DNA of 42,559 nucleotides, from IMG/VR virus record IMGVR_UViG_3300025528_000003. One strand, given 5' to 3'. The position numbers were made by a program, and so were the translations under genes. The notes beneath the pieces are model-generated. The model was given only the letters and a program-made list of their open reading frames with translations, searched no databases and had not been told where the DNA came from. This DNA is from a virus. This document shows, in pieces, positions 1 through 42,559 of this stretch. The number at the start of each line of letters is the position of its first letter. Within the stretch, counting starts at the first letter, position 1.

Positions 1-99
1 AAGGTGACGTAATTGGGCTGGGGAAATTTCGCTGAGGCCTTAGTCGCAGAGGCCCGTGCCCTTTCGACCAAGCTTCCGAAGTAATCGGTCCCACTCGCC
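1..99. repeat. 99-bp terminal direct repeat, copy 1 (= 42461..42559)
   Basis: Read directly: identical to the last 99 nt. The length matches a typical assembler k-mer overlap, so this is most simply circular-contig closure. Confidence 0.95.
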
Positions 100-701
100 G
101 GCTCCGGCTTGCCTGCCGTGAGGGCGTCGGCCAGCACACGCGGGTGAGCGCCACGCTGATGCAGCATCATGCAGAGGTTGGCGACATCCTCGAAATTGCC
201 GTCGTTGCCTTTCGCCAAATGCTCTATCAGCAGGCGCGCAAGATAGCTCTCGGGGCAGATGCTCGGATCATTCCAGCCGTGGCGTCCGCGCTCCTCCCGC
301 TCCCATTTCAGTTTCGCTTTCATGGCCGCTGCGAAGCGGTCGACGGCCTCGTCATCGGGGTGCGGCTTGCCTGCCGTGAGTGCGGAGAGGATGCGGCGCT
401 CTGTTTCCTTCATCACCCACCAGTCGAGGCTGTCTTGTACCGTGACCAACTGCCCCTGGATGCCTGACGTGGCTTTCCTCATATTAATAGCGGCTGCGCT
501 GATGATTTCTTCATAATCATCTTCGTCCAGCGGCTTCACTGGCTCCCTGGTAGCAGGTTCCGCTCGCACACGAGCAGCAGCTTCGAGGGCGGCGCGGGCG
601 ACAGCCTTGGCGTCTTCGCCAGACAAGCTGTAAGTGTCGTCCATTATCGGTACAGCCTCAATCGCCTTAATGGCCGCCTCGATTTCTCTTTCATTCACCA
701 T
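1..701 (-). CDS. 5' part (~234 codons) of a ~297-aa protein with two MazG-like all-alpha NTP pyrophosphohydrolase-like domains; continues across the circular junction into 42268..42460
   Basis: Own minus-strand translation. The frame is open from ATG 701 (AAGGAG 7 nt upstream) to the window edge, and is in phase with ORF 42268..42531 through the 99-bp overlap. It is absent from the ORF track because it has no in-window stop. The middle segment KLKWEREERGRHGW...EDVANLCMML looks like a phage dNTP-diphosphohydrolase/MazG fold. Confidence 0.7.
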   Translation of the reverse strand, partial: MVNEREIEAAIKAIEAVPIMDDTYSLSGEDAKAVARAALEAAARVRAEPATREPVKPLDEDDYEEIISAAAINMRKATSGIQGQLVTVQDSLDWWVMKETERRILSALTAGKPHPDDEAVDRFAAAMKAKLKWEREERGRHGWNDPSICPESYLARLLIEHLAKGNDGNFEDVANLCMMLHQRGAHPRVLADALTAGKPEPASGTDYFGSLVERARASATKASAKFPQPNYVT

Positions 702-754
702 TTCCATTCTCCTTCAGTAATTTGCGGGCGGCGCGGAGTTCATCCGCGAAGGTT

Positions 755-1048
755 TCACTCGCCATGACGGTCGCCTCCTGATGGGTGGGAAGTCACCAAC
801 TCGCGACCGGCTGGCGTGATGCAATAACCCGCTCCCGCGACGTCTCCATCGTCGGTGATTAATCCGCGCCAGAACTCAGCAAACCCTTTGCGCGCCAAGG
901 CACGAACTATGCGGCGGACTTCGGAAATGTCTTCCATGTTCGCGTAGCTGGCGATCCGCTTGAAGTTAGCGCAATATTCTCCGTAGGGCGCAGAGCACTC
1001 GTTCAATGCAACAAGGACACGCTCGTGGTGTGGAAGTATCTTGCTCAT
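755..1048 (-). CDS. Hypothetical protein, possible winged-helix
   Basis: 97-aa ORF in the co-directional early operon. Its start overlaps the stop of the upstream gene (1045..). Confidence 0.6.
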   Translation of the reverse strand: MSKILPHHERVLVALNECSAPYGEYCANFKRIASYANMEDISEVRRIVRALARKGFAEFWRGLITDDGDVAGAGYCITPAGRELVTSHPSGGDRHGE

Positions 1049-1257
1049 TCTGCGTCCTCCTTGGTCGGCCAGTCTTTCAGCTGCTCATTCTCGGCAGCCA
1101 GTGCATCGCGCTCGGCCAGCAAGTCGCTGATGGCCTCTGCCACTTCAAGGCAGGTTTGCGCGTCCTGACCGTCTGCCGTTCCGGTCTGCTGAATATGGTA
1201 CGCAAGCGCACCAAGGCGGCGCGATAGCCCCGCATAGTCTGGTGTGGTGTCAGTCAT
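1045..1257 (-). CDS. Hypothetical coiled-coil protein (70 aa)
   Basis: Internal ATG (MTDTTPDY...) of ORF 1045..1548. It overlaps the stop of the 1250..1795 gene by 8 nt. The longer N-terminal extension would run antisense through a better ORF. Confidence 0.5.
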   Translation of the reverse strand: MTDTTPDYAGLSRRLGALAYHIQQTGTADGQDAQTCLEVAEAISDLLAERDALAAENEQLKDWPTKEDAE

Positions 1258-1795
1258 GGCGGGCCTCCGCTTTGGTGGGCGTCTCCAATCCGCTGTGCAG
1301 GTCGCTGAATGATTTCCAATCGGCGGGCGTCCAATCGCGGGAATAGACTTCTCCGCGCGGCTTAATCGGCCTCCATGCCTCATCGCAGAAAAGGCGATAG
1401 TGATAGACTTCGCGCGCCTTGCCTTCTGGTGAGTATGGCGGCTCGATCCAGACAAGCGAAACGTCATCGCCGTAAAACGCTTCTGCCCAACGCCCAGCCA
1501 TCTTGCGATTGAAAGGCAATGGATAGGACCGCCCACGCTCAATGCCAACGAAACTCAAGGACAGGTGATAGCAGCGCTCGTAGTCAGGGTTTTTCCACCA
1601 ACCTGACGAATGGTGCCCTGCATCGCGTGTGAATATGATCTGGCACTGCGTCGGCCCGTGGTAATGGGTGCAGTCGATCAGGTACCTACGCGAGGCCGGA
1701 CTGTCGCGACCATCGAATATCAACTTGGCAGCGCGTAGCTTAGCCCACGAAACAAGTTGCCGGTCTGGCGCGGCGATCTTAAGGATGCTGCTCAT
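1250..1795 (-). CDS. Hypothetical phage protein (181 aa)
   Basis: Long ORF with start/stop coupling to its neighbours. No motif recognised. Confidence 0.7.
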   Translation of the reverse strand: MSSILKIAAPDRQLVSWAKLRAAKLIFDGRDSPASRRYLIDCTHYHGPTQCQIIFTRDAGHHSSGWWKNPDYERCYHLSLSFVGIERGRSYPLPFNRKMAGRWAEAFYGDDVSLVWIEPPYSPEGKAREVYHYRLFCDEAWRPIKPRGEVYSRDWTPADWKSFSDLHSGLETPTKAEARHD

Positions 1796-2061
1796 TTCTG
1801 CGCCTCGTCGTAGGAGAGGATGGCGTCACGAATGTCGGATACCGCATCACAGGCATACTCACGTGCAGATGTGTGCTTTATCTCGCGGCTTCCGAACGTG
1901 CTGAGCCACCTATCTGCTATCTCCGCCGCCCGCTGGTCACGAGCAAGGAGGGCCTTGGCGACTTCACGGATGCAATTGTCGCTGCGGAACGGGCGGAAAT
2001 GCGGGTCTTCAAACAGATCCCGCGCCTCCTTCCACACGCTCTCGGGAATCCTATCGGTCAT
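1792..2061 (-). CDS. Hypothetical protein (89 aa)
   Basis: Internal ATG (MTDRIPESVW...) of ORF 1792..2250, chosen so that it only minimally overlaps the HNH gene. Confidence 0.5.
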   Translation of the reverse strand: MTDRIPESVWKEARDLFEDPHFRPFRSDNCIREVAKALLARDQRAAEIADRWLSTFGSREIKHTSAREYACDAVSDIRDAILSYDEAQK

Positions 2062-2455
2062 GGCCGGTGGCCTCCTGAAATAGCTTGCGCGGCGGCAGGC
2101 TCGGCTTGGGAGTGCGAGCCTTCTTCGCGAAACCGCGTGATTTGATGGTGCCTTTCGGGCGAGCTGCCCCGATGTGCTTGGCGCGAAGGGCCGCGACTTT
2201 CGCCTTCTCCGCAACGGCCTGAGCAGTGTGCGCCTTGTGGCATTTCTCATGAGCCGGGAAGATCATGCTTTCGCGGTTTTCGCCGCCATTGATCAGGGCC
2301 GGATCGTGGTTAGCTTCCCACTTCTGGCCAACCTGGATCGGCTGTTTGCAGAGATGGCATATGCCTTTCTCTCGCTCGAAGATGCGAACGCGAACACGTG
2401 GGGGTATCTTGGTGTCGGGCGTCTTCCCGATCCATTCCTTGACGGTGCGGGGCAT
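2051..2455 (-). CDS. HNH endonuclease
   Basis: Motifs CHLC...WEANHDPALINGGEN...HEKCH, a classic HNH/zinc-finger pattern. Confidence 0.85.
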   Translation of the reverse strand: MPRTVKEWIGKTPDTKIPPRVRVRIFEREKGICHLCKQPIQVGQKWEANHDPALINGGENRESMIFPAHEKCHKAHTAQAVAEKAKVAALRAKHIGAARPKGTIKSRGFAKKARTPKPSLPPRKLFQEATGHDR

Positions 2456-2751
2456 CAGATAAGCCCCGCTGTCAGCGCGAAGCTCGCGCCCTTGGACAAT
2501 TCCTCGTCCAGTATCCGCGCAAGCTCACGCTCCATTTTCATGATTTCCACCTCTTCACGAAGCTGCCGGTGCAGATCATTGTCGATCAGCCTCGGCCTTG
2601 CCCGCAGTGTGCGGGTGTGCTCGCGAACGGTACAGGTTCGGATAAGGGCCGACGCGGACGGGGAACCATTCCCCGCCTCCCTAGAAGCTTCCAGGCGAGA
2701 TTGCTTCCTCTTGGCTGATGCGTCAGCCCTGTCTCGTGTGGATCTGCTCAT
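2455..2751 (-). CDS. Hypothetical basic protein (98 aa)
   Basis: ORF with GGGAGGG 5 nt upstream of the ATG and a TGATG overlap with the HNH gene start. Confidence 0.5.
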   Translation of the reverse strand: MSRSTRDRADASAKRKQSRLEASREAGNGSPSASALIRTCTVREHTRTLRARPRLIDNDLHRQLREEVEIMKMERELARILDEELSKGASFALTAGLI

Positions 2752-2784
2752 GCTGCCCTCCCAAGCTGGTCGCGGACGAAGATG

Positions 2785-3060
2785 TCAGTCATCACGATCC
2801 TCCGCCCAGTGACGGCAAGCGGGTGCCCGTGCGCGAATGTCTGTGCCGGGGCCTCCGGTCCAATTTCTGCGCATGAGAGCGCATTTCAGGTATGTTTTTG
2901 CCAGTCGATTGCGGTATATGTGCTTACATGTGCCGCATGTTTCGCCTTCCGGTCCCGTCCCGGGTGGAGCGGCGTACCCTCGTGGCTGCGTCGTCTTCCG
3001 GCCCCTTAAAAGAGCGCGCGCCTCTTCAACTGAAATCTCGTTGCCGAACATGTCTCTCAT
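2785..3060 (-). CDS. Hypothetical Cys-containing (zinc-ribbon-like) protein
   Basis: 91-aa ORF with CGTCKH...C...C. Coupled to the neighbouring genes. Confidence 0.6.
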   Translation of the reverse strand: MRDMFGNEISVEEARALLRGRKTTQPRGYAAPPGTGPEGETCGTCKHIYRNRLAKTYLKCALMRRNWTGGPGTDIRARAPACRHWAEDRDD

Positions 3061-3503
3061 GCGGCCCTCCTGAGGTCTTCGGGATTGGTAAGGACGATGC
3101 CCTTCTCGCAGAAGTGCTGCCAGATCGCGTTGAGATAACGATGCTTCTGAGCCGTGGTCATGATCCGAGTAATCGGCATGTCCAAAGGCTCCTGCATCAC
3201 GGCAAGCTTCTGCTCGTAGGGCAGTGGCTTTACGATGGCGTCATAGCGCTCGCGGAAGGCTTCGTTTTCCTCTCGCAGGATCGGCACGCCTAGGTGAAGC
3301 TTGCAGTAGCCGCGGATTTCTTCTGGCGTTACATCGCCAAGCTGCTCGGCAATCTCCTGCATCCACTTCCGTTGAAGTTTGTTTTGGAGCGATGTCCGTA
3401 TCTTCCCTGCCGTGACAGTGCAGGTGAACGGAAGCTTCTGCCCCTCAAGGAAGCGGATGAGCATCTTCCGGTCGTACTCGGTTTCCACGATCCTGTCGGC
3501 CAT
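3057..3503 (-). CDS. NinB/Orf-like recombination mediator
   Basis: Start is at MADRIVE, with GGGAGGTGGAG upstream. The pattern TVTAGKIRTSLQNKLQRKWMQEIAEQ and the C-terminal ITRIMTTAQKHRYLNAIWQHFCEKGI mirror the layout of lambda/P22 NinB (recalled, not searched). Confidence 0.55.
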   Translation of the reverse strand: MADRIVETEYDRKMLIRFLEGQKLPFTCTVTAGKIRTSLQNKLQRKWMQEIAEQLGDVTPEEIRGYCKLHLGVPILREENEAFRERYDAIVKPLPYEQKLAVMQEPLDMPITRIMTTAQKHRYLNAIWQHFCEKGIVLTNPEDLRRAA

Positions 3504-3516
3504 TGCTCCACCTCCC

Positions 3517-3933
3517 TCAGCCCGCACGCTTCCATTTCACCCCATAGGCGGGGTGGCTTTCGCCCCGTTTCAGGTGGCGATATTCCTGGAAGCGCGGTGC
3601 GTTCAGATTTTCCTTTTGGGTTCCCCACTCCAAATTGCCTGGTCGGTTGTTTGCTGCGTTCTCGTCCTTGTGCATACAAACAGCATCTGGGAATGGTTTT
3701 GGCCCGTTGAAGGCTTCACAGACGAGCTGCGCGACCTTGTAGGTGCGTCCTTTGTGTACGATGATGAAACGAGCGTCTTGCTTGTTCCACACGCCAAAGT
3801 GGGGTTCACCACCGTATTGCCGCGTTCCCCCGTGCGGCATGGGAGCCTCGTAGGGAGCGACCATGATGCGCCCCTCGCTCGAAACGAGAAACTGAGGAGC
3901 GCTCGGCACGACTTTCCAGACTTCGCCAATCAA
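3517..3933 (-). CDS. HNH homing endonuclease (NUMOD4-like N-terminus + HNH_3-like core)
   Basis: Motifs [18 protein letters not shown] and [22 protein letters not shown]. Confidence 0.8.
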
Positions 3934-4391
3934 AATGGGATCTCCGAGTCGTCCAGATCGACGCGGCTTCCTTCGCCATCCCCGTAGCTGCTCTGCTGCT
4001 CGCCGTATCCGCTCTGTGACGGGCCACGGTCGGACTGCGATTTGTTGTCGAGCATCTGGAGTTCGCCGCGATACTTCTGGAGCACTATTTCCGTGGTGTA
4101 CCGATCATGCCCGGACTGGTCCTGCCATTTGCGGGTTTGCAGGGAGCCTTCCAGATAGACCTTCATGCCTTTACGAAGGTATTGCTCTGCGAGCTTCGCC
4201 AAATTGTCATTGAAGATGACTACCTGATGCCATTCTGTCTTTTCGCGGCGCTCGCCCGTGTTCTTGTCGCGCCAGCTTTCCGATGTGGCGATGCGAAGGT
4301 TTACAACCGGATCGCCGCTCTGAAGCCTGCGAACTTCCGGATCGGCTCCAAGGTTGCCTACGAGGATGACGCGATTAACAGAACCTGCCAT
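3930..4391 (-). CDS. ssb: Single-stranded DNA-binding protein
   Basis: N-terminal OB-fold signature ([15 protein letters not shown]...), a Gly/Gln/Ser-rich linker and an acidic DDSEIPF tail. Confidence 0.95.
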
Positions 4392-4393
4392 GA

Positions 4394-5167
4394 TTAACCT
4401 GCCATGATTGGGTGTTGATGTGGGTTGGACGTGCCGTTTACTGGCGTATCGCCGGGGAACACGTCCTCGGCTTCGGTAGATTTGATTTCCTGGATACGAG
4501 CGGCGAACTTGTCGCGGGCAACATCCACGTAGTCACGTGTCCAGCCGTCGCGGTCGAAGATATGCTTCCAGCCTTCAGCGCATTTCTTGACGGCAGTCGT
4601 GGTCTTGCAATCGAGCAAGTCTTGCTCAATTGCCGCGAGGCCACGCTTCATTTCAGCGTAGCTCACGCGGTCTTTTTGCTGTGCGACCTCTCTGCGGTCC
4701 GTAGTGCGGGGTTCTTCCTTGTCGCGGAACCCTTCGTTGACGGTCGCAACGTATTTCTGATCGTCCCATCTCCCGAGGAAGATGTTGGCAGCGATGCCGA
4801 GATGCGATGCAGCCTTTACAATGGCGTCCGTCAGGCTCTTCTTAGGCGCGTCTTCATCGCTCATCAAACCATTGCGGGTTTTCATCAAAGCTTTGGTTTG
4901 CCCGTAGCTTTCAAAGCAGTTGGCCCGGTCCTCATGCCAAAATCGGACACGACACCAGTGCAGGACTTCATCCCCGAGCGGTTGGAACCCGTCCTCCAGG
5001 ACCTCCCAGCCGAAGCCCTTTCCGACCGGCCCGAAAATCTCAGTCAAACAACGAATAACATACTGGGGATTCGGCGATGTCCCCTTGTAGGACTTCCCGG
5101 TGATCGGCTTAGTATACGCAGGGTCGATATCCGCGAAAGTATTCCAGATCTTGAGATTGTCACTCAT
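4394..5167 (-). CDS. Rad52/Sak-like single-strand annealing protein
   Basis: Motif [25 protein letters not shown] resembles the Rad52/Sak signature. It lies directly upstream of ssb. Confidence 0.55.
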
Positions 5168-5670
5168 CGCGTCCTCACCATCAAACCTTCTTCCCCAAGC
5201 TCAAGCTGAGCGCCTGGGATCGTTTCTCCGGCTTCAAGAGCAGCCTTGATGTCTGCCGTCTTTGGCTTGCGCTCGATCTGGTAGTAGCCCTGCGGTAGAT
5301 CATCCACGCTCGTGACGACGACCTTGGTGCGCGGCTTGGTGATGGACACCGTGGCGTCAGGCAGCGTCACCTTTGACAGATCAGCGGCAAGCAGAACGTC
5401 GCGAAGGAGCTTCTTTGCGCCTTCTTCCTTGCGCTCGTATCGCTTCTGCCTGGCTTCGATCTCCTGCTTGCGGGCCTTGACCGCCTCGGCCATTGTCTTG
5501 GCATCGAGCGCGATGCGCAGGATGCGGTCCACAAGGCGGTGTAGGTCTGTCTCGCCCTCGATCATGTCAGCGCGAAGCTGGTCGTCCTCGGTCATTTCCG
5601 GGTACTGTTCCAGGAGAGCAGCGACGTGCGCCTTGAAGGCGGCGATATCGACATGCAGCCAGCTAGCCAT
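5164..5670 (-). CDS. Gp157-like recombination-module protein
   Basis: 168-aa coiled-coil protein immediately upstream of the SSAP and SSB genes, the usual Gp157 position. The family call is by recall only. Confidence 0.45.
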   Translation of the reverse strand: MASWLHVDIAAFKAHVAALLEQYPEMTEDDQLRADMIEGETDLHRLVDRILRIALDAKTMAEAVKARKQEIEARQKRYERKEEGAKKLLRDVLLAADLSKVTLPDATVSITKPRTKVVVTSVDDLPQGYYQIERKPKTADIKAALEAGETIPGAQLELGEEGLMVRTR

Positions 5671-5830
5671 TGATGTCTCTCTCTCTGATATACCAGTGCC
5701 AGTGCCAGCGGGCGCTCTTGACCAGTCGGGCTATGTCTTCTTTCGTGGAGATGCCCCATTCCTTGCGACGGCGAGCCGTATCCAGAAGGCTAAGGGCACA
5801 GCGGCGAAGGGCTATTGCTGTCTCGCTCAT
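5663..5830 (-). CDS. Hypothetical protein (55 aa)
   Basis: Internal ATG with GGAGG upstream, within ORF 5663..6031. Confidence 0.5.
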   Translation of the reverse strand: MSETAIALRRCALSLLDTARRRKEWGISTKEDIARLVKSARWHWHWYIRERDING

Positions 5831-5946
5831 GAGAAAGCCTCCAGATAGGCGAGGACCACCACGAGAAAACAGACGATGGCTATGCCTGCGAGTGTGTCTT
5901 GGATTGTGCCCGCTATGCGGGATCGGATGGCGAGGAAGCGGTTCAC
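5827..5946 (-). CDS. Possible 39-aa membrane micro-protein (GTG start)
   Basis: Own translation: VNRFLAIRSRIAGTIQDTLAGIAIVCFLVVVLAYLEAFS. GTGA overlap with the upstream stop and ATGA overlap with the downstream start. Below the ORF-track size cutoff. Confidence 0.3.
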   Translation of the reverse strand: MNRFLAIRSRIAGTIQDTLAGIAIVCFLVVVLAYLEAFS

Positions 5947-6215
5947 ACCACACCTTCCCGGCGCATCTCTGCGATGCGCTCGCCCCGGATTTCCTCACGC
6001 TCGAACCTGGACAAGGGTACAGACGGCACATAAGCGTCCGTCACGTCCTTGATGCCCAGCGGGGCGCGGGTGATCTCGAGCACCTCGATGATGTCTTCCG
6101 GGCTGTCCCAGCAAAAATCGCGCAGGGCGCTTTCGTCATCGAAGTGATCGGCTGCCGCCACCGGCTTCTGCCGAAGAGGCGTGTAGCACTGGTACTTCAC
6201 GATCCATTCTTTCAT
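5943..6215 (-). CDS. Hypothetical protein (90 aa)
   Basis: ORF in operon context, coupled to its neighbours. Confidence 0.6.
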   Translation of the reverse strand: MKEWIVKYQCYTPLRQKPVAAADHFDDESALRDFCWDSPEDIIEVLEITRAPLGIKDVTDAYVPSVPLSRFEREEIRGERIAEMRREGVV

Positions 6216-6376
6216 GACTGTGCTCCTTTGAGAGCGGCGCGGGCCTCATCGAGGAACCGGGTTGAAAAGCCGGTACTTTCAAGAAAAGACACCAAACGTT
6301 TCAGAGCCTCCCGAAGCCTGCGGTTCTCTTCTTCCAGCGCCTTGATGTGCGCCATGTCTGGATTGGTGGAGGGCAT
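6212..6376 (-). CDS. Hypothetical coiled-coil protein (54 aa)
   Basis: The ATG lies directly after the stop of the 6378.. gene. The longer form of ORF 6212..6526 would overlap that gene. Confidence 0.4.
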   Translation of the reverse strand: MPSTNPDMAHIKALEEENRRLREALKRLVSFLESTGFSTRFLDEARAALKGAQS

Positions 6377-6377
6377 G

Positions 6378-6674
6378 TCACTGGCCCCCATTGCGGTCGG
6401 GGACAGTGCAGCTCTCGTCTTTGGATATGGCCATGAGCGCATCGACAGCCGACTTGTTTTTGGCGTAAAATGCGTCTGCCGCTTCCTGCCCCTCGTCATG
6501 GAAAAGTCCGATGCAGGGCTCACCATTTGGTGGTTCGTCGGAAATCATCGTCAGTCCGGTTACGATGCTTTCGATGGAACCATCATCAGCCAACTCGACA
6601 GGGCAGAAGGCAAAGAGGCCGTCATAAAAAATAGCCGATGCATCAATCATCCACTTGCGTCCGTTGTCGCTCAT
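6378..6674 (-). CDS. Hypothetical acidic protein (98 aa)
   Basis: ATG 6674 is preceded by AAGGAG at 6-nt spacing. Confidence 0.55.
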   Translation of the reverse strand: MSDNGRKWMIDASAIFYDGLFAFCPVELADDGSIESIVTGLTMISDEPPNGEPCIGLFHDEGQEAADAFYAKNKSAVDALMAISKDESCTVPDRNGGQ

Positions 6675-6685
6675 GTCCTGCTCCT

Positions 6686-6970
6686 TCACTGTTCGGAGGG
6701 GGTGGGGAGGGAGGCTTCGGCCTTGGCGATAGCGCGACGGATCTGCTCGCGTGTTTCGCCTAAAGATGACCCGAATCCAGCGCGCATTTCGGCTTCGATC
6801 TGCTTCAGAGCGGAGAGCATGTCAGAGGCAATCTCGGCGCGCACAAATAGAGCCGCCTCAAGACGAGCGAGTTCACGGGCGGCACGGCGCATCAGAGCAT
6901 GATCTTGGCTAACACTGCGATGAGCGCCGTTGATGGCTTCGTGCAGGTCGGTGACGATGTCAGTCGTCAT
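6686..6970 (-). CDS. Hypothetical helical protein (94 aa)
   Basis: ORF with start/stop coupling. Confidence 0.55.
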   Translation of the reverse strand: MTTDIVTDLHEAINGAHRSVSQDHALMRRAARELARLEAALFVRAEIASDMLSALKQIEAEMRAGFGSSLGETREQIRRAIAKAEASLPTPSEQ

Positions 6971-7179
6971 TGCGCGATCTCCCTATGTCCAAAGAGGAAT
7001 TCGTCTTCGCGGAACTCATCACCGGATACGCAATTTCCGCAGACGCACTCGCCGGGGACGGTTCTCTCCATTGACGCGATGGCGTAGAATTCCGCGCGGC
7101 CATTTCCGCACACTTCACATGCGCCCCAGCTTCGATGAACAAGGCGGGTGTACCGGATGAAGGCCGGACGCTGGCTCAT
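6967..7179 (-). CDS. Hypothetical zinc-ribbon protein (70 aa)
   Basis: Two CxxC pairs (CEVCGNG...CVCGNC). Confidence 0.6.
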   Translation of the reverse strand: MSQRPAFIRYTRLVHRSWGACEVCGNGRAEFYAIASMERTVPGECVCGNCVSGDEFREDEFLFGHREIAQ

Positions 7180-7331
7180 TCCAGCATCCCCTGAAGCTTC
7201 GCCTTCTGAGCCTCATAGGCTGCGATGAGGTCGCGGTCCTGATGCTTCTCCATGTAGGAGCGGGCACGGCTGAGAACGCGGTCGCATTCTGCGATTGCTT
7301 CGATCACGCGGCGCTTCTGTTCGTAGGTCAT
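7176..7331 (-). CDS. First gene of the leftward early operon, hypothetical (51 aa)
   Basis: ATG 7331 has GGAGAG upstream. The longer form to 7496 would read through an A9 run and the operator region. Confidence 0.5.
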   Translation of the reverse strand: MTYEQKRRVIEAIAECDRVLSRARSYMEKHQDRDLIAAYEAQKAKLQGMLE

Positions 7332-7424
7332 CTCGCTCTCCTCTCTCGGCATCTGGCAGAGCCGTCTCTGCCGTTTCGATGGGCAGATCTGGCTGGTGCC
7401 GTCTTCGTGCCCGTTGACCCTTCT

Positions 7425-7453
7425 CTTTTCGCACGCAATTGCGTTAATGTCAA
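7425..7453 (-). promoter_or_regulatory. Candidate leftward early promoter module (PL-like): TTGACA -35 plus operator; -10 unclear
   Basis: Minus strand reads TTGACATTAACGCAATTGCGTG, 21/22 identical to the rightward promoter module at 8458-8479. The -10 position reads only GAAAAG/CGAAAA. Confidence 0.45.
7433..7444. promoter_or_regulatory. 12-bp perfect palindrome ACGCAATTGCGT (operator, left copy)
   Basis: Read directly. An identical palindrome is at 8467-8478. Confidence 0.7.
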
Positions 7454-7484
7454 CACGTGTGAACGAGATAGCGTGCATTTTTTT

Positions 7485-7513
7485 TTGACTTTGCACGAAT
7501 CAGCGTTTATGCT
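7485..7513 (+). promoter_or_regulatory. Sigma70-like promoter TTGACT-N17-TATGCT pointing rightwards into an ORF-free segment
   Basis: Read directly. It diverges from the PL-like module. Confidence 0.45.
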
Positions 7514-7519
7514 TGGGGA

Positions 7520-7838
7520 ACATTAGAAGCGGCGACCCGGTGCAACTCCGTGGCCAGCTAAGCCGCAGGCGCGGGTGTCGAAAGTCCTACCGTGCTGCTG
7601 GAAAGTGAGGACGGATTAGCCGAGAGGCGTCCTGCCAGATGCGACCGACCGACCGACGGTTCAGGCCGACTGATGGCAAAGATGCTCCCGCCTTTCAGGC
7701 TTAGGTCTGAGGGGTAGGGGGTGTCTTTGCCTTCGCTTCCCTCCCTCTCTCTGGTTCAGAACCCTCTTTCACTGAGAGATTAGAGCACAACTTTAAGGCC
7801 TATGTACTAGGCGGACCAAAAATCGCCGGTCTCTGAAT
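7520..7838 (+). ncRNA. Candidate structured non-coding RNA of unknown class (strand provisional)
   Basis: No ORF of 60 aa or more on either strand, with stops in all frames. GC-rich with nested complementary segments: 7532-39/7572-80, 7550-54/7562-66, 7608-13/7628-33, 7709-21/7737-49. A promoter lies immediately upstream. Confidence 0.3.
7642..7657. repeat. Tetranucleotide repeat (CGAC)x4
   Basis: Read directly, inside the ORF-free segment. Confidence 0.9.
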
Positions 7839-7853
7839 GTTCTCATTTTGTTC
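7839..7853. promoter_or_regulatory. GTTC-N7-GTTC, exact match to the alphaproteobacterial LexA (SOS) box
   Basis: GTTCtcattttGTTC read directly, in an AT-rich intergenic stretch. It abuts TTGCCA (7854-59) -N17/18- CTTAAT/TTAATT. Confidence 0.5.
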
Positions 7854-7883
7854 TTGCCAATGAATAGGAATTCAGTCTTAATT
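7854..7883 (+). promoter_or_regulatory. Candidate rightward promoter next to the SOS box
   Basis: TTGCCA, a 17-18 nt spacer, then (C)TTAAT(T). Confidence 0.3.
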
Positions 7884-7917
7884 GGGTACTCATGGCGAGC
7901 CAGTAAGGGAGGCAGTT

Positions 7918-7977
7918 TTGAGTACCATGTACGCTGTGCAGGGCTTCATTAAGGAAAATCTCCCTGTCGTCTCGTGA
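7918..7977 (+). CDS. Possible 19-codon leader ORF
   Basis: AAGGGAGG (7905-12) lies 5 nt before TTG 7918 (alternative ATG at 7927). Its TGA overlaps GTG 7974 of the next ORF. Confidence 0.2.
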   Translation: MSTMYAVQGFIKENLPVVS

Positions 7978-7987
7978 GGGACGGGGA
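7951..7987 (-). terminator. Intrinsic terminator for the repressor transcript
   Basis: 8-bp stem (7961-68 / 7980-87, one G-U pair), followed on the minus strand by GAUUUUCC. Confidence 0.55.
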
Positions 7988-8201
7988 CAGTCTCATGCGG
8001 CGGGCACGAATGAGGGAACTCGAAGAGATATTACGAATCTGGGCTTCGTTATCGGACGAACATCGGGAGGTCGGACTTCAATACGCTAAATACCTCGCAG
8101 CTCTTGAAAGAGCCGGAGTAACTGCTGGCGCCCCTCTTCAGACAGACCAGCATACACACGAAGAAGTTCCTCGTCAGTTGGCGTCACTTCTAGTCCGGTA
8201 A
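7974..8201 (+). CDS. Small ORF (75 aa from GTG 7974; 68 aa from ATG 7995) resembling the repressor C-terminal tail; candidate antirepressor
   Basis: EEILRIWASLSDEHREVGLQYAKYL aligns without gaps to the repressor's EELLRVYAGLSEEGRQQLLRLFQEL (11/25 identical). It converges on the repressor gene and overlaps its 3' end by 116 nt. Confidence 0.4.
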   Translation: MRDGDSLMRRARMRELEEILRIWASLSDEHREVGLQYAKYLAALERAGVTAGAPLQTDQHTHEEVPRQLASLLVR

Positions 8202-8457
8202 GGATCTTTATCGGGCTGACGCCTAGTTCCTTGGTGAGCGCCAGGAAGTTGCCGACGCTCGGCTCGCGACCGGACTTCATAAGCTGATTGACAAAATTAG
8301 GGCCTAGACCAGCGGCGATGCTGATCTGTCGCGCTGATCTCCCCTTGTTGATCTCCGCTTCAATCGCAGCGAAGAGCCGCTTCCGCCAACTCTCATCGTT
8401 CATGGCGGCTAGAGTTAGCATATTTTGCGTTTTGTGCTTGAACGTTATTGCGGGCAC
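8086..8457 (-). CDS. CI-like immunity repressor: XRE-family HTH only, no S24 autopeptidase domain
   Basis: HTH segment RSARQISIAAGLGPNFVNQLMKSGREPSVGNFLALTKELGV. It diverges from the cro-like gene. Alternative starts at 8421 and 8403 are at least as likely as 8457. Confidence 0.85.
   Translation of the reverse strand: MPAITFKHKTQNMLTLAAMNDESWRKRLFAAIEAEINKGRSARQISIAAGLGPNFVNQLMKSGREPSVGNFLALTKELGVSPIKILTGLEVTPTDEELLRVYAGLSEEGRQQLLRLFQELRGI
8442..8453. promoter_or_regulatory. Degenerate second operator ACGTTATTGCGG (9/12 match)
   Basis: Read directly. Its centre is 25 bp from the centre of the perfect palindrome at 8467-78. Confidence 0.35.
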
Positions 8458-8485
8458 TTGACTTTAACGCAATTGCGTGTATCCT
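8458..8485 (+). promoter_or_regulatory. Rightward early promoter (PR-like) TTGACT-N16-TATCCT with the ACGCAATTGCGT operator (8467-8478) in the spacer
   Basis: Read directly. The -10 ends 8 nt before ATG 8494, implying a leaderless or near-leaderless cro-like mRNA. Confidence 0.6.
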
Positions 8486-8493
8486 GCGTAATC

Positions 8494-8730
8494 ATGAAGT
8501 CGCAACTCCTTACCGATATCGAGAAGTTCCTGGCCGAAACCGGCATGAGCGAGTACCGCTTTGGGTATCTCGCGGCCCGTAATGGGCGTCTGGTCGAAAG
8601 GCTTCGCCAGGGCACAACCCCGAAGCGCGGAAAGCTCGTAACGATCCACCCGGATACCGAAAAGAAGATTCGCGGTTTCATGGCCGAACGGCGCTTGCTG
8701 AAGCGGAAACGCAGAGGGGTCGCGGCATGA
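8494..8730 (+). CDS. Cro-like early regulator (78 aa)
   Basis: First gene of the rightward operon, divergent from the repressor. HTH-like segment SEYRFGYLAARNGRLVERLRQG. Confidence 0.6.
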   Translation: MKSQLLTDIEKFLAETGMSEYRFGYLAARNGRLVERLRQGTTPKRGKLVTIHPDTEKKIRGFMAERRLLKRKRRGVAA

Positions 8731-8785
8731 CCAAGATCAACGATGGTGGGCCTGACGCGCTCCCGGTCGAGCTGAGATTGAAGCC

Positions 8786-9010
8786 ATGAAGTCTGACACG
8801 AACAATTGGCAACCCATAGAAACAGCCCCGATGGACGGGACACTTGTCCTCATCGCGTTTGACTACCACCCGACAGCGGTCGGTCGGTTTGAATACGGTT
8901 CTTGGATCTATTGGCCCTGCATGACCGAGGGCGGCGACAGCCCCACTCACTGGCAACCTCTTCCAGAGCCTCCCGTCGAACGCTCCAAATCCCGGGAGCA
9001 GGGCACATGA
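8786..9010 (+). CDS. DUF551-like protein
   Basis: Hallmark WQPIETAPMDGTLVLI. Confidence 0.75.
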   Translation: MKSDTNNWQPIETAPMDGTLVLIAFDYHPTAVGRFEYGSWIYWPCMTEGGDSPTHWQPLPEPPVERSKSREQGT

Positions 9011-9297
9011 CCGCCTCCATTATCCCTTTCACCAATCACCGCGTCTCCTCCTCCCGCGCGGTGACTCCAGCCGGGGAGGGGTTCTCCTCCTCCAGCCCTT
9101 CCCCGGCACCCCTTTCACCACTGGAGTGTGACGCGCCTACGGGTAGCAGCACGATCTTCGCACCGTCCTTTGTCCAGGGTGGGCTAGCCCGCAGGACGGA
9201 AGGCAGGTCTCCGACTGACCGACTGAACCGTGACATAGACGGGCTGGCATCGTTTTCACCGTGGACTGTCTCCCGAGATCATTGGTGGCGCGCATGA
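9007..9297 (+). CDS. Hypothetical Ser/Pro-rich protein (96 aa)
   Basis: ATGA overlaps at both ends. Confidence 0.5.
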   Translation: MTASIIPFTNHRVSSSRAVTPAGEGFSSSSPSPAPLSPLECDAPTGSSTIFAPSFVQGGLARRTEGRSPTDRLNRDIDGLASFSPWTVSRDHWWRA

Positions 9298-9857
9298 AGA
9301 ACCCTCGCCGCAGAACAGGGAGCCGTTCTCTTGTATCGCGAGATAGGCTGAATGAGCTCGTACAGGTAGACGTTGAATCCGGGAAAATCCGATGGAAGCC
9401 TAGGGAGGTGACGCATTGGACGATCCATGGATGGAATAAGCACTACGCTGGCAAAGAAGCCGGATTCTATAACTCGGACGGCTATCTCATTATCCACATC
9501 GATAAGAAGGCTCATCTCGTCCATAGAGTGATTTGGTTCTATGCCCACGGATACTGGCCCATAGAAATTGACCACATCAATGGGGCCCGCGACGATAACC
9601 GCATAAGTAACTTGCGAGAAGTTTCCCGTAAGGAAAACAGACGGAATGCCGGTCGCAATAGGAACAACCGAAGCGGAGTTACGGGCGTCTGTTGGGATAC
9701 TAATCGAGGACGCTGGCTTGCATACATCACCGTGGATCGGAAGCAAAAACACCTCGGACACTTCTTGACGATAGAAGATGCGGCGCGAGCAAGGAAACTC
9801 GCTCAGAAGAAATACGGATTCCATGCCAATCATGGTCGGGAGGCCCCCCTCCAATGA
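9294..9857 (+). CDS. HNH endonuclease with AP2-like DNA-binding domain
   Basis: Motifs HRVIWFYAHGYWPIEIDHINGARDDNRISNLREVSRKEN, then GVCWDTNRGRWLAYITVDRKQKHLGHF. Confidence 0.85.
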   Translation: MKNPRRRTGSRSLVSRDRLNELVQVDVESGKIRWKPREVTHWTIHGWNKHYAGKEAGFYNSDGYLIIHIDKKAHLVHRVIWFYAHGYWPIEIDHINGARDDNRISNLREVSRKENRRNAGRNRNNRSGVTGVCWDTNRGRWLAYITVDRKQKHLGHFLTIEDAARARKLAQKKYGFHANHGREAPLQ

Positions 9858-9900
9858 TGCGGGAAGTTCTGATTATCAGCCACCCAGGGGCGGCGGGTGA

Positions 9901-9948
9901 GGGAGGCCGAGAGTTGCGGCGAGGGTTTTGCGCTCCCGGCCTCCCTTT
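9901..9948 (+). terminator. Long hairpin (9-bp GC stem GGGAGGCCG/CGGCCTCCC) followed by TTT
   Basis: Read directly, immediately after the HNH-AP2 gene. A second weaker hairpin plus T-run is at 9989-10025. Confidence 0.4.
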
Positions 9949-10113
9949 GGCAACGCACAACATACACCGCGCCGCCAGTAGATCTGTTGGGAGCATAAGG
10001 GCGCTCCCCGACCCTTTTATTTTTACGTGCACGCTCATCCATCTTCGCCAAAAGTCTTTGAGCTGCTGCACCGAGATCTTCCATTTTCAGTTTCCCGCAT
10101 TTGCCGGATCATC

Positions 10114-10155
10114 CGGCTTGGTTGCCGTCTTCAACGGCTTAGTTGCCGCCTTCGA
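10114..10155. repeat. Tandem 21-bp repeat x2 (CGGCTTGGTTGCCGTCTTCAA / CGGCTTAGTTGCCGCCTTCGA)
   Basis: Read directly, 18/21 identical. Preceded by the palindrome CCGGATCATCCGG. Confidence 0.85.
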
Positions 10156-10206
10156 CCGTCACGAAGGTAGCAAGCGAGAAATTCCAAATGGCGGAAAATC
10201 AGAGGC

Positions 10207-10266
10207 GCGAGACGGAAATTTCACGGCGCAATCGAGAAATTTCACGGCGCGAGACGGAAATGTACC
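10207..10266. repeat. Iteron-like repeats: GAAATTTCACGGCGC x2 (10215-29, 10236-50; 21-bp phase) interleaved with GCGAGACGGAAAT x2 (10207-19, 10249-61)
   Basis: Read directly. Confidence 0.85.
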
Positions 10267-10289
10267 GAGTTGAGGCAATCCAGAATGAG

Positions 10290-10601
10290 ATGGCGTCGTC
10301 CGTCCGTTTCCTGGGCGGGGATGGCTCTGCGAAGGAGCAAATCCTTGCAGCGGCTAGGGCTACCGGCCTGTCTTACACGACAATCGAACGCCTCCGGTGG
10401 AAGAAGATCAAACGCATACCGGCTGACGTTGCGGACAGTGTCCGCGAGGCGGTCGCACGACACAACGAGAAGGGTTTAGCTCGTGCAAAACACGAAGCAT
10501 TCATCGCGCGGCAGAAGGCAGAGCTCTTGGCTGCGCGGCTTATGGAAATCGATGCTGATCGCTACGGGCCGGAAATTGATCGCCTGCGGAACGCGGGCTG
10601 A
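10290..10601 (+). CDS. Hypothetical HTH protein (103 aa; start uncertain, alternatives 10188/10260)
   Basis: Segment LSYTTIERLRWKKIKRIPADVADSV. The upstream part of ORF 10143.. is made of the DNA repeats. Confidence 0.5.
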   Translation: MASSVRFLGGDGSAKEQILAAARATGLSYTTIERLRWKKIKRIPADVADSVREAVARHNEKGLARAKHEAFIARQKAELLAARLMEIDADRYGPEIDRLRNAG

Positions 10602-10695
10602 GACCCTTGGCGTGAAGCTCATAGAGATGGCGGGGCGGGAAGATGACTAACCCAACCACATACGCGCTTTGGTACGGGCTTGTGAGGGCGTTCTG

Positions 10696-11190
10696 ATGAG
10701 CTATTGGGAAAGCGTCGGCCAATCCGACGAGTGGTATACTCCGGCCTATATCTTCGATGCTCTTGGCGAGGTGTTTGACCTTGATGTAGCCGCGCCTCCT
10801 GGCGGCGCGCCCCATGTTCCCTGCACCGATTGGATTTCGTCCGATTCTCTATCGCTGCCGTGGCATGGGTTTGTGTGGATGAACCCGCCATTCGGTGGCC
10901 GGAATGGCCTAGTGCCGTGGCTCGACAAGTTCTTTGCTCACGGCCATGGCATAGCGCTCACGCCGGACAGAACAAGCGCGCCGTGGTGGCAGGCAGCGGC
11001 CCGGGAAGCCGATGGAACCCTCTTCATCCATGGGAAGGTGCGGTTCGAAAGGCCGGATGGCACCGAAGGCAAAAGCCCTTCGAATGGGTCCACCCTGTTT
11101 GCGGCTGGAGATCGGGCAGTAGATGCCCTGCAAAGGGCGGCCCGCAATGGATTGGGCCTTTTCTTCCCCACTTGGAGGGAGGCCGCATGA
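10696..11190 (+). CDS. Phage Dam-family N6-adenine DNA methyltransferase
   Basis: EWYTP motif and NPPFG catalytic motif. GAGGG lies 7 nt upstream of ATG 10696. Confidence 0.9.
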   Translation: MSYWESVGQSDEWYTPAYIFDALGEVFDLDVAAPPGGAPHVPCTDWISSDSLSLPWHGFVWMNPPFGGRNGLVPWLDKFFAHGHGIALTPDRTSAPWWQAAAREADGTLFIHGKVRFERPDGTEGKSPSNGSTLFAAGDRAVDALQRAARNGLGLFFPTWREAA

Positions 11191-11546
11191 GCATCGCTCC
11201 CAAGCCCTCCGAATTCCAAGTGCACTCGACCATTGTCGACTGGCTCCGCATTGCGGTCCCCGGCGCAATCGTCGTCCACATCACAAACAACCCAAGATCC
11301 GCGATAGCCGGAGCCATGGCAAAGCGCCTCGGAATGACGAAAGGCGCGGCTGATCTTCTGTTCATTCACCGGGGCGTTGTCGCCTTCCTTGAGGTGAAGT
11401 CCGCCAAGGGAAGGCAATCCAAGGCCCAGATAGAGTTTCAGGACAGGTGCGTCGAGAACATGGTCCCTTACGCAGTTGTGCGTGGGGTTGGTGATGTTCA
11501 GGCGTTTCTCACCGACTTGGGTGTGCCGGTGAGGTGCACGGCATGA
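11187..11546 (+). CDS. VRR-NUC domain nuclease
   Basis: PD-(D/E)xK pattern GAADLLFIHRGVVAFLEVKSAKGRQSKAQIEF. Confidence 0.85.
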   Translation: MSIAPKPSEFQVHSTIVDWLRIAVPGAIVVHITNNPRSAIAGAMAKRLGMTKGAADLLFIHRGVVAFLEVKSAKGRQSKAQIEFQDRCVENMVPYAVVRGVGDVQAFLTDLGVPVRCTA

Positions 11547-12289
11547 CGCCTCGCACTCTCATTTGGTGGTCTACCGGAGCTGCGAGCTTTGTTGCCGCGC
11601 AATTGGCGCTCCGCGAGAACCCGGAGGCGATAATCGTCCGGTGTGAGACCAACAACGAAGACCCGGATAACTACCGCTTCGAAGCAGATGCGATGCGCCG
11701 CCTCAATGCAAGCGTGACGCTGCTGAAGTCTGGTGAGTACGAAAGCGTTTGGGACGTATGGCAAAAGCGCCGCTACATGTCCGGCATCAACGGCGCGCCC
11801 TGCACTAGCGAAATGAAGGTAGCGCCACGTCTTGCGTTTCAAAGGCCCGGCGACGTTCACGTTTTCGGCTACACGGCAGATAGGGAGGACGTGGAGCGTT
11901 TCGAGCGCCTTAAGTCCACCTACTTTGAACTGATTGTGCGCGCCCCGCTGATCGAACATGGCATTACGAAGGCTGCCAGTCTCGCAATGGTCGAACGCGC
12001 CGGACTCAAGCTGCCGCGCTCCTACGCGATGGGTTTCCCTAATGCTAATTGCCTGCAAACAGGCTGCGTGAAGGCGACAAGCCCCGATTATTGGGCGCTG
12101 TATCGTAAGCACTTCCCGGAGAACTTTGCTCGTACCGCAGCGTATGCGCGGGAAATTGGTGCGCGATTGACCCGCATAAATGGTGAGCGCCGTTTCATAG
12201 ACGAGATCCCCGAGGATTGGCCTGTGCGCAAGCCGATAGTCCCGGCGTGCGACTTCCTTTGCGCTATAGCTGAAATGGAGTCCGTATGA
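11543..12289 (+). CDS. PAPS-reductase/PP-loop-like protein with a degenerate P-loop
   Basis: N-terminal IWWSTGAASFVAA occupies the place of the SGGxDS PP-loop. ATGA overlap with the VRR-NUC gene. Confidence 0.45.
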   Translation: MTPRTLIWWSTGAASFVAAQLALRENPEAIIVRCETNNEDPDNYRFEADAMRRLNASVTLLKSGEYESVWDVWQKRRYMSGINGAPCTSEMKVAPRLAFQRPGDVHVFGYTADREDVERFERLKSTYFELIVRAPLIEHGITKAASLAMVERAGLKLPRSYAMGFPNANCLQTGCVKATSPDYWALYRKHFPENFARTAAYAREIGARLTRINGERRFIDEIPEDWPVRKPIVPACDFLCAIAEMESV

Positions 12290-12603
12290 GCTTCATCCTT
12301 TCCATGGTCGGTTTGGCGGCTGTCTCTATGGTTCAGAACGCTGCCTTCACAGCAGTCTCCCGCTCTCGCAACAGTGGTGATGTCCGGCACCACACGAAAT
12401 GGGCCGTGGCCTCAAACTGCGTGTGGTTTGTTGCCCAGCTTTTCATTTGGTCGAGCATCTGGCGCGCCGTTGAAACGGGCCAGTGGTGGCAGATCGCTGT
12501 TGCAGGCGTTGTCTACGTAGCCTCTACCACACTCGGATCCGTCTGGATGATGGCTCGGATGCTTAGAACTGAGACCGGGAAACAACGGGTTGGAGCGAGA
12601 TGA
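12286..12603 (+). CDS. Integral membrane protein (about 3 TM segments)
   Basis: Hydrophobic segments ILSMVGLAAVSMV, NCVWFVAQLFIWSSIW and IAVAGVVYVASTTLGSVWMM. Confidence 0.65.
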   Translation: MSFILSMVGLAAVSMVQNAAFTAVSRSRNSGDVRHHTKWAVASNCVWFVAQLFIWSSIWRAVETGQWWQIAVAGVVYVASTTLGSVWMMARMLRTETGKQRVGAR

Positions 12604-12788
12604 CCCGATCCTATTCAGAGCTAGCCGACATCTTCGAGGGAATGGCCGCAGCTCGCGCCAACTGGCTGCGCGATCACGGACGGAAGTTCGGAGAAATGGC
12701 GCGACTTCAAAAGCAGAGGGAGATGGAAGCTTGCGCACAGGTAGCCGAATGGCTCCGGCGCGCCGCGAAGAGGGATGCAGCAGCATGA
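12600..12788 (+). CDS. Hypothetical protein (62 aa)
   Basis: Coupled ORF. Confidence 0.5.
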   Translation: MTRSYSELADIFEGMAAARANWLRDHGRKFGEMARLQKQREMEACAQVAEWLRRAAKRDAAA

Positions 12789-13087
12789 CGACAATGGTTG
12801 AGAAGGTGGCGCGCGCCATTCGAATGGCCGACATAGAGCAAGTTAAGCTGCGCCATACTGGCGTTCCGCTTGGGCTTATAGAAGCGGCTGCGGATGCTCT
12901 ACGCGCAGATCACATGGTTATGGCCCGCGCCGCCATAGAGGCTATGCGGGAGCCTACTCGTGGAATGGTTGAGGATGGCTATGCCGCCCTGATGGATTGG
13001 GATGCCCGAACCGGAGAGGATAAGGGCATCTTTGATACATGGGTTGCCATGATCGACGCCGCCCTCAACGAGGAGGTGTCGAGATGA
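12785..13087 (+). CDS. Hypothetical protein (100 aa)
   Basis: ATGA-coupled internal start of ORF 12590..13087. Confidence 0.55.
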   Translation: MTTMVEKVARAIRMADIEQVKLRHTGVPLGLIEAAADALRADHMVMARAAIEAMREPTRGMVEDGYAALMDWDARTGEDKGIFDTWVAMIDAALNEEVSR

Positions 13088-13611
13088 CGGATGTACTCAC
13101 CGAGCTTCGCGCTGTCCTCGACGAAGAACATGCGCGAGCTGTCATAGAGCACCGAAAGGCCATCAAGGCAAAGCTCACGCCACACGCGGCACGGCTCTTG
13201 GCTAAGCAGTTCGCTCGCTGCCGAGACCCGAACGAAGCGGCTGATGAGATGATCCTGCGCGGCTGGCGCGGTTTCAAGCCGGAATGGATACGTGACTACG
13301 ACATTCGCTGCGAGCGGGAAACGCCGGTCCCGGAGGCCTTCCAGCGCCTCTGGAATGTCTACCCCATCAAGGATGCAGAAGATTTTGCCAGCGCGCTTGA
13401 TGCCTTTGAGAAAGCGCCGCTTCGTGACCACGAGCTCATCTTACAGGCGGCGGAGTGGCTGAAGGGCAGCTTGCCCCCTTCATTCGACCCGACATATCGG
13501 GAGCGGTCAAAATTCATCCCCTCTCTTGCTCGGTGGCTGAGAGAGCGCCGGTACGAGGCAAAGAGGCACGCGTGGGAAAGGTATCAAGCGAGACGAGCGG
13601 AGACGGCCTAA
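13084..13611 (+). CDS. Replisome-organiser-like protein (conserved phage C-terminal motif)
   Basis: AFQRLWNVYPIKD...KFIPSLARWLRERRYE matches the FW..YP.K...P..WL....W pattern of DnaD/replication-organiser C-termini (recalled). Confidence 0.5.
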   Translation: MTDVLTELRAVLDEEHARAVIEHRKAIKAKLTPHAARLLAKQFARCRDPNEAADEMILRGWRGFKPEWIRDYDIRCERETPVPEAFQRLWNVYPIKDAEDFASALDAFEKAPLRDHELILQAAEWLKGSLPPSFDPTYRERSKFIPSLARWLRERRYEAKRHAWERYQARRAETA

Positions 13612-14210
13612 TGAGAGGCTACAACCACGAAGCATTCCTGGCTAACCGAGGCTTCAATCCTGCATTCCTCGCCAGACTGCGAGAGAAGCAAAAGCAGCGG
13701 AAGCTCGAACAACTGGCGCAGGAGAAAGAAGCCCGGAAGTCCTCAGTTGCCCGTCCGGTAGAGATGCCACCACTCCGGTGCACACAGGAGAAGCTTGCGG
13801 AGATCAAACGCAATGAGGCTTCGAAGGCGCAAGCAATTGCAGCCGAGCGTGTGAAGGAGATCAAGTCTGACATCTCAGCGGAAATCCGCTTCAACAAGAT
13901 GATTGCGGAAATCTCGATGCGCGTGAATGGCCGGAACAAGATCCGCGTCGAGGACATAATCCCGATTGTCGCAGAAAGGCATAACGTGACGGTTGCCGAT
14001 ATCAAGGGCGCTTGCCGATCCAAGAAGGTGGTTACAGCCCGTTTCGAGGCGATAGCAGAGGCGCGTCGGCTTCGCCCTGATCTATCGCTAACCCAGCTGG
14101 GGAGGCTGTTCGGCAAGCGTGACCACACCACCATACGCTATGCCTTGATTAAGATGGGGATGCCCACCGCTTCGGTAGAGGGGCAGAAGGTCACTAGGAG
14201 GGCAGCGTGA
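13611..14210 (+). CDS. DnaA domain-IV-like DNA-binding protein
   Basis: CRSKKVVTARFEAIAEARRLRPDLSLTQLGRLFGKRDHTTIRYA matches the DnaA C-terminal HTH signature. Confidence 0.75.
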   Translation: MRGYNHEAFLANRGFNPAFLARLREKQKQRKLEQLAQEKEARKSSVARPVEMPPLRCTQEKLAEIKRNEASKAQAIAAERVKEIKSDISAEIRFNKMIAEISMRVNGRNKIRVEDIIPIVAERHNVTVADIKGACRSKKVVTARFEAIAEARRLRPDLSLTQLGRLFGKRDHTTIRYALIKMGMPTASVEGQKVTRRAA

Positions 14211-14467
14211 ACAGCAGATTTGAATCACTTCTGGAAGAAGCTGCGGATTGGGCCGACCGGCGTGGCGTCGATTACTCCATCTTCCGGGACGGCGGCGACT
14301 GGACCATACAAATCCGCCTTAGCGACACTAACGGCACATTCCTGGAGTTCTTCACGCTGCCGGAACCAGGGAAGGTCGGAAGCCTCTCGCGCAGACTGGA
14401 TATGCTTTGCGCGGAGGCTCGTAAGAAGCGGATCAACGGCGGCAAGCCAGCCTATCAACGAGCCTGA
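14207..14467 (+). CDS. Hypothetical protein (86 aa)
   Basis: GTGA-coupled ORF. Confidence 0.5.
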   Translation: MNSRFESLLEEAADWADRRGVDYSIFRDGGDWTIQIRLSDTNGTFLEFFTLPEPGKVGSLSRRLDMLCAEARKKRINGGKPAYQRA

Positions 14468-14491
14468 TATCAACCAAGCGGCGGGGTTACA

Positions 14492-15043
14492 ATGAAAGCA
14501 AGGACAAAGGGGCAGAAGCGGCGCGGCAGGCCGAGAAAGGCAGGGCCGCGAGAGCCAAGCGGGCGCATCAGCCGGTCAGGCATCGATCATGGCCCGGCGG
14601 ACATAGTAGCCCTTGATGCCCGCCGCCGTATGCTTGGACTGCCGGAAAGCAAGCTGCGCGATCAAAGGGCGGGAAGCTACATTGGCTACCTGAATATCCT
14701 TGGCAAAAGCGATGGGCTCTCCGACGATCAATACAAGGCGGCACAAGAGTACCTGGCACTGCGCAATGCGTATCTTCGAGCGATAAAGGCACCTGGGCGG
14801 CTGATCGATGACGAGGCAATGCCATCACCAGAGATCACCAAAGAATACGAGGAATGGGTACAGGCGACGAAAGAAGCTTATGAAAACTGCCGCCGCGCCA
14901 TCCAGGAAGCCCAGAACGAACATCGGTGCGAAAACCTTTGGGCGGCCTTGGATCTGATCATCATTCGCGATGAGCGCCTGCCGCACATGATTGGGGCTAC
15001 GCGGATTCTGTGTAATGCGCTGGCAAGGTTCTTTCGGATTTAA
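14492..15043 (+). CDS. Hypothetical basic protein; positional candidate for a late-gene regulator/antiterminator
   Basis: 183-aa ORF immediately upstream of a strong promoter and a short terminated transcript. No Q-family motif recognised. Confidence 0.55.
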   Translation: MKARTKGQKRRGRPRKAGPREPSGRISRSGIDHGPADIVALDARRRMLGLPESKLRDQRAGSYIGYLNILGKSDGLSDDQYKAAQEYLALRNAYLRAIKAPGRLIDDEAMPSPEITKEYEEWVQATKEAYENCRRAIQEAQNEHRCENLWAALDLIIIRDERLPHMIGATRILCNALARFFRI

Positions 15044-15049
15044 AGGGGC

Positions 15050-15078
15050 TTGACATTTGCCGGAAAATGTATTTTATG
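15050..15078 (+). promoter_or_regulatory. Strong promoter-like element (TTGACA, then a T/A-rich -10 region)
   Basis: TTGACA at 15050-55. TTTTAT/TTTATG follows at 16-17 nt spacing. Confidence 0.5.
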
Positions 15079-15120
15079 ACGAATGATTATGATAGGCGAT
15101 TTGCGCCTAAGCGGGGGTAG

Positions 15121-15149
15121 GGCCAGTCACTTCGGTGCGCTGGCCTTTT
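15121..15149 (+). terminator. Intrinsic terminator with UUCG tetraloop
   Basis: GGCCAG-t-CAC UUCG GUG-cg-CUGGCC followed by UUUU. It lies about 40-65 nt downstream of the predicted start site, after a first hairpin at 15094-15108. Confidence 0.6.
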
Positions 15150-15230
15150 CCATTTCACAGTTAGCCCGGCACTACGCAACAGCCGAAGAAAGCATCTTGT
15201 CATTCAGGCGTAGGTGTGCGGGCTACCCGA

Positions 15231-15254
15231 GTTCACTGCCAAGCGGCAGTGAAC
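15231..15254. repeat. Perfect 10-bp-stem hairpin GTTCACTGCC-AAGC-GGCAGTGAAC resembling a type I-F CRISPR repeat (single copy)
   Basis: Read directly. The minus strand reads GTTCACTGCCGCTTGGCAG, versus the I-F consensus GTTCACTGCCGTATAGGCAG. Confidence 0.8.
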
Positions 15255-15363
15255 CAATCGAGGCTTCGGACGCTGAGCCAGCATAGCAAATCAGCGTCCA
15301 TTCCAGTCACGAGCCGCCCGCCGCGTTAGAGTTACCGGAAGCTTGCCAGCAGGACGGCGCCCC

Positions 15364-15549
15364 TTATTCAGGCCAGGGACGGATACCACGGGCAAGCGCG
15401 GCGCATGCTAGGGCGACATAGCGCGGTATCTTCGCGCCGTCCCGGGAATAGCGCGCGTCCATGTTCTTCGAGAGGCCTAGCCTCCGGCACGCTTCCGCCC
15501 CCGAGAGACCGAGGGCGGATTTCCATTGGCGATAGTCGGCGGGAGTCAT
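15364..15549 (-). CDS. Small HTH protein (61 aa), Aca-like/antitoxin-like
   Basis: ADYRQWKSALGLSGAEACRRLGLSKNMDARYSRDGAKIP is an XRE/Aca2-like N-terminal pattern. ATGA-coupled to the upstream gene. Confidence 0.65.
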   Translation of the reverse strand: MTPADYRQWKSALGLSGAEACRRLGLSKNMDARYSRDGAKIPRYVALACAALARGIRPWPE

Positions 15550-15746
15550 GCGCGAACCGCGTGGTTCTCGATGACGCTGGCGATGTTCTCGACCGTGGTC
15601 GGGAAGAAGTCGCCGTCCTCGACGTTGCGGAGTTCGTAGCCGTCCGGCAGGCAACCCTCGACGGAACCAACATCCCACTGACGGTCGGTATCGACATAGG
15701 TCTCGATGAACTTGCGGGCGGCGGCGGTGGCTTCGGTGCGGTTCAT
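15546..15746 (-). CDS. Small acidic protein (66 aa), unknown function
   Basis: AAGGGAGAA RBS. 13 Asp/Glu versus 6 Arg/Lys. Confidence 0.6.
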   Translation of the reverse strand: MNRTEATAAARKFIETYVDTDRQWDVGSVEGCLPDGYELRNVEDGDFFPTTVENIASVIENHAVRA

Positions 15747-15772
15747 TTCAGTTCTCCCTTGCTTGATAGCGC

Positions 15773-16033
15773 TTATGCCGCACCCCGTCCTGCCGCCGCA
15801 GAGCAATATACCGCGTCCAGAGCGTTGGCCGCCTCGCGGTTCGCGTACTCAACGACATCGGCGAAGGTGAGGTTGTTCTGGGGATCGCGCCCATAATCAC
15901 GGTGGACGTACCAGCCGCCACCGCTGCGCTGGCGACCGAAGTTCAGGGTGATCTCCGCGTTGGGGTGAGCCTTGTTGAAGGCTGCGATCTGGGCGTCGAG
16001 CTGCTTTGCGGTGCGAGCGGTGAAGTAGGTCAT
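15773..16033 (-). CDS. Small protein (86 aa), unknown function
   Basis: AAGGGAGAA RBS. First gene after the leftward promoter. Confidence 0.6.
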   Translation of the reverse strand: MTYFTARTAKQLDAQIAAFNKAHPNAEITLNFGRQRSGGGWYVHRDYGRDPQNNLTFADVVEYANREAANALDAVYCSAAAGRGAA

Positions 16034-16060
16034 TTCGTTTCTCCCTTGCTTGATGATGCA

Positions 16061-16089
16061 AACTTATCATCCCATAAATGGGAATGCAA
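16061..16089 (-). promoter_or_regulatory. Leftward promoter TTGCAT-N17-TAAGTT with a 6-2-6 inverted repeat TCCCAT-AA-ATGGGA (16070-83) in the spacer and an A8 tract upstream
   Basis: Read directly on the minus strand. Confidence 0.55.
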
Positions 16090-16213
16090 GAGGGGTTCTG
16101 TCTTTTTTTTGAGAAAATTTCGGGCTAAGAGGGGTGGGGGATGATCAAGGCGGCAAAAGGAAAATCGCTCGACGCGCCACGTCCGCGCCCGTCCTGACCT
16201 ATTCGGAGCATCC

Positions 16214-16411
16214 ATGACCCGAGAGTATTTCATCAAGCGCCGGTCTGCCGACATCGACCGCGATCCTGATGGTGAACACTACTTGGCTCGTACGGTCTAC
16301 GAAGAGTACGAGCTAATCGATACGGGCGTGGTTGATCACAACGGCGACAAGATCATGGCTCGGCGCAAGATGGAGCCGATTGGTTTCGTGCGCTTCAAGG
16401 ATCGTTCATGA
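16214..16411 (+). CDS. Hypothetical protein (65 aa)
   Basis: ORF coupled to the next gene. Confidence 0.55.
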   Translation: MTREYFIKRRSADIDRDPDGEHYLARTVYEEYELIDTGVVDHNGDKIMARRKMEPIGFVRFKDRS

Positions 16412-16614
16412 CCGACCCGCGCCGCATAGACGAGATCAAAACGCACCCCATCCATATTTGGGAAACTCCTTGCTCCTGTCATTGCTCCAAGGAGCAAGCG
16501 GCATTCTGTCCCGTCATAAGGGCATGCCGCTACCCGGAGCATCCTAACCACGAGAGGGCAAAGGCCATCATGGCTCAAGCGATGAGCTTCCCTCATGCGT
16601 CGCAACGCGCATAG
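16408..16614 (+). CDS. Hypothetical Cys/His-rich protein (68 aa)
   Basis: Coupled ORF with CSCHC...C...C. Confidence 0.5.
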   Translation: MTDPRRIDEIKTHPIHIWETPCSCHCSKEQAAFCPVIRACRYPEHPNHERAKAIMAQAMSFPHASQRA

Positions 16615-16619
16615 ACGAG

Positions 16620-16760
16620 ATGGCAGAAGCGCGATTTTATGTCTATGAGCTCATAGACCCAAGAGACGGGAAGGCTTTCTACATCGGCAAGGGCCAGGGG
16701 CGGCGCATCTATGGACATGAAGCCGAGGCGGCTCAATATCCCGATCATCCTCATCACTAA
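16620..16760 (+). pseudogene. Truncated GIY-YIG endonuclease remnant (46 codons)
   Basis: Own translation: MAEARFYVYELIDPRDGKAFYIGKGQGRRIYGHEAEAAQYPDHPHH. This is the GIY...YIG N-terminal motif only. Below the ORF-track cutoff. Confidence 0.6.
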
Positions 16761-16789
16761 AGGCAAATCAAACCGATAGGTGAATTTAA

Positions 16790-17053
16790 ATGGCTGGCCG
16801 TCCACCTAAAGAGCGGTCCTTTGCCAACATGCTTAACATCGCCATCCGTGAAGCAAGCGAAAAGGGTGGCACAAAGCTGCGCGAAGTGGCCGATGCTCTG
16901 ATTCAGAAAGCTGTTGCTGGCGATGTTCAGGCAATCAAGGAAATTGCTGATCGTCTCGATGGAAAGGTCCCGCAGCAGCTTAATCACGCCGACAATGAGG
17001 GGGAGGGACCCGTCAAGATGATCGTGACTGGTGTCCCTCGCGAAGGCGATTGA
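16790..17053 (+). CDS. Putative terminase small subunit (positional)
   Basis: 87-aa ORF (MAGRPPKE...) whose stop overlaps the terminase large subunit start (TTGA). Confidence 0.45.
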   Translation: MAGRPPKERSFANMLNIAIREASEKGGTKLREVADALIQKAVAGDVQAIKEIADRLDGKVPQQLNHADNEGEGPVKMIVTGVPREGD

Positions 17054-18354
17054 CTGTCATTGATCTAGGTTACCGCGCTCGGGAACAGTTCGTTCCATTT
17101 CACAGGCGGAAAGAGCGCTGGGCCTGCATTGTCGCTCACCGTCGCGCTGGTAAGACGGTTGCCTGCGTGATGGATTTGATTGATGCGGCTCTCCGCTGTG
17201 ATAAGACAAATCCTCGCTTTGCGTACATTGCGCCTTTTTACACGCAAGCGAAGGACATCGCATGGAGCTACGTCAAAGAGTATGGAGCACGCATTCCTGG
17301 AGCGCAGGTCAACGAGAGTGAGCTTCGCCTTGACTTGCCCAATGGCGGCAGAGTGAGGCTCTACGGCGCTGAGAATTACGACAGGCTGCGCGGTCTCTAT
17401 TTCGATGGCGTCGTGCTTGATGAGTACGCCGACATGGATCCGCGTGTTTGGCCGCAAGTTGTTCGTCCTGCGCTCTCTGATCGTCAAGGCTGGGCGACAT
17501 TCATTGGGACGCCAAAGGGCCGGAATGATTTTTATCGCATCTGGGCTGGCGATCCTGAGACCGCATGGCCTGGCGCGATTCATTCGGATGATTGGTTCGC
17601 CCTCATGCTCAAGGCATCCGAGACCGGCCTTGTCCCAGAGCAAGAGCTTGCCGACGCACGTTCGATGCTCTCCGAAGATGAGTACGAGCAGGAATACGAG
17701 TGTTCTTTCGAGGCAGCCATCAAGGGCGCATTTTTTGCTGAGCAGCTAAAGCGTGCCCGTGAGGAGGGCCGAATTGGCCGAGTGCCGATTGAGCGAGGCT
17801 TGCCTGTCTGGACGGCTTGGGATCTTGGTGTCTCTGATAGCACCGCAATCTGGTTCGGGCAGACGGCGGGACAGGAAGAGCGGATTATCGACTATTACGA
17901 GGCATCAGGTGTGGGCCTCGACCATTATGCGACAGTGCTGCGGGAAAAGGGCTATCTCTACGGGCAGCATTTTTTCCCGCATGACGTGGCCGTGAAATCG
18001 CTCTCGACAGGCGTTTCGCGAGTAGAGACGCTGCGAGGCTTGGGCATTGCTGCGACTATTGTCCCGCGCCATAGCGTGATGGACGGCATCAATGCGGCCC
18101 AGCGGTACATCGACCGGTGCTGGTTCGATGAAGAGCGCTGCAGGCGTGGCCTTGAGGCTCTGACACAGTATCGGCGCGAGTATGACGAAAAGCTGAAGAC
18201 GTTCAAGAAGTCTCCGCTTCACGACTGGACGTCACACGGCGCTGATGCATTTCGCATGAGGGCGGCAATGGCTGACGTCAATAGGCCGCGTCCTGCTTCT
18301 CGTGGCCGATACAGGGGCGCGACGACGAGTTCATCAAGCTGGCTTGCTGCATGA
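17050..18354 (+). CDS. terL: Terminase large subunit
   Basis: Walker A-like AHRRAGKT, Walker B-like VVLDEYAD and a C-terminal nuclease-like region. Followed by the portal gene. Confidence 0.9.
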   Translation: MTVIDLGYRAREQFVPFHRRKERWACIVAHRRAGKTVACVMDLIDAALRCDKTNPRFAYIAPFYTQAKDIAWSYVKEYGARIPGAQVNESELRLDLPNGGRVRLYGAENYDRLRGLYFDGVVLDEYADMDPRVWPQVVRPALSDRQGWATFIGTPKGRNDFYRIWAGDPETAWPGAIHSDDWFALMLKASETGLVPEQELADARSMLSEDEYEQEYECSFEAAIKGAFFAEQLKRAREEGRIGRVPIERGLPVWTAWDLGVSDSTAIWFGQTAGQEERIIDYYEASGVGLDHYATVLREKGYLYGQHFFPHDVAVKSLSTGVSRVETLRGLGIAATIVPRHSVMDGINAAQRYIDRCWFDEERCRRGLEALTQYRREYDEKLKTFKKSPLHDWTSHGADAFRMRAAMADVNRPRPASRGRYRGATTSSSSWLAA

Positions 18355-18364
18355 GGTAGATTGA

Positions 18365-20461
18365 ATGGCCGACGACTACACAGACGGGCCGGGGCCGGAT
18401 GGCGGTGCTGTGCCTGAAGCTGGCCTTGATGACCTGACGCGCAAGCTCATCGGCTGGATCAAGGAGGACATGCCGCACGTCTCCAAGTGGAGAAAGGAGG
18501 CGCGGGAGGATTTTGACTTCTACGCGGGCAATCAGTGGTCCGAGCAAGACCTGAACGAGCTTCGCGCAAAGCAGCGTCCTGCCCTGACTTTCAACAGGAT
18601 TGCGCCGCTGGTCAATGCCATCACCGGATCGGAGATCAACAACAGGCGCGAGATTCGCTTTATTCCGCGCGAGCAGGGCGATGCTCTTGCCAATGAGGTG
18701 CTGAGCCAGGCTGCTGAATGGTTTCGCGATGAGTGCGGCGCTGAAGACGAAGAGTCCGACGCGTTTCAGGATGCTGTCATCACGGGCATGGGCTGGACGG
18801 ATACCCGGCTTGACTTTGATGACAATCCGGATGGCGAGCCGAAGATTGAGCGCATCGACTGCCTCGAAATGGGCTGGGATTGCTACGCTCACAAGCCTAA
18901 CCTTTCGGATGCCCGCCGTCTCTGGCGTGTGCGCAAGATTTCGTATGATGACGCCATGGCGCTCACGGGCGTCAAGGACAAGAGCCTGTTGCACGCTGGC
19001 TGGCTCAAGAGCCTGAGTGATGAGCTTGACCCGCACGATCAGGATGCCGCTGACCATTATGAGGGCGGGCAGAATGAATTTGCCGACGAATACGGCACCA
19101 AGACCAAGGATTGCCTGCTAGTCGAGATCAGGTGGATCGAGCGTCAGCCATATTGGCGCGGGCCGGACATCGAGAACTCGGACCAGGTGCGGGAATATGC
19201 GGAAGAGCAGATCAGGCTTATCCGCAAGGATTTCCCGGATTTCCCGGCTGTACGCCAGACGCGCAAGGTTGTCCGCCGTGCATTCATTGGGCGTGAGGTA
19301 TTAGGCGAGCCGGACAATCCGCTTGTGCCGCCCGGAACCGGCCTTTTCGGCTGGGAATGCATCACTGGCTATTACGACAAGAATCAGCGTCAGTTCTATG
19401 GCGTTGTGAGGGCTGCCAAAGACCCGCAGCGCTGGTCGAATAAATTCTTCTCGCAGGTGATGTTCTTGCTCAATAGCCAGAGCAAGGGCGGGATCATTGC
19501 CGAGCGTGGCGCATTCGAGGATGACCGGCAGGCTGAAGCAAGCTGGGCCAAGTCTGACGAGATCACATGGGCCAACATGGGCGCTCTGTCGGGCGACAAG
19601 CCGAAGATCATCCCCAAGTCACCGGCCCAGTTCCCCGCTGGTTTTTTTACGTTGTTCCAGGAGTCGAAAGAGGCCATCAATGATGTGACTGGCCTCTCGA
19701 TGGAGTTCCTCGGGACTCGTGAGGTCGATCAAGCTGGCGTTCTTGAGTACCAGCGCCGTCAGTCAAGCCTTAATCTTCTGGCGAGCCTGTTCAACTCGCT
19801 CCGCCGTTATCGCAAGAGGCAGGGTAGGGTGATGCTCTACCTCATTCAGGAGCATCTTGCGGATGGCCGTCTTGTGCGCATTGTTGGCGATGACATGCGC
19901 CAGTATGTGCCGCTGACCAGGGCTGATGTCGCGAACCGTGAGTACGACATCATCGTGGATGACAGCCCGTCCAGCCCGAATGAGAAGGACAGGACGTGGC
20001 AGATTCTCATGCAGATGCTGCCGATGGTCAAGGACATGATCACGCCGGACATCGCGCTTGAGCTTCTGTCAATGTCGCCGCTCCCGGCTTCGCTGGTGGA
20101 GAAGATCAGGCAGAAGGCCATGGAAGCGCAGCAGCAGCCGCAGCCGCCGTCTCCCGAGGAGATGAAGGCTCAGCTTGAGATGCAGAAGGGCCAGATGGAG
20201 CTTGAGGGCAAGCAGCTTGAGCTACAGGCCAAGCAGGCCGAGACGGCGCTCAATCTACAGGCAAAGCAGGCTGACGCTCAGATTGGCGCTGAGATGAAGG
20301 GCCTCGACCTGATGATTGAGCAGGAGAAGGCCAGGATGCAACTCGCCGTCGAGGAGCAGAAGCTACAGAACGAGATGCAAGGGCTTGCAATCCGGTCTGA
20401 GCAGAACCGCATTGCCCGTCAGCGGGCCAATTCTCAACGTACCTCATCAGCAAAGAGCTAA
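18365..20461 (+). CDS. Portal protein
   Basis: 698 aa, directly after terL, with a Gln/Glu-rich coiled C-terminus. Confidence 0.85.
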   Translation: MADDYTDGPGPDGGAVPEAGLDDLTRKLIGWIKEDMPHVSKWRKEAREDFDFYAGNQWSEQDLNELRAKQRPALTFNRIAPLVNAITGSEINNRREIRFIPREQGDALANEVLSQAAEWFRDECGAEDEESDAFQDAVITGMGWTDTRLDFDDNPDGEPKIERIDCLEMGWDCYAHKPNLSDARRLWRVRKISYDDAMALTGVKDKSLLHAGWLKSLSDELDPHDQDAADHYEGGQNEFADEYGTKTKDCLLVEIRWIERQPYWRGPDIENSDQVREYAEEQIRLIRKDFPDFPAVRQTRKVVRRAFIGREVLGEPDNPLVPPGTGLFGWECITGYYDKNQRQFYGVVRAAKDPQRWSNKFFSQVMFLLNSQSKGGIIAERGAFEDDRQAEASWAKSDEITWANMGALSGDKPKIIPKSPAQFPAGFFTLFQESKEAINDVTGLSMEFLGTREVDQAGVLEYQRRQSSLNLLASLFNSLRRYRKRQGRVMLYLIQEHLADGRLVRIVGDDMRQYVPLTRADVANREYDIIVDDSPSSPNEKDRTWQILMQMLPMVKDMITPDIALELLSMSPLPASLVEKIRQKAMEAQQQPQPPSPEEMKAQLEMQKGQMELEGKQLELQAKQAETALNLQAKQADAQIGAEMKGLDLMIEQEKARMQLAVEEQKLQNEMQGLAIRSEQNRIARQRANSQRTSSAKS

Positions 20462-20464
20462 GCC

Positions 20465-20698
20465 ATGGCGGAACCTAAATACATCTCGACACAGGACGGG
20501 TATGCGCTCCTCGTAACGCAGGGCAGCGGCGGCGCGGTCTCTAACGCAACGATTGGCGCTGTTGACGACGCCGCTTACACCGACGCCACGGGAGATGCTG
20601 ACGGCACGGTGATTACGCTGCTGAAGGGCCTTTACGTCCAGAATGCGGCGATTATCACGCTTCTGACGGCCATCGAGGCAAACACGAGCGGCGCGTAA
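20465..20698 (+). CDS. Hypothetical small virion-module protein (77 aa)
   Basis: ORF immediately after the portal gene. Confidence 0.55.
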   Translation: MAEPKYISTQDGYALLVTQGSGGAVSNATIGAVDDAAYTDATGDADGTVITLLKGLYVQNAAIITLLTAIEANTSGA

Positions 20699-20736
20699 TG
20701 GCGGCACAAGATTTCTGGGCATAGCCCCACCCAAAT

Positions 20737-20784
20737 AGCTAGGATAAGCCTAGCTTTCGGGCACCGCAGCCGATCCTGCGGTTT
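20737..20784 (+). terminator. Two consecutive hairpins (AGCTAGG/CCTAGCT; CCGCAG/CTGCGG+TTT), a likely partial terminator
   Basis: Read directly in the 20699-20821 gap. Confidence 0.4.
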
Positions 20785-20821
20785 CGTACGGGCCACGAGA
20801 CGGCCAGAACCAAGGTGGAAA

Positions 20822-21013
20822 ATGACTTGGAGTGAAATCAGGTCTGCCGCAATTGCGGCGGGTGCGCTGGATGCTGCAATCTCACAGCTTGCAGATGACA
20901 TCCATACGGTCAGCGTCAAGCTTCCGAGCGGTCGCGAACGTGCGCTTAGCGTCAGAGGAATCCCGACTGTCGCTGAGGTACGTGCGTGGGTGAAAGAGGA
21001 GGCTGCACGATGA
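20822..21013 (+). CDS. Hypothetical protein (63 aa)
   Basis: ORF ATGA-coupled to the scaffold gene. Confidence 0.5.
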   Translation: MTWSEIRSAAIAAGALDAAISQLADDIHTVSVKLPSGRERALSVRGIPTVAEVRAWVKEEAAR

Positions 21014-22002
21014 CCGATCCTGTCTACGAGACCTCCAGCGAAGGTGCAGGCACGCCGACCGAACCTGATGCTCTTTCCCCAGAGGAACGGGCATTTTTCG
21101 AGAATGAGGGCAATGTAGATCTGACAGAGGGCGCTACAGAGCCCGAACAGGCTGATGAGGGTGCCAAAAACGAGGCCGGAGAGCCTCAGGAAGAGGGTGA
21201 CGGCAAATCTAAGCTTGTCCCTCATGGCGCACTTCACGCTGAGCGCGAAAAGCGCAAGCAGACAGAGGCAGAAAACCGCGAATTGCGCGAGAAACTGGCC
21301 CGCCTCGAAGAAAGGTGGACCATGCTGTCTCAGATGCAGGCGCAAAAGCAGGTTCCGGAAGAGCAGGAAGAGACTCCACCGGACCCGAACGAGGATATTT
21401 TCGCCTTCACACAGTGGCAGGCGAAGCAGTTGCAGAAGCTGCAAGAGAAGCTGACCGCCCGCGAACAGCAGGAGTTGGCTTATATTCAGCAGAAGCAACA
21501 GGAAGCAGAGGTCTGGGGCCGTTGGGAGACCGACGCACGCCGGTATGCCCAGGAAAACCCGGATTTCCCCAATGCCGCAAAGTGGCTTTCCGAGACCCGC
21601 GACAAGCAGCTTCAGGCGTTTGCCCGTGTGGACAAGCGTTTTGAAGACCCGCGTGTCAGGAACGCCCAGATTGAGGAGGAACTGAAGCAGATTGTGATGC
21701 ATGCGGCGTCACAGGGCGCTTCAGCCGCCGAAGCGGTGTACGCAATCGCCCAGAGCTATGGCTACACGCCACAGTCTCAGGGCCAGCAGCAACAGCCGCC
21801 CGTCAACAACGAGCTTGCCGACCGTCTGAAGAAGATCGAACAGGCTCAGGGCGCTTCAAAGACCATCGGGCAGGCTCCTGGCACCTCTGGCGGCGACGAA
21901 ATCACCGCAGAGGCGCTAGCGGCCATGCCTGAAGAAGAGTTCAGCAGATGGGTGAGCGATCCGAAGAACGCCCGCCTTTTTGAGAAGCTTATGGGGGGCT
22001 AA
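21010..22002 (+). CDS. Scaffolding protein
   Basis: 330 aa, highly acidic, Gln/Glu-rich coiled-coil. Lies between the portal and capsid genes. Confidence 0.75.
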   Translation: MTDPVYETSSEGAGTPTEPDALSPEERAFFENEGNVDLTEGATEPEQADEGAKNEAGEPQEEGDGKSKLVPHGALHAEREKRKQTEAENRELREKLARLEERWTMLSQMQAQKQVPEEQEETPPDPNEDIFAFTQWQAKQLQKLQEKLTAREQQELAYIQQKQQEAEVWGRWETDARRYAQENPDFPNAAKWLSETRDKQLQAFARVDKRFEDPRVRNAQIEEELKQIVMHAASQGASAAEAVYAIAQSYGYTPQSQGQQQQPPVNNELADRLKKIEQAQGASKTIGQAPGTSGGDEITAEALAAMPEEEFSRWVSDPKNARLFEKLMGG

Positions 22003-22165
22003 GGCCCCTCATTTTCTTAGGCCCTAGCCATGGCTTGAAACTGGCTTCCGGCGGCCATCCCGTCAGCATGGCACGGACAGCGGCCCGACAAGCCCGCTTT
22101 CGCCCGCGAGCGGCGTAACAGCACGCACCAAACCCGCAAAAATTCCCAAAAATTTGGAGACCATA

Positions 22166-23260
22166 ATGGCTACCACAACCTATGGCGTTAATGACGCCTT
22201 GGCGGTCAAGCTTTGGTCGAAGAAGCTCGCGGAAGAGGTGTCGAAGGCCACTCCTATCGCACCGCTCATGGGCACTTCGTCCAATAGCATCATCCAGCTT
22301 AAGACCGAGACCAACAAGGGCAAGGGTGACAAGGTTACGTTCGGCCTGCGTCGTCAGCTTGTTGGCGATGGTGTTTCGGAATCCCAGATTCTGGAAGGTA
22401 ATGAGGAAGCCCTCACGACCTATTCGGATTCCATCGTCATCAACGAATTGGCCTACGCCGTTCGCGTGAAGAACGAGGGCACCATCGACGCGCAGCGCGT
22501 TCCGTTCTCCCTCCGTCAGGAGGCCAAGGACGGGCTTGTTGACTGGTACGCCGACCGCCTGAGCATGATGTTCTTCATCCAGGCTTGCGGCTACACTGCC
22601 CCGGACATGACGTTCGAGGGCCGTGCCGTCACGCTGAAGCCCGTGCATTGGGGGTTCAACGCGCCGATTGCGCCTTCGGTGGGCCGCATCATCCGTGCTG
22701 GCGGGCGGGCGAACGACCAGTCGCTGACCTCTTCGGATGTCTTCACCCTCGATCTGATCGACAAGGCTGTCGAGACGGCGAAGGTGGCGAATCCGAAGAT
22801 CCGTCCGGTTCGCGTCGATGGCGGCAACCACTATGTGATGTACCTGCATCCGTACCAGGTTACCGACCTTCGCACGAACACGTCCACGGGCCAGTGGCTG
22901 GACATCCAGAAGGCGGCTGAGCGTCGTGGCTCGTCCAACCCGATTTTCTCGGGTGCTCTGGGCGTGTACAACGGCGTCATTCTCCGCGAGGCGGAGCATG
23001 TCACTCCCGGCGTCAATAGCTCGACGGGGGCGCAGGTCAGCACGGTTCGCCGCGCTGTTCTCCTTGGCGCTCAGTCCTGCGTTGCCGCCTTCGGCATGAA
23101 CAAGTCCCCGACGCGCTACAAGATCGTTGAGGAGCTGTTCGATTATCAGCGCGAGCTTGGCGTTTCGGTTCAGACGATCCTCGGCATGAAGAAAACCGTG
23201 TTCGACAGCACGGACTTCGGTACCGTGGTGGTCTCGACCTACGCTTTGGCTCACAGCTAA
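22166..23260 (+). CDS. Major capsid protein (resembles the N4-gp56/DUF4043 type by recall)
   Basis: GGAGA lies 5 nt before ATG 22166. 364 aa, directly after the scaffold gene and followed by a strong terminator two genes later. Confidence 0.85.
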   Translation: MATTTYGVNDALAVKLWSKKLAEEVSKATPIAPLMGTSSNSIIQLKTETNKGKGDKVTFGLRRQLVGDGVSESQILEGNEEALTTYSDSIVINELAYAVRVKNEGTIDAQRVPFSLRQEAKDGLVDWYADRLSMMFFIQACGYTAPDMTFEGRAVTLKPVHWGFNAPIAPSVGRIIRAGGRANDQSLTSSDVFTLDLIDKAVETAKVANPKIRPVRVDGGNHYVMYLHPYQVTDLRTNTSTGQWLDIQKAAERRGSSNPIFSGALGVYNGVILREAEHVTPGVNSSTGAQVSTVRRAVLLGAQSCVAAFGMNKSPTRYKIVEELFDYQRELGVSVQTILGMKKTVFDSTDFGTVVVSTYALAHS

Positions 23261-23276
23261 GAAAGGAGGCTAGGAT

Positions 23277-23687
23277 ATGGCTACCAATGATGCCAACCAG
23301 CCCGCTCTGGGCCGTCAGTATGCCCTACAGGTCGTGCACACGCTGCGCGTCAACATCGACCACACGATGAACGGCGGCATTGTGGGCATTCTCCCCAAGG
23401 GTGCGTTCATCATCGACGGGGCCGTCCACGTCATCGAAGGCTTCAACGACACCACGGCTGACGACATCAACGTTGGTGAGGGCACGATTGGCGACGACGA
23501 GTTCGTCTCCGCAGCCGATGCCAACTCGGCGGCAACGGTGCTGTTCTCGTCGGAAGACCTGGACGCCACCAACCGCTACAGCGCCGACGAGCGTGTCGTG
23601 ACGTGGGGCTACAATGATGCGGCCACGGGCGATGGAACGGCGGGGCGGGCCGTCATCACCGTGTGGTACGTGGTGGACAACGGCTAA
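23277..23687 (+). CDS. Head-associated structural protein (possible decoration protein)
   Basis: 136-aa ORF with AGGAGG upstream, directly after the capsid gene. Confidence 0.55.
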   Translation: MATNDANQPALGRQYALQVVHTLRVNIDHTMNGGIVGILPKGAFIIDGAVHVIEGFNDTTADDINVGEGTIGDDEFVSAADANSAATVLFSSEDLDATNRYSADERVVTWGYNDAATGDGTAGRAVITVWYVVDNG

Positions 23688-23694
23688 GGCCATG

Positions 23695-23722
23695 GGGGCG
23701 GGCTTCGGTCCCGCCCCTCTTT
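23695..23722 (+). terminator. Strong intrinsic terminator (8-bp GC stem GGGGCGGG/CCCGCCCC + TCTTT)
   Basis: Read directly. Confidence 0.65.
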
Positions 23723-23738
23723 ACCAGGAGCGGAACAC

Positions 23739-23945
23739 ATGGCTGTCACGGGCACAAATACCGAAAACCAGCGCATGAAGTTCGTTGCCGACGAGATTGA
23801 GGCCAAGACGAGCCTGACGGTCAATGGTTCGCCCATTACCGGCGCGGCTCCGAATGCCGCCGACATTCCCTTCTCCTCGCAGAACTTCAGTGCGCAGAAC
23901 GTCGCGGACGCGCTAGAAGAGCTTTTCGCTGCGCTCAATCCATGA
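23739..23945 (+). CDS. Hypothetical virion-module protein (68 aa)
   Basis: ORF. Confidence 0.5.
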   Translation: MAVTGTNTENQRMKFVADEIEAKTSLTVNGSPITGAAPNAADIPFSSQNFSAQNVADALEELFAALNP

Positions 23946-24109
23946 CGGACGAAACCATCTGGTCGCTGATTGACTTCAGCGAGCCAAGGAAGAGGGGCGG
24001 GGAGCAGTCTCTGCCCCTTTCCGTTGAATGCCCCAAATGCGGCAAGAAGCTGAAGAAGCGGGGCGCACACTTCCACATTCGTGCGTGCAAGGGCGATGAA
24101 AGCGACTGA
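23942..24109 (+). CDS. Hypothetical zinc-ribbon protein (55 aa)
   Basis: Own translation: MTDETIWSLIDFSEPRKRGGEQSLPLSVECPKCGKKLKKRGAHFHIRACKGDESD. ATGA-coupled. Below the track cutoff. Confidence 0.45.
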   Translation: MTDETIWSLIDFSEPRKRGGEQSLPLSVECPKCGKKLKKRGAHFHIRACKGDESD

Positions 24110-24275
24110 CATCCTCGCATCCCTTGGATTCGACAAGGCGACCATCATCCCCGACAAGCGCGGCAAGATCGTTGTCCGCGTCCGCACGTCTCAGGGCTGG
24201 GTCTACGAGAAGTTCGATCCCGCCAACCTCAGAGAACAGATTGAAGCCTGGGCTGTAGGGAGATCACCGGAATGA
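24096..24275 (+). CDS. Hypothetical protein (59 aa)
   Basis: ATG 24096 (MKATDIL...) within ORF 24081..24275. Confidence 0.45.
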   Translation: MKATDILASLGFDKATIIPDKRGKIVVRVRTSQGWVYEKFDPANLREQIEAWAVGRSPE

Positions 24276-24916
24276 CGACACTTTCCGACCTACGCGCCGA
24301 CATCGCTGATGATGTGGACGATACCACGGGCGAATACGCAGGCCAGATCATCAAGGCCATTCAGGCGGCCCAGCGCTATTGTGAGCGGCACACGTTCTTT
24401 TTCAACGAGACCCGCGACATCACCTTCCTGACCGTGCAGGATCAGGAATGGTATGACGACAATGACCATCCCGATATCCGCACGCTTGTGCGCATTGTAG
24501 CGGCATACAGCGAGGACGCACAGGGCCAGCGCACCACGATGGTGCGCGTTCCGCCCGAAGAGATCGAGACGCTTTCTGACAATTCTGCGGCCCGTGGCGA
24601 ACCGTATCTCTGGACGTACTTCAACCAGAAAATCCGGCTTTATCCCATTCCCGGCGCGACCAGCTACACCATCCGCCTTCAGGTCGGCCCGTACCGGCTG
24701 GCACCGCTGGTCAATCCCGGTGATAGCAATGCGTGGCTTGATTACGCCTACGACATGATCAAGGCGCGAGCCAAGTACATCTTTGCCAAGAACACGCTGA
24801 AAGACCCGGCATTAGCAGCCGAGTCCCTCAACGACTACATGGACCAGTACAACGCGCTGAAGGCCGAGACTTCGGCCCGCAACGGGACGGGCGTCATCTG
24901 CCCGACGCATTTCTGA
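24272..24916 (+). CDS. Virion protein, positional analogue of the head-tail adaptor / tail tubular protein A
   Basis: 214 aa. Gene order parallels T7-like gp11. Confidence 0.5.
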   Translation: MTTLSDLRADIADDVDDTTGEYAGQIIKAIQAAQRYCERHTFFFNETRDITFLTVQDQEWYDDNDHPDIRTLVRIVAAYSEDAQGQRTTMVRVPPEEIETLSDNSAARGEPYLWTYFNQKIRLYPIPGATSYTIRLQVGPYRLAPLVNPGDSNAWLDYAYDMIKARAKYIFAKNTLKDPALAAESLNDYMDQYNALKAETSARNGTGVICPTHF

Positions 24917-24917
24917 C

Positions 24918-26378
24918 ATGCAGATTCCATTCGCGGAATGGGCACCGGATAGCGCTGCCCTGAATAGCAATGTTGCGGCGGATGTGCGGGGCGTGCTTTG
25001 TGCCGCCAATTCGTACATCCCGTTCCCGAGCCTTGTTTCGGTCTCTGAGCCGCTGCCGGACAAGCCGCTGGGTTATTTCACGGCCCGGTCCCTTGCTGGC
25101 GGGGAGGTTGTGATATTTGCCGCCACGTCCGAGAAAATCTATCGGATGGACAATACCGATTTTAGCTGGAATGACGTAAGCCAGAACGGCACGACCTATG
25201 CTGCATCTGATGATGCGCTTTGGAGCTTTGCGCAGTTTGGCGACTACGTTGTTGCGGTCAACAAAAACGATGACCCGCAATATTTCCAGATCGGCGTCTC
25301 TACCGAGTTTGCAGACCTGCCGGGCAGCCCGCCACGGGCCAATCAGGTGCGCGTGTGGGGCGATTTCCTCGCACTGATACAGCTTACAAGCAACCCGAAC
25401 AGGGTGCATTGGTCCGGTCTCAACGACATTACGCAGTGGACACCAGGCGCGAACAATTGCGACTTTCAGGATTTCCCTGACGGCGGCATTGTTCAGGGTT
25501 CCAGCGAGGCGACAAACCCGGTCATCATCCTTGAGCGGGCGATTTATGTCGCAACGTTCATTCCCGGTTCCGTTTCGGTATTCAACTTCACGAAGGTGCA
25601 CGATCAGCGCGGCGCGGCATCGGACAAATCCATTGCTACCCGTGGTTCGTACATGTTCTACGCCGACCGTGGCGGCTTTTTCCAGATTGGCGCGGACGGC
25701 TCTCTTGCCAATATCGGCTTTGAGAAGGTCGATAGGACGATTTTCGGCTCTCTGGCTGCCCCCGACATTGCGTCGATGCGCGGCGTGGTCGATCCGTTCT
25801 ATTCGCGGGTTTACTGGGCTGCGGATATGGGCGGCGTCGGTTTCTTCAACCGGCTCTATGTCTACGACTGGAATCTCCAGCGCTGGTCTCAGGCACATGT
25901 GAGCATTCACGGTCATTTCCCGGCAGCCTCCACGGGCACGACGCTTGAGGGATTGGACGACATTTCGGCCAGTCTGGATGATTTGCCGTTCTCGCTCGAC
26001 TCCAAGGTCTGGCAGGGCGGTGCGCCCATTCTGGCGGCATTCACGATGGATTACAGGCTTGCATTCTTCAATGGCCCGCCAATGCGTGCCGTGCTCACCA
26101 CTCAGGAGGTGGGCGACACGGCGGGCCAGGTGACATTCCTGCGCGAAGTCATGCCGGTGGTCGATACCGACGAGGTTAGCGTCGAGATCGGATCCCGCTT
26201 TCGCCGCAGCGATCCCGTGAACTGGCTTCAAGCCCGCCGTCCTTCCGCCGCGACGGGCATGGTCCAGTGTCGCGCAAGAGGCCGCTTCCATCGCTTCCGC
26301 GTCTCCATCGATCCCGGAAGCCTCTGGACGCACGCTCAGGGAATTGACGTTAAGCCGCAACCGATGGGCATTAGATGA
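24918..26378 (+). CDS. Virion protein, positional analogue of tail tubular protein B / nozzle
   Basis: 486 aa, follows the adaptor-like gene. Confidence 0.5.
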   Translation: MQIPFAEWAPDSAALNSNVAADVRGVLCAANSYIPFPSLVSVSEPLPDKPLGYFTARSLAGGEVVIFAATSEKIYRMDNTDFSWNDVSQNGTTYAASDDALWSFAQFGDYVVAVNKNDDPQYFQIGVSTEFADLPGSPPRANQVRVWGDFLALIQLTSNPNRVHWSGLNDITQWTPGANNCDFQDFPDGGIVQGSSEATNPVIILERAIYVATFIPGSVSVFNFTKVHDQRGAASDKSIATRGSYMFYADRGGFFQIGADGSLANIGFEKVDRTIFGSLAAPDIASMRGVVDPFYSRVYWAADMGGVGFFNRLYVYDWNLQRWSQAHVSIHGHFPAASTGTTLEGLDDISASLDDLPFSLDSKVWQGGAPILAAFTMDYRLAFFNGPPMRAVLTTQEVGDTAGQVTFLREVMPVVDTDEVSVEIGSRFRRSDPVNWLQARRPSAATGMVQCRARGRFHRFRVSIDPGSLWTHAQGIDVKPQPMGIR

Positions 26379-26821
26379 CATACCGCGTCGTCAACACGAC
26401 TGACTGGACTTACGAGCAACTAGCTCCCTACACCAAGCAAATAACGGCCTACTTCAAAAAGCTGGTGGATAAATTCCCCGAGGACATCACGGTCGAGGCG
26501 CTTGCCCGTGATGTTGTCGTGGGTGCCAAGCAGATGTGGCTTGTGTTCCATGGCGACGAGTTTGTTGCCGTGGCGCTGACGGCCATCCGGACGGTGGACG
26601 CGACGGGGCATAAGATTGTCACCGTGACTTCCCTTGGCGGGAATGAGGGCGCGGCGTGTGTGCCAGCGCTCAATGAGGTGATTACGGAATACGCAAAGCA
26701 GGAAAACGCTGATTTCATCTCCGTCGAGGGGCGGAGAGGCTGGGACCGTGCGCTGAGAAAGCACGGCTTTAAAGAATACGCTGTCGTGTGGCGGAAACCT
26801 CTGAGGCAACAGAATGGGTAG
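26375..26821 (+). CDS. GNAT-like (acetyltransferase-fold) protein inside the virion module
   Basis: The topology ...VAVALTAI...IVTVTSLGGNEGAACVPALNEVITEYAKQENADFISVEGRRGWDRALRKHGFKE resembles GNAT motifs A/B. The call is weak. Confidence 0.35.
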   Translation: MTYRVVNTTDWTYEQLAPYTKQITAYFKKLVDKFPEDITVEALARDVVVGAKQMWLVFHGDEFVAVALTAIRTVDATGHKIVTVTSLGGNEGAACVPALNEVITEYAKQENADFISVEGRRGWDRALRKHGFKEYAVVWRKPLRQQNG

Positions 26822-27647
26822 CAAGTCATCCAAGACCACAACTGAAAACAAGCCCCCGGCATGGGCGGCACCCCTGTTTCAGACTTCGGCCTCGGAGGCC
26901 ATGAAGCTCTACAAGCAGGGCGTCGGCGGTAACACATATCTTGGCCCGACTGTTGCGGACCTGTCCGACACGACAATGCAGGGCGTCAACCAGCTTGCCC
27001 AGGCTGGGCAGGCGTGGGATACGTCCGGCACACGTCCACTGTTTCAGCAGATTGGTGCTGCTGCGGCTGGTCCGTCATACGCAGAGCAGAACCTTGCCCA
27101 AATTGCGTCCGGACAGGACAATCCCTACTTTGAAGAGGCTCTGCAAAACCAGCTTAACAAGGCCGGCTCCCAGATCAACAGCCTCATGAGCGGTGCGGGC
27201 CGGTATGGCTCCGGCGCACACACTGGTGTGCTTGCTTCCGAGCTTGGCGGGCTGCGGACTCAGGCGCTATCCGACCAGTGGAATCGCAATATCCAGAACC
27301 AGCTTGCGGCGGCTGGTCAGATGGATGCGTCCCGTCTTGCCGGTCTTGGCCTCGGGCTTCAGTCTGCCGACCGCATGGCCGGTCTCGATCAGCAGAATTT
27401 CCAGAACAGGCTTGCCGGTGCCGGTGCCACGCTTCAGGCGGGCAGCATCCTCGATGAGCAGGCCCAAAAGCAGCTTATGGATGAGATCGCGAAGTTCTAC
27501 GCGCTCGACAATGAGGCGTGGACGCGCCTTGGTATGCTTCAGGCCGCTGCGGCGGGTGCCGCTGGCCCGTATGGGACGCAGGTTGCACAGTCCCGCACGC
27601 CATTCAACCCGCTATCTGCCGTCGCACCGCTTTTCAGGGGTAAATAA
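26814..27647 (+). CDS. Internal virion protein (Gln/Ala/Gly-rich)
   Basis: 277 aa. Position analogous to T7 gp14. Confidence 0.5.
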   Translation: MGSKSSKTTTENKPPAWAAPLFQTSASEAMKLYKQGVGGNTYLGPTVADLSDTTMQGVNQLAQAGQAWDTSGTRPLFQQIGAAAAGPSYAEQNLAQIASGQDNPYFEEALQNQLNKAGSQINSLMSGAGRYGSGAHTGVLASELGGLRTQALSDQWNRNIQNQLAAAGQMDASRLAGLGLGLQSADRMAGLDQQNFQNRLAGAGATLQAGSILDEQAQKQLMDEIAKFYALDNEAWTRLGMLQAAAAGAAGPYGTQVAQSRTPFNPLSAVAPLFRGK

Positions 27648-28048
27648 TGGCTATCGCACCCGCTTCCAAAGGCGACACGAGCCTTTCGCAGGCATTTTTG
27701 AACAACAAGCCCGTGCAGGCTCCCACGCTTCCGACGATCACGCAGCCGCAGGCCCGTCCGTTGCCTCAGATGCCATCTCAGTCAACGCCCGCGCCGCAGC
27801 CGACGACATCCATTGCCCCGCATTCCAAGGGCGGCCCCATGGGTGAACTTGTTGACTGGATATACGAAGCGTCGGGCATGCCAAGACGGCAAATCATCGG
27901 CTATCGGATCGGCGACAACGTGCATGATAGGCGACCGATCTACGGCCCCCCGATTACTCCGGTCCAGCAGCAGACACAGCCCGCGCCATTGCCCCAATCC
28001 GCATTGCTTGCAAGGGCGATCAACGAGCGTGCCCAGAGGGGAGGCTAG
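27647..28048 (+). CDS. Pro/Gln-rich virion-module protein
   Basis: 133-aa coupled ORF. Confidence 0.5.
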   Translation: MAIAPASKGDTSLSQAFLNNKPVQAPTLPTITQPQARPLPQMPSQSTPAPQPTTSIAPHSKGGPMGELVDWIYEASGMPRRQIIGYRIGDNVHDRRPIYGPPITPVQQQTQPAPLPQSALLARAINERAQRGG

Positions 28049-28051
28049 TAC

Positions 28052-29419
28052 ATGAACCCCCTTGAACAGCTTCTCGCAAACATCCTCAATCCCGGTGGAA
28101 GGAATGCGCTTGCCCGTACGGCGATCATGCCGACCGAGAGCAACGCGCTCCCGGCCAACTTGCAGCCCAATGCGCTTGCCGCACTAAGCGCACCGCAGCC
28201 CGCTCCCGTTCCTGCCCCCGTACCGCCACAGGGAGCCCCCGTGAGCGCCGTTCCGGCTCCGGCTGGTATGGACATGCCCCCGGCTGCCCAGGGCGCTCCT
28301 GCGCTTCCCCAGGCCGTTCCACAGCCGCCCCAACAGGCACCTCGTGGCGGCGGGATTGGTGGCTTCCTTTCGGGCCTTTTCAACCCGTCAGCCGCTGGCC
28401 GCAATCAGACAATCCAGTGGTTGCAGTCTCAGGGCCTTGACGAGGGCACTGCCACGCTGCTGGCAAGCAACAAGAGCGCCCTTCAGCAGTACCTCTTGCA
28501 GCGCACCCGTGGCGACGATCCCAAGACCATGCTTGAGCTTGAGAAGCTGGCTCTTGAGGTCGAGGAAAAGCGCCGTCCGACAACTGACGATATTCGCGAA
28601 TATCAGTTCGCACGGCAGCAGGGCTATGAAGGCAGCTTTGCGGACTTCATGAAAGAGATGCGCCGGGCTGGTGCCCAGAACATCACGGTCGGCGGACAGC
28701 AAGATCCGCTCTGGGGCGATGCGCCCAAGGATCATGTCTGGCTGCGTGACGAAAACGGCAACGTGGTTACGGAACCGGACCCGTCAGGACGCGGCGTGCG
28801 CCCGGTCTCTGTTCCTATTGCCGGTTCTGCGGCTGACCAGGAACTTCGCGGTCAGGCGGAAGCCGCCGAAGGCAAGGAGGAGCAGGCCAAGACCTGGAAC
28901 ACGATTGTCAATCAGGACATCAACCGCGCCATTGAGATTGTGGAGAACAGCACGCTTCCCACCACGGGTATCGTTGGCGATCTACTCTCCGGCATTGGCG
29001 GCACGGAAGCGCGAAACCTGCGCGGCCTACTCGATACGATCAAGGCGAATGCTGGCTTTGATCGGCTCCAGGCCATGCGCGATGCTTCGCCGACGGGTGG
29101 CGCTCTTGGGCAAGTTTCTGAGCGTGAACTTGCCTTCCTCCAGTCCACCATCGGCAATCTTGAGCAGTCTCAGACCAAGGATCAAATCCTTTACAATCTC
29201 CGTCGCGTACAGAAGATTTACCAGAATATGCTCAACGGCAAGCGGGCATATGACGGACTTCTGGAAGAAGGCGGCAAGGCGAAGAAGGGTGATCGTGTTG
29301 GCGGTACGCCAGAGTTTTCTAACGCCGATGATGTCACCAAAGCCTTCCGGGAGGGGCGCATCAAACCCGGCGACATAGTTATCGTCAACGGTCAGCATAT
29401 GCGCGTGGAGGTTCAATAG
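28052..29419 (+). CDS. Internal virion protein
   Basis: 455 aa with a Pro/Ala-rich N-terminus. Confidence 0.55.
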   Translation: MNPLEQLLANILNPGGRNALARTAIMPTESNALPANLQPNALAALSAPQPAPVPAPVPPQGAPVSAVPAPAGMDMPPAAQGAPALPQAVPQPPQQAPRGGGIGGFLSGLFNPSAAGRNQTIQWLQSQGLDEGTATLLASNKSALQQYLLQRTRGDDPKTMLELEKLALEVEEKRRPTTDDIREYQFARQQGYEGSFADFMKEMRRAGAQNITVGGQQDPLWGDAPKDHVWLRDENGNVVTEPDPSGRGVRPVSVPIAGSAADQELRGQAEAAEGKEEQAKTWNTIVNQDINRAIEIVENSTLPTTGIVGDLLSGIGGTEARNLRGLLDTIKANAGFDRLQAMRDASPTGGALGQVSERELAFLQSTIGNLEQSQTKDQILYNLRRVQKIYQNMLNGKRAYDGLLEEGGKAKKGDRVGGTPEFSNADDVTKAFREGRIKPGDIVIVNGQHMRVEVQ

Positions 29420-29420
29420 C

Positions 29421-30869
29421 ATGCCCGAAATTCGCCTTGTGCCGGTTAAGCCGCCGCAAATCACGCTGACACCTGTCGGGGATGGCGCGGCTCCGGAAGA
29501 GCGTGGCGTTTTCCGCCGCATCGATGATGCTGTGCGCGGCGCTGCCGACATGCTGACATTTGGCTTCGCGGATGAAATAGCAGCCCGCCTTGGCGCACTC
29601 ACGGGCATCGGTGGTGAGCGCGGGAACTATGATGCCAATCTGGAAGCACAACGCGCCCGCGACGAGCAGGGTGGCGTCGAGCGGTTTGCGGGGCAGCTTG
29701 CGGGCGCGGTTGCCCTTCCGGGGGCCGCAGTTCGCTCTCTCCCCGGTGCCATAGCTACGGGCGCTGCTGCTGGTGGTGCTTATGGATTCGGCAGTGGAGA
29801 GGGCGGCTTTGAGGATCGCGCCACTTCCGCCGCGCTAGGCGCAGCAACTGGTGGTGCCGTTGGCGGTGCGCTGCGGGCCGGTGCGAATGCCCTTGGCAAT
29901 CGCGCAGCGGCAAAAATGATCCCGACGAATGAGAACCTACGCAAGCTCGCGGATCAGGCGTACAAAAAGGCGGAAGATGCTGGCGTCATATTCAAGCCCG
30001 AAAGCGTGAGCAAACTCACCAGCGAAGTTGTCAACGATCTTGCTGAATTCGGGTTTGATCCGGCATTGCAGCCCGGCATTGCCGCCGTTGTCCAGCGCCT
30101 CCAGGGAATGGAGGGGCAGAACGTCACGCTAAAGGGCCTCGACATTATCCGCCGTGTTGCACAAAGCGCGGCTCAGGCTGGCGATAACCCGTCGCAGCGG
30201 GCACTTTCGGCCCGTATTATTGACAGGATTGACGACTTCATTGACCGTACCGGCGCTGATGACGTTCTGATGGGAGATGCAAGGCGGGGCGCTTCCGCAC
30301 TGAAGCAGGCCCGCGACCTGTGGCGACGGCTGCGCAAGTCCGAGATGCTTGACACCGCCATTGAAAAGGCGGAGCGGCGAGCCGCTTCAACTGGCTCTGG
30401 CGGTAATCTGGATAACGCCATCCGGCAGAATGTCCGAGGCATACTGGACAACCCCCGGAAGTCTCGCGGCCTTACCGATGCTGAGCGCCAAGCTGCTGAG
30501 CGTGTGGTTCGCGGCGGTCCCGTTCAGAACACGTTGCGTCTCGCAGGCAAACTGTCCCCTCAGGGCAATGGTCTGATGGCTGCCCTTGGCATCGGCGGCA
30601 CAATGGTCAATCCCGCTATTGGAGGGCTTGCCCTTGGCGGCATGGCTGCGAAGAGCACGGCGGACCGTATGACGCGGAAGAATGTCGAGCGGCTGTCGCA
30701 AGTCATTCGCGCTGGCGGCAAGACCGCAAAAGACCTTGCCGACCTTGCTCGTGGTGAGATGCTTCAGAACGCACAGATCAAGCGCATTGAGCAGTATGCC
30801 CGCATGTTGGGCGTGTCTGTTCCGGAGCTTGCCGCCGCAGTTCGGGAGCGGATGGCTACTGTAGAATAG
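29421..30869 (+). CDS. Internal virion protein (Gly/Ala-rich, putative membrane-interacting segments)
   Basis: 482 aa with stretches GAIATGAAAGGAYGFGSGEGG and GGTMVNPAIGGLALGGMAA. Confidence 0.55.
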   Translation: MPEIRLVPVKPPQITLTPVGDGAAPEERGVFRRIDDAVRGAADMLTFGFADEIAARLGALTGIGGERGNYDANLEAQRARDEQGGVERFAGQLAGAVALPGAAVRSLPGAIATGAAAGGAYGFGSGEGGFEDRATSAALGAATGGAVGGALRAGANALGNRAAAKMIPTNENLRKLADQAYKKAEDAGVIFKPESVSKLTSEVVNDLAEFGFDPALQPGIAAVVQRLQGMEGQNVTLKGLDIIRRVAQSAAQAGDNPSQRALSARIIDRIDDFIDRTGADDVLMGDARRGASALKQARDLWRRLRKSEMLDTAIEKAERRAASTGSGGNLDNAIRQNVRGILDNPRKSRGLTDAERQAAERVVRGGPVQNTLRLAGKLSPQGNGLMAALGIGGTMVNPAIGGLALGGMAAKSTADRMTRKNVERLSQVIRAGGKTAKDLADLARGEMLQNAQIKRIEQYARMLGVSVPELAAAVRERMATVE

Positions 30870-31083
30870 TATTCAGCCAATTCGGCGTTTTGTCGAGAGC
30901 GACCATAATCGTCAGCGCGGCAACGCCTAGGGGGACGATAGCCGCAGCGGCGGCCTTATGTGTGTGGGGCTGCCCTGCCGTCCCGTCTCTTTCGTGGCGG
31001 GAATAGGTGAACAGCCCCCACGTAAAAACGATGGTGAGCAGGTTGGCGGATAGCACCGCTGCCAGTATCGTTAGATAGCTCAT
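30856..31083 (-). CDS. Small 2-TM membrane protein encoded antisense within the virion operon (moron)
   Basis: MSYLTILAAVLSANLLTIVFTWGLF...AAAAIVPLGVAALTIMVAL. AAGGGTGA RBS. Overlaps the 3' end of the 29421.. gene by 14 nt. Confidence 0.55.
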   Translation of the reverse strand: MSYLTILAAVLSANLLTIVFTWGLFTYSRHERDGTAGQPHTHKAAAAAIVPLGVAALTIMVALDKTPNWLNTILQ

Positions 31084-31171
31084 CAATCACCCTTGGCGCA
31101 GTCCATAGCGGACATATGACACAAACTTTCAGGGCTGTCCATCCGGGCGGCCTTTTTTCATGGGGTAACGG

Positions 31172-31891
31172 ATGGCTACAGCTTACGAGATAGCGGCCAG
31201 CATGGCCGGTACTCGGGAAGGTCAGGCCGCGCTACTGGACTATCTCAGGACGGGCGGCGTCAACATCGACCCTACGACACGGGCATGGTGCGCCGACTTC
31301 GTTAACGCCACACTGGCGAAGGCCGGTCAGAAGGGTACGGACTCCGGACTTGCCCGCTCCTTTCTCAAGTGGGGAATGGAGGTAACCGATCCTCAGGTTG
31401 GTGACATTGCCGTATTCTCACGGGGTGACCCGAACGGCCCTTACGGTCACGTTGGGTTCTTCGCCGGATACAATCCGGACGGCACCATCCGCGTTCTGGG
31501 CGGCAACCAGTCCGATAGCGTCAGTTACGCCAACTATCCCACTGATCGCCTTCTAGGGTTCCGCCGTGCGGCTCCCGATAGTGGGGAAGCGCCTCAAACG
31601 CAGGTGGCATCCGCCCCCCCCCCGCAGAGCACGGAAACAGCCCCATTCGGCTCCATTGCTCCTTCACCCATTCCGAAAGAGGTTGCGCAGTTCGCTGCCG
31701 CTGAAGACCCGAAGCCGCTTGGTCAGCGCCTCACCGAAATGGTGCGGGCATGGGAAGCGCAGATACCGCAAGCGCCGCGTCCCGGCCCCATGGGAGACGC
31801 CCGCTCCACGGGCAACGCACTTCTCCAATTCATGCAGTCACCGACTGCCGCAGACATGTTCATCCAGAAAAGACTAGCGGGGATAGCCTGA
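31172..31891 (+). CDS. CHAP/NlpC-P60-like peptidoglycan hydrolase (TIGR02594-like), virion-associated
   Basis: Motifs WCADFVNATL...GDIAVFSRG...YGHVGFFAGY...VLGGNQSDSV. Confidence 0.8.
   Translation: MATAYEIAASMAGTREGQAALLDYLRTGGVNIDPTTRAWCADFVNATLAKAGQKGTDSGLARSFLKWGMEVTDPQVGDIAVFSRGDPNGPYGHVGFFAGYNPDGTIRVLGGNQSDSVSYANYPTDRLLGFRRAAPDSGEAPQTQVASAPPPQSTETAPFGSIAPSPIPKEVAQFAAAEDPKPLGQRLTEMVRAWEAQIPQAPRPGPMGDARSTGNALLQFMQSPTAADMFIQKRLAGIA
31614..31623. repeat. Homopolymeric C10 tract inside the hydrolase gene
   Basis: Read directly. It encodes ...SAPPPQ.... Confidence 0.9.
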
Positions 31892-31892
31892 T

Positions 31893-32918
31893 ATGGCGTC
31901 GTCTATCTACGATTGGAGCACCGACCCGGCGAGCAACGCCACGGCTGATGAAGACATCAACTGGGCCGAGGGAATGCCGTCTTCCGCCGTCAACAACTCA
32001 GCACGCCAGATGATGGGCCGCGTTGCCGAGTATATCAAGGACATCGGCGGCATCCTGGAAAGCAGCGGTACGGCGAACTCGATCACGCTCACCGCTAATT
32101 CCGCCATAACCACGTACACCAACGGGCTGCGATTCACCTTCCGTGCGGGGGCCACGAACAACGGTGCGGCTACCCTCAATGTCAATAACCTCGGCGCAAA
32201 GGCCATCCGCAAGCAGGTCGGCAGTGAAGATGTGCCGCTTGACGGCGGTGAGATTGTCGAGGGGTGCGTTTATGAGGTGATTTATAGCTCCGGCATCGAT
32301 AGCGGTTCCGGTGGTTGGCAGTTGATCAACCCCCCGTCCGTCAATCACCTAGACATCTATGTTCCCGTGAGTGCCGTTCTTCCCTATGCGGGCACTCTTG
32401 CGCCTGATGGTTACCTCTTCTGCTATGGACAGGCGGTCTCGCGCACAACGTACGCTGACCTATTCGCGGCCATTGGCACGACCTACGGTAATGGCAACGG
32501 CTCCACGACATTCAATCTCCCTGATCTTCGCGGGCGTGTTGCAGCCGGTCGCGACAATATGGGGGGCACCTCAGCCTCGCGGCTGTCGAGCATAAGCGGC
32601 GACACGCTCGGTGCATCTGGCGGGTCGCAGGAGCATACACTGACAGTGGCGCAAATGCCCGCGCACAATCATGGTCCCGGCTCGCTTCAAGTGCCGCCCA
32701 TTCCAGATCATGTGCATCAATATCCAGGCCCGGCCACTGTGTCTACAAGCGGCGGCAACCGGCCTTCTGGCTCGGGTGGTACAGGCATGCTCAACACGAC
32801 GCCTGCTGGCGGACGACCCGCAACATCATTGAATGGATCAACGGCGTCAGCCGGTAGCGGCCAAGCCCACCCCAACGTCCAGCCCACACTAATCCTCAAC
32901 TACATCATCAAGTACTGA
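31893..32918 (+). CDS. Tail fibre protein with phage tail-collar domain
   Basis: Motifs LPYAGTLAPDGYLFCYGQAVSRTTYADLFAAIGTTYGNGNGSTTFNLPDLRGR and HPNVQPTLILNYIIKY. Confidence 0.9.
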   Translation: MASSIYDWSTDPASNATADEDINWAEGMPSSAVNNSARQMMGRVAEYIKDIGGILESSGTANSITLTANSAITTYTNGLRFTFRAGATNNGAATLNVNNLGAKAIRKQVGSEDVPLDGGEIVEGCVYEVIYSSGIDSGSGGWQLINPPSVNHLDIYVPVSAVLPYAGTLAPDGYLFCYGQAVSRTTYADLFAAIGTTYGNGNGSTTFNLPDLRGRVAAGRDNMGGTSASRLSSISGDTLGASGGSQEHTLTVAQMPAHNHGPGSLQVPPIPDHVHQYPGPATVSTSGGNRPSGSGGTGMLNTTPAGGRPATSLNGSTASAGSGQAHPNVQPTLILNYIIKY

Positions 32919-32921
32919 TAG

Positions 32922-33158
32922 ATGTACGAATTTCTCATCAATCTCCCGGCAGTAGATGATTTCGACAACGTAGATGACATCCGCGTTGTCATCTACCAGA
33001 ACGGTCGATTTGCCCACGCTCCACTTCGCAAGCTTGTCCGGTATGTTCTGGATGAAAGCAACGAGGGTGGCCTTCTGCTTCTGGAAGGTGACGAGCAAGA
33101 CACGACCATCGATCACATCCTATTCGAGGACGAATCCGGCCTCCTTCTCCTGAACTAG
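32922..33158 (+). CDS. Small acidic protein between the fibre genes (possible fibre assembly factor)
   Basis: 78-aa ORF with lower GC. Preferred over the antisense ORF 32889..33116. Confidence 0.5.
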   Translation: MYEFLINLPAVDDFDNVDDIRVVIYQNGRFAHAPLRKLVRYVLDESNEGGLLLLEGDEQDTTIDHILFEDESGLLLLN

Positions 33159-33165
33159 GGTTACC

Positions 33166-35691
33166 ATGGCAGACAAAAAGCTTTCCGCACTCACTGATGC
33201 AGACACACCGCTTGCGGGCGATGAACTGATTTATGTCGTCCAAGACGGCAACTCCCGCAAGGTCGCTACCGGGTCGCTCTATATCCCCGGTGGAACCGAT
33301 GTTGCGGTCTCTGACGGCGGCACGGGCGCGTCCAATGCGTCGGATGCTCGGGACAATCTGGGCCTCACCATTGGCGCGGACGTCCAGGCATATAGCGCCA
33401 CGCTCGACGCCATTGCGCAGGTTTCCCCCGAAAGCTACGGGCTTGGCCTTCTGGAAATGCCCGACGCGGCCTCGGCTCAGGTGTATCTTGACCTTGCTCC
33501 TGTCGCGGCATCCGGCGACTACGACGACTTGGACAACAAGCCCACCCTTGGCACGATGGCTGCCGAGGATGCGAGCAACTACACGCCGACGAGCGGGCTT
33601 GCTGCCGTTGCGTTGTCGAATGATTATACCGACCTCGACAATCTCCCGTCACTGGCTCCCATTGCCACTTCCGGCGATTTTGACGACCTGACCAACGTTC
33701 CGACCAATGTCGCGGACCTTGCCGATTTGACGCCCGGCACGGATGGGCAGGTCGTGGGCTGGCAGAGCGGCGAGCTTGCGACGTTCACTGCATCCGGCAG
33801 CGGCGACATGCTTGCGAGTATGTACGACCCGAACGGCGTCGAGGCTGATGCATTCGACAGCGCAAATCACGCCTACGACAACACGGGCAGCGGCCTGAGC
33901 GCGACGAATGTCCAAGACGCTATCGACAAGATCGCAAGCACGGCTGTTCAGAGCGTGGTGGCTGGGGCAAATATCACTGTTGATGCCACGGACCCGCGCA
34001 ACCCCATTATCTCGGCCAGCGCGGCTTCGGGACGGCTCGACATTGCTGACTTTAGCCAGCTTGCGACTGATTTTGTCTATGACAGCCCCGATCCCGGCCA
34101 GCAGCAAGTTGCTGCGGGCGATGTCATTCTGTGGCGCGAGAAGGGGATTGCTTGGAAAGTCGCGTCCTCGACTGCGACGGATGCTCATCTCGATTACACA
34201 GGCAACGGCGGTGTACTGCTTTACATAATGCCTGACGCCAGTGGGTGCCTGCCATTCGAAGGCTGGGGAGGCCGCCGTGCAGAGGAAGATCCCCTTTTTG
34301 ACAATTCAGATGTTTTTGATTTGATCCATGCCTACGTGCATAGCGATAAAGGCATCGGCGTTGAAAGGGCGATAAAGTTTCCTATCGGGCGTTTCAACCA
34401 CTCGCGTACACTCAAGATCGATTGGAGGCACGCCACGTTCATCGGCTCTGGGAGCCTTGCCGCAGTGCGGGCGCCTACTCCTGAGCACCCTATTCGCTCA
34501 GACGGTACATTCATTTGCTATACAGGCAATGATGGCGGTGTCGGGGTCGATGTTGGCACTGGGGGCAGCGGTTACATCTATCACGTAACAGTTGAAAATA
34601 TCCGCTTCGGCACCTCAAGTCCGAGTATGGCGAATTGCACTGTTATGCGGTGGAAGGGTCTTTCGGAATTTTACTTCCGAAACATTGGCCTTCAGGGAGG
34701 GAAAGTCCTCCTTGAGATGGACGACGTTGGTATCGGCCATTTAAGCTCTTTCTACATGGCAGACAGCTCCGAAGCGCACATGCTTTTCAATGGAGAGACT
34801 GGCGCGGTAAACAATATTTGGTTTGAAAATGGCAATTTGTGGCTCGCAAAAAATTCAACGTTCAAATTCATAGCGGGGATCGTTCAAAATGTTTCATTTA
34901 CAGACAGCTGGGTTGAGCTTGCTGAGCACATATTTGAATTTGCACCGGACGTCGACGCGTTCACGAGCTTCTCATTGTTTCATTTCGTTCGCACACGCTT
35001 CCAGAACGGCAGCGACTTTGAGGATGACTGGCCCACACAGGGGAGGGAGGGATGGTTTATCAAAGCGGTCCCTTCTCAGAACTACACAAACAGATCTCTA
35101 CTTATAGACGGATGGGTGTTTGAAGATTGTTATATAAACATCTCCTCTGATTCCTCGCCCGGAGCGGCGGTCGTTTATGACCGTGGGGACAATATCGGCG
35201 CACAAAGCCTTATCCAGAATATGACGTTCCGGGGTGGATACTTTACGGGTACGCTGGGCGCATATACCATCTTCAAAGGCCCCGGCTCTGTTTTCTGTTA
35301 TGGAACGAGGAAGGATAGTGGCATCCAATGGACTGACGGGTCCACTAGAGTCGTGCGCCTCGGGCAGGAGTTCCACTACTGGGAATTTGACGGCAGGCCT
35401 GTCCGTCTACCAGTGATCCAAACCCCCTCTATTACAACCGCCGGGCAGATATATTGGCACCAAGGCACACAACTCCCCCGCGTAGTGGACCGGGATGGCT
35501 TTGCTCGGACCGTTTTGCACAGTATGCCAGTCACTACTGCCAGTCGCCCGGCATTAAGTGGGAGTGCGGGGCCCGGAGTAATGGTTTTCGACACCGATTT
35601 AGGCAAGCCGATCTGGTGGGATGGCAGTAAGTGGGTCGATGCGACGGGGGCAGAGGCGGATGAGGGTGAGGGTGAGGGTGAGGGTGAATAA
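33166..35691 (+). CDS. Tailspike/tail fibre (841 aa) with N-terminal SGD(Y/F)DDLxNxP repeats and a central low-GC, beta-helix-like receptor-binding region
   Basis: Repeats ASGDYDDLDNKP, SNDYTDLDNLP and TSGDFDDLTNVP. C-terminal GKPIWWDGSKWVDATG. Ends in (EG)4E. Confidence 0.85.
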   Translation: MADKKLSALTDADTPLAGDELIYVVQDGNSRKVATGSLYIPGGTDVAVSDGGTGASNASDARDNLGLTIGADVQAYSATLDAIAQVSPESYGLGLLEMPDAASAQVYLDLAPVAASGDYDDLDNKPTLGTMAAEDASNYTPTSGLAAVALSNDYTDLDNLPSLAPIATSGDFDDLTNVPTNVADLADLTPGTDGQVVGWQSGELATFTASGSGDMLASMYDPNGVEADAFDSANHAYDNTGSGLSATNVQDAIDKIASTAVQSVVAGANITVDATDPRNPIISASAASGRLDIADFSQLATDFVYDSPDPGQQQVAAGDVILWREKGIAWKVASSTATDAHLDYTGNGGVLLYIMPDASGCLPFEGWGGRRAEEDPLFDNSDVFDLIHAYVHSDKGIGVERAIKFPIGRFNHSRTLKIDWRHATFIGSGSLAAVRAPTPEHPIRSDGTFICYTGNDGGVGVDVGTGGSGYIYHVTVENIRFGTSSPSMANCTVMRWKGLSEFYFRNIGLQGGKVLLEMDDVGIGHLSSFYMADSSEAHMLFNGETGAVNNIWFENGNLWLAKNSTFKFIAGIVQNVSFTDSWVELAEHIFEFAPDVDAFTSFSLFHFVRTRFQNGSDFEDDWPTQGREGWFIKAVPSQNYTNRSLLIDGWVFEDCYINISSDSSPGAAVVYDRGDNIGAQSLIQNMTFRGGYFTGTLGAYTIFKGPGSVFCYGTRKDSGIQWTDGSTRVVRLGQEFHYWEFDGRPVRLPVIQTPSITTAGQIYWHQGTQLPRVVDRDGFARTVLHSMPVTTASRPALSGSAGPGVMVFDTDLGKPIWWDGSKWVDATGAEADEGEGEGEGE
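35662..35685 (+). repeat. Hexanucleotide repeat (GAGGGT)x4 encoding EGEGEGEG at the tailspike C-terminus
   Basis: Read directly. Confidence 0.9.
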
Positions 35692-35765
35692 CAACTCATC
35701 GTCACCCGGCACCCACTCATACTAAATTTTGCAATCACCCGTCTTACCGCGATTGCCGACAAACA

Positions 35766-35785
35766 AAGCGGCCTCCGGGCCGCTT
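35766..35785. terminator. Hairpin AAGCGGCC-TCCG-GGCCGCTT after the tailspike gene (T-rich flank on the minus strand, weak on the plus strand)
   Basis: Read directly. Confidence 0.5.
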
Positions 35786-35807
35786 CCATCCTAAGGGGAA
35801 ACAAACG

Positions 35808-36030
35808 ATGACAGTTGATGAAAAACTGGCCGTGATCGCCAGAGCACTGCTCATCTTGTCCGCCAACATGGGATTACGACGGCGAAACCATGGTGGGGGA
35901 AGGTGTCTCGCTTGATCCCGACATTGAGGAAGCACTGGAGCAGATCGCATCCATTCTCACTGATCGGCGCGCCGCTCTTGAATTGACGCCCGAGCAGATT
36001 GACGCAATCCGAAAAAAGAAGGTCGCTTAG
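35808..36030 (+). pseudogene. Frameshifted paralogue of gene 41873..42064
   Basis: Frame 0 gives MTVDEKLAVIARALLILSAN..., stopping at 35915. Frame +1 continues WDYDGETMVGEGVSLDPDIEEALEQIASIL... to TAG 36030. Both halves align to MGTDEKIAILARAILALAERSAHTWDYDGEIMIGEGVQLPFDIEETL. Confidence 0.6.
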
Positions 36031-36045
36031 GCGGCCTTTTTCTTT
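36019..36045 (+). terminator. Intrinsic terminator (AAGGTCGC-TTAG-GCGGCCTT + TTTCTTT)
   Basis: Read directly. It overlaps the end of the frameshifted ORF. Confidence 0.55.
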
Positions 36046-36063
36046 GCCCAAAAAGGAAACGTG

Positions 36064-36684
36064 ATGAACCTGACACACCCGTCAGTGCGGCTCCTTATTG
36101 CCGAATGCAAGAAGGAGGGGCTGCTTAGGAACCAGGCTGCATACGTATTGGGGACGGCGCACTTCGAAACAGGCCAATTCAAATGGATGCGTGAGATTTG
36201 GGGTCCAACCCCTGCACAGAAGCGCTACGAGGGCCGTGCTGATCTTGGCAATACACAACCCGGCGATGGCAAGCGCTATATGGGGCGCGGCTTCGTACAG
36301 ATCACTGGCCGCAGGAACTACACGGACTGGTCCAAACGCCTCGGCATCGATTTGGTGAACAAGCCGGAACTGGCCGAGCAGCCCGACATCGCCGCCCAGA
36401 TCATCGTCAAGGGCATGAAGCTTGGCACCTTCACCGGAAAAAAGCTTTCCGACTACATCACCCTACGGGCTTCCAATTTCGTCGGCGCGCGCCGGATCGT
36501 CAACGGCACGGATAAGGCTACTCAGATAGCCAATCTGGCAAAGCAGTATGACGCGCTGCTGAAGGCTGAAGGCTATGGGGAAGACACCCCCGCGCGCGAT
36601 ATCGGAACCCCGGTAACGTCTAAGCCCTCCCTCCTTTCTCTCATCCTCTCCTTCTTCTCCAATCTCTTCAGGAGGTCCAAATGA
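36064..36684 (+). CDS. Endolysin, glycoside hydrolase family 19 (chitinase-like)
   Basis: Signature YMGRGFVQITGRRNY. Hydrophobic/amphipathic C-terminal tail PSLLSLILSFFSNLFRRSK. Confidence 0.9.
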   Translation: MNLTHPSVRLLIAECKKEGLLRNQAAYVLGTAHFETGQFKWMREIWGPTPAQKRYEGRADLGNTQPGDGKRYMGRGFVQITGRRNYTDWSKRLGIDLVNKPELAEQPDIAAQIIVKGMKLGTFTGKKLSDYITLRASNFVGARRIVNGTDKATQIANLAKQYDALLKAEGYGEDTPARDIGTPVTSKPSLLSLILSFFSNLFRRSK

Positions 36685-36884
36685 GCGGCCCCATTGCCCG
36701 AATTCTGCTGCGCTATATCGCAGGGATGCTTGTCGCGAAAGGCATCCTCGATCCAGACAGCGCTTCACTGATCAACACGGATCCGGATCTGATCGAGCTT
36801 GTAACGGCAGCGGTGGGCATCCTCGTCGGGCTCGGCACGGAATATGCCTATCGCCTCGCTAAGCGCATGGGTTGGGCGACATGA
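36681..36884 (+). CDS. Holin (2 TM, 67 aa)
   Basis: Two hydrophobic helices. Lies between the endolysin and spanin genes. Confidence 0.65.
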   Translation: MSGPIARILLRYIAGMLVAKGILDPDSASLINTDPDLIELVTAAVGILVGLGTEYAYRLAKRMGWAT

Positions 36885-37090
36885 CAACACTGCTCGTCTA
36901 TATCGGCAGCGCCATTGCTGCCCTTCTTGTCGCATTCGTTCAAGGCAAGAGATCAGGAGCCGCACGGGAACGCCAGAAGCAGGCCACAGAGCGCCAGAAA
37001 GCCCGTGAAGTCGCAGACCGCATTGACTCCGACATAGGCGCATTGCCGCCCGACGACGCTAGGGAGGCGCTAAAGAAATGGTCGCGTTAA
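36881..37090 (+). CDS. i-spanin (Rz-like)
   Basis: N-terminal TM segment LLVYIGSAIAALLVAFV, then a charged coiled region. ATGA-coupled. Confidence 0.65.
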   Translation: MTTLLVYIGSAIAALLVAFVQGKRSGAARERQKQATERQKAREVADRIDSDIGALPPDDAREALKKWSR

Positions 37091-37275
37091 GGTATCTTCT
37101 CCCGCTCGCAGCGCTCGTTCTCGTATCATGCCAGACGCCACAAGGCGGCTTCTGCGATCTCGCCAAGCCCATACGATTGTCTCCCGAGCAGATCGACAAG
37201 CTTACAGACGAGCAGGTGCGGCAAGTGCTGGGCCACAACCAACGCGGTGCCAAGCTCTGTGGGTGGAAGCCGTGA
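37078..37275 (+). CDS. o-spanin lipoprotein (Rz1-like)
   Basis: Signal peptide with lipobox LVSC. 65 aa. Overlaps the i-spanin 3' end. Confidence 0.7.
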   Translation: MVALRYLLPLAALVLVSCQTPQGGFCDLAKPIRLSPEQIDKLTDEQVRQVLGHNQRGAKLCGWKP

Positions 37276-37499
37276 GTAGCCCCACCATCGAAACCCGTGA
37301 ACGCGTTGTGCGCCTCGAAGAGCAAGTCAAAGGCCTAGAGGCGAAGATCACGTCCATGGACGCCAAGGTAACGGAGATGCACGAGCTGCTGATCCAGGCC
37401 AAAGGCGCGCGCTGGATGCTTATGGTCCTCGTTGCCATTGGCGGGTTTGTCGCAGCCAAGATCACTCCCCTCCTTTCCTATCTCATCCCACCAAAATAG
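37272..37499 (+). CDS. Tail-anchored coiled-coil membrane protein (75 aa, GTG start)
   Basis: GTGA overlap with the o-spanin stop. C-terminal TM segment WMLMVLVAIGGFVAAKITPLL. Confidence 0.5.
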   Translation: MSSPTIETRERVVRLEEQVKGLEAKITSMDAKVTEMHELLIQAKGARWMLMVLVAIGGFVAAKITPLLSYLIPPK

Positions 37500-37508
37500 G
37501 AGGCCCAC

Positions 37509-38126
37509 ATGAGGGCTCTATTTGCCGTGGTGGCACTCGCCGCCGCGCTTCTCACCGCGTGCTCGCATTCACCTGAGGACGCTACCGCCGATGCAATGGT
37601 CAAGGTCATAACAAAGGGCGGCCATGGTTCCGGGTTCCACATCGGGAATGGATACCTCATTACTGCGGCCCATGTGGTGAAGGATGCCGACAAGCTCCAG
37701 CTTAAGACCTCGTTGGGCGGGCAGGCAAAGGCGGAAGTCCTCTGGACGAACAAGGCCCATGACATTGCCCTGCTTCGCGTTGAGGGGCCGCTTGACCTCG
37801 CCGTTGCTCCTCTCTCCTGCCGCGTCCCTGACGTGGGCGAAGACATCATGGCGAAGGGCAATCCGGCTTCCGACGAGTTCATTACCGTATGGGGCAAGAT
37901 TGCTGGCGGGGAAAGGGCTTTCGGCCCGTGGCGTTCAGTGGTCGTCACCGACATTGCTACGGTTCCCGGCCAATCTGGCGGTCCTGTTCTAGACTCCAGC
38001 GGCAACGTGATCGGCGTCACGGTCGGGGTTCTCACGGCTCCTATTGGCTTCGGCGTCTCTCTGGTCGGCGTCGGGTATGCCGTCCCTGGCAAGGCTGTGT
38101 GTGATCTTCTCGCGCGGGGTGCCTGA
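37509..38126 (+). CDS. Secreted lipoprotein trypsin-like (S1/DegP-type) serine protease
   Basis: Lipobox LLTAC. Catalytic-triad contexts TAAHVV, HDIALL and GQSGGP. Confidence 0.8.
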   Translation: MRALFAVVALAAALLTACSHSPEDATADAMVKVITKGGHGSGFHIGNGYLITAAHVVKDADKLQLKTSLGGQAKAEVLWTNKAHDIALLRVEGPLDLAVAPLSCRVPDVGEDIMAKGNPASDEFITVWGKIAGGERAFGPWRSVVVTDIATVPGQSGGPVLDSSGNVIGVTVGVLTAPIGFGVSLVGVGYAVPGKAVCDLLARGA

Positions 38127-39166
38127 TGGCCCCGACTCATATCTCAGATGAGGAAATCCGTGAGGCTGTCCTTGCGCTTGCGCAATATGGCAGCCAGCAG
38201 GCAGCAGCCGACGCATTGGGCCTCACGAGAGCATCATTGCGGCGCAGGATCGAAAAGGGAGAAAGGCGGGGCCTTGCAAATGCGATAGAACCGCAGCCGA
38301 TAGAGTTCCCGTCTTTTGTCACGGACGGCGATGAAGACGAGGACATTGAAGATCTTCTGAGGCGCAGGGAAAAGCACTTCGAGCGGAAGTGGAAAGCCGC
38401 CTCTGCTCGGCAGTGGTTTGAAATCAAGGTCCACGAGACGAAACCCTACGGCGTCCTTGCCTTTGGGGACCCTCATCTTGATGATGACGGGTGCAACATT
38501 CGCCTCCTGCGTCAACACCTCGCCATTGCTGCGAAACCGGGCGTCTACTCCATCAACATTGGCGACACGCACAACAATTGGGTGGGTCGGCTTGAACGCC
38601 TCTATGCCAACCAGGAGACAAGCCGCCATACCGGCAAACGCCTTGTCGAGTGGTTCATGTTCGAATCGGGCGCGCGGTGGCTCTGCTGGGTGCTTGGCAA
38701 TCATGACGCGTGGAATGATGGCGTAGACTTCCACATGCGCCTTGCCCAGCGCCGTATCCCGGTGATCGACTGGAAGGCGCAGTTCAAGCTCGTTCACCCA
38801 TCCGGCACGGAAGCCCGCGTAGACGCCTCTCATGGCCGCAAGGGTTCCTCCATCTGGAACAACCTGCACGGGACACTCAGAGACGCCAAGCTGGGTGACA
38901 TGGCTGATGTCTACCTAACGGGCCACACTCACAACTACGCGCTGGAACACCTGGAGATCCCGGAGCGGCGGCATTCGTGCTGGCTTGTGCAGCTGCGCGG
39001 CTACAAGTGGATGGACACCCACAGTCTGTATAATGGGTTCCCAGAGCATCAGCTTGGGTCCGCCGTGTTCATGGTTGTCGATCCTCGTCCAGACGCCCGA
39101 ACCAAGATCATGTGCTTTGAAGATGTTGAAGCCGGATATCGCTATATGGAGATGCTTCGTTCATGA
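38126..39166 (+). CDS. HTH domain fused to a calcineurin-like metallophosphoesterase
   Basis: N-terminal AADALGLTRASLRRRIEKG. MPE motifs GDPHLDD, GDTHNNW, GNHD and GHTH. Confidence 0.8.
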   Translation: MAPTHISDEEIREAVLALAQYGSQQAAADALGLTRASLRRRIEKGERRGLANAIEPQPIEFPSFVTDGDEDEDIEDLLRRREKHFERKWKAASARQWFEIKVHETKPYGVLAFGDPHLDDDGCNIRLLRQHLAIAAKPGVYSINIGDTHNNWVGRLERLYANQETSRHTGKRLVEWFMFESGARWLCWVLGNHDAWNDGVDFHMRLAQRRIPVIDWKAQFKLVHPSGTEARVDASHGRKGSSIWNNLHGTLRDAKLGDMADVYLTGHTHNYALEHLEIPERRHSCWLVQLRGYKWMDTHSLYNGFPEHQLGSAVFMVVDPRPDARTKIMCFEDVEAGYRYMEMLRS

Positions 39167-39324
39167 GCAAGAAAGTCTATATCCGAACAACTCGTGTGGA
39201 TGGCAAGGTGCAAGAGCCGCGCGAATTGATCGTTGATGGTATAAAAGTAGCAGAGCTTTCAAAGCTCGATCTTCTCGACCTTATCGTTGATGCAACACTG
39301 GCGGTCAAAGATAGCAATGGCTGA
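39163..39324 (+). CDS. Hypothetical protein (53 aa), AT-rich
   Basis: Own translation: MSKKVYIRTTRVDGKVQEPRELIVDGIKVAELSKLDLLDLIVDATLAVKDSNG. ATGA-coupled. Confidence 0.45.
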   Translation: MSKKVYIRTTRVDGKVQEPRELIVDGIKVAELSKLDLLDLIVDATLAVKDSNG

Positions 39325-39426
39325 CTTGGTAAATCATCCTTTTGAAGGATCATTTGTCTGGAAACAACCACACGATTGCGCTACAAACGCGCGACGGCTT
39401 TATGGCTCTATGACGGAGGTGTGCCA

Positions 39427-39798
39427 ATGCCCGAACTTGACGTTTTGATTCGGTCAAATCCGAAGGCGGAGAAACAGGAGGCATCACTTCGCGCGGCACT
39501 GGAGGCCTTGAGTAGGCTGCAAGAGAGCGGCATCCATTCTGCGGGAAAGATATTGGCTGATCTAGTCAATCATCCGCCGCATTACACAGATCATCCGTCC
39601 GGCATCGAGTGCATCCAGATCACCGAGCATATGAATTTTTGCCTGGGGAATGTCATAAAATATGTCTGGCGGGCAGGACGCAAGGGCGATCCCATTGAGG
39701 ATCTGGAAAAGGCGCGTTTCTATCTCGACCGGGAGATAGCGCGCCTCAAGGCTAGTGCTCAGTCTTGCCCGCAAGATGCGTCGGCCAAGGGGCGCTGA
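39427..39798 (+). CDS. DUF3310-like protein
   Basis: Hallmark NHPPHYTDHPSGIECIQITEHMNFCLGNVIKYVWRAGRKGDPIEDLEKARFYLDREI. GGAGG lies 7 nt before ATG 39427. Confidence 0.75.
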   Translation: MPELDVLIRSNPKAEKQEASLRAALEALSRLQESGIHSAGKILADLVNHPPHYTDHPSGIECIQITEHMNFCLGNVIKYVWRAGRKGDPIEDLEKARFYLDREIARLKASAQSCPQDASAKGR

Positions 39799-39916
39799 TC
39801 GCTTCGTCTAATTCGCGGGCGATCTCCCGGCATCTTTGCCGCTCTGCTTCCGTGGCTTCCTCCCATTGCTTGCCGATCTCCGTCTCGCAGATCAGGCGCA
39901 GTCGCGTGATATCCAT
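39752..39916 (-). CDS. Hypothetical protein (54 aa)
   Basis: ATG 39916 is preceded by GGGCGGGGGA. Convergent 47-nt overlap with the DUF3310 gene lowers confidence. Confidence 0.3.
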   Translation of the reverse strand: MDITRLRLICETEIGKQWEEATEAERQRCREIARELDEAISAPWPTHLAGKTEH

Positions 39917-39927
39917 TCCCCCGCCCT

Positions 39928-40017
39928 TTACCCAAGCAGCCATGCAAGGATGGCTAGTGCTGTAATGGCAGCAAATATGATCCAAAGAGAGCGGTCTGAG
40001 TAGGGGCCTACACGCAT
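39928..40017 (-). CDS. Possible 29-aa membrane micro-peptide
   Basis: Own translation: MRVGPYSDRSLWIIFAAITALAILAWLLG. Confidence 0.25.
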   Translation of the reverse strand: MRVGPYSDRSLWIIFAAITALAILAWLLG

Positions 40018-40029
40018 TTTGGTGCCAGA

Positions 40030-40089
40030 TTCCGTTTACAGAAGGTATGATTTCTTCAATGATTTTAACGTGCCATTTTGTAAACGGAA
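40030..40089. repeat. 11-bp inverted repeat TTCCGTTTACA (40030-40) / TGTAAACGGAA (40079-89) on the left arm of attP
   Basis: Read directly. The same CGTTTACA-type motif recurs at 40217-25 and 40228-36. Confidence 0.85.
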
Positions 40090-40120
40090 GTGGCTCAAAC
40101 CCGCAGAAAACCGGGATTCG

Positions 40121-40173
40121 GCACCGGCCTTCTAAGCCGATGGTCGCAGGTTCGAATCCTGCCGGGGTCGCCA
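40121..40173 (+). other. attP core: 3' ~50 nt of a tRNA-Arg(UCU)-like gene (anticodon arm to CCA); not a complete tRNA
   Basis: Own folding. T-arm GCAGG-TTCGAAT-CCTGC, acceptor 3' strand CGGGGTC-G-CCA, anticodon loop CTTCTAA. There is no matching 5' acceptor strand or D-arm upstream. Confidence 0.8.
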
Positions 40174-40216
40174 CAAAATCAATCACTTAGCAGCACTCCC
40201 AGACACCCGTGTTGCA

Positions 40217-40236
40217 CCGTTTACAAACGGTTTACA
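40217..40236 (+). repeat. Direct repeats CCGTTTACA / CGGTTTACA (candidate integrase arm-type sites) on the right arm of attP
   Basis: Read directly, between the attP core and the int stop codon. Confidence 0.6.
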
Positions 40237-40244
40237 ATTCCCGT

Positions 40245-41279
40245 TCATGGATGGTTCCTTTCCATCCGCAGAATCACGGCGTCACTGTCCTCCTGATCGG
40301 GGGACAGATAATGCCTTTCCAGGATCGTCGTGACCTCGCCAATTGAGTGCCCTGAGATGAGGGCAATGCGCTTGATGTCATTGCCTTCCTTCCACCGCTC
40401 GGTGATGAAAGTCCCCCTGAGATCGTGGAAGGTAACATCGGTAATACCGAGCTTATCGCACTCTTTGCCCCATGATGTCTTGAATCCGTCCTTCGTCCAT
40501 GGACGACCCCGCGAATTGAGGCAGATGCGCAATGTGTCCTTTGGCATTGCATCAAGCATCGCCTTCAGTCGCGAATGGACGCGCACCTTCAGCTTCTTGC
40601 CGGTCTTGGACTGGTGGAAGCGAAGATAGGTGCCGTCATAATCCCTCCACGAAAGGCCCAGAATGTCACTCTGCCGCTGGCCGGTCGCTATGGCGATCTC
40701 GAATGGCAGAAGAAGGTGACTGGGCGCATTCTCCCTGAATCTCCTGATCAGGTCCGGCGTCCATATGAAGTCGCGCCGAGACCCCTTGTAGAGCCGGGTA
40801 ATCCCGTGACAGGGGTTCTTGTCGATCAGTTCGCAGGCTATGCCGTAGGAAAAGAGCTTGGACAGCGAGAAAAGCAGCTTGTCGGCCTTGCGCGGGTTCT
40901 GGGCAAAGCTTCTGTGCCACTTCCTTATATCGTCCTTCATCCCCTTCTCTTGCGTGAGGTGAAGGGGAAGGCGGGGCCATTTCTTCCTGATGAGCCGGAA
41001 GGCGTAGAGATGGTCCCTGCGCGTCGTTTCCGCCAGAGCGAGCCAGTCGGGGTTGGGTTCGTGGTCCGTCCCGGTGAAGCGATCTATCAGGCTATCAAGC
41101 GTCAGTGTCGGCTCTCTTGCCGCAAGCTCCCGGAGACGGGCCACCTCCATGACAAATTCCGGCGTGTGCGGCTTTGCCTTGATCTTCGGGCCGCCGCGCC
41201 ATGCGTAATAGTGATGGCGATAGGTGCCGTCCGCCAGCTTGCGCTTGACGTGATGCACGCCCTTAACGCGCACGAGCAT
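40245..41279 (-). CDS. int: Tyrosine recombinase / phage integrase
   Basis: 344 aa. C-terminal catalytic contexts ATGQRQSDIL, HDLRGTF and GHS...ERHY. Adjacent to the tRNA-fragment attP. Confidence 0.95.
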   Translation of the reverse strand: MLVRVKGVHHVKRKLADGTYRHHYYAWRGGPKIKAKPHTPEFVMEVARLRELAAREPTLTLDSLIDRFTGTDHEPNPDWLALAETTRRDHLYAFRLIRKKWPRLPLHLTQEKGMKDDIRKWHRSFAQNPRKADKLLFSLSKLFSYGIACELIDKNPCHGITRLYKGSRRDFIWTPDLIRRFRENAPSHLLLPFEIAIATGQRQSDILGLSWRDYDGTYLRFHQSKTGKKLKVRVHSRLKAMLDAMPKDTLRICLNSRGRPWTKDGFKTSWGKECDKLGITDVTFHDLRGTFITERWKEGNDIKRIALISGHSIGEVTTILERHYLSPDQEDSDAVILRMERNHP

Positions 41280-41505
41280 CCTCCCTGTCCCTCCAGGCTA
41301 GATATTCATCCAGACTCTGGAAGTCGGCGGGGTCCGATGGGCCGTCAATGGAAGACTCCCCCGCATCCCCGCTATTCTCGTTAATCACAACCCGCACACG
41401 CTCTCCGTCGAAGATGACTTCACCAACAGGCAGGCCGCAGGCGCGAATGGCCTTGACCATGCGGCTGATCTCGTCTTGAGTGATGCGGGCAGCGCGTCTT
41501 GTCAT
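41263..41505 (-). CDS. Hypothetical protein upstream of int (positional candidate for excision/directionality factor)
   Basis: 80-aa ORF overlapping the int start by 17 nt. No Xis motif recognised. Confidence 0.45.
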   Translation of the reverse strand: MTRRAARITQDEISRMVKAIRACGLPVGEVIFDGERVRVVINENSGDAGESSIDGPSDPADFQSLDEYLAWRDREDARAR

Positions 41506-41876
41506 TCCGCCTGCCTTTCAGTCTGCGGCTGTGAATCTTTCAATGCGCGGATGGCGGCGACGAACTGGCCCCGCCAACCTACCGGCGATTCAAAGTCGCG
41601 CTGGAATTCATTCTGCGTAAACTCCGCGACCCGTTCCAGGGTCTCGTCGTCTAGCTCGCCGGGGGCGACGAGACGATAGCCTGCGGCGACAACCCTGCGA
41701 ACACCAAGTTCCGCCATATCCCTATCCGTGGCGGAGAGGTTCGCCCAATGTTTGTATCCATCTCCGCGAGCCACTTTCACGGCCTTCTCGACCGCGTTCG
41801 TATCGCTGTTGCAACCGCAGGAGTGAGGATGACCGTAACAGCCGATAGGGTGCTTTGAACATGGACACTCGCTCAT
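41502..41876 (-). CDS. Hypothetical protein with Cys/His-rich N-terminus (124 aa)
   Basis: Coupled ORF with CPCSKHPIGCYGHPHSCGC. Confidence 0.55.
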   Translation of the reverse strand: MSECPCSKHPIGCYGHPHSCGCNSDTNAVEKAVKVARGDGYKHWANLSATDRDMAELGVRRVVAAGYRLVAPGELDDETLERVAEFTQNEFQRDFESPVGWRGQFVAAIRALKDSQPQTERQAE

Positions 41877-42064
41877 CGCCCGCTCTCCTCACCTTGGCCT
41901 GTAACCTGGTCGGATAGGGCGCGGAGGGTTTCTTCGATGTCAAAAGGAAGTTGAACGCCTTCCCCTATCATTATCTCGCCGTCATAGTCCCACGTGTGTG
42001 CGGATCTTTCGGCAAGAGCGAGTATCGCCCGAGCGAGGATTGCGATCTTTTCATCGGTTCCCAT
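41873..42064 (-). CDS. Hypothetical protein (63 aa); intact paralogue of the frameshifted copy at 35808..36030
   Basis: AAGGAGGG RBS before ATG 42064. Confidence 0.55.
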   Translation of the reverse strand: MGTDEKIAILARAILALAERSAHTWDYDGEIMIGEGVQLPFDIEETLRALSDQVTGQGEESGR

Positions 42065-42274
42065 CGCGGCCCTCCTTGTTGAGGGCGGCGCGGAGGGCGG
42101 CGCACCTGTCAACCCATCTGCGATGCAGGAACCAGAAGGGCCGGGCGCACCAGCCGCACAGAGTTTCACACCAATCAGCAATCGTTCGGAGCACTAATCC
42201 TGCGCCTTCTAGTGGTATCGCGGGAATAATAATCAGAAGCGCAACGAAATGTTGAAACCGCGTCAGCCTACGCA
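42051..42274 (-). CDS. Small membrane protein (74 aa)
   Basis: AGGAGG lies 6 nt before ATG 42274. TM segment FVALLIIIPAIPLEGAGLVL. Overlaps the MazG-like gene's stop. Confidence 0.5.
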
Positions 42275-42559
42275 TCACCACCTCCTGCCGTGGGTAGGGT
42301 GGGCGGGACAATCCCGTTGACTTGATCTCCTTCGGTCACAAACCGGATGAGCATGGCGAGGAGCTGGATGATCTCACCTTCAACCTCTGACCATTCCATT
42401 CGGCGCTCGGCGTAATGAACTGCGCCGCGAATAACCTCGCCAGCTTCTTCGGCTATCTTCAAGGTGACGTAATTGGGCTGGGGAAATTTCGCTGAGGCCT
42501 TAGTCGCAGAGGCCCGTGCCCTTTCGACCAAGCTTCCGAAGTAATCGGTCCCACTCGCC
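42268..42559 (-). CDS. 3' part of the junction-spanning MazG-like gene (C-terminal MazG domain)
   Basis: KIAEEAGEVIRGAVH...EVEGEIIQLLAMLIRF matches MazG EExxE/helical motifs. The reading frame continues upstream through the overlap into 1..701. Confidence 0.75.
   Translation of the reverse strand, partial: ASGTDYFGSLVERARASATKASAKFPQPNYVTLKIAEEAGEVIRGAVHYAERRMEWSEVEGEIIQLLAMLIRFVTEGDQVNGIVPPTLPTAGGGDA
42461..42559. repeat. 99-bp terminal direct repeat, copy 2 (= 1..99)
   Basis: Read directly: identical to nt 1-99. Confidence 0.95.

What the first reader, a model, noticed from the sequence alone, without database searches (positions are those of the whole stretch)
7485..7838. ORF-free, GC-rich structured segment with its own promoter in the rex-like slot between the repressor gene and the leftward operon
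About 320 nt (7520-7838) carry no ORF of 60 aa or more on either strand, with stops in every frame. Most other genes in this genome are separated by only a few nt or overlap.

A TTGACT-N17-TATGCT promoter (7485-7513) fires into this segment, divergent from the PL-like module.

Several nested complementary segments are visible:
- 7532-39 with 7572-80, enclosing a GUGGC-CAGCUAA-GCCGC hairpin at 7550-66.
- AGGACG/CGTCCT at 7608-33.
- A G-run/C-run helix at 7709-21 with 7737-49.

The segment also contains a (CGAC)4 microsatellite.

In lambdoid phages this position (between cI and PL) holds lysogen-expressed accessory or defence cargo such as rexAB. I could not match the segment to any RNA family I know. 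The GAAAGUCC and AACUCC strings recall RNase P RNA only superficially.
Basis: partly seen in the sequence, partly recalled or inferred. Interest (0 to 1): 0.65.

Follow-up and report, generated by a model that had tools for sequence, protein, structure and literature searches.

The report
New structured RNA in phage immunity regions
The ORF-free segment is a real gene for a ~240-nt folded RNA found in at least 70 temperate phages and prophages. It matches no catalogued RNA family and sits next to the lysis/lysogeny switch. Parts of it can pair in two mutually exclusive ways, like a molecular switch.

Summary
Window 7520-7765 (+) encodes a structured non-coding RNA, not a pseudogene or spacer.

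- **Family.** I collected 72 distinct homologues: two isolated phages, Aquamicrobium prophages, IMG/VR viral contigs and metagenomes. None has an Rfam 15 match.
- **Position.** In the 47 loci with usable flanks the RNA usually diverges from a leftward early (recombination) operon. It points toward a repressor gene on the other strand, found in 19 loci, with variable cargo genes in between.
- **Promoter and end.** A -35-like motif sits at a fixed distance upstream. No intrinsic terminator follows.
- **5' half.** Covariation strongly supports a ~105-nt fold with two pseudoknots and a T-loop-like hairpin.
- **3' half.** A central strand can pair with two alternative partners that are direct copies of each other. 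The copies are an identical 5-mer in 70 of 71 sequences, across 9 variants.
- **Unexplained.** A ~25-nt loop and the 3' tail also co-vary as direct repeats. No complementary partner was found.

Best reading: a co-transcriptional conformational switch that gates rightward transcription into the cargo genes and antisense into the repressor gene. The trigger is unknown.

Most of the specific helices were wrong. The (CGAC)4 run is a conserved element, not a slippage microsatellite.

The parts
7485..7513 (+). Promoter-like site: TTGACT (7485-90), 17-nt spacer, TATGCT (7508-13). The inferred start of transcription is about 7520.
   Evidence: Family level: a TTG[AC]N motif peaks 40-44 nt upstream of helix P1 in 39 of 71 homologues. 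It falls at -56..-34 in 50 of 71, against 20% background.
7520..7765 (+). The RNA gene as a whole. Conservation runs from 7528 to about 7762.
   Evidence: 74% identity to Synechococcus phage Yong-M2-251 over 7528-7761, and 72 homologues aligned.
7529..7566 (+). P1: 7529-33 (GCGGC) pairs with 7562-66 (GCCGC). It encloses P2.
   Evidence: helix 1: 98% of cells paired, 4 of 5 pairs with changes on both sides (e.g. GC44/UA12/CG11).
7537..7551 (+). P2 hairpin: stem 7538-40 with 7548-50, and a 7-nt T-loop-like loop UGCAACU (7541-47). GGUGCAA-UCC is invariant.
   Evidence: helix 2: 100% paired, GC45/CG23 at the outer pair.
7554..7601 (+). Pseudoknot helix c/c': 7554-58 (CCAGC) pairs with 7597-7601 (GCUGG). 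It crosses P1.
   Evidence: helices 3-4: 95% paired; UA32/AU25/CG7 and GC53/AU13.
7568..7596 (+). Hairpin d: stem 7568-72 with 7592-96, carrying a 15-nt loop G-[UGU]-C-GAAA-GUCCU-A.
   Evidence: helix 5: 99% paired, with many G-U to G-C changes.
7573..7579 (+). Element A (GGGUGUC) in the loop of hairpin d. It is a direct copy of A' and is complementary to A'c.
   Evidence: the 5-mer is identical to A' in 70 of 71 sequences, with 9 variants. helix 6: A:A'c is 84.5% paired, and 3 of 5 pairs change on both sides.
7584..7612 (+). Pseudoknot PK2: 7584-91 (GUCCUACC) pairs with 7605-12 (G.GAGGAC).
   Evidence: helices 6-7: 99-100% paired. One pair is UA27/CG22/GC20 and another CG57/GC13. L139 carries the compensatory GUCCC/GGGAC.
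7613..7632 (+). Hairpin e: stem 7613-16 with 7629-32, loop containing the conserved CCGAGAGG.
   Evidence: helix 8: 89% paired, all 4 pairs with changes on both sides.
7633..7637 (+). Element f (UGCCA). It can pair with 7674-78 (UGGCA) and so close the 'mid' domain. It is a direct copy of h'.
   Evidence: three-way covariation UGCC/GGCA/UGCC, UUGC/GCAA/UUGC, UGGC/GCCA/UGGC. Minimum-energy folds of truncated transcripts form this helix in 42 of 62 sequences.
7638..7673 (+). 'Mid' domain: the (CGAC)4 run at 7642-57 followed by element B (GGUUCAG, 7658-64).
7675..7731 (+). Long hairpin H. The 5' strand is h+A'c (7675-89) plus CCUUUCAG. The 3' strand is the G-run GAGGGGUAGGGGG (7709-21), then A' (7719-25), then h' (7726-31).
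   Evidence: (helix 9).
7732..7762 (+). 3' tail: the pyrimidine run CCCUCCCUCUCUCU (7739-52) followed by element B' (GGUUCAG, 7753-59). Family conservation ends a few nt after B'.
   Evidence: B/B' longest common substring 7.09 within a sequence against 5.18 across sequences, permutation p 2e-4. No intrinsic terminator downstream.

Best explanation
This is a gene for a ~240-nt structured RNA that belongs to a widespread, so far uncatalogued family of temperate-phage RNAs. It is transcribed rightward from its own promoter, back to back with the leftward early operon and toward the 3' end of the repressor gene.

**Fold.** The 5' ~105 nt form a compact double-pseudoknot domain: P1, a T-loop-like hairpin P2, pseudoknot c/c', hairpin d, pseudoknot PK2 and hairpin e. 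The 3' ~135 nt form a strand-exchange module.

**The switch.** A central strand (h+A'c, 7675-89) can pair in two mutually exclusive ways.
- State I: it pairs with element A in the loop of hairpin d and with element f. This docks the 3' half onto the 5' domain.
- State II: it pairs with A'+h', which are direct copies of A and f transcribed later. This gives the long hairpin H.

**Most likely function.** The RNA acts in cis as a co-transcriptional conformational switch, riboswitch-like, with the 5' domain as sensor. State I forms first and is then kept or displaced. The outcome decides whether transcription and RNA survival continue past the tail, into the variable cargo genes and antisense into the repressor gene. 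With no intrinsic terminator present, this would probably work through Rho or RNase access to the pyrimidine-rich tail.

**Shown:** the family, the strand, the promoter position, the fold, the two alternative pairings, and the absence of a terminator.
**Inferred:** the order of folding, the output, and the existence of a trigger.
**Unknown:** what the trigger is, and why the mid loop and the tail mirror each other.
For: - **Family and conservation.** Window 7528-7761 is 74% identical to unannotated DNA of Synechococcus phages Yong-M2-251 and Ssp-JY39. Pattern scans found 42 viral contigs (41 homologous), 54 metagenome loci and 2 Aquamicrobium genomes.
- **Not coding.** ORFs over the element lie in different frames in different members.
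- **Structure.** On 72 sequences, 90.8% of cells are paired against 80.5% in shuffles. There are 357 cells with changes on both sides against 121. None of 500 shuffles reached the observed values, and slid controls gave 42-52% paired. The helices of the 5' domain are 89-100% paired, with triple-type covariation.
- **Strand.** Many G-U pairs occur only in the + reading, and only the + strand folds better than shuffles.
- **Alternative pairing.** A equals A' in 70 of 71 sequences, over 9 variants, and the complement A'c is present in 64 of 71. A:A'c is 84.5% paired, with 3 of 5 pairs changing on both sides. f, h and h' co-vary three ways.
- **Folding order.** Full-length minimum-energy folds pair h with h' in 62 of 70 sequences. 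Transcripts truncated before A' pair the same nucleotides with f in 42 of those 62.
- **Promoter.** It sits at a fixed distance.
- **3' end.** An intrinsic terminator is found in 4 of 69 loci, against 9% background.
- **Context.** In 47 loci: divergent leftward operon, variable cargo, and a convergent CI/LexA-like repressor in 19 loci.
- **No phage partner protein.** The window and Yong-M2 share no proteins except weak XRE-like and Cro-like matches, yet they share the RNA. So its partner is not a phage protein common to both.
Against: - I had no expression, probing or genetic data, so the transcript ends and both states are inferred.
- No ligand or trigger can be named, and the 5' domain matches no known aptamer.
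- State II is predicted to be far more stable, so State I may be only a folding intermediate.
- The pyrimidine-rich, rut-like tail is absent in the type-3 variant of the family.
- A cis-switch model does not explain why the mid loop and the tail (B and B') co-vary as direct repeats. No complementary partner was found inside the RNA or nearby.
- In about 40% of loci the next gene is on the other strand, so there is not always a downstream gene to regulate.
Confidence: 0.4

Rival explanations
1. A trans-acting regulatory RNA (sRNA or antisense immunity RNA, working like P1 c4 or P4 CI). The mid loop and the 3' tail are two redundant single-stranded 'seed' copies (C-rich run plus B). They pair with a phage- or host-specific target, and the rest of the RNA is scaffold.
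For: - B and B' lie in a hairpin loop and in an unpaired 3' tail. They co-vary as direct repeats over more than 15 different core sequences.
- The order A, B, complementary strand, A', B' recalls a1 b1 / c4 / a2 b2 of phage P1 (my own knowledge of that system).
- It sits in the immunity region, has its own promoter, and has no fixed downstream gene.
Against: - No complementary target was found within up to about 10 kb in 45 loci, or in the whole window.
- There is no match to Rfam C4.
- An sRNA scaffold would not need a 105-nt invariant double-pseudoknot domain.
- No antirepressor gene lies consistently downstream.
Confidence: 0.2
2. A scaffold, decoy or mimic for a conserved host factor such as RNA polymerase, Rho, an RNase, the tRNA-handling machinery or Ro60/Rsr. 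The two copies (mid and tail) would be two binding sites.
For: - Sequence conservation is extreme across phages with unrelated proteomes.
- It has a T-loop-like hairpin, and invariant loops.
- One type-3 locus (L138) has a TROVE+VWA (Ro60-like) gene about 400 nt downstream on the same strand.
- Two copies of one motif suit a multimeric binder.
Against: - The Ro60-like gene occurs in one distinct sequence (held as four duplicate loci); other type-3 loci go straight to a repressor-like gene.
- There is no Y RNA or YrlA hit in Rfam, and no terminal stem of the Y-RNA kind.
- B varies a lot between phages, which is odd for a site bound by a conserved host protein.
Confidence: 0.15
3. A self-processing RNA (ribozyme). 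The double-pseudoknot 5' domain would cut at or near B', defining the 3' end, with B as an internal pseudo-substrate or second site.
For: - The nested pseudoknot core has invariant unpaired nucleotides.
- Conservation stops a few nt after B', and no terminator defines the 3' end.
- The site is duplicated.
Against: - No match to any ribozyme family in Rfam.
- The last base of B is not invariant (G, A or U).
- No pairing between the core and B was found.
- This is purely a topological argument.
Confidence: 0.1
4. Not an RNA gene: a DNA-level element (operators, origin, recombination site), a decayed protein gene, or merely an unstructured 5' leader.
For: - It lies next to operator-like palindromes (7433-44 and 8467-78).
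- Direct repeats are typical of DNA sites.
- In 23 of 40 loci a + strand ORF follows.
Against: - Compensatory changes keep Watson-Crick and G-U pairs on the + strand only.
- Stops occur in all frames here, and ORFs are in inconsistent frames elsewhere.
- The same element precedes unrelated genes or none.
Confidence: 0.03

Closest known systems
P1/P7 c4 and P4 CI immunity RNAs (Rfam C4, RF01695)
   Same: A phage immunity-region non-coding RNA with its own promoter. One transcript carries a complementary element flanked by two direct-repeat copies of its target. The repeat sequences differ between phages and co-vary.
   Different: No sequence or covariance-model similarity. About 240 nt against about 77 nt. 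c4 has no double-pseudoknot domain. No icd/ant-type operon lies downstream. Here the complementary strand and one of its partners form a stable hairpin within the same molecule.
Riboswitches with strand-exchange expression platforms (for example Rho-dependent Mg2+ or FMN leaders of proteobacteria)
   Same: A conserved pseudoknotted 5' domain followed by mutually exclusive helices. This produces direct-repeat covariation of the competing strands. It lies just downstream of a promoter and has no intrinsic terminator.
   Different: No known aptamer match. No consistent downstream gene or pathway. The 'platform' is as conserved as the 'aptamer'. An additional pair of co-varying direct repeats (mid and tail) has no counterpart.
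T-loop hairpins of cobalamin and FMN riboswitches, RNase P and T-box RNAs
   Same: The hairpin GG-UGCAAYU-CC has the U-N-N-R-A T-loop pattern, and resembles GGUGNAAAUCC of those RNAs (my own knowledge).
   Different: Only this sub-motif is shared. None of those families is detected even at E<=10.
HK022 put RNAs and lambda nut/rut sites
   Same: Cis-acting RNA elements placed right after early promoters of temperate phages that control how far RNA polymerase reads. C-rich segments flanking a hairpin recall rutA-boxB-rutB.
   Different: Much larger and differently folded. Not in the PL or PR operons but on a separate transcript that converges on the repressor gene. No evidence for antitermination.
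Bacterial Y RNAs (YrlA) with Ro60/Rsr
   Same: A structured RNA with a T-loop-like hairpin. In one relative a TROVE+VWA gene follows it.
   Different: No Ro-binding terminal stem and no Rfam match. The link is seen in one distinct sequence only.

Membership tests
Any Rfam 15 family | Covariance-model match at the gathering score (or at least a recurrent sub-threshold match) | tested here: not met
   Window at gathering score: only a weak tRNA hit at 40097-40170. Window 7300-8100 at E<=10: only chance microRNA-like hits on hairpin H. Sixteen other family members at E<=10: nothing on the element.
RNase P RNA | P4 pseudoknot with GGAAAGUCCGG / ACAGAAxCCGGCUUA conserved regions; model match | tested here: not met
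   No RNase P model hit. GAAAGUCC here lies in a hairpin loop and pairs with AGGAC.
tRNA / tmRNA (including two-piece) | Cloverleaf or tRNA-like domain plus tag reading frame, detectable by ARAGORN | tested here: not met
   ARAGORN finds nothing in the window.
C4 / CI antisense immunity RNA | C4 fold (RF01695) | tested here: not met
   No hit.
C4 / CI antisense immunity RNA | Downstream icd/ant-type operon whose ribosome-binding site carries the repeat | tested here: not met
   Downstream genes vary or lie on the other strand.
C4 / CI antisense immunity RNA | A complementary element flanked by direct-repeat target copies on the same transcript | tested here: met
   A / A'c / A' and f / h / h'. 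This is a likeness in logic, not membership.
Riboswitch (generic) | Conserved structured aptamer | tested here: inconclusive
   A conserved double-pseudoknot domain is shown, but no ligand is known.
Riboswitch (generic) | Mutually exclusive expression-platform helices | tested here: met
Riboswitch (generic) | Consistent association with genes of one pathway | tested here: not met
   Cargo seen: DUF5131, a D12 methyltransferase, HNH-like proteins, GcrA-like, TROVE+VWA, or none.
Riboswitch (generic) | Ligand binding | not testable with these tools
   Needs in-line probing or ITC.
Y RNA / YrlA | Terminal Ro-binding stem, an adjacent rsr (TROVE) gene, and a model match | tested here: not met
   No model hit. 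The 5' and 3' ends do not pair. A TROVE gene lies next to one distinct sequence only.
Known self-cleaving ribozymes (HDV-like, hammerhead, twister, pistol, hatchet, glmS) | Family model match; cleavage activity | tested here: not met
   No Rfam hit. Activity is not testable here.
Intrinsic-terminator attenuator | G+C-rich hairpin followed by a U-tract after the switch | tested here: not met
   No terminator-like site in 6900-8800. Found in 4 of 69 family members, against 9% background.

The most novel reading that the evidence does not exclude
A phage-encoded sensor RNA (riboswitch-like) sits at the lysis/lysogeny control region. Its double-pseudoknot domain reads a host signal: a metabolite, an ion, a tRNA or the transcription machinery. 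By strand exchange it then decides whether a transcript runs antisense into the repressor gene. That would make it an RNA-only input into the lysogeny decision, shared by many unrelated temperate phages. The self-mimicking mid and tail repeats would be a new design principle.
Probability: 0.15. Interest if true: 0.92.

Novelty: categorically new. Interest (0 to 1): 0.8.

Why it matters
Complex-folded RNAs conserved across unrelated phages are rare, and this one sits at the heart of the genetic switch.

- It is more conserved than any neighbouring protein. The window phage and Synechococcus phage Yong-M2-251 share essentially no proteins but share this RNA at 74% identity.
- It has a double-pseudoknot core like those of aptamers and ribozymes.
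- It shows an unusual three-way and direct-repeat covariation that points to a built-in conformational switch.

If it senses something or controls transcription toward the repressor gene, it would be a new, RNA-based layer of lysis/lysogeny control in Alphaproteobacteria-type temperate phages. Even if its role is different, it is a well-defined new RNA class with more than 70 members. It is ready for R-scape, chemical probing, cryo-EM and genetics.

Tried and rejected
- **Known RNA family:** rejected.
- **Protein-coding or pseudogene:** rejected. Frames are inconsistent and stops occur in all frames. Small ORFs from AUG/UUG inside hairpin H are not kept in frame across members (my reading of the sequences).
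- **Minus-strand RNA or 3' UTR of the repressor gene:** rejected on G-U pairs and fold z-scores.
- **B and B' pairing with a common partner inside the RNA:** no consistent complement in -150..+420. The apical 3' strand of H fits in the window and in L167, but not family-wide: within-sequence and cross-sequence duplex energies are equal.
- **A nearby trans target of the tail:** no recurrent site in 45 loci.
- **A third copy near int/attP as a guide for integration:** the window has a suggestive collinear match at 40189-40219, but Yong-M2-251 has none.
- **A fixed partner protein:** none. Neighbours cluster only as repressor and recombination genes, and cargo varies.
- **Bridge/seek RNA, omega or reRNA, retron or DRT-type template RNA:** considered because of the direct repeats. 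No IS110, TnpB, IscB or reverse-transcriptase gene was seen among the neighbour ORFs examined; most were not run against Pfam. The B-to-B' spacing is 81-95 nt and not in a fixed frame.
- **Literature:** no hit on conserved sequence words or on topic.
- **Slot comparison:** Rhizobium phage RHph_Y1_10 (portal protein 62% identical) has an 810-nt unannotated gap in the same slot but not this RNA.
- **Wasted scan:** the genome-contig scan used too loose a pattern.
Full report
**1. What is in the sequence**

Window 7527-7973 has no ORF of 60 aa or more on either strand; only ORFs of 30-41 aa are present. A sigma-70-like site, TTGACT-N17-TATGCT, lies at 7485-7513 on the + strand. It is one of 2 such sites in 6900-8800, where shuffles give 0.7. 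The (CGAC)4 run is at 7642-57.

The + strand of 7520-7840 folds better than its shuffles (z -2.24, 0 of 100 shuffles as good). The - strand does not (z +0.43). Rfam 15 gives nothing at gathering score or at E<=10, and ARAGORN finds no tRNA or tmRNA.

**2. The segment is conserved far outside this phage**

A blastn search of isolated phages found window 7528-7761 at 74% identity in unannotated DNA of Synechococcus phages Yong-M2-251 and Ssp-JY39. There it occupies the same slot, between a leftward RecT/Bet operon and rightward or convergent genes.

Pattern scans then found further copies:
- 42 IMG/VR viral contigs, of which one (L128) was a chance hit
- 54 metagenome loci
- prophage-like regions of Aquamicrobium segne and A. 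defluvii

After removing duplicates this gives 72 distinct sequences.

ORFs that happen to cover the element lie in different frames in different members, so it is not coding. Sixteen other members also have no Rfam match. Literature searches on conserved sequence words and on topic found no description.

The window phage and Yong-M2-251 share no proteins except weak XRE-like and Cro-like matches, yet they share the RNA. The closest isolate by portal protein is Rhizobium phage RHph_Y1_10 (62% identity). It has an 810-nt unannotated gap in the same slot but lacks the RNA.

**3. Genomic context** (47 loci with flanks)

- Upstream, usually divergent, is a leftward early operon. It carries a RecT/Bet gene (as annotated in the two Synechococcus phages) and, by my reading of the sequences, PD-(D/E)XK or YqaJ-like exonuclease genes.
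- Downstream come 0-3 variable genes.
- Then, in 19 loci, comes a CI/LexA-like repressor gene on the other strand. The RNA gene therefore converges on the repressor gene.

Cargo seen includes:
- DUF5131, with a partner gene that looks TcmP-like (4 loci)
- HNH-like proteins
- a D12 adenine methyltransferase and a second methyltransferase-like protein
- a GcrA-like protein
- one TROVE+VWA (Ro60-like) protein

. The first downstream ORF is on the + strand in 23 loci and on the - strand in 17.

A -35-like TTG[AC]N motif, often preceded by an A/T tract, peaks 40-44 nt upstream of the first helix in 39 of 71 members. It falls within -56..-34 in 50 of 71, against 20% background. The window's TTGACT sits at -44. 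A strict E. coli-type promoter is found in only 7 of 70 members, which I would expect for alphaproteobacterial promoters (my own knowledge).

No intrinsic terminator follows the element: 4 of 69 loci have one, against 9% background, and the window has none.

**4. Structure of the 5' half** (window coordinates)

| Element | Position | Support |
|---|---|---|
| P1 | 7529-33 with 7562-66 | 98% paired |
| P2 hairpin, invariant T-loop-like loop UGCAAYU | 7538-40 with 7548-50 | 100% paired |
| Pseudoknot c/c', crossing P1 | 7554-58 with 7597-7601 | 95% paired |
| Hairpin d | 7568-72 with 7592-96 | 99% paired |
| Pseudoknot PK2 | 7584-91 with 7605-12 | 99-100% paired |
| Hairpin e, CCGAGAGG loop | 7613-16 with 7629-32 | 89% paired |

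Hairpin d carries the loop G-X-C-GAAA-GUCCU-A. In PK2, one pair is UA27/CG22/GC20 and another CG57/GC13.

On the 72-sequence alignment the whole structure has 90.8% of cells paired, against 80.5% in shuffles. It has 357 cells with changes on both sides, against 121. None of 500 shuffles reached the observed values, and partners slid by 1-3 columns gave 42-52% paired. Frequent G-U to G-C exchanges fix the + strand as the RNA strand.

Invariant nucleotides cluster in unpaired positions: the T-loop, GAC, GAAAGUCC, GAAA and the G-run.

**5. The 3' half and the two alternative pairings**

A long hairpin H (7675-7731) pairs GGCAAAG-AUGCUCCC-G-CCUU... with ...GGGG-UA-GGGGG-UGUC-UUUGCC.

Element A' (GGG-X-C, 7719-25) is repeated, letter for letter, as element A (7573-79) in the loop of hairpin d. 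The 5-mer is identical in 70 of 71 distinct sequences, although it takes 9 different forms: GAAGC, GGGUC, GGAGC, GUGUC, GUAUC, GAAUC, GAGUC, GAACC and AGGUC. The complementary A'c is present in 64 of 71.

On the plain MAFFT alignment, A:A'c is 84.5% paired and 3 of 5 pairs change on both sides. This is as good as A':A'c.

Next to it, h' (7726-31) is repeated as f (7633-37), and both match h. The three co-vary as UGCC/GGCA/UGCC, UUGC/GCAA/UUGC and UGGC/GCCA/UGGC.

So the central strand h+A'c can pair with either of two partners:
- A...f, which is interrupted by 55 nt (State I)
- the contiguous A'h' (State II, which is hairpin H)

RNAfold pairs h with h' in 62 of 70 full-length sequences. It pairs the same nucleotides with f in 42 of those 62 when the transcript is cut just before A'.

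**6. The unexplained part**

The loop closed by f:h ('mid', 7638-73) and the 3' tail (7732-62) are imperfect direct repeats of each other in all three variants of the family.

| Type | Mid | Tail |
|---|---|---|
| 1 (window) | CGACCGACCGACCGAC-GGUUCAG | CCCUCCCUCUCUCU-GGUUCAG |
| 2 | UCCCAUCCC..GCCUUCAG | CCCUCCCUC..GCCUUCAG |
| 3 | GCUCUGCCGAGGCUCGUCUCAAGGUUCAG | GAUACCGGGCUGAACUCAGGUUCAG |

The distal core, B and B', changes together. Examples are GGUUCAG, GCCUUCAG, UCGUCAG, GGGUCAGAC, UCGACA, GUUCUUG, GUUCCAUGAG, AGUGUGA, AGUGCAA, AAGUGCAGA, AGGCUCAG and UCGAUUA.

- The longest common substring is 7.09 within a sequence against 5.18 across sequences (permutation p 2e-4).
- Whole mid-versus-tail alignment gives p 5e-4 in types 2 and 3. 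It is not significant in type 1, where only B is shared.
- Conservation ends a few nt after B'.

I found no complementary partner for B:
- none inside the RNA or its flanks
- not the apical strand of H, family-wide
- none recurrent in the surrounding sequence of up to about 10 kb

**7. How it most likely works**

The shown facts are these:
- a promoter-proximal, highly conserved pseudoknotted domain
- a central strand with two mutually exclusive, co-varying partners, of which the earlier-transcribed one ties the 3' half to the 5' domain
- no terminator
- variable or oppositely oriented downstream genes

They fit best a cis-acting, co-transcriptional conformational switch. I infer that State I forms first and that A'h' later displaces it, unless something stabilises the docked form. 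That could be a ligand, an ion, a protein, a tRNA, temperature or polymerase speed. I also infer that the state controls what happens to the transcript beyond the tail.

In the window, what lies beyond the tail is a small ORF with a strong ribosome-binding site (7918-77), a 68-aa ORF (7996-8201), and the antisense of the repressor gene's 3' end (8086-8201). Rho or RNase access to the pyrimidine-rich single strands is the most economical output, but it is not shown, and type 3 lacks the C-rich tail.

I put about 0.95 on 'real structured RNA family' and about 0.6 on 'two-state exchange is functional'. I put about 0.4 on the full model. The rival explanations section of this report gives four rivals: a trans-acting sRNA with duplicated seeds (c4/CI-like logic), a scaffold or decoy for a host factor, a self-processing ribozyme, and a DNA element or pseudogene.

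**8. Comparison with known systems**

In logic it is closest to two things. One is the P1 c4 / P4 CI immunity RNAs, where direct-repeat copies flank a complementary element on one transcript and specificity co-varies. The other is riboswitch expression platforms.

It is a member of neither. The covariance models do not match, there is no icd/ant-type operon, and there is no fixed regulated pathway. The T-loop-like hairpin resembles those of cobalamin and FMN riboswitches, RNase P and T-box RNAs, but only as a sub-motif.

**9. Verdict**

The ORF-free segment, the promoter, the repeat and the absence of a known family hold up. Most of the helices do not, and the 'microsatellite' is a conserved element.

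The finding is a new, widespread and unusually designed phage RNA class at the lysogeny control region. Its function is unproven.

Noticed in passing
window 7996-8201 (+), overlapping 8086-8403 (-): A 68-aa + strand ORF downstream of the RNA shares the motif EE(I/L)LR(I/V)(W/Y)A.LS.E.R with the C-terminus of the XRE-like repressor (9 of 16 identical, E 8e-5 for the single comparison). It overlaps the repressor gene's 3' end, converging on it. It could be a small repressor-mimicking protein made from the RNA's transcript. RHph_Y1_10 has an unrelated 69-aa + ORF at the equivalent place.
   Followed up: partly
window 7433-7444 and 8467-8478: The palindrome ACGCAATTGCGT occurs twice, each time just after a TTGAC(A/T) hexamer: a leftward one at 7453-7448 and the rightward promoter-like site at 8458-8485. 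These look like the operators of the divergent early promoters. The RNA promoter does not overlap them.
   Followed up: partly
window 7469-7484; L001 3935-3975: The motif GATAGCGTGCAT just upstream of the RNA's -35 is shared with Yong-M2-251, which has two copies. The shared module therefore includes promoter-upstream DNA, and the motif may be a regulator binding site.
   Followed up: no
window 40097-41279: An attP-like region. A partial tRNA, with a good anticodon arm (UCU), T arm and acceptor 3' end but a poor 5' half, scores 31.9 bits in Rfam and is not called by ARAGORN. A hairpin follows it, then a tyrosine integrase gene on the - strand (40245-41279, PHROG integrase, E 9e-33).
   Followed up: partly
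window 40189-40219: Just 3' of the tRNA fragment, the + strand reads AGCAGCAC..GACACCCG.GTTGCACCG. This is complementary, and collinear, to three segments of the RNA: CGGUGCAAC 7537-45, CGGGUGUC 7572-79 and GUGCUGCU 7592-99. My rough estimate of the chance probability is about 0.02. No equivalent was found in Yong-M2-251.
   Followed up: partly
window 12323-12339: TCTCTATGGTTCAGAAC is a 16 of 17 copy of the RNA's tail end (7746-62). It lies on the same strand, inside a 105-aa ORF for what looks like a membrane protein (12286-12603). The blastn-short E-value is 0.03.
   Followed up: no
window 9185-9265: CAGGACGGAAGGCAGGTCTCCGACTGACCGACTGAACCGT combines three things: an AGGACGGA word, a (CCGAC)n-like run, and the exact reverse complement of ACGGUUCAG, which is the window's element B region. 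It may be chance in G+C-rich DNA.
   Followed up: no
L138 (duplicate of L197), 634-2022 nt after the RNA start, + strand: A 462-aa TROVE+VWA (Ro60/Rsr-like) protein is encoded about 400 nt downstream of a type-3 member of the RNA family. L143 has a downstream protein that looks VWA-like (DxSxS motif, no Pfam hit). Ro60 genes usually sit next to their Y RNAs, but no other member shows this.
   Followed up: partly
L001/L002/L221 (Synechococcus phages Yong-M2-251 and Ssp-JY39): The RNA copies of these 'cyanophages' are about 90% identical to those in Aquamicrobium (Rhizobiales) genomes, and the phages carry proteins annotated as gene-transfer-agent-like. Either the module moved across phyla, or the true host is an alphaproteobacterium in the culture.
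   Followed up: no
window 7918-7977 (+): A small ORF of about 19 aa (MSTMYAVQGFIKENLPVVS) follows a strong GGGAGG ribosome-binding site in the otherwise empty stretch between the RNA and the repressor gene. On the - strand, 7950-7985 forms a hairpin followed by a T-run that could terminate the repressor transcript.
   Followed up: no
window 9261-9857 (+): A 198-aa ORF that looks like an HNH/AP2-type homing endonuclease. RHph_Y1_10 carries many HNH genes.
   Followed up: no

What the first reader, a model, noticed from the sequence alone, without database searches (positions are those of the whole stretch)
7839..8201. SOS-box-associated small ORF that converges on the repressor gene and mimics its C-terminal tail: candidate LexA-controlled antirepressor
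Seen in the sequence:
- GTTCtcattttGTTC (7839-53) is an exact GTTC-N7-GTTC alphaproteobacterial LexA box. It abuts a rightward TTGCCA-N17/18-(C)TTAAT(T) promoter-like element.
- Downstream there is a strong SD (AAGGGAGG) and a 19-codon leader ORF. The leader's TGA overlaps GTG 7974 of a 75-codon ORF (alternative ATG at 7995).
- That ORF runs 116 nt into the 3' end of the repressor gene on the opposite strand.
- Its core EEILRIWASLSDEHREVGLQYAKYL aligns without gaps to the repressor tail EELLRVYAGLSEEGRQQLLRLFQEL (11/25 identical plus conservative changes).
- The repressor (123 aa or fewer) is HTH-only and has no S24 autopeptidase domain.

Established knowledge: non-cleavable phage repressors are typically inactivated by LexA-controlled antirepressors (186 Tum, Gifsy, N15 AntC).

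Inference: SOS derepression would produce a decoy of the repressor's oligomerisation tail, plus an antisense transcript across the cI 3' end.

Caveat: about 1.3 GTTC-N7-GTTC/GAAC-N7-GAAC sites are expected by chance in 42.5 kb, so the box alone is weak evidence. The ORF could instead be a recombination scar of another repressor gene.
Basis: partly seen in the sequence, partly recalled or inferred. Interest (0 to 1): 0.75.

Follow-up and report, generated by a model that had tools for sequence, protein, structure and literature searches.

The report
SOS-gated tail-mimic antirepressor of a phage
Next to this phage's repressor gene lies an unannotated small gene, preceded by a binding site for the host's DNA-damage regulator LexA, whose product resembles the repressor's own pairing tail; it is conserved in many related phages and most likely switches the phage on after DNA damage, as known small antirepressors do in other bacteria.

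Summary
On this window alone it is weak: 3 GTTC-N7-GTTC sites against 1.16 expected, and no protein-database homologue of the ORF. Comparative evidence makes it strong.

- I examined 24 distinct loci encoding homologous short (~100 aa) XRE repressors. These have an HTH domain plus two C-terminal helices and no S24 peptidase domain. They come from Paracoccus, Rhodobacter, Rhizobium, Agrobacterium, viral contigs and metagenomes.
- 23 of the 24 carry a small ORF convergent on the repressor gene, with a conserved ~32-residue two-helix core.
- 14 have an exact alphaproteobacterial LexA box (either orientation) within about 175 nt upstream. A formal test on 19 loci gave P = 2e-16.
- A profile of the small ORFs aligns to the repressor tail (hhalign probability 88%, E = 3e-6).
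- The similarity is at protein level, not a DNA hairpin.
- A homologue that carries an S24 domain has neither the box nor the ORF.

The best explanation is a LexA-controlled antirepressor that mimics the repressor's oligomerisation tail. It is analogous to SinI/SinR and to AimX/AimC of Bacillus phage phi106, but has no detectable sequence relationship to them. LexA binding, induction and heterodimer formation are inferred, not shown.

In passing I found a conserved ~240-nt structured RNA with no Rfam family just upstream (7527-7765).

The parts
7839..7853 (+). Alphaproteobacterial LexA box GTTCtcattttGTTC
   Evidence: Exact match. Both GTTC half-sites are invariant in five close variants while spacer base 7844 varies. 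An equivalent exact box lies upstream of the homologous small ORF in 13 other loci. The GTTCN7GTTC consensus is confirmed for Caulobacter LexA in PMC12700426.
7854..7882 (+). Promoter-like element: TTGCCA (7854-7859), 17-nt spacer, CTTAAT (7877-7882)
   Evidence: Read from the sequence. It is not called by the sigma-70 scan because the -10 lacks A at position 2. L031/L018, L037 and L038 also have TTG-type hexamers abutting or near the box. Promoter function is inferred only.
7905..7912 (+). Shine-Dalgarno AAGGGAGG
   Evidence: Sequence. It lies 5 nt before TTG 7918.
7918..7977 (+). 19-codon leader ORF (MSTMYAVQGFIKENLPVVS); its TGA overlaps GTG 7974 (GTGA)
   Evidence: Sequence. It is highly polymorphic among close variants (117 variable sites/kb, 5 of 7 nonsynonymous). 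The peptide itself is therefore probably not functional. A role in translational coupling or reinitiation is possible.
7974..8201 (+). Small ORF at its maximal extent (75 codons from GTG 7974; alternative starts ATG 7995 and ATG 8010): the candidate antirepressor
   Evidence: It is never called as a gene in any public copy. It is intact in nine near-identical contigs, with 9 variable sites/kb against 86-117/kb in the adjacent spacer and leader. The family HMM scores it at E = 1.3e-11, although it was part of the training set.
8010..8111 (+). Conserved two-helix core of the small protein (MRELEEILRIWASLSDEHREVGLQYAKYLAALER)
   Evidence: It aligns without gaps across 19 loci. AlphaFold predicts helices at residues 2-13 and 16-34, followed by a low-confidence tail. 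The profile matches the repressor tail.
8086..8403 (-). Phage repressor, 105 aa from ATG 8403 (ORF open to GTG 8457): XRE-type HTH plus a C-terminal helical hairpin, no S24 domain
   Evidence: HTH_3 hit only. PHROG transcriptional repressor/regulator hits. AlphaFold pLDDT 93.8. The nearest folds are the P22 c2 N-terminal domain, SPC32H Rep and SinR. There are 361 homologues at E <= 1e-5, named ones from Rhodobacterales and Rhizobiales.
8089..8181 (-). Repressor C-terminal tail (residues 75-105; helices 75-86 and 89-103): the presumed dimerisation module that the small protein resembles
7433..7444 (.). Operator ACGCAATTGCGT at the leftward early promoter (within a 22-nt inverted repeat that includes TTGACA)
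   Evidence: It is a perfect 12-bp palindrome, which implies binding by a repressor dimer.
8467..8478 (.). Operator ACGCAATTGCGT inside the rightward promoter TTGACT-16-TATCCT (8458-8485)
8494..8730 (+). Cro-like first gene of the rightward operon (78 aa)
   Evidence: It is conserved next to the repressor in L018.

Best explanation
The small ORF at 7974/8010-8201 most likely encodes an SOS-inducible antirepressor.

**In a lysogen.** Host LexA sits on the GTTC-N7-GTTC box at 7839-7853 and keeps the rightward promoter beside it shut. The 105-aa repressor has no autocleavage domain. It binds the palindromic operators at the leftward and rightward early promoters as a dimer, held together by its two C-terminal helices.

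**After DNA damage.** LexA is cleaved and the small gene is transcribed. Its product's first ~32 residues form a helical hairpin that resembles the repressor's own tail. This hairpin pairs with the repressor tail in place of a second repressor subunit. The resulting heterodimer cannot bind the operators, so lytic genes are derepressed.

**What is shown here.**
- The sequence features themselves.
- Their conservation and co-occurrence across 24 loci.
- The family-level similarity between the small protein and the repressor tail.
- The predicted two-helix structures.
- The absence of an S24 domain.

**What is inferred.**
- LexA binding.
- Promoter activity.
- Translation and the start codon.
- Heterodimer formation.
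- Loss of DNA binding.

Convergent transcription across the 3' end of the repressor gene may add a second, RNA-level effect. Nothing here tests that.
For: **Conservation of the module.**
- Relatives with repressors only 33-47% identical keep a convergent small ORF at the repressor's 3' end, with the core M-x(2-4)-E-h-h-x-x-W-x-x-L-[ST]-x-x-x-[KR]-x-x-x-L-x-x-x-R.
- An HMM built from 12 of these ORFs finds the expected strand and place in loci held out of training. Against six-frame translations of 436 kb: L056 at 1.5e-6, L060 at 4.7e-6, L053 at 2.5e-3, L055 at 6e-3. In a separate search of three isolate loci: L063 at 2e-7, L064 at 1e-3, L062 at 7e-3.

**LexA box.**
- An exact GTTC-N7-GTTC or GAAC-N7-GAAC lies within 170 nt upstream of the small ORF in 10 of 19 loci tested. 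The window's own box, at -171, falls just outside this range and is not among the 10.
- The background is 6 boxes in 117 kb, giving a binomial P of 2e-16.
- L034, L063 and L064 also have one.

**Tail mimicry.**
- BLASTP gives E = 1e-4.
- After the small ORFs themselves, the best hits of the small-ORF HMM are repressor tails.
- Profile-profile alignment places the small-ORF core on repressor columns 83-114, with probability 88% and E = 3e-6 (72% and 3.5e-5 with smaller sets).

**The similarity is at protein level.**
- Identity between the two arms in the window is 12, 17 and 7 of 27 at codon positions 1, 2 and 3. The region spanning both arms does not fold better than shuffles in any of six loci (z from -0.8 to +1.0).
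- Across 19 loci, nucleotide identity is 0.35, 0.43 and 0.31 by codon position. The other two frames contain stops in 19 and 17 of the 19 loci.

**Structure.**
- The repressor model has an HTH domain plus helices 75-86 and 89-103 (pLDDT 93.8).
- The small protein has helices 2-13 and 16-34.
- The overall repressor architecture aligns over its full length with SinR of the SinR/SinI complex (1b0n) and with SPC32H Rep.

**Other support.**
- The one homologue with an S24 domain (L051) has neither the box nor the ORF.
- Among close variants the ORF is 4-13 times less polymorphic than the repressor gene, spacer and leader, and the GTTC half-sites are invariant.
- The same layout is experimentally characterised in Bacillus phage phi106: a LexA site, then a 29-aa ORF overlapping the convergent gene of a short HTH repressor. 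There AimX blocks AimC oligomerisation (bioRxiv 10.1101/2025.11.23.689978).
Against: - There is no experimental evidence of any kind for this family.
- Nine of the 23 loci with the small ORF lack an exact LexA box; two of them have a one-mismatch version. LexA control is therefore not universal.
- In the window the box lies 121-157 nt before the candidate start codons. A strong SD and an unconstrained 19-codon ORF lie in between. In relatives the distance is only 7-67 nt, so the window's arrangement is atypical and its start codon is unresolved.
- Similarity between a small ORF and its own repressor tail is significant in only some loci: window p < 0.0005, L038 p = 0.0085, L035 p = 0.03, and not significant in L031, L032 and L037.
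- The ORF core shows no synonymous variation among close variants. That could instead reflect recent recombination or a nucleotide-level constraint.
- That the tail is the dimerisation surface is inferred from the palindromic operators and from analogy.
Confidence: 0.72

Rival explanations
1. The LexA-gated promoter acts mainly at the RNA level. Convergent transcription or an antisense RNA across the 3' end of the repressor gene lowers repressor expression, and the ORF's peptide is dispensable.
For: The ORF overlaps the repressor gene by 116 nt in the window, and by some amount in most relatives. The LexA box and convergent orientation are conserved. The ORF's 3' part is not conserved as protein and is predicted to be disordered.
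Against: The part of the small ORF that is conserved lies mostly outside the overlap, and its conservation is at amino-acid level with a codon-position signature. In L034 the box and ORF are present without any overlap with the repressor gene. In the analogous phi106 system the authors concluded that the sense-antisense interaction is probably not consequential and that the peptide suffices. This mechanism could still add to the protein effect.
Confidence: 0.12
2. The ORF is a decaying remnant, either a recombination scar or an inverted partial duplication of a repressor 3' end. It has no present function, and the LexA-like box is there by chance.
For: Within the window alone the box is not significant. 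The ORF has no homologue in 5.8 billion or 1.84 billion protein sets and was never called as a gene. The arm encoding the ORF core and the arm encoding the repressor tail are adjacent and inverted, as expected after an inverted duplication.
Against: A remnant would not stay open with the same core motif, position and orientation in 23 of 24 loci whose repressors have diverged to 33-47% identity. It would also not keep an exact LexA box upstream in 14 of them (P = 2e-16). An origin by inverted duplication is compatible with a present function.
Confidence: 0.03
3. The small protein is SOS-induced but does something other than inactivate the repressor. It might be a co-repressor, a modulator of cooperativity, a superinfection-exclusion factor or a host-directed factor.
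For: No interaction data exist. Nine of 23 loci lack a LexA box, so the protein is not always tied to SOS. Small phage proteins have many roles.
Against: It is tightly linked to repressors that have a tail but no S24 domain, and absent from the S24-bearing homologue. Its specific resemblance to the repressor tail points to the repressor as its partner. A non-cleavable repressor needs some inducer, and derepression after LexA cleavage fits an inducer rather than a co-repressor.
Confidence: 0.1
4. The apparent 'mirror' similarity is a by-product of a DNA or RNA hairpin, such as a bidirectional terminator between convergent genes. An imperfect inverted repeat read on opposite strands would give similar peptides.
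For: The two similar segments are adjacent and inverted: 8016-8096 on the plus strand and 8098-8178 on the minus strand.
Against: The arms are only 36/81 identical, with identities concentrated at codon positions 1 and 2 (12, 17 and 7). The minimum-free-energy fold of the region does not pair the arms and is no better than shuffles in all six loci tested. The terminator scan found nothing there.
Confidence: 0.02

Closest known systems
AimX-AimC of arbitrium phages such as Bacillus phage phi106 (bioRxiv 10.1101/2025.11.23.689978)
   Same: The gene layout is nearly identical. A LexA binding site is followed by a very small ORF (29 aa) that converges on and overlaps the gene of a short HTH repressor. 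That repressor is not affected by mitomycin C on its own. The small helical protein binds the repressor's C-terminal oligomerisation domain and prevents oligomerisation and DNA binding.
   Different: The host phylum differs (Firmicutes against Alphaproteobacteria), and so does the LexA box type. No AimR/AimP signalling genes flank the window's module. The AimC C-terminal domain is described as two helices plus a beta-hairpin, whereas here it is a plain two-helix hairpin. No sequence relationship was established. The paper describes AimX as binding to the oligomerisation domain rather than resembling it in sequence; here the small protein is detectably similar to the tail.
SinI-SinR of Bacillus subtilis (PDB 1b0n)
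   Same: An XRE-type HTH repressor carries a C-terminal helical oligomerisation domain. It is antagonised by a small protein that resembles that domain and forms a heterodimer in its place (my own knowledge, and as stated). SinR's HTH domain is among the best sequence and fold matches of this repressor family. Full-length SinR aligns over 102 columns.
   Different: SinI/SinR is a chromosomal biofilm and sporulation switch, not controlled by LexA. The Pfam SinI domain is not detected in the small ORFs or in the window's repressor. The gene arrangement also differs: from my own knowledge, sinI lies upstream of sinR in the same orientation.
LexA-controlled antirepressors of non-cleavable lambdoid repressors: Gifsy GfoA/GfhA (PMC3121763), coliphage 186 Tum, N15 AntC (the last two from my own knowledge)
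   Same: The logic is the same. The repressor has no self-cleavage. A small antirepressor is under direct LexA control, which plugs induction into the SOS response. The complex makes the repressor leave the DNA.
   Different: [quoted passage not shown] Here the gene is inside it and overlaps the repressor gene. There is no sequence similarity (no Pfam or PHROG hit). Resemblance to the repressor's own tail is not a described feature of those proteins.
Rep-Ant of Salmonella phage SPC32H (PDB 5d4z, 5d50)
   Same: This is a short HTH repressor of about 100 aa with C-terminal helices. It is a fold and sequence neighbour of this repressor. From my own knowledge, it is inactivated by a LexA-regulated antirepressor.
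   Different: From my own knowledge, Ant there is a larger protein that engages the repressor's N-terminal domains and disassembles its oligomer. It is not a mimic of the tail.

Membership tests
LexA-controlled antirepressor / non-cleavable repressor induction modules (functional class) | The repressor lacks an S24 (LexA/CI-type) autopeptidase domain | tested here: met
   Only HTH_3 is detected. The 105-aa AlphaFold model is HTH plus two helices. A homologue with an S24 domain exists (L051) and looks different.
LexA-controlled antirepressor / non-cleavable repressor induction modules (functional class) | A host-type LexA operator lies at the promoter of the antirepressor gene | tested here: met
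   An exact GTTC-N7-GTTC lies at 7839-7853. It recurs upstream of the homologous ORF with P = 2e-16. The consensus is confirmed in PMC12700426. This is sequence evidence only.
LexA-controlled antirepressor / non-cleavable repressor induction modules (functional class) | LexA actually binds the site, and transcription is induced by DNA damage | not testable with these tools
   This needs EMSA or ChIP, and RNA-seq or 5'-RACE with and without mitomycin C.
LexA-controlled antirepressor / non-cleavable repressor induction modules (functional class) | The small protein binds the repressor and releases it from its operators | not testable with these tools
No multimer predictor is available.
SinI/SinR family | The Pfam SinI domain (PF08671) is present in both the antagonist and the repressor C-terminus | tested here: not met
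   None of the 12 small ORFs has a Pfam hit to SinI at E <= 1. The repressor has none either.
SinI/SinR family | The antagonist is similar in sequence to the repressor's C-terminal oligomerisation domain | tested here: met
   BLASTP E = 1e-4. hhalign probability 88%, E = 3e-6, onto tail columns 83-114. Repressor tails are the next-best hits of the small-ORF HMM.
SinI/SinR family | Both partners have a helical-hairpin ('helical hook') fold | tested here: met
   The predictions give repressor helices 75-86 and 89-103 and small-protein helices 2-13 and 16-34. These are predictions only.
AimX/AimC extended arbitrium module | A LexA site is followed by a small ORF that overlaps the convergent gene of a short HTH repressor | tested here: met
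   compared with the description.
AimX/AimC extended arbitrium module | Adjacent aimR-aimP signalling genes | tested here: not met
   Between the leftward early operon (which ends at about 7496) and the small ORF there are only non-coding DNA and short ORFs. No large receptor gene is present.
AimX/AimC extended arbitrium module | Sequence homology to AimX or AimC | not tested
Searches with the small ORF found no homologues outside this family.

The most novel reading that the evidence does not exclude
The module may be more than a simple antirepressor gene. The conserved ~240-nt structured RNA immediately upstream (7527-7765) is transcribed from a promoter-like site back-to-back with the leftward early promoter. 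It ends in an invariant C-rich tail (CCCUCCCUC) complementary to 7 nt of the leader's Shine-Dalgarno sequence. This RNA could gate read-through or translation of the LexA-controlled tail mimic. That would give a two-input switch combining an RNA sensor with SOS. Separately, the RNA itself would be a new class of phage regulatory RNA or riboswitch-like element.
Probability: 0.07. Interest if true: 0.8.

Novelty: new variant of a known kind. Interest (0 to 1): 0.56.

Why it matters
Many temperate phages of Alphaproteobacteria (Rhodobacterales, Rhizobiales) carry short repressors that cannot cleave themselves. I found no published account of how they sense DNA damage.

This finding points to a widespread small-protein family that is almost entirely missing from protein databases. 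Only one member was found among 5.8 billion clustered proteins. This family probably performs that sensing.

It also extends the 'mimic the repressor's pairing domain' strategy, known from SinI/SinR and recently AimX/AimC in Firmicutes, to another phylum with a different LexA box.

The idea is directly testable in cultured lysogens such as Paracoccus yeei (CP044081.1) and Rhizobium mesoamericanum (HF536772.1).

It is also a reminder that gene callers discard functional small genes when they overlap a convergent gene.

Tried and rejected
**Protein searches with the ORF alone.**
- The word-indexed search of 5.8 billion proteins found nothing.
- The full HMMER search of 1.84 billion representatives gave only three spurious hits to eukaryotic fibronectin-type repeat proteins, driven by the low-complexity C-terminal part.
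- Pfam and PHROGs gave nothing.
- A search with the 12-sequence profile found a single 46-aa protein.

**Hairpin or terminator explanation of the mirror similarity.** Rejected by folding z-scores and by the codon-position pattern, and by the terminator scan.

**Test for cognate-specific co-evolution of each small ORF with its own tail.** Inconclusive. Cognate scores are not systematically higher than non-cognate ones.

**Technical failure.** The metagenome scan with the 7-sequence alignment failed for lack of a conserved stretch. It was rerun with the 2-sequence alignment.

**Identifying the upstream RNA.**
- Rfam gave no hit at gathering thresholds, and only noise at E <= 10.
- A single-sequence fold was not significant (z = -1.35).
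- Literature searches by sequence string and by DUF5131 found nothing.
- L015 was a false positive of the degenerate DNA pattern.

**The other two GTTC-N7-GTTC sites in the window.** One (25556) lies inside a 486-codon ORF (24918-26378). The other (40243) lies at the 3' end of a 344-codon minus-strand ORF that I took, without testing, to be the integrase gene. Both were treated as chance matches.
Full report
**What is in the window.** The window is a ~42.5-kb temperate-phage contig with a P22-type portal. Public metagenome assemblies hold the same sequence (ENA ERZ795071 NODE_611, JGI Ga0207864_1000717). Its immunity region reads as follows.

- A leftward early operon ends near 7496. Its promoter carries the perfect palindrome ACGCAATTGCGT at 7433-7444.
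- A 470-nt stretch with no called gene follows.
- Next comes the small rightward ORF of the finding (7974-8201).
- The repressor gene lies on the minus strand at 8086-8403 (105 aa from ATG 8403).
- A second copy of ACGCAATTGCGT lies at 8467-8478, inside a rightward TTGACT-16-TATCCT promoter.
- A cro-like gene lies at 8494-8730.

- the GTTC-N7-GTTC box (7839-7853)
- the abutting TTGCCA-17-CTTAAT
- the SD AAGGGAGG (7905-7912)
- the 19-codon ORF, whose TGA overlaps GTG 7974
- the 116-nt overlap with the repressor gene
- the ungapped 11/25 match between the ORF core and the repressor tail

BLASTP gives E = 1e-4 for that match, and 0 of 2000 shuffles reach its score. The repressor has only an HTH_3 hit and no S24 peptidase domain.

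**The window alone does not carry the case.** Three GTTC-N7-GTTC sites occur against 1.16 expected, and 11% of shuffles do as well. The promoter-like hexamers fail a standard sigma-70 scan. The ORF has no homologue in the 5.8-billion-protein collection. Its only hits among 1.84 billion representatives are spurious, to repeat proteins. No gene caller has ever called it, although the repressor and cro genes beside it are on record.

**Close variants.** Five contigs whose repressors fall in the same 90%-identity cluster show a sharply uneven pattern.

| Region | Variable sites per kb | Notes |
|---|---|---|
| Spacer, box and promoter region | 86 | |
| 19-codon leader | 117 | 5 of 7 changes nonsynonymous |
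| Repressor gene outside the overlap | 40 | mostly synonymous |
| Small ORF | 9 | both its unique part (7974-8085) and the overlap |

Both GTTC half-sites are untouched, while one spacer base varies. So the ORF is intact and unusually constrained. The leader peptide is not constrained. There are too few changes for a dN/dS estimate.

**Distant relatives decide the matter.** I collected loci encoding homologues of the repressor (33-47% identity) from viral contigs, genomes and metagenomes and from isolate genomes. This gave 24 distinct loci with the short tail-type repressor. In 23 of them a small ORF lies on the opposite strand at the repressor's 3' end, usually overlapping it. Its first ~32 residues align without gaps.

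| Locus | Start of the small ORF |
|---|---|
| window | MRELEEILRIWASLSDEHREVGLQYAKYL |
| L018 | MTVSELLLLMESLTDQQKANRLRDFKTL |
| Rhodobacter sp. | MCDIEAMVLAWAQMTPAQRREALAFLRSL |
| Paracoccus simplex | MEVPIAIALDLWSKLDPVRQRIVLDHLRA |
| L039 | MKTTVEVLRRWAVLSQNEKRDIIDRI |

An HMM built from 12 of these ORFs recovers held-out loci on the expected strand and at the expected place. In six-frame translations of 436 kb it finds L056 (1.5e-6), L060 (4.7e-6), L053 (2.5e-3) and L055 (6e-3). In a separate search of the three isolate loci it finds L063 from Paracoccus yeei (2e-7), L064 (1e-3) and L062 (7e-3).

Nucleotide identity across the 19 aligned loci is 0.35, 0.43 and 0.31 at codon positions 1, 2 and 3. 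The two other frames contain stops in 19 and 17 of the 19. The C-terminal remainder varies in length (the whole ORF is 31-70 aa) and in sequence. It is predicted to be disordered.

**The LexA box travels with the ORF.** An exact GTTC-N7-GTTC or its complement GAAC-N7-GAAC lies within 170 nt upstream of the small-ORF start in 10 of 19 loci. The background is 6 boxes in 117 kb of the same loci, giving a binomial P of 2e-16. The window's own box sits at -171 from ATG 8010 and was not counted. Adding the window, L034 (box 7 nt before the ATG), Paracoccus yeei and Rhizobium mesoamericanum gives 14 of 23. Two more loci have a single mismatch. GTTCN7GTTC is the established LexA motif in Caulobacter (PMC12700426). 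From my own knowledge the same holds for Rhodobacter and the rhizobia. The named repressor homologues come from exactly these orders. The single homologue that carries an S24 domain (L051, about 220 aa) has neither the box nor the ORF.

**The resemblance to the repressor tail is a family property and lies at protein level.** After the small ORFs themselves, the best hits of the small-ORF HMM are the C-terminal tails of the repressors. Profile-profile comparison aligns the small-ORF core to repressor columns 83-114 with probability 88% and E = 3e-6. The consensus pair is v-E-l--w--lt---k---L---r-l against -eEiLrll----p--R--iL-lLr (with smaller sets).

I tested the obvious artefact, an imperfect DNA palindrome read on both strands. 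The two arms in the window are 36/81 identical, with 12, 17 and 7 identities at codon positions 1, 2 and 3. In six loci the region does not pair the arms and folds no better than shuffles (z from -0.8 to +1.0). An origin by inverted duplication of the repressor's 3' end remains plausible, but the present constraint is on the peptide.

Similarity between each small ORF and its own repressor tail is strong in the window, L038 and L035 but not in all loci. I therefore make no claim about pair-specific co-evolution.

**Structure.** With a 75-sequence alignment, AlphaFold models the repressor at pLDDT 93.8. The model has five HTH helices plus helices 75-86 and 89-103. The closest folds and sequences are the P22 c2 N-terminal domain, ClgR, SinR and the SPC32H repressor. 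Full-length alignments are obtained to SinR in the SinR/SinI complex and to SPC32H Rep. The small protein is predicted as helix 2-13, a turn, helix 16-34, then a low-confidence tail. This is the same helix / S-or-T-capped turn / helix pattern as the repressor tail.

**Mechanism.**
- *Shown:* the features above, their linkage, and the two perfect 12-bp palindromic operators, which require a dimer.
- *Inferred:* LexA occupies the box in the lysogen. After RecA-stimulated LexA cleavage the small gene is expressed. Its hairpin replaces the partner tail in the repressor dimer, giving a heterodimer that cannot hold the operators, and the phage is induced.
- *Open:* convergent transcription into the repressor gene may contribute, but the conserved peptide and the non-overlapping arrangement in L034 argue that the protein is the effector.

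I put this explanation at about 0.7.

**Comparison with known systems.**
- *Gifsy antirepressors:* these established the general logic (PMC3121763). From my own knowledge 186 Tum and N15 AntC follow it too.
- *SinI/SinR:* this pair established the tail-mimic mechanism.
- *AimX/AimC of Bacillus phage phi106:* the gene layout is almost the same. A LexA site is followed by a 29-aa ORF overlapping the convergent aimC gene, and AimX blocks AimC oligomerisation. The authors themselves compare this to SinI/SinR (bioRxiv 10.1101/2025.11.23.689978).

Membership in those families fails where I could test it. There is no Pfam SinI domain, no aimR/aimP genes, and no Pfam or PHROG match to any described protein family, antirepressors included. 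I found no description of this alphaproteobacterial family in the searchable literature. I therefore class it as a new variant of a known kind: an independent, essentially unannotated family using a known trick.

**Unresolved points.**
- The start codon is uncertain. By homology the core begins at ATG 8010. However, the frame is open and invariant back to GTG 7974. Rhizobium mesoamericanum has a comparable 12-residue in-frame extension (MNADSDYERSRK-MRVS..., against MRDGDSLMRRAR-MREL...).
- The window is unusual in having a strong SD and an unconstrained 19-codon ORF between the box and the core. Termination-reinitiation at the GTGA overlap is plausible but untested.
- Nine loci lack an exact box and may respond to other signals. 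Many AimX loci likewise lack a LexA site.

**By-product.** The 'empty' stretch upstream contains a conserved structured RNA at about 7527-7765, preceded by TTGACT-17-TATGCT (7485-7513).
- It matches unannotated DNA of two Synechococcus phages at 74% identity.
- It was found in 17 distinct sequences in all, the window included.
- Of 36 predicted base pairs, 18 show compensatory changes. 93.6% of cells are paired, against 48-58% in slid controls, and 0 of 500 shuffles reach the observed values.
- No Rfam family matches.
- Where I checked, it lies between the divergent early-left operon and the 3' end of a convergent repressor gene, which may be S24-type or short. Variable cargo follows it: DUF5131 with a convergent uncharacterised partner gene, and ORFs that by eye resemble an HNH nuclease, a methyltransferase, vWA and TROVE-like proteins.
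- It accompanies the antirepressor module in only two loci (the window and L018), so it is an independent element. Its function is unknown.

Noticed in passing
window 7485-7770 (+): A conserved ~240-nt structured RNA candidate (core 7527-7765) lies behind a sigma-70-like TTGACT-17-TATGCT (7485-7513), back-to-back with the leftward early promoter. It is 74% identical to unannotated DNA in Synechococcus phages Yong-M2-251 and Ssp-JY39, and is present in 17 distinct sequences in all. Of 36 predicted pairs, 18 show compensatory changes, and 93.6% of cells are paired against 48-58% in slid controls. It has no Rfam family. It is nearly invariant among the close variants (1 site in 239 nt). Its function is unknown.
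   Followed up: partly
L010-L030, regions downstream of the RNA element: The RNA element occupies the same slot in the loci I checked: after the divergent early-left operon, pointing toward the 3' end of a convergent repressor gene (S24-type in L016, L019, L020 and L030). Different cargo genes are inserted after it. DUF5131 (PF07505) was confirmed by Pfam, with a convergent 222-aa partner gene that had no Pfam hit. The other ORFs look by eye like an HNH nuclease, a DNA methyltransferase, vWA and TROVE/Ro60-like proteins. This suggests a promoter-plus-leader cassette for lysogen-expressed accessory genes.
   Followed up: partly
window 7432-7453 and 8458-8479: A 22-nt inverted repeat (95% complementary) places the perfect palindrome ACGCAATTGCGT immediately after a TTGAC(A/T) -35 hexamer at both the leftward and rightward early promoters. 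These are the likely repressor operators OL and OR.
   Followed up: partly
window 7918-7977 (+): The 19-codon ORF behind the strongest SD of the region is the most polymorphic stretch among close variants (117 sites/kb, 5 of 7 nonsynonymous). It ends in a GTGA overlap with the small ORF. It may be a coupling or reinitiation uORF rather than a functional peptide. No equivalent was seen in the relatives.
   Followed up: partly
window 40097-40170 (+), 40243-40257, 40245-41279 (-): A tRNA-like sequence reaches the Rfam tRNA threshold (31.9 bits) but is not called by ARAGORN. It lies about 75 nt from the 3' end of a 344-codon minus-strand ORF. This is probably an attachment-site remnant of a tRNA gene next to the integrase. 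A second GTTC-N7-GTTC box overlaps the end of that ORF.
   Followed up: no
L032/L033, about 130-400 nt downstream of the repressor's 3' end (upstream of the LexA box in small-ORF orientation): Where the window has its RNA element, this relative has a different G+C-rich stretch closed by AGTAACCCG...CGGGTTACT. It looks like another structured RNA in the same slot. No Rfam hit was found at gathering thresholds.
   Followed up: no
L051 (IMGVR_UViG_3300033120_000411) 2501-3166: This homologue of the repressor's HTH domain is fused to a LexA/CI-type S24 peptidase domain (about 220 aa). The locus has no convergent small ORF and no LexA box. It serves as a natural control showing that the two induction strategies are alternatives within one repressor family.
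   Followed up: partly
window 7466-7481 and L010 about 3930-3950: The similarity between the window and the Synechococcus phages extends upstream of the RNA into the promoter region (GATAGCGTGCATTTTT is identical in both). The promoter and RNA therefore appear to move together as one module.
   Followed up: no

Follow-up and report, generated by a model that had tools for sequence, protein, structure and literature searches.

A short operon of a temperate alphaproteobacterial phage with the layout of an anti-CRISPR/anti-defence locus, a putative autorepressor, and rapidly exchanged cargo genes

The window, i.e., the whole stretch of phage DNA analysed here (42,559 nt), belongs to a temperate alphaproteobacterial phage and carries a three-gene module that is probably an autoregulated accessory operon with the build of an anti-CRISPR/anti-defence (acr-aca) locus. 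Two tiny genes, referred to below as cargo genes, precede the gene of a small HTH regulator. About 30 related phages have the repressor and the promoter in common, whereas the small genes in front are unrelated. The acr-aca-like architecture that the earlier note had described from this DNA was borne out and can be extended: the HTH is conserved, the cargo is hypervariable, and a conserved core-promoter palindrome co-varies with the recognition helix. The features of the operon are as follows.

15364-16089, minus strand: three-gene operon, two tiny cargo ORFs and then the HTH gene, as read from the sequence.
16103..16110, minus strand: A8 tract, a possible UP-like element, 13 nt upstream of the -35 hexamer (sequence reading).
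16084..16089 (16089-16084), minus strand: -35 hexamer TTGCAT, from the sequence and the register shared with related loci.
16083-16067, minus strand: predicted promoter spacer of 17 nt, TCCCATTTATGGGATGA (sequence reading).
16070..16083, strandless: candidate operator, perfect palindrome TCCCAT-TT-ATGGGA (= TCCCA-TTTA-TGGGA), in the -35/-10 spacer.
16061..16066 (16066-16061), minus strand: -10 hexamer TAAGTT, from the sequence and the TAnnnT register in related loci.
16030..16054, minus strand: leader copy 1, ATCAAGCAAGGGAGAAACGAAATGA, with the probable transcript start, the Shine-Dalgarno sequence GGGAGAA, and the orfA start codon.
15773..16033 (16033-15773), minus strand: orfA, first cargo gene (86 aa), annotated as a gene in two public assemblies.
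15743..15767, minus strand: leader copy 2, ATCAAGCAAGGGAGAACTGAAATGA, which precedes orfB and is 23/25 identical to copy 1.
15546..15746 (15746-15546), minus strand: orfB, 66 aa, acidic, cargo gene 2 (ORF).
15364..15549 (15549-15364), minus strand: 61-aa XRE-type HTH regulator, putatively Aca-like, whose start codon overlaps the orfB stop (ATGA).
15231..15254, strandless: candidate bidirectional terminator, a perfect 10-bp stem with a 4-nt loop (tentative).

All sequence features described in the earlier note were found where it had placed them, including the 86-aa and 66-aa ORFs and the terminal 61-aa HTH gene with its ATGA coupling. The module is self-contained, as had been stated; the replication and packaging transcription units on either side run rightward on the other strand. 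The same layout recurs in 28 related loci. The phage is temperate, its integrase gene adjoining a tRNA gene, and the main immunity region, at about 8.1-9.3 kb, does not include the operon. The 10-bp stem follows the HTH stop codon at a distance of about 110 nt, lies between convergent genes, and can be regarded as a terminator only tentatively, because it has no T-run and was missed by the terminator scan. An Rfam search found no RNA family in the operon region, and a blastn search with positions 14400-17100 against GenBank phages gave no match.

When compared with the E. coli sigma-70 consensus, TTGCAT agrees with TTGACA in 3/6 positions and TAAGTT with TATAAT in 3/6 (6/12 in total), and a sigma-70 promoter scan called no promoter at 16061-16089. 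The promoter assignment is based instead on conservation of the register across 20 related loci, which contain TTGAC(A/G) or TTGCAT and TAnnnT in the same register. As for the promoter TTGCAT-N17-TAAGTT with an A8 tract proposed earlier, the hexamers and the tract are present; however, the match to the consensus is weaker than had been implied. The -35/-10 spacer is filled by the candidate operator TCCCATTTATGGGA. This perfect 6-2-6 inverted repeat, already reported within the promoter spacer, is unique in the window even when two mismatches are tolerated. By our own rough estimate, a 17-nt spacer would contain one 6-2-6 palindrome by chance with a probability of approximately 0.005. Among 21 non-redundant loci, a strong palindrome is located between the two hexamers in 14, while 2000 shuffles placed one in 1.7 loci on average and in 7 at most. 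A second copy of the palindrome approximately 25-35 bp upstream is common in the relatives; unlike many of them, the window has no second copy elsewhere at two mismatches.

The operator of this HTH family co-varies with the recognition helix. Across the loci, the half-site changes symmetrically, and all four complementary base pairs occur at palindrome position ±5, which tracks the first residues of the recognition helix. Helices beginning with A-P-N are found with TCGCA half-sites, those with S-R-N-M with GCACA, and those with S-K-N with TCCCA; the window and the L048 locus share both the TCCCA..TGGGA half-site and a recognition helix starting with S-K-N. This co-variation suggests that the HTH protein binds the palindrome and represses its own promoter.

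The regulator matches phrog_14076 ("transcriptional regulator") with an E-value of 1.7e-6. Searches yielded 20 homologous proteins from the protein database and over 100 related loci; the family occurs in alphaproteobacterial phages and prophages, with Hyphomicrobiales and others as hosts, and HTH_31 (Pfam) was found in 18 of its 20 members. Prophage members are L094-L113; among their cultured carriers are Methylobacterium frigidaeris JCM 32048, with the canonical locus L109, and Brucella sp. IR073, with L094. In the closer homologues, the HTH gene is the last of a short operon on the strand opposite to the DnaA_C/replication and terminase/portal genes, and the small ORFs preceding it in other phage contigs encode 69-67-98, 57, 76, and 65 aa. 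The best PDB sequence match of the HTH profile is the C-terminal HTH of 2auw (E 4.7e-7), which makes NE0471 of Nitrosomonas europaea the closest relative of solved structure by sequence, with the similarity covering residues 95-138 and a shared IPR..LAC motif. However, NE0471 is a 170-aa two-domain protein of unknown function, whereas the window HTH is a 61-aa stand-alone regulator. A weak match to zf_DPOE_2 (Pfam) was dismissed as noise, and distant relatives in Ralstonia phages (GP4 group) and in a Haematospirillum plasmid were set aside as evidence, their contexts being different.

Aca1 of the Pseudomonas phage JBD30 (gp36, 7c0g) was aligned to the HTH by hhalign with a probability of 74% (P 2.8e-5); the 34 aligned columns are confined to the HTH core. 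Both proteins are small, with a helix, the HTH, and a C-terminal helix in this order, and the Aca1 motif P-x-Y-x-V/A-L-x-C-L resembles IPRYVALACAAL. Aca1 represses from palindromes overlapping the promoter, and the window palindrome is the predicted counterpart; Aca1 differs from the window HTH by an N-terminal extension of 17 residues, an insertion preceding the last helix, and its operator sequence. In the search of PDB sequences with the HTH profile at E<=10, Aca1 was missing, and the only Aca entries were Aca2 (7ezy, E 0.3) and Aca3 (9vt3, E 0.11 over 25 residues), neither at a level that indicates family membership. The Pfam family Aca2_YdiL (DUF1870) was matched by one of the 20 HTH family members (E 0.03), and Aca2 combines the HTH with a C-terminal dimerisation domain in about 125-136 aa, whereas the window protein has only 61 aa. 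Aca14 is a ribbon-helix-helix protein (PMC13551039) and thus belongs to a fold class other than that of the window HTH. Judging by sequence, the regulator appears to be Aca-like but not assignable to Aca1, Aca2, or Aca3.

The cargo ORFs of the related loci were taken from an upstream walk anchored on Shine-Dalgarno sequences, a heuristic that may miscall some of them, and the promoter-leader-cargo-HTH layout of the window was found in 28 of the 77 loci walked. The 34 cargo proteins of these 28 loci fall into 26 BLAST clusters. In locus pairs with 60-93% identical HTH proteins, related cargo was observed in only 4/55 cases, and cargo can be unrelated even where the HTH proteins are 92-93% identical. 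Arrays of up to 3-4 unrelated cargo genes are present in L007, L041, and L099. The cargo proteins range from 54 to 131 aa in size, and 10 of the 29 core ones are acidic. Among the 56 cargo proteins, no Pfam family of annotated function was detected, and the 25 core ones also gave no PHROG or PADLOC matches. In L094 and L106, the cargo is a hydrophobic peptide of 30-40 aa, so not all cargo need be soluble inhibitors. L095 and L104 contain "solo" HTH genes directly after the palindrome promoter.

The near-identical leaders pointed out earlier in front of both small ORFs were confirmed at 16030-16054 and 15743-15767: together they form a direct repeat of 25 nt whose 16-nt core is exact. Copy 1 fits the leader consensus of the family, (T)CATC(A/G)AAAC.GGAGAACGCA(G/A)ATGACC. 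The leader is duplicated within the locus in the window, L007, L037, and L099, and the orfB homologues of L004 and L005 are preceded by the same leader as the window orfB. The presence of an own conserved leader copy at each cargo gene suggests cassette-wise exchange.

An accessory operon of this kind could also be a prophage "moron" that benefits the lysogen, in which case the cargo would comprise defence, superinfection-exclusion, or host-physiology factors held low by the HTH, not immunity inhibitors. We consider this unlikely. The temperate lifestyle, the own promoter on the opposite strand, insulated from lytic transcription, and the short hydrophobic peptides of two relatives are consistent with it, and the predicted negative autoregulation would fit constant low expression; however, 0/25 core cargo proteins match PADLOC defence models, 0/29 have a transmembrane-like segment, and domainless proteins of this size are small for autonomous defence effectors. 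Moreover, extreme cargo turnover beside a conserved small HTH is the reported signature of acr-aca loci (PMC7391736, PMC9410906), which is the reading preferred here.

The two cargo proteins of the window were analysed individually. Only five relatives of orfA were found among 5.8 billion proteins, and it has no Pfam, PHROG, or PADLOC family. Its AF2 model (pLDDT 83.5) has an alpha-beta3-alpha fold, for which a Foldseek search of the PDB gave no match (best E 1.1). For orfB, an exhaustive HMMER search yielded 67 matches at E<=1e-3, four of which are repeat matches in long proteins; orfB thus defines a family of about 60 small proteins, mostly of 56-122 aa. The net charge of about -7 stated earlier for the 66-aa protein follows from the residue count (13 acidic and 6 basic residues). 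The AF2 model of orfB is very confident (pLDDT 98.3), and Foldseek revealed no structural match (best E 3.4 in the PDB and 1.1 in BFVD). With the sequence profiles of orfA and orfB, nothing below E 0.16 was found in the PDB; neither protein had a tblastn match among GenBank phages, and an IMG/VR scan with orfB revealed no relatives. The ten proteins neighbouring the orfA/orfB homologues in L003, L004, and L114 have no Pfam family. Weak Pfam similarities of orfA to YL1_C (E 0.14) and of orfB to Lumazine_bd_2 (E 0.15) were dismissed as noise. A profile match of orfB to a 5298-aa repeat protein (P0032, 14 stretches) was judged spurious because of the repeated 'GLPEGF' motif in a surface-protein repeat. 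The two small ORFs are therefore, as had been noted, without recognisable domains in sequence and fold searches (AF2, Foldseek, and profiles). In L004 and L005, the orfB homologue keeps its leader and is followed by only the first eight HTH codons and then a terminator.

The persistence of orfB without the HTH gene in these two loci bears on two further explanations. According to the first, the module would be a type II toxin-antitoxin system in reverse order, in which small toxins would precede an HTH antitoxin/autorepressor. Overlapping genes and predicted autoregulation agree with this, as do weak matches of 6/20 HTH members to an MqsA-family antitoxin model (best E 7e-6), of one member to PezA (E 0.0064), and of the family profile to the PezA structure 2p5t (E 0.0065); however, the MqsA and PezA matches are due to the common XRE HTH. 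The bare 61-aa HTH is too small to accommodate a toxin-neutralising domain, searches of the cargo revealed no toxin family, and cognate toxin-antitoxin binding cannot be reconciled with one conserved HTH that has over 25 unrelated partners upstream. We regard this explanation as extremely unlikely. The toxin-antitoxin or membrane superinfection-exclusion module offered as an alternative in the earlier note is thus disfavoured by the cargo diversity, the HTH without an extra domain, and the lack of transmembrane-like cargo.

The second explanation is an antirepressor or accessory lysis-lysogeny switch similar to P22 immI, in which the cargo would inactivate CI-type repressors of its own or competing prophages and the HTH would keep it off in the lysogen. 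Small antirepressors under dedicated repressors have precedents in P22 Arc/Mnt-Ant and in the Gifsy phages, and the module, located in a temperate phage, is transcriptionally autonomous and separate from the main immunity region. However, unrelated cargo beside 92-93% identical HTH proteins is unexpected for a core decision circuit, the arrays of unrelated cargo genes and the loss of the HTH gene with retention of orfB also argue against it, and no similarity to the Ant, Arc, or Mnt families was found, making such a switch very unlikely.

The acr-aca reading is strengthened by comparison with the operons of Aca1-Aca14, in which, as in the window, small unannotated genes lie upstream of an HTH of about 60 aa with a single domain in one short operon. 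Most Acr-associated Aca proteins have 60-65 aa and contain a single HTH; in Aca loci, the core promoter always includes IR1, and a second IR is frequent (PMC9410906); the window has the core-promoter repeat without the second upstream copy that many of its relatives possess. In acr-aca operons and in the window family alike, conservation of the regulator far exceeds that of the cargo, and the setting is a temperate phage or prophage. Aca RNA motifs are situated between adjacent genes in Aca operons (PMC13551039), and regulatory or leader sequence is likewise repeated inside the window operon. Several differences can also be noted: known Acrs are absent from the cargo, the similarity of the HTH to Aca2 and Aca3 is not significant and its profile similarity to Aca1 is borderline, and the leader of about 25 nt is too short for the 5'-UTR hairpins described for Aca1 and Aca2. 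The hosts of the window HTH family are Alphaproteobacteria, a group not mentioned in the 2022 Aca survey (PMC9410906). Neither sequence nor fold searches revealed a resemblance to known Acr or anti-defence proteins in the cargo of the window or in the 56 cargo proteins of its relatives. The function of the cargo is accordingly assigned by guilt by architecture, and its anti-CRISPR or anti-defence role is suggested by analogy.

To our knowledge, Alphaproteobacteria (such as rhizobia, Brucella/Ochrobactrum, Methylobacterium, and Caulobacter) have so far yielded few anti-CRISPR or anti-defence proteins. In the literature searched, the only validated alphaproteobacterial example is AcrIC9 of a Rhodobacter phage (PMC7391736). 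The AcrIC9 directon of this phage, RcapNL, has three genes, the second of which encodes an HTH protein described as a distant Aca3 homologue (PMC7391736). It is similar to the window operon in its alphaproteobacterial phage origin, three genes including an HTH, and a small acidic Acr (79 aa, pI about 4), whereas the HTH gene is the last in the window operon. RcapNL was not among the matches to the window HTH family. The crystal structure of AcrIC9 has been published (PMC10478522), and in PDB searches neither orfA nor orfB matched any entry significantly.

The following mechanism may be proposed. Host RNA polymerase would start at the sigma-70-type promoter independently of the flanking rightward units, and the leader of approximately 25 nt would ensure that orfA and orfB, both small soluble cargo proteins, are translated efficiently, with the 61-aa HTH produced by translational coupling via the ATGA overlap. 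The HTH protein, presumably as a dimer, would then bind TCCCA-N4-TGGGA in the -35/-10 spacer and shut the operon down, so that the cargo would be made in a pulse or kept at a low steady level. The cargo would most likely bind and inhibit host (immunity) proteins. With regard to recombination, the cargo position would be a hot spot in which each cargo gene moves with its own copy of the leader, and the conserved promoter/leader and HTH gene could act as homology arms for swapping.

More tentatively, the family may be a cassette system that works without an integrase. Anti-defence genes, each carried by a leader ((T)CATCAAAC.GGAGAACGCA.ATGAC), would be shuffled and stacked behind one autorepressed promoter by means of the promoter/leader and HTH 5'-end homology arms. 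If so, orfA and orfB would found new families of inhibitors directed against Hyphomicrobiales defences, and the HTH proteins would follow an operator code in which P/R/K at helix position 28 goes with G/A/C at operator position 5. We consider this extended scheme possible but doubtful.

The Aca-like marker with its promoter, operator, and leader signature offers a guilt-by-association handle on more than 50 unrelated candidates, including orfA and orfB. The family also provides a natural series of repressors and operators in which single residue and base swaps appear to shift the specificity; if the cassette reading is true, it would constitute a tunable set of orthogonal repressor-operator pairs. 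Even if the cargo is not anti-defence, the locus would still be a clean, fast-turnover accessory hot spot for studying the mechanism of exchange.

The three-gene module lies on the strand opposite to both flanking gene blocks, as the earlier note had stated and as gene calls confirmed. Its parts are listed below.

16110-16103, minus strand: A8 tract, read from the sequence
16089-16084, minus strand: -35 hexamer TTGCAT, read from the sequence
16083-16070, minus strand: perfect palindrome TCCCATTTATGGGA, the first 14 nt of the 17-nt spacer between the -35 and -10 hexamers
16066-16061, minus strand: -10 hexamer TAAGTT, read from the sequence
3' of the -10 hexamer, minus strand: leader ATCAAGCAAGGGAGAAACGAA
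16033-15773, minus strand: orfA, 86 aa
15746-15546, minus strand: orfB, 66 aa
15549-15364, minus strand: gene of the 61-aa HTH protein, joined to orfB by an ATGA overlap of start and stop codons

The module described in the earlier note is real. The A8 tract, the spacer palindrome, the two small ORFs, and the ATGA-coupled HTH gene are all present, and the three genes are also annotated in public data for this phage, in two independent assemblies. The net charge of about -7 claimed for orfB agrees with its residue count (-7; 13 acidic and 6 basic residues), and the near-identical leaders of orfA and orfB form a 25-nt direct repeat, identical at 23 of 25 positions, with a 16-nt exact core. The palindrome occurs once in the window, even with up to two mismatches allowed. 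As for the proposed promoter, its hexamers and their spacing are present, but only 6 of their 12 positions agree with the E. coli sigma-70 consensus, and a sigma-70 promoter scan of the window called none at the module. The putative promoter is a comparative call, based on related loci.

The window, a phage contig of about 42.5 kb from a metagenome, gave no DNA-level relatives among GenBank phages in a blastn search. To the left of the module are genes of a DnaA_C-domain protein and the conserved phage protein phrog_15385, and to the right are those of a P22-type portal and the large terminase. A Dam methyltransferase gene is also encoded. The phage is temperate, since a tyrosine integrase gene adjoins a tRNA gene in what is likely the attachment-site region:

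40097-40170: tRNA gene (Rfam, 31.9 bits)
40245-41279, minus strand: tyrosine integrase gene

Between the HTH operon and a convergent 183-aa gene, there is a 320-nt gap without genes (15044-15363). It contains a perfect hairpin (10-bp stem, 4-nt loop) at 15231-15254 and a second hairpin of 9 bp; the fold z-score is -2.1, and neither a T-run at the hairpin nor an Rfam match was found. It is a possible bidirectional terminator. A 46-aa ORF at 16620-16760, just upstream of a small terminase-like gene (DUF5681), matches phrog_5356 (E 1.1e-11) over the N-terminal 40 of 255 positions only and has a weak GIY-YIG domain match; judging from these matches, it looks like a truncated remnant of a homing endonuclease.

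The 61-aa protein is an XRE-type HTH regulator (phrog_14076, 'transcriptional regulator', E 1.7e-6). Its homologues form 20 protein clusters, all of about 57-73 aa, with an HTH_31 domain in 18 of the 20 and the family consensus MTPADF..W...LG.SRAEACRRLGIAPNT.TAY..GR..IPRYVALACAALARG..PWP. In every longer contig inspected, a short operon ends with the gene of the homologue. This operon runs opposite to its flanks, with replication genes (DnaA_C, Prim-Pol) on one side and terminase/portal genes on the other, and the small ORFs ahead of the HTH gene vary (69-67-98, 57, 76, and 65 aa). Scans with the family alignment yielded 80 viral and 22 genome loci, and the genome loci with named records are mostly from Alphaproteobacteria (Brucella, Mesorhizobium, Rhizobium, Devosia, Caulobacter, Methylobacterium, Xanthobacter, and Roseibium). 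Relatives in cultured phages are distant (identity 43% or less) and lie in other gene contexts. A Shine-Dalgarno-anchored upstream walk recovered the window-type layout in 28 loci: a -35 hexamer TTGAC(A/G) or TTGCAT, a spacer palindrome, a -10 hexamer TAnnnT, the conserved leader (T)CATC(A/G)AAAC.GGAGAACGCA(G/A)ATGACC, one to three cargo ORFs of 54-131 aa, and the HTH gene in the last position, mostly with an ATGA or GTGA overlap. The window operon belongs to this conserved, previously unnamed Aca-like family.

A canonical member was found in a cultured strain, Methylobacterium frigidaeris JCM 32048 (locus L109, 2855-3285), where it directly follows a serine recombinase gene; it comprises TTGACG, the palindrome GTCACTGATCAGTGAC, the leader, an acidic 62-aa cargo protein, and the HTH gene with a GTGA overlap. 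In Brucella endophytica (L095) and Rhizobium lusitanum (L104), a 'solo' HTH gene directly follows the palindrome promoter with no cargo, which parallels the solo aca genes known from earlier work (PMC9410906). In a distant, homogeneous HTH subgroup (L065, L078, and L087; about 37% identity), the HTH gene comes after that of a 188-aa Sigma70_r4 protein and closes a longer array of small genes; this context is unlike that of the core family, and the subgroup was kept out of the evidence.

A strong palindrome is present in the 26-nt spacer segment of 14 of 21 non-redundant loci, against an average of 1.7 and at most 7 across 2000 shuffles, and a second copy is often found about 25-35 bp upstream. 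With the palindromes aligned by their centres, CA/TG predominates at positions ±3/4, and all four complementary pairs occur at position ±5 (C:G in 8 loci, G:C in 6, T:A in 6, A:T in 5), these counts being biased upward because the centres were picked for maximal symmetry. The base at position ±5 changes in step with the opening residues of the predicted recognition helix, a correspondence not affected by the choice of centre.

Start of the predicted recognition helix, palindrome, and loci
A-P-N-T: TCGCA..TGCGA; L007, L011, L012, L040, L042, L099
S-R-N-M-P: GCACA..TGTGC; L016, L018, L019, L024, and L094 of Brucella
S-K-N: TCCCA..TGGGA; the window and L048, in other respects only a distant relative

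This co-variation is the best available, though indirect, sign that the HTH would bind the palindrome, and autorepression of the operon is well supported indirectly.

The cargo turns over rapidly. Across the 28 loci, 34 cargo proteins sort into 26 BLAST clusters, and related cargo was found in only 4 of 55 locus pairs with HTH identity of 60-93%; the pairs L017/L020 (93%) and L016/L092 (92%), for example, each carry unrelated cargo. Among 25 non-redundant core cargo proteins, the sole Pfam match is DUF1771 in one protein, and PHROGs and PADLOC gave none. A Pfam search with 30 further cargo ORFs revealed only DUF families and weak noise matches, the Sigma70_r4 match in this set coming from the distant subgroup's 188-aa protein, which was added as a comparison. 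Homologues of orfA and orfB occur apart from each other in other phages (L003, L004, and L006). In L004 (3520-3760) and L005 (1660-1900), the orfB homologue retains the window-type leader …CAGCAAGGGAGAACTGAAATGACC. Behind this homologue stands ATGACTCCAGCCGACTATCGCCAATGTGA, in which the first 8 codons of the HTH gene persist as a vestige (MTPADYRQC*); an intrinsic terminator comes next. The vestige indicates that the orfB-HTH junction is ancestral there and that the regulator is dispensable; in that phage, the regulator was deleted and the cargo retained. A toxin-antitoxin module is unlikely: orfB survives without the HTH gene, no toxin family is present among the cargo, and a bare 61-aa HTH protein cannot be the cognate antitoxin when its partners number more than 25 and are unrelated.

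Of 29 core cargo proteins, 10 are acidic and 10 basic, and none has a transmembrane-like stretch, which speaks against membrane superinfection exclusion here. In two relatives, however, the prophages of Brucella sp. IR073 (L094, 3720-3925) and a Breoghania MAG (L106), a gene for a 30-40 aa hydrophobic peptide, MSYETLSLLLQALEVAIALAGLIATLLK, sits between the palindrome promoter and the HTH gene. This peptide is unlike the soluble cargo elsewhere and could be membrane-active.

In multi-gene arrays (the window, L007, L037, and L099), each cargo gene has its own near-identical leader copy. In L006, a complete promoter-plus-leader unit, GTTAGTTATATGTAGGTCATAGAGT.AA.CAAGGGAGAAATTGAAATGA, is present in two copies (380-450 and 1320-1390), each ahead of a different small gene, of which one encodes the orfA homologue. 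The spacer of this unit has the direct repeat GTTAGT..GTTAGT where a palindrome would be. The leader copies and the repeated unit suggest cassette-wise gain and loss of cargo, with the leader and HTH gene, we infer, serving as homology arms for exchange.

For orfA, only five relatives were found among 5.8 billion clustered proteins. Its AlphaFold model (pLDDT 83.5) has an alpha-beta3-alpha fold with no PDB neighbour in Foldseek (best E 1.1), and its sequence has no match in PDB. A word-indexed search revealed five close relatives of orfB, and an exhaustive HMMER search gave 67 matches at E<=1e-3, of which four are repeats in long proteins and the others small proteins, mostly of 56-122 aa; the family consensus includes the motifs RQW, LP.GW, and DF.P.T. 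The 5298-aa protein P0032 was rejected as a spurious relative: 'GLPEGF(T/I)V' recurs in its roughly 190-aa surface repeat, and positions 21-46 of the orfB profile were matched 14 times (summed E 3.6e-23). The orfB model built from the family alignment is extremely confident (pLDDT 98.3, pTM 0.86) and has no structural neighbour in PDB (best E 3.4) or BFVD (best E 1.1), nor does the sequence match PDB. Since sequence and fold searches were empty, neither protein is assignable to a known structural or regulatory family; such an assignment, which the earlier note had named as evidence against an anti-defence operon, was thus not obtained.

The acr-aca-like architecture proposed from the sequence agrees with published locus descriptions. 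Most Aca proteins that accompany Acrs have one HTH and a length of 60-65 aa, and IR1 invariably falls within the core promoter, often joined by a second IR (PMC9410906); the regulator is better conserved than the Acrs (PMC9410906, PMC7391736). Aca-linked regulatory motifs are also reported, in recent work, from between adjacent genes inside operons, as is control by Aca of anti-defence genes other than Acrs (PMC13551039). Comparison of the HTH family profile with Aca3 (E 0.11), Aca2 (E 0.3), and Aca1 (probability 74%, P 2.8e-5, HTH core only; Aca1 sequence verified against PDB 7c0g) did not establish membership in a named Aca family. NCBIfam gave only generic XRE-like matches, e.g., MqsA and PezA, and the closest solved structure is the C-terminal HTH of NE0471 (2auw, E 4.7e-7).

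Taken together, the module is very probably an HTH-autorepressed accessory operon with fast turnover. A lysogen-benefit moron or an antirepressor module is conceivable; by analogy, anti-defence would be the most likely role of the cargo, a reading we favour moderately. The locus of Methylobacterium frigidaeris JCM 32048 offers a possible experimental model for this family.
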